Source: Pirellulales bacterium
GTDB taxonomy: Bacteria; Planctomycetota; Planctomycetia; Pirellulales; UBA1268
Reading direction: 5' to 3'
NCBI GenBank assembly: GCA_051006595.1
Contig: JBPCTA010000030.1
Coordinates: 1-24,341, forward strand
DNA length: 24,341 bases
The notes below the pieces were generated by a model. That model saw only the letters and a list, made by a program, of their open reading frames with translations. It was not told the origin of the DNA and made no database searches. This document shows positions 1-24,341 of this stretch, piece by piece (position 1 is the stretch's first letter; each line of letters starts with the position of its first letter). The position numbers were made by a program, and so were the translations under genes.

Positions 1-1870
1 GGCAGAGCGTGGCGAACGTCGCCTGATCGTCGAGCGGAAAGGCGAACGGATCCAGCCGTTGCTGCTGCGTGCTGAAGATGATCTCGAGCGTCTTGGCGAC
101 GACGGTGAGGTAGCGGAGGCCGAGGAAGTCCATCTTCATGAGCCCCGCCCGCTCGACGTCGCCCATGGCCCACTGCGTGATCACTTCGTCCTTGCCCGTC
201 ACCCGCTGCAGCGGCACATACTCCACGAGCGGCCGGTCGGCGATCACGACCGCGGCGGCATGCGTGCCCACGTTGCGGGCGAGCCCCTCGATCTGCTTGG
301 CGAGCCCGACGAGCTCGCTCACCTCCGGGTCGGCCTCGCAGGCGGCGGCGAGCTGCGAGCCCGGGGCGGCGGCGTCTTCCAGCGAGATGCCGAGCTGATC
401 GGGCACGAGGGCCACGATCTGGTCGACGCGGGGCACCGGCATCCCCAGGGCGCGGCCCACGTCGCGGATCGCCGCCCGGGCGGCAAGCGTGCCGAAGGTG
501 CCGATCTGGGCGACGTTGGCCTCGCCGTATTTCTTCTTGACGTAATCGATGACCTCGCCGCGGCGCTCCTTGCAGAAGTCGATGTCGATATCAGGCGCCT
601 CGCGGCGGTTGATGTCGAGGAACCGCTCGAAGAGGAGGTCGTATTCCAGCGGGCAGACATGCGAGAGGTAGAGCGAATAGGCGACGAGCGCCCCGACGCC
701 CGAGCCTCGGGCCGCCGCCGGGATGCTGCGCTCGCGGGCGTGGCGGACGAAGTCCCAGACGATGAGGAAGTAGCTCGCAAAGCCGAGGGTGTCGATCACG
801 GAGAGTTCGCGATCGAGCCGCTCCATCACCTGGGCATGGAGCGCGGCGGTGGCGGGATCGGCGGGGGCCGTACCGTCGGCCCAGCGCTTGGCAATCTCGG
901 CATACCGCTCGCGGAGCCCCTGCAGGCAGAGGTGCCGCAGCTCCTCCGACGCAGTGCGGCCGTCCGGAACCTCGAATCCCGGAAAGTGCCGCTTGCCGAG
1001 ATCCAAATCGATCGAGACGGAGTTGGCAATCTCCTGGCTGCGGTTGACCGCGCCGACGACGAGGCTGCGGTCGAGGCCGGCGAAGGCCTCGTGCATCTCC
1101 TGCGGGCTCTTGAGATAGAACTCGCTCGAGTCCATCCGCATCCGCGAGGCGTCATTGCGAAACCGCCCCGTGTTGACGCAGAGCAGGATGTCCTGCGCCT
1201 CGGCATCCTCGCGGTTGACGTAATGGCAGTCGCAGGTGGCGACCGGCGGGATGCCGAGCTCTCGGGAGATGTCGAGGGCCGCCTCCGTGACCTGCCGCTG
1301 AACGTCGAGGCCGTTGTCCTGGATCTCGATGAAGTAGCGATCGCCGAAGGTCTTCTGAAACCAGCCGGCCACCTCGCGGGCCTGGCCGAGCGAGGCCTGC
1401 TGCTCGCCCGATGAGCCGATCAGCGACCGGCTAAACTCGCCCGACAAGCAGCCGGAGAGGCAGATCAGGCCCTCGCCATATTCCTCGAGCAGCTCACGGT
1501 CGATCCGCGGCTTGAAGTAGAACCCCTCGAGGTAGGCCTTCGTGGCGAGCTTGAGCAGGTTTGCAAAGCCGATGCGGTCGCGGGCCAGAAGCGTGAGGTG
1601 ATAGCTCGAATCCCGCTGGCTGCCGGCATCCTTCTGAAACCGGCTGCCTGGCGCGATGTAGGCCTCGTAGCCGATGATCGGGTTGATCTTGGCGGCCCGG
1701 GCAGCCTCGTAAAACTCGAGCGCCCCATGGAGGTTGCCATGGTCGGTGATCGCCAGGGAGTTCATCCCCAGTTCGACCGTGCGACTCACGAGACGGTCGA
1801 TCGAACTCGCCCCGTCGAGGAGGCTGTAATGACTGTGGCAGTGCAGGTGGGCGAACGAAGGCGAGCTCAT
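1..1870 (-). CDS. dnaE: DNA polymerase III alpha subunit, 5' part (runs off the left edge)
   Basis: ATG at 1870 reads MSSPSFAHLHCHSHYSLLDGASSIDRLV...AITDHGNLHGALEFY (PHP domain motif). At the left edge the same register reads VITQWAMGDVERAGLMKMDFLGLR, a DnaE hallmark. The + strand ORF 59..1414 is its antisense shadow. Confidence 0.97.
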   Translation of the reverse strand, partial: MSSPSFAHLHCHSHYSLLDGASSIDRLVSRTVELGMNSLAITDHGNLHGALEFYEAARAAKINPIIGYEAYIAPGSRFQKDAGSQRDSSYHLTLLARDRIGFANLLKLATKAYLEGFYFKPRIDRELLEEYGEGLICLSGCLSGEFSRSLIGSSGEQQASLGQAREVAGWFQKTFGDRYFIEIQDNGLDVQRQVTEAALDISRELGIPPVATCDCHYVNREDAEAQDILLCVNTGRFRNDASRMRMDSSEFYLKSPQEMHEAFAGLDRSLVVGAVNRSQEIANSVSIDLDLGKRHFPGFEVPDGRTASEELRHLCLQGLRERYAEIAKRWADGTAPADPATAALHAQVMERLDRELSVIDTLGFASYFLIVWDFVRHARERSIPAAARGSGVGALVAYSLYLSHVCPLEYDLLFERFLDINRREAPDIDIDFCKERRGEVIDYVKKKYGEANVAQIGTFGTLAARAAIRDVGRALGMPVPRVDQIVALVPDQLGISLEDAAAPGSQLAAACEADPEVSELVGLAKQIEGLARNVGTHAAAVVIADRPLVEYVPLQRVTGKDEVITQWAMGDVERAGLMKMDFLGLRYLTVVAKTLEIIFSTQQQRLDPFAFPLDDQATFATLC

Positions 1871-1904
1871 CCGTGGGCCTCGCGTGAAAGTTCAATAGTC
1901 TAGC

Positions 1905-1947
1905 AAACGCGGAATGCATCCGGGGCGTCGCGAAAAACGCGGAATGC
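1905..1947. repeat. Direct repeat AAACGCGGAATGC x2 upstream of dnaE
   Basis: Identical 13-mers at 1905-1917 and 1935-1947, 30 bp apart. Confidence 0.8.
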
Positions 1948-1979
1948 GATGGTGGGCCCGCGGGGATTCGGCCGCCGCG

Positions 1980-2654
1980 TCAGCCCGCCTGCGGCTCGCC
2001 GATCGAGCGGAGCAGTTCGGCGAGACGAGCCTGCAGGTCGAGCAACGCCTGCCAACTCGAAAAATCGAGTTCCACCTTGTCGGCCCCGCCGCGCATCACG
2101 GCCGACTCGCTCGCATCGCGGAGAACCCCCTGCACGTAGTCGAGCAGTTCGGCGAGCTCCGCCGACTGCGCCGGGCTCAGCCGCTCCGGCAGCGGCGGTG
2201 GCCCCGCCGGCAGCAGCGGCGACCGCACGCTCGACATGTCGTCGATGATGTCGGACTGAGAGTCGGCAATCCGTCGCATCCGCTCCTCGAGCTGCTTGGC
2301 ATGGCCATTGGCCGCCGGCTGGTGCCGAGCCGCGACCTCGGCGATGCGCCGGTCGATGTCAGTGTGGGAGCCGACGAGCAGGAGCGAGCGGCCGAGGGAG
2401 ATCATGTCGCCGTGGCGGACGATCCGCACCTGCACATCCTCGCCGTTGATCTTCGTGCCGTTGGTGCTCTCCAGGTCGGTGACGACGATCTTGTCGTTGT
2501 CCTCCTGGAGCTTGAGGTGGTAGCGGCTGACCCGCTCATCGTTGAGCTGGATCAGGTTGCCCTCCTCGCGGCCGATGGTCACCGGCGTGGGCACATCGTG
2601 GAAGACGCGGCCGCGGTCGGCGCCGTGGAGGACGCGGAGAGTGATCAGTGCCAT
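1980..2654 (-). CDS. FHA domain-containing protein
   Basis: MALITLRVLHGADRGRVF...VTIGREEGNLIQLNDERVSRYH...DLESTNGTKING carries the FHA motifs GR, SRxH and STNGT. Start moved to ATG 2654 because the longer ORF overlaps the tRNA. Confidence 0.92.
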   Translation of the reverse strand: MALITLRVLHGADRGRVFHDVPTPVTIGREEGNLIQLNDERVSRYHLKLQEDNDKIVVTDLESTNGTKINGEDVQVRIVRHGDMISLGRSLLLVGSHTDIDRRIAEVAARHQPAANGHAKQLEERMRRIADSQSDIIDDMSSVRSPLLPAGPPPLPERLSPAQSAELAELLDYVQGVLRDASESAVMRGGADKVELDFSSWQALLDLQARLAELLRSIGEPQAG

Positions 2655-2794
2655 GTGCCAAGCCTGCCCGCGGACGCACCCGCACTCGCGGGGGATGCCC
2701 CAACTGCCGTCCGCCCCAGGCGAACCTCCAAAACAAAGATACACGACGTGGGAGCGGCCGTCGGGCCGGAAGAGCCGCCGGGAGGGTCGGGCGG

Positions 2795-2821
2795 TTGACC
2801 CGCCCGCAAAACCGCTACGAT
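2795..2821 (+). promoter_or_regulatory. Possible sigma70-type promoter for the tRNA
   Basis: TTGACC (2795-2800) and TACGAT (2816-2821) just upstream of the tRNA. The 15-bp spacer is shorter than ideal. Confidence 0.45.
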
Positions 2822-2830
2822 TGGTGGCAC

Positions 2831-2903
2831 GCACCCGTAGCTCAATGGATAGAGCATCGGTCTTCGGAACCGAGGGTTGCAGGTTCGAGTCCTGCCGGGT
2901 GTA
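2831..2903 (+). tRNA. tRNA-Arg (anticodon UCG), CCA not encoded
   Basis: Acceptor stem GCACCCG/CGGGTGT with discriminator A; D arm AGCTCAATGGATAGAGCA; anticodon arm TCGGT-CT TCG GA-ACCGA (anticodon 2864-2866); T arm GCAGG-TTCGAGT-CCTGC. Confidence 0.97.
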
Positions 2904-2971
2904 TTTCAAACCACTTGTTTTTCAGTGCCTTTCGTCGTGAGGCGACGCGACAGCTTCGTCGCCCCGTCAGG

Positions 2972-2991
2972 AATCCTCAAAAATCCTCAAA
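2972..2991 (+). repeat. Tandem 10-mer AATCCTCAAA x2 downstream of the tRNA
   Basis: Exact tandem copies at 2972-2981 and 2982-2991. Confidence 0.85.
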
Positions 2992-3146
2992 TCGGCACCG
3001 GCCGGGCGGCCCTGTCGCGATGCTGAGTGACGTGTGCGAGATGGGGGCCGCCGTGCTCTGGCGGCTCGAGGATCTCGAAATCGCCTGACTGTTCAGACCG
3101 AGTCAGGCGGTCGCAGTCCTCACCTCGTAGGGCGGTAGCGTTTCTC

Positions 3147-3186
3147 TTGCCCGCCACGCCCAGTCGGACTAAACTAAGTCTAGTTT
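3147..3186 (+). promoter_or_regulatory. TA operon promoter with overlapping palindromic operator
   Basis: TTGCCC (3147-3152), 17-bp spacer, TAAACT (3170-3175). The -10 is overlapped by AAACTA-agtc-TAGTTT (3171-3186) and GACT-aaacta-AGTC (3167-3180). Confidence 0.7.
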
Positions 3187-3230
3187 ATTTGGAGTTGGGA
3201 ACTCGGATCAAAGCCCCACGAGGTTTCTCC

Positions 3231-3473
3231 ATGGCCACCGTGATCAACATCCATCAGGCGAAGACCCACCTCTCGAGGATCGTCGATGAAGCGGCGGCCG
3301 GCCAGGAAGTGATCATCGCCAAGGCAGGCCGCAAGGTGGCGAGGCTGGTGCCGATTGACTCGAAGCCGCGACCCAAGCGGTTTGGCGGGCTCAAAGGGCG
3401 GGTCAAAGTGCCGGACGACTTCAACGCACCTCTCGACGCCGCCGTGATCGCCACCTTCGAGGGCCGATCGTGA
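3231..3473 (+). CDS. Phd/YefM family antitoxin
   Basis: MATVINIHQAKTHLSRIVDEAAAGQEVIIAKAGRKVARLVP is a typical Phd/YefM N-terminus. Its stop overlaps the GTG start of the PIN gene (GTGA). Confidence 0.93.
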   Translation: MATVINIHQAKTHLSRIVDEAAAGQEVIIAKAGRKVARLVPIDSKPRPKRFGGLKGRVKVPDDFNAPLDAAVIATFEGRS

Positions 3474-3865
3474 CGAGGATTCTTCTCGACACCCATCTGC
3501 TGCTCTGGGCGGTCGCCGAGCCCCGGAAGCTCCCGCCCGGGGCCCGCAGGCGGATCGAGGAGGCGGACATCTTCGTCAGTGCGGCATCTCTCTGGGAAGT
3601 GAGCATCAAGGCCGCGTTGGGAAAGCTCGCGGCAGATCCCGCCGAACTGCTGGCGGAGATCCAGCCCGCGGGATTCACGCTGCTGCCGATCACGGGCGAG
3701 CACGCCGCGGCCGTCGCCAAACTGCCTGCGGTGCATGCAGACCCGTTCGATCGGATGCTCGTGGCCCAGGCGAAGACGGAGCCCCTGCTTCTGTTGACCA
3801 ACCATGCCGTGCTCGCCGGGTACGGCGACTGCGTGGAACTGGTGGCGGTGAAGCCGCGACGCTGA
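3470..3865 (+). CDS. vapC: PIN-domain (VapC family) toxin
   Basis: LLDTHLLLW, VSAASLWEVSIK and HADPFDRMLVAQA motifs; translationally coupled to the antitoxin. Confidence 0.93.
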   Translation: MTRILLDTHLLLWAVAEPRKLPPGARRRIEEADIFVSAASLWEVSIKAALGKLAADPAELLAEIQPAGFTLLPITGEHAAAVAKLPAVHADPFDRMLVAQAKTEPLLLLTNHAVLAGYGDCVELVAVKPRR

Positions 3866-3891
3866 ATGTCCGTGGCTCACGTCGCCGGGCG

Positions 3892-3921
3892 GCCCGCGGC
3901 CTTACGGCCGGGCGGCTTTCA
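3892..3921 (-). repeat. REP-like hairpin family A, copy 1
   Basis: Minus strand TGAAAGCCGCCCGGCCGTAAGGCCGCGGGC; stem CGGCC-GTAA-GGCCG. Confidence 0.9.
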
Positions 3922-4302
3922 TTGGAGATCGATTGCGGCGGTGTCGTCGGCGGCGGCCTCGATGCCGCCCTCGGCGGTCAGCCTGCCCGTCGTCGCTCCG
4001 TCGGCATCGAAAAACTCGACGGCCCCTTCGCGGCCGTCAGCGCTCGTGCCGATGGCGACCGACTCGAATCCTTCGTGGTCGTTGACTTCGATCCGCCCGC
4101 CGCCGCCCCCCTTCACGCGGCCGATGTGCACGAGTTTGACCTCGCCGGAATCGTCGGAGACCACGATCTCACCGCAGAGCACGCGGTTGGCCTCGACTGT
4201 GCCAACCTCGAGACGGTCGGGAGGCACGAGCACGGCTCGGAGCGCGAGCCCGATCGAGAGCAGAAGCAGGGGATAGACGGTCCAGCGTTCGCGGCTGCTC
4301 AT
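3919..4302 (-). CDS. Hypothetical protein with N-terminal membrane anchor
   Basis: MSSRERWTVYPLLLLSIGLALRAVLVP hydrophobic segment followed by a beta-rich domain; stop-to-start spacing of a few bases from the upstream gene. Confidence 0.8.
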   Translation of the reverse strand: MSSRERWTVYPLLLLSIGLALRAVLVPPDRLEVGTVEANRVLCGEIVVSDDSGEVKLVHIGRVKGGGGGRIEVNDHEGFESVAIGTSADGREGAVEFFDADGATTGRLTAEGGIEAAADDTAAIDLQ

Positions 4303-4305
4303 GAT

Positions 4306-4935
4306 TCAGTCGCCATGTTTTTCCCGCAGCCGGGCGGAGAGCCGCAGAATGTGGTGCACCCGCTCGAACTGATCGAGCCAGTCGGATGTCACCGCGGCGA
4401 TGGCATCGGCCGGCGGTGCGACCGCGCCGGAGGCGCACGAGGATCCGAGCTGCGCCGCAGCCGACGCCCGATACGCGGAGAGCGTGCGGTCGCCGTAGAA
4501 CAGAATCGGCGTGAAATCCTCGCTGAAAAAGGCGGCGACGGGCACCCGCTGTCCGCCGCAGACCTTGAGATGGGCGGCGATGTCGGGCAGGGCGTCGCGG
4601 TCGAGGAACCGGAGGTCGATCGACGGGGCGGCTGCGGCGAAGTGGGCGAAGATCGGGCACTGGTTCACACAGTCGCCGCACCAGGCGCCGGCGAGCACGA
4701 GCACCGGCATCTTCCGCACGAAGCCGGCAAGAACCTGCCGGTGGGCCGCTGAGAGCGACACCTGCTTGTGAAACGCCTCCCAGCGGCCACGCTGGTCGGG
4801 GTTGGCATGCCGCTCGAGAAACGTGGCATAAGGGTTCGCCACAGCGAAGGCTGCGGCCCAGGCTTCCGCCGTGGGCGGCGCTCCCGCGCCGGCGATCGGA
4901 CTGGACGAGGCAGTGAGCGAGACGGTCGCGGCCAT
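4306..4935 (-). CDS. Thioredoxin-family protein (WCGDC)
   Basis: VLVLAGAWCGDCVNQCP redox motif and GGQRVPVAAF cis-Pro-like loop; ATG at 4935. Confidence 0.88.
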   Translation of the reverse strand: MAATVSLTASSSPIAGAGAPPTAEAWAAAFAVANPYATFLERHANPDQRGRWEAFHKQVSLSAAHRQVLAGFVRKMPVLVLAGAWCGDCVNQCPIFAHFAAAAPSIDLRFLDRDALPDIAAHLKVCGGQRVPVAAFFSEDFTPILFYGDRTLSAYRASAAAQLGSSCASGAVAPPADAIAAVTSDWLDQFERVHHILRLSARLREKHGD

Positions 4936-5136
4936 CAAACTGGGTCTCCGTGAAAAAGCGGTCGAAACTGCGGGGCGACTTCAAGCGGGTGCATGTAGGA
5001 GAGGAGCATACCCGTTCCTGCCCAGCCTCCCCCCTCTCCGCCAACTGGCCCGCTCTCGCTGCACGCCTGGCAGCCTGGGCGAACATGGTGAGCGCGGCAA
5101 TCACTTCCGTCGGCGAAACACGCCGCGGAACCGGCA

Positions 5137-5165
5137 TTGACCCACGAAAAACCGGCCCCTATTGT
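5137..5165 (+). promoter_or_regulatory. Sigma70-type promoter
   Basis: TTGACC (5137-5142), exactly 17 bp, TATTGT (5160-5165). Confidence 0.7.
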
Positions 5166-5172
5166 CCCCCCC

Positions 5173-5345
5173 GCCTGAAGGCCAAGGGGTTGGCTGATCG
5201 CCCGCCCCACTCGAAGTCGGCGGCGGCACGGAAGCCAACCGCCGACCTCGAGAGGGGCCTTCCGGCCATGCTCGTCCAATCGCTCCCGGAAACGGTCCAG
5301 GTTCTCCGCCCCCCTGGTACCTGGGCCGTTCCGGGGGCCTTTTTT
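5173..5345 (+). ncRNA. Candidate structured small RNA (~173 nt), family unidentified
   Basis: Lies between a good promoter and a hairpin plus U6. Contains a long hairpin at 5204-5258 and a ~20-bp hairpin at 5282-5338 whose G-U pairs only work on the + strand. No credible CDS. Confidence 0.6.
5282..5345 (+). terminator. Intrinsic terminator-like long hairpin with C-rich loop
   Basis: GCTCCCGGAAACGGTCCAGGT / ACCTGGGCCGTTCCGGGGGC, followed after one C by TTTTTT (5340-5345). Confidence 0.65.
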
Positions 5346-5402
5346 CTCGCTGCCGTTTCGACGGTTGCAGTGGGAATGGGCTCGGTGGGCCTACAATAAG
5401 GC

Positions 5403-5612
5403 ATGGCCACACCTCTTCCCCCGCCCGATGCCGAGCGGATCATCCGCTGGATCATGCTCGGGATCGTTGTCTGGGGCTGTTTTCACGCGGTCGGCGCGTG
5501 GCGTCTCAACCACGATCCGCGGCGGGTGCTAGTCGTGCTCGGATGCGTGGCCGCGTTCCTCGGCTTCTGGCTCGTGATGCTGTCTGCACGGCGGCGCCGC
5601 CTCGCGAAGTGA
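5403..5612 (+). CDS. Small two-helix membrane protein, hypothetical
   Basis: 69 aa with two hydrophobic segments and a basic C-terminus (RRRRLAK); AAGG upstream of the ATG. Confidence 0.8.
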   Translation: MATPLPPPDAERIIRWIMLGIVVWGCFHAVGAWRLNHDPRRVLVVLGCVAAFLGFWLVMLSARRRRLAK

Positions 5613-5648
5613 TCGAAGGGGATGGGGCCCGGAATCGACAGCAGGGCA

Positions 5649-5713
5649 GCCCGCGGCCTCACGGCCGGTCGGCTTGTACCGGAGCCCGCGGCCTGACGGC
5701 CGGTCGGCTTTCA
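5649..5713 (-). repeat. REP-like hairpin family A, copies 2 and 3 (tandem, 35-bp period)
   Basis: 5649-5678 (foot TACAAGCC, loop GTGA) and 5684-5713 (foot TGAAAGCC, loop GTCA), between convergent genes. Confidence 0.9.
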
Positions 5714-5729
5714 CAGGACGGCGGCGGTA

Positions 5730-6971
5730 TCACTCGGGCCGCTGCCGGAGGGCTGGAACACCGACCGCCGCGCCGTAGGCCCGCACGAGATCGTCGAGGG
5801 AGCCGCCGAATGACTGCTGCAGCGCCTCCTCGGCGGGCGTGCCCTCCTTGATCGAGCGGACGAGCGTCGCAAACTTCTTGGCGTCGCGGCTGACGAGCAG
5901 CTTCACGAGCCCCGATGCCATGCCGTATTGCACGGGCTGAATATTGGCGGCGGTGAAGAACCCGGGCCCGAGGTCGCCCTCGGTTCGCATGGCGACGAGC
6001 GCATGCGCCTCCTTGAGCGGCACCTGATCGCAGTTCTTCACCACCCGGGCGCCGACCCACTCGGCGATCCCTTCGTTGAGCCAGTTCGGCAGCTTCTCCG
6101 GCGACATCCAGCGATGATTGAAGCCGTGGCTCGTCTCGTGCACGAGCATGTGGACGAAAGCGGCCGCGTCGTTGCCACGATGGCAGGCCATCACCACGCG
6201 GCCGTCGCTCCGCTGATGACACATCCCGTGGGTGCCGCGGGTGTCGGTCTGCATGAACCGCCCTTCGAACGCGACGTAATCGTCCTCGCGGAGGAATGCC
6301 ACCACGAGGCACTTGCCCTTCCAGAGCGGCTCGCCCCGCGGGATGCCGTAGAGGTCGCAGAGGAAGTCGTGCATGGCGTCGAGACTCGCGACATAAGGCG
6401 CGAGCTGGGCGGCGGGAATGTCGCTGGCCACCAGAAACTCGTGGGTCTCCGTGACGGCCAGACCGGGGAAGGCGGCCCGCACCTCCTCGACAAACCGCCC
6501 GAGCGACTGGACCTCGGCCGCATGTTCGGCGGCGGAGAGCACCGGCCACGGGTCTGTGCCGTGGGCCTTCATTCGCGCGACCGACTCGGCGGCAGCCTGA
6601 TCGTAGGCCTCCTTGGCCCGGCGGCCACGAAGCTGCGACCAGACCTTGCCCGTGCTCGCCGACTCGTGGATTGTCTCCCGGCCGGCGACGATCTTGGCGA
6701 CGCCCGACAGCGAGACCGATGTCACGGTTGCCTCGCCTTCGGCCCGGAGCCGGAGGCCCGTGGCCTGGCCTTTCTTCGCCACCACGCCCTCCAGTGTGGG
6801 CCGGACGAATCGACGACCCGTGCCGAGTTCGACGAGGTCGAGTGTCTGGCCGACATGGGGCTCGAGCCGATCGGCGAGCTCGTCGGCCCGGGCGATCGTC
6901 GGCACGACGAAAGCCCACGCCATGGCGCATGCGGCGAGTCGGATTCGGTGGACGGCGTTGATCACTCGCAT
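5730..6971 (-). CDS. Exported gluzincin-type metallopeptidase-like protein (DUF1570/peptidase MA-like)
   Basis: Signal peptide ending TIARA-DE; HExxH in LVHETSH followed by WLNEGIAEW. Confidence 0.82.
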   Translation of the reverse strand: MRVINAVHRIRLAACAMAWAFVVPTIARADELADRLEPHVGQTLDLVELGTGRRFVRPTLEGVVAKKGQATGLRLRAEGEATVTSVSLSGVAKIVAGRETIHESASTGKVWSQLRGRRAKEAYDQAAAESVARMKAHGTDPWPVLSAAEHAAEVQSLGRFVEEVRAAFPGLAVTETHEFLVASDIPAAQLAPYVASLDAMHDFLCDLYGIPRGEPLWKGKCLVVAFLREDDYVAFEGRFMQTDTRGTHGMCHQRSDGRVVMACHRGNDAAAFVHMLVHETSHGFNHRWMSPEKLPNWLNEGIAEWVGARVVKNCDQVPLKEAHALVAMRTEGDLGPGFFTAANIQPVQYGMASGLVKLLVSRDAKKFATLVRSIKEGTPAEEALQQSFGGSLDDLVRAYGAAVGVPALRQRPE

Positions 6972-8182
6972 GCCGCCTCCGTGCCGAGTGCCTGCCTCCG
7001 CAGGTCGGTGCTCGAGATATCGAGACGGAACTCCCGCTGCGATACGAAATAACTGATGTCGCGCAGGGGCTGTGGCACGTCGAGGTGCGACGCATCCTCA
7101 AAGATTCCGTTTCGCGCCCGACCAAACACGATCAGCCCGCGTGCCTTGGCGGCGATCGTCTCGACGGCCCGTGCGGCAGCATCTGCGGAGCCGCCGTAAT
7201 ACCGCGGGTCGGCCAGCCTCGCGTAGGTGTCGGCCCCCATCACGAACGTGCCCTCGGGAAAGAGGTCGAGCTTCTCGACGAACGTGGCGGCCCGCGTGAG
7301 CCAGAGCCGCTGGCCGGCAAACTCCGCGGCACGATCCCGGATCGCGATGAAATCGAGCAGTGGCTTGTCCACGTTTGTGACGGAGATTTCCCAGGCGAGC
7401 GGTCGCTCCGCGATCTCCTCGGCGATCCGCGCCATCAGCCGGTGCCCCTCGTGGAGCGGATCGAACGATCCGGGAAACACAAGGTCGCCCGCTGCGGGCA
7501 GCGAGGGCTCGGCGGATGCTCCGACGACTGCCTCCGGAACGGCCACGGCCGCTCTCGTGCCGGCGAACAATGCCTGCCATGAAGCTGGGGCATCCACGTG
7601 GTCGTGCACCACATGCTCGCCGGGTCGTAGGCTGCCGGCGATGCTCTCGCGATCAGCTGCCGGCAGATGGGAGGCCTCCATTAGCAGGTCGAACAAGAGC
7701 GCGGCGGCGATCTGCTCCTCGTCGGTTCGCGATCGCACATCCTTCTCGAGCACCAGCTCCGCGACGTGGGTCGAGGCGAGCGTCTGCACGGCAACGCAGA
7801 TCCGGTGGTGGCCGCGCTTGGGTCGTGTGGTTCGCAGGCTGGCCGTCACGGCCACGCCGACGGCCCGCGACGCGGCAGGCTCGGTGGAACCGGGGCCGTC
7901 GGCTTCAGCGGCCGCTTCGAGGTCGCACGCCCGCTGCCAGGCGGCTGCCGCGAGTCGCCGGGCGGTTTTGGGCGAGCAGTAGGTCTCCTGGCAGCCCCCG
8001 AGCAGCCGATCCACGGCCGGCCGCGCGTAGGGCACGAGCGCTTCGAGCACGACGCCGCTGCCGCCGGGCGTGGTGAGCAGGTGGGGAATCGCGAGCGAGC
8101 CGCCCCCCGTGGACACCAGAACGAGCTTGCGGCGGGCCTGAGCCAGTGCCGTGAGGAGCCGTGCCGGATCGGGAAGGTGCAT
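6962..8182 (-). CDS. CinA-like domain fused to an HxGH nucleotidyltransferase (NadD/NMNAT-like)
   Basis: N-terminal TGGG...PGGS...VPYA...CSPKTARRLA resembles the CinA/PncC fold. The C-terminal part has FPGSFDPLHEGH, MGADT and ISSTDLR. Confidence 0.82.
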   Translation of the reverse strand: MHLPDPARLLTALAQARRKLVLVSTGGGSLAIPHLLTTPGGSGVVLEALVPYARPAVDRLLGGCQETYCSPKTARRLAAAAWQRACDLEAAAEADGPGSTEPAASRAVGVAVTASLRTTRPKRGHHRICVAVQTLASTHVAELVLEKDVRSRTDEEQIAAALLFDLLMEASHLPAADRESIAGSLRPGEHVVHDHVDAPASWQALFAGTRAAVAVPEAVVGASAEPSLPAAGDLVFPGSFDPLHEGHRLMARIAEEIAERPLAWEISVTNVDKPLLDFIAIRDRAAEFAGQRLWLTRAATFVEKLDLFPEGTFVMGADTYARLADPRYYGGSADAAARAVETIAAKARGLIVFGRARNGIFEDASHLDVPQPLRDISYFVSQREFRLDISSTDLRRQALGTEAACE

Positions 8183-8329
8183 GGACGTGGCAACCCTTAA
8201 CGACAGTCGAAACCGCTCGGGCCCGTTGCCCTACTCGCCGAGGCCGCACCGCTTGCCGCCCTGCCACCCGCGGGGCGATCGCCGCTCCAGCCGGACTGCC
8301 GGCCAGGCCGATCACTGATTCAGGAGAAC

Positions 8330-8833
8330 GTGCATTTGATGATACAGGCCGTCGCCTGCCGCCGCATCACGCCGGGCATCCACCACGTGGTGCCGGTCGT
8401 GCTCGCCCTGTTTCTCACGCTGGCGGCAGAGCCGCTCGTGGGCTCCGATCTGCCGCTCGATCCGCTCCTGGCCACGAAAAAGATCGATCCAGCGACCACC
8501 GGCCCCGACGCGCCGTCCACGATCGATTCGCTGCTGCCTCCGCGAACCGACACCGCCGCCGATTGGTACGCGCCGCTCGAGCCGTTGCACCGATGCGGTG
8601 AGCCGCGGCTGCTGCCAACATGCGTGCCGCCGCCGCCCTGCCACCCCAGCCTTCCCCCGCGGCCTTTCGATCTCGTGGGGGTGCGGGGCTGCCCGACCTG
8701 CGGGCCGATCTACCGCGGCCCCTGCGGGCCGCGCACCGGCAGCCACGATGCAGGCCCTCATCCGCGGATCCATCGCGTGCACGACCGGCTCTTCGACTGG
8801 TTCTACACCCCGCGCACGCCGATCCTGCCGTAG
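8330..8833 (+). CDS. Exported hypothetical protein with Pro/Cys/His-rich C-terminal half
   Basis: GTG start after AGGAG; hydrophobic signal-like segment VVPVVLALFLTLAA; C-terminal CVPPPPCHP, CPTC and HRVHDRLFDWFY. Confidence 0.75.
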   Translation: MHLMIQAVACRRITPGIHHVVPVVLALFLTLAAEPLVGSDLPLDPLLATKKIDPATTGPDAPSTIDSLLPPRTDTAADWYAPLEPLHRCGEPRLLPTCVPPPPCHPSLPPRPFDLVGVRGCPTCGPIYRGPCGPRTGSHDAGPHPRIHRVHDRLFDWFYTPRTPILP

Positions 8834-8850
8834 CCGCGGGTCGCCGTGGG

Positions 8851-9717
8851 CTACGGATTATCCCGCTCGAACGCCTCGTTCATCCGCTGCACGATCTGGT
8901 CGGCGGTGTCGGTCTTGAGTCCGTAGAGAAACCAGCGAACCCGCTGCTCGCTCGAGCCGTGCGTGAACGCTTCGGGTACTACGTAGCCCTGCGCCTTCTT
9001 CTGAATCCGGTCGTCGCCGATCGCCGCCGCCGCGTTGACGGCCTCGCGAATATCCTCCTCGTCGAGGATGCCCGCATACTGCGCCATGTTGCGGGCCCAG
9101 ACGCCCGCGAGATAGTCGGCCTGGAGCTCCATGCGCACCGACACTTTGTTGTAGTCGGCCTGTGAGAGCCGTCGCTGCATGGCCTGCACGTTGTCGCTGA
9201 TGCCGAGCTGCTTCTGAACGTGGTGCCAGATCTCGTGCGCGATCACATAGGCCTGGGCGAAGTCGCCCGGGGCGCCGAACCGCCGCTTGAGCTCCTCGTA
9301 AAACACCGGATCGATGTAGACCGTCCTATCGAGCGGGCAGTAGAAGGGGCCGGCTCCCGCATCGGCGATGCCGCAAGCACTCTGCACTCGGCCGGTAAAC
9401 ATCACGAGCTTGGTCGGCGCGAATCGCTTGCCGAATGCCTTGGGGAAGATCGCCGTCCAGACGTCTTCGTTGTCGGCGAGCACCGTCTTGATGAACTTGC
9501 TGATCTCGTCGTTGACCGGCTTGCCAGGCGCGGCCTGGGGGGCGGGGCCGCCGGCGAGCTCCGGCGCGATCTGCATGAGCTTCATCGGGTCAACGCCGAG
9601 AAACATCATCACGATCATGATCACGAGGGTGAGCAGGCCGCCCCCGATGACCGCCTGTTGCCCTGCGCTCCGCCGATCCTCGACGTTGTCGCTCTGCCGA
9701 CGTCCTTCCCAACGCAT
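8851..9717 (-). CDS. ypfJ: Neutral zinc metallopeptidase (YpfJ / Zn_peptidase family)
   Basis: MRWEGRRQSDNVEDRR start, GPFYCPLD, YVIAHEIWHHVQ, ELQADYLAG and FTHGSSEQRVRWF motifs. Confidence 0.93.
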   Translation of the reverse strand: MRWEGRRQSDNVEDRRSAGQQAVIGGGLLTLVIMIVMMFLGVDPMKLMQIAPELAGGPAPQAAPGKPVNDEISKFIKTVLADNEDVWTAIFPKAFGKRFAPTKLVMFTGRVQSACGIADAGAGPFYCPLDRTVYIDPVFYEELKRRFGAPGDFAQAYVIAHEIWHHVQKQLGISDNVQAMQRRLSQADYNKVSVRMELQADYLAGVWARNMAQYAGILDEEDIREAVNAAAAIGDDRIQKKAQGYVVPEAFTHGSSEQRVRWFLYGLKTDTADQIVQRMNEAFERDNP

Positions 9718-9802
9718 GTCCGTGTCGCCTCCAAGGGGTGTGCCGCCGGTCCACGACGACCGGTCGATTCTAAGGAACCGTGCCGAAGGTTGCACGGAAG
9801 CA

Positions 9803-9832
9803 GCCCGCGGCCTTACGGCCGGTCGGCTTTCA
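9803..9832 (-). repeat. REP-like hairpin family A, copy 4
   Basis: Minus strand TGAAAGCCGACCGGCCGTAAGGCCGCGGGC, 14 bp after the MFS stop codon. Confidence 0.9.
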
Positions 9833-9846
9833 CGCGCGACGCGGCT

Positions 9847-11235
9847 TCAATCCTCGGGCAACGGCCGGCCCTTCGTCTCCGGCAGAAACGCCAGGGCTAC
9901 GAGGCCGAGCAGGAAGATCGCGCTCATGTAGGAGCAGGCGTTGCGAAAGGCGGCCAGCTTGGCCTCCGGAGTCGTCGCGCCCGCCTTGAGGGCCGACTGC
10001 AGGGCGCCGAGCGTGAACGGCCCGGTGGCTGCCACGAACCGGCCGACGTTGTAACAAAAGCTCGTGCCCGTGCTTCGCAGGCTCGTCGGGAACAACTCCG
10101 GCAGGTAGATCGCGAAGCCGGCGAAGAGGGCCAGCTGGCAGCCCCCCATGATCGCGCTCATCCAGATATCGCCCCGGCCGTTGAACAGCTGAAAGTAGGC
10201 CACCGTGGCGGCGAGGGCCGCGACGTAGCCGATCGCAAAGGCCGCCTTGCGGCCGATCCCCTGGGCGAGCTTGGTGAACAGAAGCATGCCGATGAAGGCG
10301 CCGATGTTCTGCACGATCGAGTTGACGCCGATCCAATACTGCTGCCGGCCCGCGATCTCCTCCGCGGGCACGCCCTCCTTGATCAGCGACGTCTTGATCA
10401 CGTCGCCGACGAGCTCCGGGCTGAAGAAACCGATGCCCCACAGGCCGATCACCCCCGACACGCAGAGCACCATGCCGAGCAGGGCCGGCCCCTGCCAGCG
10501 GCGATCACCGAGCAGGGCCGCATACGACCCAAACTTCACGCCAGCCGCCTTGCCCGCCGCCCGCGCCTGCACCCACTTCTCCGGCTCCTTGAGCTGCAAC
10601 TGGATGAACACGCAGAGAAACGCGGGAATCGCACCGACGAGGAACATGTATTTCCAGCCCGTTCCCGCCACGATCGCCTTGGTCGACTCGAGATGGCCGA
10701 GATACATGCTGATGATCCCGGCCGTGATGTTGCCCACCGCCGAGAGGGCCTGGAGCAGGCCGAGGGCGCCGGTGCGGGACCGATCGGGCAGCGTGTCGGC
10801 GACAAGGGCCACCGCCAGCCCAAACACGCCCCCGACGCCCAGGCCCGTGAGGAAGCGATACGACGCGAAGTCGATCCAGCCGGTCGAGAAGGCCGAGAGT
10901 CCGGTGCAGACCGAATAGATGAGCACCGTGAGCGTGAGCATCTTCGCCCGGCCGAAGCGATCGCCGAGCGAGCCGAAAATCAGGCCGCCCATGGCCCAGC
11001 CGGCCACGAAGATGCTCGTGGCGTAGCCGCCGTAGAGCTTGGGATCCATGCCCGCCGGCAGCAGCGACTCCATCGCCTTGTTTCGGGCCAGGATGAAGAG
11101 CTGCTGATCGAGGCAGTCGAAGAGCCAGGCCAGCGAGGCCACCGTGAACACGAACCAGTGGTAGGGCGTGAGGTCGCGATACCACGGGCTGCGGTCGTCG
11201 TGGATTGCGGTGCGATGCTGCTTCGATTCGGCCAT
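9847..11235 (-). CDS. MFS transporter
   Basis: About 12 hydrophobic helices; GSLGDRFGRAK MFS motif A; YLPELFPTSLRSTGTSFCYNVGR. Confidence 0.95.
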   Translation of the reverse strand: MAESKQHRTAIHDDRSPWYRDLTPYHWFVFTVASLAWLFDCLDQQLFILARNKAMESLLPAGMDPKLYGGYATSIFVAGWAMGGLIFGSLGDRFGRAKMLTLTVLIYSVCTGLSAFSTGWIDFASYRFLTGLGVGGVFGLAVALVADTLPDRSRTGALGLLQALSAVGNITAGIISMYLGHLESTKAIVAGTGWKYMFLVGAIPAFLCVFIQLQLKEPEKWVQARAAGKAAGVKFGSYAALLGDRRWQGPALLGMVLCVSGVIGLWGIGFFSPELVGDVIKTSLIKEGVPAEEIAGRQQYWIGVNSIVQNIGAFIGMLLFTKLAQGIGRKAAFAIGYVAALAATVAYFQLFNGRGDIWMSAIMGGCQLALFAGFAIYLPELFPTSLRSTGTSFCYNVGRFVAATGPFTLGALQSALKAGATTPEAKLAAFRNACSYMSAIFLLGLVALAFLPETKGRPLPED

Positions 11236-11258
11236 GCGAGCGGTTCCCTGGGTCGTGC

Positions 11259-11285
11259 CTGAAGTCTGGGCGGCTGAAGTCTGGG
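11259..11285. repeat. Short direct repeat CTGAAGTCTGGG x2
   Basis: Copies at 11259-11270 and 11274-11285 (15-bp period), between the epimerase and MFS genes. Confidence 0.75.
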
Positions 11286-11319
11286 GGCTGTCGGCGGTGA
11301 ACGCCTCGTCGATGGCGGC

Positions 11320-12153
11320 TCAGCCGAGCGTGGTCTCGATCCGCCGCATGTAGTCGATGCTTTCGCGGGCGAGCCGCTCCGGTCCGGGAGCATAGTCGAA
11401 GACCTCCACGCTCACCCACCCGGCATAACGGACCTCGTCGAGGGCCGTGAAGATCGGCGCGAAGTCGACGGCCCCGAAGCCCGGGCCCTGGAGGTTGACG
11501 TCATTGGCGTGGAAGTGCTCGAGGTGACGGGCGCTGGCGACGATGATCTCGGGCATCGGCGTTGATTCACTCGCCATCGCCTTCACGTCGAGATGCAGCC
11601 GCACGTGCGGTGAGCCGATGCGATCGATCAGCCGGCAGGTCTCCTCCGCGGTGGTCAGCACGTCGGTCTCGACCGGCGAGAGCGGCTCGAGGGCCACGAC
11701 GGTGTCGGTGGCTTCGAGCACCGGCACCAGCCGCGAGAAGACCTCGTGGATGTGGTCGATGGCTGCTTCGGGCGACACGCCGGGCAGCAGGCTGCGCTGC
11801 TTTGGCGATCCAAACACGAGCACGCGGCCGCCGAGATCGTGGCAGAGTCGGGCGAGATCGCCGAGGTAGTCGATCGTGCGGGCACGGACGGCGGCGTCGG
11901 GATCCGCGACGTGAAAGCCTTCGGTTTTGGCGAGCAGCCAATGAAGCCCCACGCAGTCGAGCCCGGCCCGGGCAATCGTGCGGCGGATCTCGCCGCGGGT
12001 GGCCGCCGACACGTCGGTGGCCAGCGGCGCGAGCGTGAAAGGGGCCACTTCGAGCCCCGAGTAGCCGCATGCGGCCGCCATGTCGCAGGCCTTGGCCAGC
12101 GGCCAGTCGCCAAACGTCTCGTTGCAAATCGCGTAGCGGAAGGGTGCGTTCAT
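11320..12153 (-). CDS. Sugar phosphate isomerase/epimerase (xylose isomerase-like TIM barrel)
   Basis: AICNETF, GLEVAP, VALEPL, LHLDVKAM, HFHAND, GPGFG and WVSVEVFD metal-binding pattern. Confidence 0.93.
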   Translation of the reverse strand: MNAPFRYAICNETFGDWPLAKACDMAAACGYSGLEVAPFTLAPLATDVSAATRGEIRRTIARAGLDCVGLHWLLAKTEGFHVADPDAAVRARTIDYLGDLARLCHDLGGRVLVFGSPKQRSLLPGVSPEAAIDHIHEVFSRLVPVLEATDTVVALEPLSPVETDVLTTAEETCRLIDRIGSPHVRLHLDVKAMASESTPMPEIIVASARHLEHFHANDVNLQGPGFGAVDFAPIFTALDEVRYAGWVSVEVFDYAPGPERLARESIDYMRRIETTLG

Positions 12154-12197
12154 CAACGGCTCCGAAGCAAGATCGAGTCAAACCCCTGGCACGATAC

Positions 12198-13283
12198 TCA
12201 GCCTGCGGCCGCCACCTTCGCCACCCGGCCCGTGCGTGCCGAGCGGTAGCAGGCCTCGATGATCGCCACGGCCTTGCGACCCTCGCGGCCGTCGAGTTCG
12301 GGTGTGCGTCCGCCGCGGACGGCGTCGAGAAACGACTCGAAGTTGCGGGTATGGCAGGAGTAGTTGATCGCCATCGGATCGGCGGCGCCGCCGCTGGTGC
12401 CGCTCGAGCCGCCAAATCGTTCGCGGGTCGCCGCATCGTCGGGCAGGTCGCTGCGAAACCGCCAGGCGACGAGCTGCTCCTCGAGGATCTCGGCGGTGCC
12501 GTCGCGTCCACCGATGAGAAACCGCCGCAGCTGCCCCGGAAATAGGCTCGTGGCCGCGAGCAGCTGGCCGAGTCCGCCGTTCCGGAATCGGAGGATGGCG
12601 ACGCAGGTGTCTTCCACTTCGAGCCGTTCCGCATCGTGGGCCCGAACGGCCGTCATGGCCACGACGCTCTCGACCGGGTTCTCACCGGCAGCAAGCCCCG
12701 GCATCGTCGCCGCGGTGATCCACTGGAGCGCATCGACGCCGTGGATCGACTGGTTCATCAGCGCGCCGCCACCATCGAGGGCCTTGGTGCCCTGCCAGCG
12801 GCCGGGACCGTAGTAGGCATCGTCGCGCCACCAGGGCACGTAGCTCGCGGCCACGGCCAGCGTTCCGAACCGGCCCGCGGCGGCGGCGGCGTGCACGGCC
12901 TGAACGACCGGATTGAACCGCTGCGGAAAGATCGCGCCGAAGGTCACGCCCGCCCGGTCGGCGGCGGCGATCATCCGATCGATCCGGGCGAGCGTGATCT
13001 CGAGCGGCTTTTCGCAGATCACATGCACGCCGCGGCGAAAGGCGGCGAGCACGGCCGGCAGATGAGCGCCCGAGGGCGTGGCCACGGAGACGAAGTCGGG
13101 CTTCTCGCGGCGGAGCATCTTCGCGGTGTCGGCATACCACTGGCAGCCAAACTCAGCGGCGAAGCCGCGGCCTTTTTCCTCGGTGCGGCAGGTGGCCGCG
13201 ACGAGTTCGACGCCGGGGATATCGGCCAGCGCCCGCGCGTGCATGCGAGCGATGGCTCCGATTCCGATGATGGCTGCCCGCAT
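12198..13283 (-). CDS. Gfo/Idh/MocA family oxidoreductase
   Basis: IIGIGAIA Rossmann motif, ATPSGAH, CEKP, QRF and GGGALMNQSIHGVD. Confidence 0.95.
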   Translation of the reverse strand: MRAAIIGIGAIARMHARALADIPGVELVAATCRTEEKGRGFAAEFGCQWYADTAKMLRREKPDFVSVATPSGAHLPAVLAAFRRGVHVICEKPLEITLARIDRMIAAADRAGVTFGAIFPQRFNPVVQAVHAAAAAGRFGTLAVAASYVPWWRDDAYYGPGRWQGTKALDGGGALMNQSIHGVDALQWITAATMPGLAAGENPVESVVAMTAVRAHDAERLEVEDTCVAILRFRNGGLGQLLAATSLFPGQLRRFLIGGRDGTAEILEEQLVAWRFRSDLPDDAATRERFGGSSGTSGGAADPMAINYSCHTRNFESFLDAVRGGRTPELDGREGRKAVAIIEACYRSARTGRVAKVAAAG

Positions 13284-13385
13284 CCGGTGTCTCTCCCTGC
13301 CGGACGCGCGTCGTCCCGGCGGCAGACAGTGTCGCGGCCGAGCCGCAGCGGCACAAGTCAGCGTGAGGCGTGCGGGATCTCGTCC

Positions 13386-13410
13386 AAGCCCAACGCCGTG
13401 AGGCGTGGGG
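13386..13410 (+). repeat. REP-like hairpin family B, copy 1 (degenerate copy just upstream at 13353-13376)
   Basis: AAGCCCAACGCCGTGAGGCGTGGGG; stem ACGCC-GTGA-GGCGT. Confidence 0.9.
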
Positions 13411-13444
13411 TGGTGCCGGGATGCGGCTCAACGTCCGCCGCGGA

Positions 13445-14416
13445 TCAGAGCGTGTCGGCCGGCCGCTGAGGACACACCGGCCCGGCAGTTTCGCCCTCGA
13501 TCTGAATCGTCGCATGGGCGATGCCGAACCGGTCGCGGAGCAGGGCGGTGGCCGCGGCGAGCAACTGGTCGCGGTCCGAGCCATTCGGTGTGACGAGGTG
13601 GGCGGTGAGCGAGTTTTCGGAGGTGCTCGCTCCCCAGACGTGCAGGTCGTGCACTTCGACCACCCCCGACAGCCCCGCCAGCGCCGTCGTGATCGCCTCG
13701 GGATCGACGCCACGCGGCACCGCGTCGAGGGCGAGATCGACGCTCTCCCGAAAGAGCCCCCACGTGCCTGCGACGATCATGGCCGCGATCGCGATGCTGA
13801 CGACCGGATCGATCCAGGTCTTGCCCGTGACGGCGATCGCGATCCCGGCCAGCACCACGCCCACCGACACGGCTGCGTCGGCCGCCATGTGCAGAAAGGC
13901 ACCGCGGACGTTGGCATCACCGTGGCCGCGGAGAAAGAGCAGCGCCGTGAGCGTGTTGATCACGACGCCAATCGCGGCCACGAGGATCACCGTGGGCCCC
14001 GCGACGGGAGCGGGAAACCAGAGACGGTGGATCGCCTCCCAGACGATCACGCCGCAGGCCGTCAGCAGAAGCACCGCATTGGCGAGTGCCGCATAGATCG
14101 TGGAGCGACGGAAGCCCCAGGTGTAGCGTCGCGATGGTGGCCGCCGCGCCAGCCAGCCGGCTCCCCAGGCCAGGAGCAGGCCCAGCACGTCGCCGGCGTT
14201 GTGACCGGCATCGGCCAGCAGCGAGAGCGACCCGGCCCAAAGCCCAGTTGCCGCCTCGATCGCCACGAAGGCGGTATTCAGTCCCACCCCGATCGCCATC
14301 GCCCGATCGAACGACCCCGGCGTCAGGCCATGACCGTGCGCATGCCCGTGCCCGCAGGCCGCGCCGCGGCCAGGGGATTGATCGGCGACTGCGTCGTGCC
14401 TGTGATCGTGTGCCAT
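13445..14416 (-). CDS. Cation diffusion facilitator (CzcD/ZitB-like) metal transporter
   Basis: His-rich N-terminus (HDHRHD, GHGHAHGHG), LLADAGHNAGD, GAFLHMAAD and VHDLHVW. Confidence 0.95.
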   Translation of the reverse strand: MAHDHRHDAVADQSPGRGAACGHGHAHGHGLTPGSFDRAMAIGVGLNTAFVAIEAATGLWAGSLSLLADAGHNAGDVLGLLLAWGAGWLARRPPSRRYTWGFRRSTIYAALANAVLLLTACGVIVWEAIHRLWFPAPVAGPTVILVAAIGVVINTLTALLFLRGHGDANVRGAFLHMAADAAVSVGVVLAGIAIAVTGKTWIDPVVSIAIAAMIVAGTWGLFRESVDLALDAVPRGVDPEAITTALAGLSGVVEVHDLHVWGASTSENSLTAHLVTPNGSDRDQLLAAATALLRDRFGIAHATIQIEGETAGPVCPQRPADTL

Positions 14417-14478
14417 GCCTTGCCGGCGATCCGATCGAGGGTGATGAGTCACGAGAAAATGCAGACGGATCATACCTA

Positions 14479-14550
14479 CCCCACGCCTCACGGCGTTGGG
14501 CTTGCGCAGGGATTGCGTCGTGAAAGCCGACCGGCCGTGAGGCCGCGGGC
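14479..14550. repeat. Back-to-back REP pair: family B (14479-14503, - strand) and family A (14521-14550, + strand)
   Basis: Reverse-complement B copy, 17-bp spacer, then TGAAAGCCGACCGGCCGTGAGGCCGCGGGC. Confidence 0.9.
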
Positions 14551-14628
14551 AAACCTCCGCTGGATGCCGGCGTGTAGGATTGATCGGCGTGCACGTCTGG
14601 CTCTCGTTTCAGGCAAAGGACATCGATC

Positions 14629-15753
14629 ATGGAACCTCTCCGGGTGGCGGTCATCGGACACACAGGAAGGGGCGACTGGGGGCATGCGATCGACGAACTC
14701 TGGCGGGATATCGAGGCCGCCGAACTCGTCGCCGTCGCCGATGCGTCGCAGGAGGGGCTCGGAAAGGCGGTGGCGCGGCTCAAACTCGATGCCGCCACAC
14801 CAGGCACGGCGTTTCGTGACTGGAAGCAGATGCTCGACGAGGTGAATCCCGACGTCGACGCCATCTGCATGCGGCATATCGACCGCCACGCCGAGATCGC
14901 GATCGCCGCGGCCGAGGCGGGAGCGAAAGGGATCTTCATGGAAAAGCCCTTCGTGCGCACGCTCGCCGAGGCCGACGCCGTGATCGCCGCCTGCACCAAG
15001 AGCAACACGAAGCTCTCGCTGGCGTTCGTCAACCGCCATTCGCCCGCCTACGCGGCGGCCAAAGATCTGATCGAGAGCGGCCGAATCGGCAAGGTGCTCG
15101 AGGTCCGAGCCCGCGGCAAGGAAGATAAGCGCGGCGGCGGTGAGGATCTCTGGGTGCTCGGCAGCCACCTGCTCGACATGATGACCGATCTTGCCGGGGC
15201 GCCGAAGTGGTGCGAGGCCGCGGTGACGGTCGGCGGCAGGCCTATCACGAAGGCCGATGCCGTCGAGGGGCCGGAGGGCATCGGCCTGATCGCAGGCGAT
15301 TCGATCGCGGCGATGTTTGGCCTGGCCGACGGGCCGGTGGGCTACTTCGCAAGTGTTCGCGACGCGGGGCTCAAGCAGCCCAACTTCGGGCTCACCATCT
15401 GCGGCACCAACGGCGCCCTTCAGATCTGGCCGGATCACGTGCCTCATGCCTACTTCCGCGCCGCCCCGATCTGGCGGGTGGAGAAGGAGTTTCCGTGGCG
15501 ACCCATCGGCGCCGAGGGGCTCGAATCACCGCTGCCTGAGGCCGACGTCGATCGCGCCGCCGAACGGGCGTTGTGGGGCCGCCGCGCCGCGCTCGATCTG
15601 CTCGATGCGATCGCCGAAGATCGTGAGCCCGAGACGGGGATGTATGCCGGCCGCGTCACCGTCGAGATGACGGCCGCCGTCTACGCCGCGGCGTTGACGG
15701 GGCGTCGAGTGGACTGGCCGATCGCCGAACGCGGCAGCCCGCTGGCGTCGTGA
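14629..15753 (+). CDS. Gfo/Idh/MocA family oxidoreductase
   Basis: VAVIGHTGRGDWGH, IFMEKP and RGKEDKRGGGEDLWVLGSHLLD; AAAGGA upstream of the start. Confidence 0.93.
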   Translation: MEPLRVAVIGHTGRGDWGHAIDELWRDIEAAELVAVADASQEGLGKAVARLKLDAATPGTAFRDWKQMLDEVNPDVDAICMRHIDRHAEIAIAAAEAGAKGIFMEKPFVRTLAEADAVIAACTKSNTKLSLAFVNRHSPAYAAAKDLIESGRIGKVLEVRARGKEDKRGGGEDLWVLGSHLLDMMTDLAGAPKWCEAAVTVGGRPITKADAVEGPEGIGLIAGDSIAAMFGLADGPVGYFASVRDAGLKQPNFGLTICGTNGALQIWPDHVPHAYFRAAPIWRVEKEFPWRPIGAEGLESPLPEADVDRAAERALWGRRAALDLLDAIAEDREPETGMYAGRVTVEMTAAVYAAALTGRRVDWPIAERGSPLAS

Positions 15754-15765
15754 GGGGCTCGTTCC

Positions 15766-15882
15766 AGCCCAACGCCGTGAGGGTCTCGTACAAGCCCAAC
15801 GCCGTGAGGCGTGGGGTGGGCCCTGCGCCTGGTTTCGACATCAGCGCGGTTTGCCCGCGTCCTTACGGCCGGCCGGCTTTCA
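15766..15882. repeat. REP cluster: partial B (15766-15782), full B (15792-15816, +) and family A (15853-15882, -)
   Basis: Direct sequence identity to the other copies; the A copy has one substitution just outside the core stem and one in the 5' arm. Confidence 0.88.
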
Positions 15883-15912
15883 TGCGGCGGGGTGCCGCCG
15901 CCGCGGGAGATC

Positions 15913-16035
15913 AAAAAGGCCATGCCCGGAGGAGGTCCCTCGGCAGCATCCGTGCTGTGGGGGCCGTTCCGTCTTGTGTTTCCTGAGCGGATGAGACCGA
16001 CAGGGAAAACCGTGTCCTCCCACCCGGGCATGGCC
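15913..16035 (-). ncRNA. Candidate structured RNA (three-way junction, ~118 nt) downstream of mraZ
   Basis: Perfect 12-bp inverted repeat GGCCATGCCCGG (15918-15929 / 16024-16035), extended by GGAGG/CCTCC, encloses two internal hairpins. A5 at 15913-15917 gives a U5 tail on the - strand. Strand is uncertain. Confidence 0.55.
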
Positions 16036-16055
16036 GAAGATCGTCGTGTGTTGTG

Positions 16056-16541
16056 TCAGGCGGTCAGTTCGTCGATGCGGCGCCGAAAGCCAGGCATCTC
16101 GCTGGTGACGTAAGCGGTCCAGGCTGCGGGCTGCCAGAGTTCGACGCACACCGCGGCGCCCACCGCGAGCAGGCTGCCCCCCGGTTCGACGCCCAGAAAC
16201 TCCCGAAAGCCTTCCGGCACCACCAGCCGCGAGCGGCCCGCGAGCGACACGGTCTGATGCCGCGTGGAGAGCAGGCGGCCGAGTTCCTGAAGCTGCCCGA
16301 CCCTTTGGGTCAGGAGCCCCGCCTCCATCTTGCTGCGGACCACATCTACCGCCGCATCCATGCGGGGCTTCCAGAGCGCTGCCGACCACAGCGACAAACA
16401 CCCCGCCCGCTCCTTGGCCAGCACCAGTTTCGGCCCGGCCGCCAGCAGCGGATCGAGCAGTTCGGGCGGGATCGCCAGCCGGAAACGCTCGTCGAGCGTC
16501 CTCACAAACTCGCCGATCAGCAGGTCGGCCGCAGAGGCCAT
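16056..16541 (-). CDS. mraZ: MraZ-family transcriptional regulator (tandem SpoVT/AbrB domains)
   Basis: GEFVRTLDERFRLAIP and SLAGRSRLVVPEGFREFLG...GAAVCVELW match the two MraZ repeats. Confidence 0.88.
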   Translation of the reverse strand: MASAADLLIGEFVRTLDERFRLAIPPELLDPLLAAGPKLVLAKERAGCLSLWSAALWKPRMDAAVDVVRSKMEAGLLTQRVGQLQELGRLLSTRHQTVSLAGRSRLVVPEGFREFLGVEPGGSLLAVGAAVCVELWQPAAWTAYVTSEMPGFRRRIDELTA

Positions 16542-16619
16542 GGTGGTCCGCGCTGTTCAAAACGCCCGCCTCCGCGGGAATGCCAGGGCTGGCCGTCCAA
16601 GTGGCCGAGCCTCACGTAA

Positions 16620-16712
16620 TGGGCTTTAAACCCATCAAAACGTCATTTCTAACGATCTGATAGGGCTTCAAACCCACGGGCAGGAGTCTAGCGGATCGTT
16701 CGGATTCTGCAA
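16620..16712 (-). promoter_or_regulatory. Putative mraZ promoter and duplicated operator-like motif
   Basis: Minus strand TTGCAG (16707-16712), 16 bp, TAGACT (16685-16690). GGGCTT(T/C)AAACCCA occurs at 16621-16634 and 16663-16676. Confidence 0.6.
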
Positions 16713-16730
16713 GCATCCTGCGGCGGGACT

Positions 16731-16799
16731 GCCCGCGGCCTTACGGCCGGTCGGCTTTTACGGGGCGAACGTATAAGCCCAACGCCGTGAGGCGTGGGG
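16731..16799. repeat. Back-to-back REP pair: family A (16731-16760, - strand) and family B (16775-16799, + strand)
   Basis: Direct identity to the other copies; feet TAAAAGCC and TATAAGCC face each other. Confidence 0.9.
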
Positions 16800-16801
16800 G
16801 C

Positions 16802-17128
16802 TCAGTGGCCGCCGCAGGAGGCGCAGCTGCCGCCGCAACTTCCGCCGCAGCCGTCTGCGCCGATTTCCTTCTTGTAGGCCTTCTGCGCCGCGGCTTCCTT
16901 CGAGAGTTTGAACTCGGGGCCGGCAGGGAAATATTGGATGTCGTCCTGCAGGTAATAGGCACTCGGGAGCGTCTGGCCGCCCACATCCACCTGGCATCCG
17001 GTCACCGCGAGGTTGGCGACGCCTGCCATGGCCAGAAAGACCCGCGGAGCGGCACCCAGACCGGCACCCAGACTGGCACCAAAACTGGCACCGAGACGGG
17101 CGGCGAGGTTTGTCGGCGTGTGGTTCAT
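16802..17128 (-). CDS. Small predicted lipoprotein with Cys/Gly-rich C-terminal tail
   Basis: Lipobox-like AVTG-C, core CQVDVGGQTLPSAYYLQDDIQYFPAGPEFKL, tail GCGGSCGGSCASCGGH. Confidence 0.8.
   Translation of the reverse strand: MNHTPTNLAARLGASFGASLGAGLGAAPRVFLAMAGVANLAVTGCQVDVGGQTLPSAYYLQDDIQYFPAGPEFKLSKEAAAQKAYKKEIGADGCGGSCGGSCASCGGH
17051..17098. repeat. 4 x 12-bp tandem repeat inside the lipoprotein leader
   Basis: ggcacccagacc, ggcacccagact, ggcaccaaaact, ggcaccgagacg; encodes RLGA-SFGA-SLGA-GLGA. Confidence 0.9.
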
Positions 17129-17327
17129 GGCAAGTGATCCGTGCGTGGCGGGACGTGGATACCGTCTCGTCTTCCTGTATCGGCCGCTACGACCGGCAAA
17201 CTTTGAATGACCGTCATGACCCGCTCGGAAAACGGCCCCGGTCGCCACGCGTCTTGCCATGCCTGCCCAGACCGCCACCCGGGCCGCAGGGGTCAGTAAC
17301 GCGGGCGGCGGTGTACAACCAAGCGAT

Positions 17328-20300
17328 ATGAGCCGTGACTCCCGGATGACCCGCGCCTCCTGGGCCGCTGTGTGTGCGTGGCTTTTGTTCGCCAGCCCGG
17401 CCCTGCCGCAGGTGGTGCTGCCTCCCACGATGGGCGTGCCTGGAGCCGCTCAGACCGTGCCTTCGCCAGCGCATGACCTCGCGCTGCAGGCGCTGGCTGC
17501 CGGCGACTACGCGACGGCAGCCGACCTCGCGGGCAAGGAGTAGCAAGGCAGCATCCGGATGGGCGGTCAGCGGAGGATCGATTCGATCGCCTCGGCGGCC
17601 CTGCTCGGGGAGTGCCTCTACGAACTCGGCAGCTTCGGTGACGCGGTCGCGCGGTACGAGGAATCGATGCTCGTGTTTGCGACCCATGCCGACTGGCTGC
17701 TGTCGGTGCAGTTTCCCGCGCAGCCGCTCCGCCCCCTGGCCGCGGGCCGCGTCGCTGCCTGGGGCCGCAGCGAACGCAATACCGCCCCCGCGGCGCTCCC
17801 CGACACGCTCGCGATGCGGCAGAAGGCGGCCGACGCGCAAGACGTGCTCCAGCGCGGCGGGGTGCTTGCCGCCGACTACGACCGTCCGGTGCGTGCCCAG
17901 GAGATCATGCGACTGCTTGTGATCGCGGCCTACCGCCACGGCGATTTGCTCGGCCCGATGGCGGCGGCGAGCGGCGGGCTCGATGCGGCCGCCAAGGCGT
18001 TGATGCGGCGGCCGGCACCGCCCAATCACTGGTCGCAATCGTGGATCGACATCGCGCTCGGCGCCGCCTATTGGGCGCAGGGCAAGCACGATCTCGCCGG
18101 GCCGCTCCTCACCCGCGGCCTGGTCGTGGGCAATCAGTTTGATCACGCGCTGACATCCTGGGGGCTGATCATGCTCGGGCGGATCGCGCTCGACGCCGAT
18201 CAGGCCCAGCGGGCCGCGAAGCTCTTTGAAGAGGCCACGCTGACGGCGGCCGACTTCGGTGACGCGCGGGCGCTCGAAGAGGCCTTTCAGCTCGCCTTTG
18301 TGGCTTCGCGAATGGCCGGCGGCAGAGGTGTGCCGCCGTCGATCCGCGGGGGCTGCGACTGGGCGCGGGCCACCCTGCCGGCGCTGCGGGCGCGGCTGCT
18401 GGCCCTCGAGGCGGAAGCGCTCGCGACCGTGGGTGAGACCAGGGCCGCGACTGCGGCCTTGAAGGACATCGACGGCCGGCTGCTGCGGGGCGATGCCGGT
18501 CGCGGCACGCTCGGCGCCGATGCTCGCTACGCCGAGGCGCTCGTCGCCTACGCAACCGGCGCTCTCGATCAGGGTGATGAAGACCTCGCCGCGGCGCTGG
18601 CCATCGCCCGCTCACGCACGCCCCGGCTCTTCCAGACCGAGCGACTGCTCGAGCTGCTCCTGGCAGGGTCGTCCATGTTTTCCGACCGCCAGGCCGATGC
18701 GTTGCTTGAGCGGTTCCTCGCTGATCCGGGCCCGCGAGACTTTGCCGCCGATCCGTTGGGATCGTTGGCCGTGCTCTCGGCCGCGCGGGGCGATGCCTTC
18801 GAGACCTGGGTGGCCGTGGCGGCGCGACGCGGCACCGAGCAGGCCATCGAAGCGGCGGAGGCCACCCAGCGGCATCGCTGGCTGGCCAGCCAGCCGCTCG
18901 GCGGCCGGCGGATCGCGGTTGAACGTCTTCTCGCCGCCGATCCCCGCGACCTCGCCGCGGCGGAGGCCGCTCGTCAGGCCGCGCTCATCGGCGGTCAGCC
19001 GGAGCTCGCAGGGCTCATCGACCGCATGGGACAGTTGCGGGGCACGTTTTCCGCAGCGCTGGCCGCGGCAGCTCAGGGGGGCGACGCCGGCAACCGCAAT
19101 CCGGGGGCCGCGGTCGCGAAGGCCGATCAAGAGGCGTATCGCACGCTGGCGAGCCGACGCAGCCAGATCGTGGCGGCGATCGCGGCCGGTCGAGAAGGCG
19201 TGCCGATCGCGTTTCCGCCACTCACTCCCGCCGCCGAGATTCGCCGCCGGCTCGCGCCGCGGCAACTGATGCTCTCCTTTCACTGGACGAAGTCGGGGCT
19301 GTTCGGGCTGTTGGAATCCCGCGAGCGGTTTGCGGCGTGGCAAGTTCGGCAGGCGGGCGAGCTGCCGGCGGAGATCACCACACTCGCCAAGTCGCTGTGT
19401 CTCTTTGATCCGGTGTCGGCCGTGCCGAGCAGTCGGCTCGCGGAGAGCGACTGGCGGGGGTCGGTGGAGCGGATCGAGCGCGTGCTCTTCGAAAACTCCA
19501 AGGTCACGCTCGCGGAGGGCATCGACGAGCTGATCATCGTGCCCGACGGCTGGCTCTGGTATGTGCCGTTCGAACTGCTGCCCGTGTCGTCGAACCGCGC
19601 GGATCAAGGGGAGTCGGCCGCCGGGCAGCCCGGCGATCAGCGACGGCTCCGCGACGTGGCCCGGATTCGCTACGCGCCCACCCGAAGCCTGGCCGTGATG
19701 CGGTTCGAGCCCCAGGGCCCGGGGCCGATCGGGGTGCATGTGGGCCGACTGGCGCGGAGCGACAAGCCGGCCGATGCCGAAGCCATGCTTGCGCACCTGG
19801 CGACCGCCGTGGATCGCGTGGCTCCGTTGACGGCCGATAGCGGGCTGGCGATTCCCCTCGCGGCGTCGGCCTGCGACACGCTGGCAATCTTCGACGAACT
19901 CGCCGGCGAGGGGAGTGTGGCCGGATGGCCGCTGCTCCCCGTCGGCGCAGGCAAGGGAGCGGTGACATTTGGCGACTGGCTCGCGCCGCCGCCCAAGCGT
20001 CCGCAACGGATCGTGCTGCCCGGCCTGCAGACGGCGATGGCGGGCGGCCTCGAGAAGCTCCCGCCACGGCCGGGCGAGGATGTGTTTCTCGCGGCCACCG
20101 ACCTCGTGGCGGCCGGGGCACGAACGGTCGTGATGAGCCGCTGGCGCATGGGGGGCAAGACCTGCACCGATCTGATGACGGAGTTTCTGCGTGACGCGAC
20201 TGCCGCCGATGGATCACCCGCGTCGGCGGCCTGGCAGCGGGCCGTCGATGTCGTGCTCGCCGAGGAGCCCGACGCCGCCCGCGAGCCCCGCATCAAAGTC

Positions 20301-20462
20301 TCCGGCGATGCGGCGTTGACCACGCCCCCGCATCCGCTGCTGTGGGCCGGCTACCTGCTCGTGGATGTGGGCGACGGCCGCTTCTCAGAAGAGCCGCCGC
20401 CTCCGGCCGGTCAGCGGGCGGCGCCGCCCCCGGCGGCTGCGATTCCGCAGGCCCGGCCATGA
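17328..20462 (+). pseudogene. Large exported helical-repeat (TPR-like) protein with a C-terminal CHAT-like domain; frame interrupted by one TAG at 17541-17543 (pseudogene or sequence error)
   Basis: ORFs 17259..17543 and 17559..20462 share a frame. Signal peptide from ATG 17328 or 17346. CHAT-like motifs LIIVPDGWLWYVPFELLP and LVAAGARTVVMSRW. Confidence 0.75.
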
Positions 20463-21280
20463 GCGACGGTGCCGAGGGAAGCCTCACCGGCCTCGCGGTG
20501 CTGGCCGTGGCGTCGCTCGTCGCGGGAGCGGTGAATGCGATCGCCGGTGGCGGCACGATCCTCACGTTTCCGGTGCTCACGGCGATCCTTCCGGCCGATG
20601 CCGCCCGGCTCGTCACGGCCAACGCCACGAGCACGATCGGCCTCTGGCCGGCGGCGCTCGTCTCGGCCTGGTCGTCGCGCGGCAGCCGCGAGGGGCTGCC
20701 CTCGTGGGCCCGCTGGCTCGTCGTGCCGAGCCTCGTCGGCGGCATGATCGGCACGCTGCTCGTGCTCTGCCTGCCCCCCGCCTGGTTTGACGGGCTCGTG
20801 CCCTGGCTGATCCTCTCGGCTGCGGTGCTGTTTTCGATCCAGCCTTCCATCGCCGCCCGCGCCGCCAGCCGCGATGGCGGGGGCGGCAGCATCACCACCT
20901 CGCGGCTGCTCCTCACCTGCGGGCTGCAGTTGCTCGTGGGCATCTATGGCGGCTACTTCGGCGCCGGCATCGGCATTCTCATGCTCGCCGTGCTCGCCCT
21001 GCTGGGGCTCGGCGACATCCACCGGCTCAATGCGGTCAAGAATGTGCTGGCGACGGCGATCAATGGGGTGGCGGCGGTCGTGTTTGCCGCCGGCTCGTTC
21101 GTCGGCAGCCACGAGGTGGCCTGGGGGCATGCGGGCGTGATGGCGGTGGCGGCCATGATCGGCAGCCTCGGGGCGACGCATTTGTCGCGGCGGATATCCC
21201 CGGCGGTGATGCGAAAGCTGGTGGCCATCATCGGCTTCGGGCTGGCGGGCTATTATTTCTGGCGACAGTGGTTTGCATGA
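20459..21280 (+). CDS. Sulfite exporter TauE/SafE (TSUP) family permease
   Basis: AGAVNAIAGGGTILTFP and GIYGGYFGAGIGILML; ATGA overlap with the upstream stop. Confidence 0.93.
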   Translation: MSDGAEGSLTGLAVLAVASLVAGAVNAIAGGGTILTFPVLTAILPADAARLVTANATSTIGLWPAALVSAWSSRGSREGLPSWARWLVVPSLVGGMIGTLLVLCLPPAWFDGLVPWLILSAAVLFSIQPSIAARAASRDGGGGSITTSRLLLTCGLQLLVGIYGGYFGAGIGILMLAVLALLGLGDIHRLNAVKNVLATAINGVAAVVFAAGSFVGSHEVAWGHAGVMAVAAMIGSLGATHLSRRISPAVMRKLVAIIGFGLAGYYFWRQWFA

Positions 21281-21299
21281 CTCCGAGTGGCCGTCTTTG

Positions 21300-22175
21300 A
21301 TGATTGTTCGCACCACCTCTCTCACCAAACGCTACGGCGACTTCGCCGCGCTCGACGGCTGCTCGCTCGAGGTGGCCGCGGGGGAGATCTTCGGCCTGCT
21401 CGGCCCGAATGGTGCCGGCAAGACGACGCTCCTGCGGGTGCTTCTCGGCTACCTGATGCCGACATCGGGCAGCGGCACCGTGGCGGGCTTCGACTGCGCC
21501 TCGCAGTCGCTCGACGTGCGGGCCAACACCGCTTATCTGCCGGGCGAGGCCCGGCTCTTCCGCCGCATGAACGGCCATGCCGTGCTCGACTTTTTCGCGG
21601 GCCTGCGGCCGGAATGCCGCCGCGATGTGGCCACGAGCGTGGCCGACCGGCTGGGCCTCGACTGCTCGCGGCAGGTGGCACGGATGAGCACGGGCATGCG
21701 GCAGAAGCTGGCGTTGGCGGTCGTGCTGGCCACGGAGGTGCCGCTCGTGATCCTCGATGAGCCGACGGCCAATCTCGATCCCACGGCGCGGTCGGAGGTG
21801 CTGGCGCTCGTCCGCGAGGCCCGGGCCGCCGGACGCACCGTGATTTTCTCGTCGCATGTGCTCTCGGAAGTCGAGGAGACCTGCGGCCACGTCGTGATCA
21901 TGCGGTCTGGTCGAGTCGTTCACGAGCAGTCGATCGAGGCGCTCCGCCGCGGCCATCGGATTTATGCACACCTCCGCGGCGAGTTTCCCGGCGTGCCGGC
22001 CGAGTTTGCCGGACGGCTCACGGCGGCGGCGGGCGACGATGGCCGGATCGTGATGGAGACCGACGAGCCACTCGCGCCGCTCTTGGGCTGGCTGGCTACG
22101 CTGTCGCTGGTCGAAATCCGCGTGGAGCCGGTGGGGCTGCAGGCTGTCTACGACCGTTTCCATCGCTCCGCATGA
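21300..22175 (+). CDS. ABC transporter ATP-binding protein
   Basis: Walker A GPNGAGKTT, signature MSTGMRQK, Walker B ILDEPT and H-loop FSSH. Confidence 0.96.
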   Translation: MIVRTTSLTKRYGDFAALDGCSLEVAAGEIFGLLGPNGAGKTTLLRVLLGYLMPTSGSGTVAGFDCASQSLDVRANTAYLPGEARLFRRMNGHAVLDFFAGLRPECRRDVATSVADRLGLDCSRQVARMSTGMRQKLALAVVLATEVPLVILDEPTANLDPTARSEVLALVREARAAGRTVIFSSHVLSEVEETCGHVVIMRSGRVVHEQSIEALRRGHRIYAHLRGEFPGVPAEFAGRLTAAAGDDGRIVMETDEPLAPLLGWLATLSLVEIRVEPVGLQAVYDRFHRSA

Positions 22176-22188
22176 GGCCCGCATCGCC

Positions 22189-23064
22189 ATGGACATGAGC
22201 AATCCGAAGACCATCCCGACAGGCCGCGGCGCCGTCTGGAGCGTGGCGGTGTGGCGGAAGACCTGGGGCGATCAGCGGATCCTGCTGCTCTCGTTCGCCG
22301 CCCTGTGGTCCGTGTTTCCCTGGCTCTATCTCTGGCTCTCTGCGCAGATTCCGATGCCGGCGTTTCAAAACGTGCTCCTGCAGGTGATCCCGGAAGACTG
22401 GCAGAAGCTTTCGGGCGTGCCGTTCTCCGAGGTGGCCACCTATGCAGGCCGCGTGGCGCTCGCTTTCGTGGATCCGGTCGTCGTGCTGGCGGCGACGGTC
22501 TGGGGCATTACCCGGGGCAGCGATGCCGTGTCGGGGCAGCTCGAGCGGGGCACGATGGAGATGCTCCTGGCCGCGCCGGTCCGTCGCACGGCCGTGTTTC
22601 TCACTCAGGCGGTGGCCACGACCGCGGCGGCGGCCCTGCTCTGCGGTGTGCTCCTGGCGTCGGTCTGGTCGGTCGTGACCTTCGGGCCCTGGGCGGGCAA
22701 GGTGGAGCCGTGGCGATTCATTCCTGCCGCCGCCAACGTGTTTGGACTGATGGTCTGCATGGGCGGGATCACGGCCTGCATCTCGGCGATTGACAGCTAT
22801 CGCTGGCGGACGGTGGGAATCATGTGCGGCTTCTATGTGACCACCCTGCTGGCGAAGCTGGTGGGAAGGCTCAGCGGCAGCCTGGGCTGGGTCGGCTATC
22901 TGTCGGTCTTCAATGCGTATGAACCGCAGCGGCTGGTGGGGGGCGGCCCGGAGGCGTGGCGGCTTCTGGGCCAGTACGACGGCATTCTGCTGGGTATCGG
23001 CGTGGCGGCCTACATCCTCGGAGCGGTGATCTTCAGCCGCCGTGATCTCCCCGCGCCGCTGTAG
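22189..23064 (+). CDS. ABC-2 type transporter permease
   Basis: SGQLERGTMEMLLAAPVRRTAVF motif, multiple transmembrane segments and a C-terminal FSRRDLP. Confidence 0.92.
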   Translation: MDMSNPKTIPTGRGAVWSVAVWRKTWGDQRILLLSFAALWSVFPWLYLWLSAQIPMPAFQNVLLQVIPEDWQKLSGVPFSEVATYAGRVALAFVDPVVVLAATVWGITRGSDAVSGQLERGTMEMLLAAPVRRTAVFLTQAVATTAAAALLCGVLLASVWSVVTFGPWAGKVEPWRFIPAAANVFGLMVCMGGITACISAIDSYRWRTVGIMCGFYVTTLLAKLVGRLSGSLGWVGYLSVFNAYEPQRLVGGGPEAWRLLGQYDGILLGIGVAAYILGAVIFSRRDLPAPL

Positions 23065-23177
23065 TTTCCGGGCTGTTGTAGTGCTGCAGGGCCCCGGTGC
23101 CGCATACTATTCCGCCGGCGGGCATGCCGGGTTCGACTGCAACCCCGTCCGTCGCATCCTCGTGGCGAGGTCCCTTC

Positions 23178-24341
23178 ATGACGTTTCTCCATCGGTTCGC
23201 TGCCCGGCCGGCGATGTTTGCCGTGGGCGTGGCGTGTCTGCTGCTGACGGCCCGAGCCGACGAGGCGACGAAGGAGCCGGTCACGGAGGGCGAGGCAACG
23301 CCTTCGACCCCAGCGGCGGTGGCCGAGGAGACGCCTGACGGCGACCATCCCGGCCAGCCCTTCCTCAACGACGCGAACAACGCGAAGCTCGAGATCGACG
23401 AGATCGACGATTTCGGCCGCGTGCTCGACCTCTGCAAGAAGGCTCTCGAAAAGGGTCTCGACGCCGACTCCAAGAAGTTTGCCGAGGATCTCTACACGGG
23501 CACCCTCATCGATCGGGCCGCGATGCTCGCGGGGGCGATCCTCGACGCCGACGAGCCCGACCAGCAGTGGCGGCGCATCCGCTCGTTTGCCATGCGGGAT
23601 CTCAACGAAGTCGTGGCCCGCGATCCGGGGATCGGGAGCGTGCATCTCATGATCGCGAGGCTCGAGGCGCTGCCCGGCGGCAATCGTGCGCGGGCGGCGG
23701 CTGAGGCCACGAAGGCGCTCGAACTCCTCGGCGACGACCAGCTGCAGCGGGCCCAGGCCAATCTCGTGCTGGCGTCGCTCGACGATGATCCAGAGAAGCA
23801 GCTCCGCTTTCTCGACGCCGCCGTGGAGCTGTCGCCCCGTGATGCCGACGTGCGGCGAGCCCGCGGCCTGCACCTGCTGATGCAAGACGAATACGAAAAG
23901 GCTCGCGAGGATCTCGCGGTGGCGGTGGAGGAGGAGCCCGAGGATCCGGCGCTGCTCGAGGCGCTCGGCATGGCCTGCATGATGAGCGAGCAGATGGAGG
24001 ATGCCCGCAAGGCCTTCGACAAGGCGATCGAGCTCGATCCCGAAGCCGCCGGTCCGTTGCTCCAGAGGGCGCGGGTCTACGCGGTGGAGGGCAACCAGGA
24101 AAAGGCCCTTTCAGATATCGACCGCGCCGTCGAACTCGCGCCCCGCGATCAGGCGGCCCGTCTGCTGCGGGCGCGGATTCAGCAGCAGGCGGGCAACACC
24201 GAGGCAGCCCTGGCCGATATCGACGCCGTCCTCGAGCAGGATGCCGATATGCCGGCGGCGCTCGAGCTCAAGGGCTTGATGGCCGCGGAGCGGGAAGACT
24301 ACCCCGAGGCGATCCGGTGTTTTCGAAAGCTGGTGGCGAAG
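23178..24341 (+). CDS. Exported tetratricopeptide repeat protein (runs off the right edge)
   Basis: ATG 23178 after GAGG; signal peptide MTFLHRFAARPAMFAVGVACLLLTARA; repeated TPR units such as ARKAFDKAIELDPE and ALSDIDRAVELAPRD; frame open to the window end. Confidence 0.9.
   Translation, partial: MTFLHRFAARPAMFAVGVACLLLTARADEATKEPVTEGEATPSTPAAVAEETPDGDHPGQPFLNDANNAKLEIDEIDDFGRVLDLCKKALEKGLDADSKKFAEDLYTGTLIDRAAMLAGAILDADEPDQQWRRIRSFAMRDLNEVVARDPGIGSVHLMIARLEALPGGNRARAAAEATKALELLGDDQLQRAQANLVLASLDDDPEKQLRFLDAAVELSPRDADVRRARGLHLLMQDEYEKAREDLAVAVEEEPEDPALLEALGMACMMSEQMEDARKAFDKAIELDPEAAGPLLQRARVYAVEGNQEKALSDIDRAVELAPRDQAARLLRARIQQQAGNTEAALADIDAVLEQDADMPAALELKGLMAAEREDYPEAIRCFRKLVAK

Follow-up and report, generated by a model that had tools for sequence, protein, structure and literature searches.

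A putative small regulatory RNA with an invariant C-rich 3' module in two orders of Planctomycetia

An independent gene for a structured small RNA (sRNA) lies in an intergenic region of the window, the 24,341-nucleotide stretch of a Pirellulales contig analyzed here. The RNA spans approximately G5173 to U5345 on the plus strand, a length of ~173 nt, with both ends inferred in the absence of expression data. Judged by comparison of homologous sequences, it is the minimal (shortest) form of an uncatalogued modular sRNA family present in two orders of Planctomycetia. Its status as a gene, its structure, its distribution and its enrichment in a CsrA-type motif are matters of observation; base pairing with other RNAs, CsrA binding and all targets are inferred only. 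The interpretation preferred here, with confidence only somewhat above even, is that of a trans-acting regulatory sRNA with a C-rich loop that pairs with G-rich RNA and a 5' hairpin that binds CsrA.

The gene is preceded by a sigma-70-type promoter on the plus strand, recognized by sequence match, with a -35 element TTGACC at 5137-5142 and a -10 element TATTGT at 5160-5165 separated by a 17-nt spacer. This is the sole promoter-like match between positions 4500 and 6000, compared with 0.1 expected. All loci of the genus carry TTGACC-N17-TAnnGT at the identical place, and 145 of 157 family loci have a TTGAC(C/G)-N16-18-TAnnnT box ahead of the RNA. A C-rich stretch, CCCCCCC (5166-5172), extends from the -10 box to the inferred start as a GC-rich discriminator, and CCCGCC-type sequence occurs downstream of the -10 box in both orders. 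No 5' end has been mapped, and the start at about G5173 is inferred from its spacing of 6-8 nt from the -10 box. The 3' end is likewise inferred, from a terminator-like U6 tract at 5340-5345. Most family members have U5-U9 at the position of this tract. Only U1-U3 is present in 10 of the 27 distinct genus loci, and one of the 27 lacks any U directly after the stem.

The surrounding ~460 nt contain no coding signal and separate a divergent Thioredoxin_9 gene on the minus strand (4306-4938) from a gene for a 69-aa membrane protein on the plus strand (5403-5612). GC3 analysis called nothing of the coding type in 4981-5399, and indels of 1-4 nt occur all along the genus alignment. Promoter and terminator are conserved, a reading frame is not, and the structure is backed by covariation, so that the locus meets the sequence-based criteria for an independent sRNA gene. 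A sequence-only reading of the region had proposed an unannotated sRNA of ~173 nt with its own terminator and a TTGACC-N17-TATTGT promoter, and comparison bears this out: promoter, helices and terminator are conserved in the genus, and the 3' half is conserved across the two orders. Farther upstream, the window contains a tRNA gene (71.6 bits; 2831-2903, plus strand) and an open reading frame with a Phd/YefM antitoxin domain (3027-3473, plus strand).

The plus-strand RNA is predicted to fold with a free energy of -103 kcal/mol (z = -5.9), a stability equaled by none of 200 dinucleotide shuffles, and the minus-strand fold is weaker (z = -3.9). Invariant U-G pairs, such as 5284-5336, would read A-C on the opposite strand; because of these pairs the RNA is assigned to the plus strand, as had already been argued from its G-U pairs. 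In alignment A3, which comprises 25 genus-level sequences, the structure proposed here forms standard pairs in 92.8% of cells, compared with 47-53% after a one-column shift of the 3' partners. Both sides change in fourteen pairs, a level of covariation reached by 0 of 500 shuffles. Structural conservation in homologous loci, a check that the sequence-only reading had itself put forward, is found as covariation in A3, in the more diverse alignment A1 and in the core of the long forms described below. On the evidence of these compensatory changes, the whole element is conserved far more than chance would allow, and covariation supports four helices of the RNA.

At the 5' end, a mini-hairpin with the arrangement GCC-UGAA-GGC occupies 5173-5182. 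Its sequence, GCCUGAAGGCC, is invariant, with 100% of cells paired in the 25 genus sequences, and hence offers no variation by which covariation could be tested; it stands where the long forms have a covarying AUCC-ACGU-GGAU hairpin. Hairpin P-b (GGGGUUGGC ... GCCCGCCCC) follows at 5186-5208. It is present in the minimum-free-energy fold and supported by covariation, with both-side changes at 6 of its 8 pairs within the genus. Fold and covariation also define the rod P-c at 5210-5252 (CUCGAAGUCGGCGG...CCGCCGACCUCGAG, capped by GGC-ACGGAA-GCC), with both-side changes at 7 of 16 pairs and pairing in 91% of cells in the genus. The cap displays the hexaloop ACGGAA (5228-5233), which together with its closing pair C5227-G5234 forms CA-N-GGA-N-G, and the same hexaloop hairpin is carried by the long forms. 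A longer version of this rod, drawn in the initial reading, survives in part: the inner rod and its GGC-ACGGAA-GCC cap are retained, whereas the outer GCCCC...GGGGC extension is not conserved, and covariation instead pairs the CCCC of that extension with an upstream GGGG in P-b. A variable linker at 5253-5275 connects P-c to the 3' part. It differs in length and sequence among loci, being missing in L169 and L177 and reaching up to ~150 nt in others. In this species the linker is able to pair back with 5173-5183, an outer pairing that is present in the minimum-free-energy fold; the partner is absent from several genus members.

The RNA ends in a long 3' hairpin, the terminator stem, at 5282-5338, with an apical C-rich loop, UCCGCCCCCCUG, at 5305-5316 and the U6 tract behind it, an arrangement that matches the hairpin first described from the sequence. 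In A1, which contains 66 diverse sequences, 85.8% of cells in this hairpin are paired, compared with 60-62% after a one-column shift of the partner. Double changes number 65 cells, compared with 30.7 in shuffles, and 0 of 500 shuffles are as high. The covariance model R1, built on the 3' domain, scores the hairpin of the window at 78.4 bits.

Two elements of this 3' module are invariant: CCAAUCGC (5276-5283), single-stranded to C5281, and GCCCCCCUGG (5308-5317) in the C-rich loop. The identity of CCAAUCGC in all Pirellulales loci arises by selection of the sample, since the same motif was used to retrieve or locate them. Constancy of the loop in this order is partly a selection effect as well, with GCCCCCCU included in the retrieval pattern. 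An independent test is provided by the second family, whose loci were found with R1. Its first element is CCAAUCGCC, CCGAUCGCC or CUCAUCGCC, and the loop sequence returns in nearly all R1 matches, with rare variants such as UCCCCCC (L190, L191). The helix that separates the two elements, in contrast, covaries freely. CsrA binding cannot be the universal core function of the family because some members, mostly short forms, lack a GGA hairpin; that core lies in the C-rich 3' module.

The RNA is single-copy in its own 3.06-Mb assembly and was detected by BLASTN in 36 of 41 related genomes. Genus members share the full length (74-98% identity); in 15 of 16 other Pirellulales families, conservation covers the 3' 72 nt. 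In a class-wide sample, R1 matched 34 of 35 Pirellulales and 26 of 35 genomes from the second Planctomycetia family (f26), with 0 of 35 and 1 of 30 in two large sister families and one marginal match in ~143 genomes from other classes of the phylum. As a rule there is one R1 match per genome.

Other Pirellulales families have longer versions of the RNA, with a promoter of the form GAAAyCG..TTGACC-N17-TATTCT, then CCCGCC, located 290-450 nt upstream of the terminator. These long forms begin with a variable leader, followed by a core laid out as in the window RNA. The core consists of the covarying 5' hairpin mentioned above, a GGUCUGCA/UGCGGACC stem and a CGAAGCG...CGCUUCG rod capped by GCA-N-GGA-N-GC; 15 of its 26 predicted pairs are compensatory, and a linker of 0-150 nt joins it to the 3' module. 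Members in f26 have their own promoter version, AAACGTATTGACC-N17-TAnnnT, and RNAs of ~115-320 nt. As a separate observation, the -35/-10 spacer of the long-form RNAs L021, L024, L025 and L031 often reads GGCGATTG(C/G)C, the complement of their own CCAAUCGC. This spacer is not present in the genus of the window, and there is no explanation for it.

A search of Rfam 15 with cmscan, the other check named at the outset, returned no family at gathering score for the window or 18 related loci. At E<=10 or E<=1, the region and the long forms gave only noise (microRNA hairpins, 6C at 19.7 bits, ar7 at 16.3 bits), and the long forms had no Rfam match at E<=1. The initial impression that the RNA has no SRP, T-box or riboswitch core and, despite a 6S-like size, does not fold as one rod is consistent with these searches and with the location of 6S and SRP RNAs at other loci. 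There is no RF00013 match to 6S RNA here; such matches occur elsewhere in five relatives (G025, G029, G033, G037 and G039), four of which also have this RNA. The likeness to 6S RNA is in size alone, without the long rod with a central bubble. SRP RNA (RF00169) was located at G000:C32:3246-3344 in this genome (G000) and also at other loci in four other genomes. The Rhodopirellula-1 motif (Weinberg 2010, PMC2864571) is a different hairpin with a different sequence, and a repeat or mobile element is ruled out by the single copy. No description of this RNA was found in full-text literature on planctomycete sRNAs or on Planctomycetes, CsrA and sRNAs.

Several traits are shared with 6C (RF01066). 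Each is a small RNA, single-copy and widely conserved, from GC-rich bacteria with no Hfq detected, and both have a terminator-proximal hairpin whose loop contains a run of at least 6 C. In addition, 6C is the only Rfam alignment over the 3' hairpin in the right orientation. Its score is, however, well below the gathering score of 47 (E = 3.4), and there is accordingly no homology to 6C. The architectures differ as well: 6C has two C-rich loops of at least 6 C, whereas this RNA has one, in the 3' hairpin, plus the single-stranded CCAAUCGC, its other loop being ACGGAA. Unlike 6C, it possesses an extra 5' domain with the GGA hexaloop, and it belongs to a different host phylum. RsaE/RoxS of Firmicutes (RF01820) use conserved C-rich single-stranded motifs to pair with G-rich ribosome-binding regions. 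By analogy, the mode of action proposed for the planctomycete RNA would resemble theirs, but the two share no sequence or model similarity, they differ in architecture and phylum, and no targets are known here.

The hexaloop of P-c belongs to the CA-N-GGA-N-G type, the form of the high-affinity CsrA/RsmE site. This motif, CANGGANG, occurs at a mean of 1.24 per family RNA, compared with 0.118 expected from flanking DNA, and is thereby ten-fold enriched. Of 161 loci, 138 have one copy or more and 53 have two or more, with none in the remaining 23 (about 13%, mostly short forms). The closing pairs of the hexaloop covary (GGCAYGGAWGCC, AGCACGGAUGCU, GACAAGGAUGUC). The number of GGA hairpins ranges from 0 to 3 in the family, and the window RNA has only one. 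The presumptive partner is ubiquitous: csrA is found in 41 of 41 relatives and in 151 of 151 genomes of the class, in 2-17 copies, with 3 matches to PF02599 in this genome. Because every class genome contains csrA, a phyletic comparison with the RNA leaves no contrast to read. FliW, a protein antagonist of CsrA, is present in 0-1 copy in five genomes. A search of the same five, four of which are single-contig assemblies and near-complete (96-99%), yielded no Hfq. Genome-wide, CANGGANG hairpins are not enriched in intergenic DNA, at 19%, equal to control motifs.

Clusters of CA-N-GGA-N-G motifs are present in intergenic DNA of G000. Clusters of 2-3 copies lie at C116:~340-400, C180:~3900-3960 and C495:~10120-10180, and more are found at C39:1430-1480, C400:~590-650 and C559:150-270. 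Several of them are tandem repeats, and one is an element with three copies, GGUCAyGGAUGACUU..CCACGGAC. Such clusters may be further CsrA-binding RNAs or leaders. Within the window, a second intergenic hairpin behind mraZ (CAGCACGGAUGCUG, 15944-15957, minus strand) has the same CsrA-type hexaloop.

In the preferred reading, the RNA would act in trans, after transcription. The exposed C-rich loop would pair with G-rich sites of target RNAs without Hfq, as do 6C in Actinobacteria and RsaE/RoxS in Firmicutes, and the CCAAUCGC stretch would probably pair with G-rich target sites too. The hexaloop hairpin of the 5' part would serve as a binding site for one CsrA paralogue out of many, in which case either CsrA might be titrated or the activity of the RNA might fall under CsrA control. 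Pairing of the C-rich loop with G-rich Shine-Dalgarno-type sites, as suggested from the sequence at the start, remains plausible, with no target signal in the scan of this genome. Complements of the loop occur at 13 other exact CCAGGGGGGC sites in the genome, all apparently inside genes. Duplex energies computed at 10,532 candidate start windows and at 3,255 internal ones had identical distributions for both elements, strong duplexes being no more frequent at candidate start codons than within genes. The scan was confined to this 67% GC genome, with gene calls from a crude GC3 finder.

A conserved protein that recognizes the two elements would account for their invariance across two orders no less well than a pairing seed would. 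The RNA could then be a protein-binding or housekeeping RNA, in which that protein, for instance an RNase or a KH protein that binds poly(C), reads CCAAUCGC and the C-rich loop and neither is used for base pairing. The freely covarying helix between two fixed short elements, the single copy in nearly all members of the group and the lack of a detectable pairing target in this genome are all consistent with this possibility. It is considered improbable, as no protein gene is conserved as a neighbor across families and no candidate partner has been identified; furthermore, the seeds of known sRNAs such as 6C and RsaE are similarly invariant. The 5' hairpin raises another possibility, that of a pure CsrA decoy of the CsrB/RsmY/RsmZ type, which would sequester CsrA via its GGA hairpins, the 3' hairpin being merely a terminator. 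RsmX/RsmY/RsmZ and CsrB/CsrC of Gammaproteobacteria are, similarly, stand-alone genes with a Rho-independent terminator, and they present A-N-GGA-N loops closed by C-G, much as C5227-ACGGAA-G5234 is presented on a covarying stem here. The exact match of the loop to CA-N-GGA-N-G, the ten-fold enrichment with two or more copies in about a third of the loci, and the many csrA paralogues set against at most one FliW also point in this direction. Known CsrA decoys, however, have 4-22 GGA hairpins, and a family range of 0-3, with a single site in this copy and none in 23 loci, is below the criterion of at least 4 for decoys of the Rsm/Csr kind. Moreover, no GGA site is found in the parts that never vary, namely the C-rich loop and CCAAUCGC. 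In the long forms, GUGGAU resides in a covarying stem and also appears as GGUU, GGGU or GGAC, and is therefore not a conserved GGA. No Rsm or Csr covariance model matches, and no family of either kind scores even at E<=1. A role as decoy alone is accordingly regarded as doubtful.

Two further explanations carry very little weight. Helix 44 of the 16S rRNA in this genome (G000:C157:94-167) contains GGGGGGC (~E. coli 1421-1427) and GCGAUUGG (~1480-1487), the exact complements of GCCCCCC and CCAAUCGC. Paired sites of this kind number only 7 in 6.1 Mb of sequence with both strands counted, this one included. If both invariant elements paired with helix 44, the RNA would act on ribosome assembly or function, a proposal that can hardly be sustained. 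The specific form in which the elements clamp both strands, so that the RNA would work in trans with the small ribosomal subunit or with the precursor of that subunit, is just as hard to credit; if true, it would be a bacterial counterpart of snoRNA-type assembly guides. The rRNA positions vary across 25 genomes (GGGGUGC, GGGGAGC, GGGGGAC, CUGAUUGG) without any change in the sRNA, the variants CUCAUCGC and CCACUUGC of the sRNA are uncompensated in the rRNA, and one genome (G046) is fully complementary, yet the RNA was not found in its family (0 of 5). Across the 25 genomes, no co-variation of the sRNA with helix 44 was detected, and there are several uncompensated mismatches; the complementarity is probably coincidence. 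The remaining explanation, that the RNA acts in cis on the 69-aa gene as its 5' leader or attenuator, was the alternative entertained in the sequence-only reading and is now disfavored. That gene, encoding a two-helix membrane protein, is on the same strand, with its ATG at 5403, 57 nt (5346-5402) past the U6 tract. Among the 27 distinct genus loci, 17 have a homologue 3' of the RNA, and the absence of a good U tract from 11 of the 27 makes read-through possible. The RNA is kept, however, without the gene in the other 10 genus loci and in all 28 loci examined from other families, and the U6 terminator of the window copy is strong. The gene also has a -10-like box of its own, TACAAT, 5 nt before the ATG (box and gene together span 5392-5612, plus strand), and a similar box (TACCAT, TAGAAT, TACGAT or TATAAC) precedes the ATG by 5-7 nt in most of ~30 aligned homologues. 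These boxes suggest that the 69-aa gene is expressed from a leaderless mRNA of its own.

The trans-acting sRNA that is preferred over these alternatives would be of interest in several respects. The two orders include cultivable laboratory species, and the family, single-copy and nearly universal in both orders, has a defined promoter and structure and presents two invariant elements open to mutation. The 173-nt form of the genus delimits the minimal functional core. A full-text literature search found no experimentally characterized regulatory RNA of Planctomycetes, and the annotated sRNA families of the entire PVC group number just 8 in a 2022 review. The family would therefore offer a handle on post-transcriptional control in bacteria that lack Hfq yet carry up to 17 CsrA paralogues, and on the question of whether sRNAs with C-rich loops of the 6C and RsaE kind arose independently in a third phylum.
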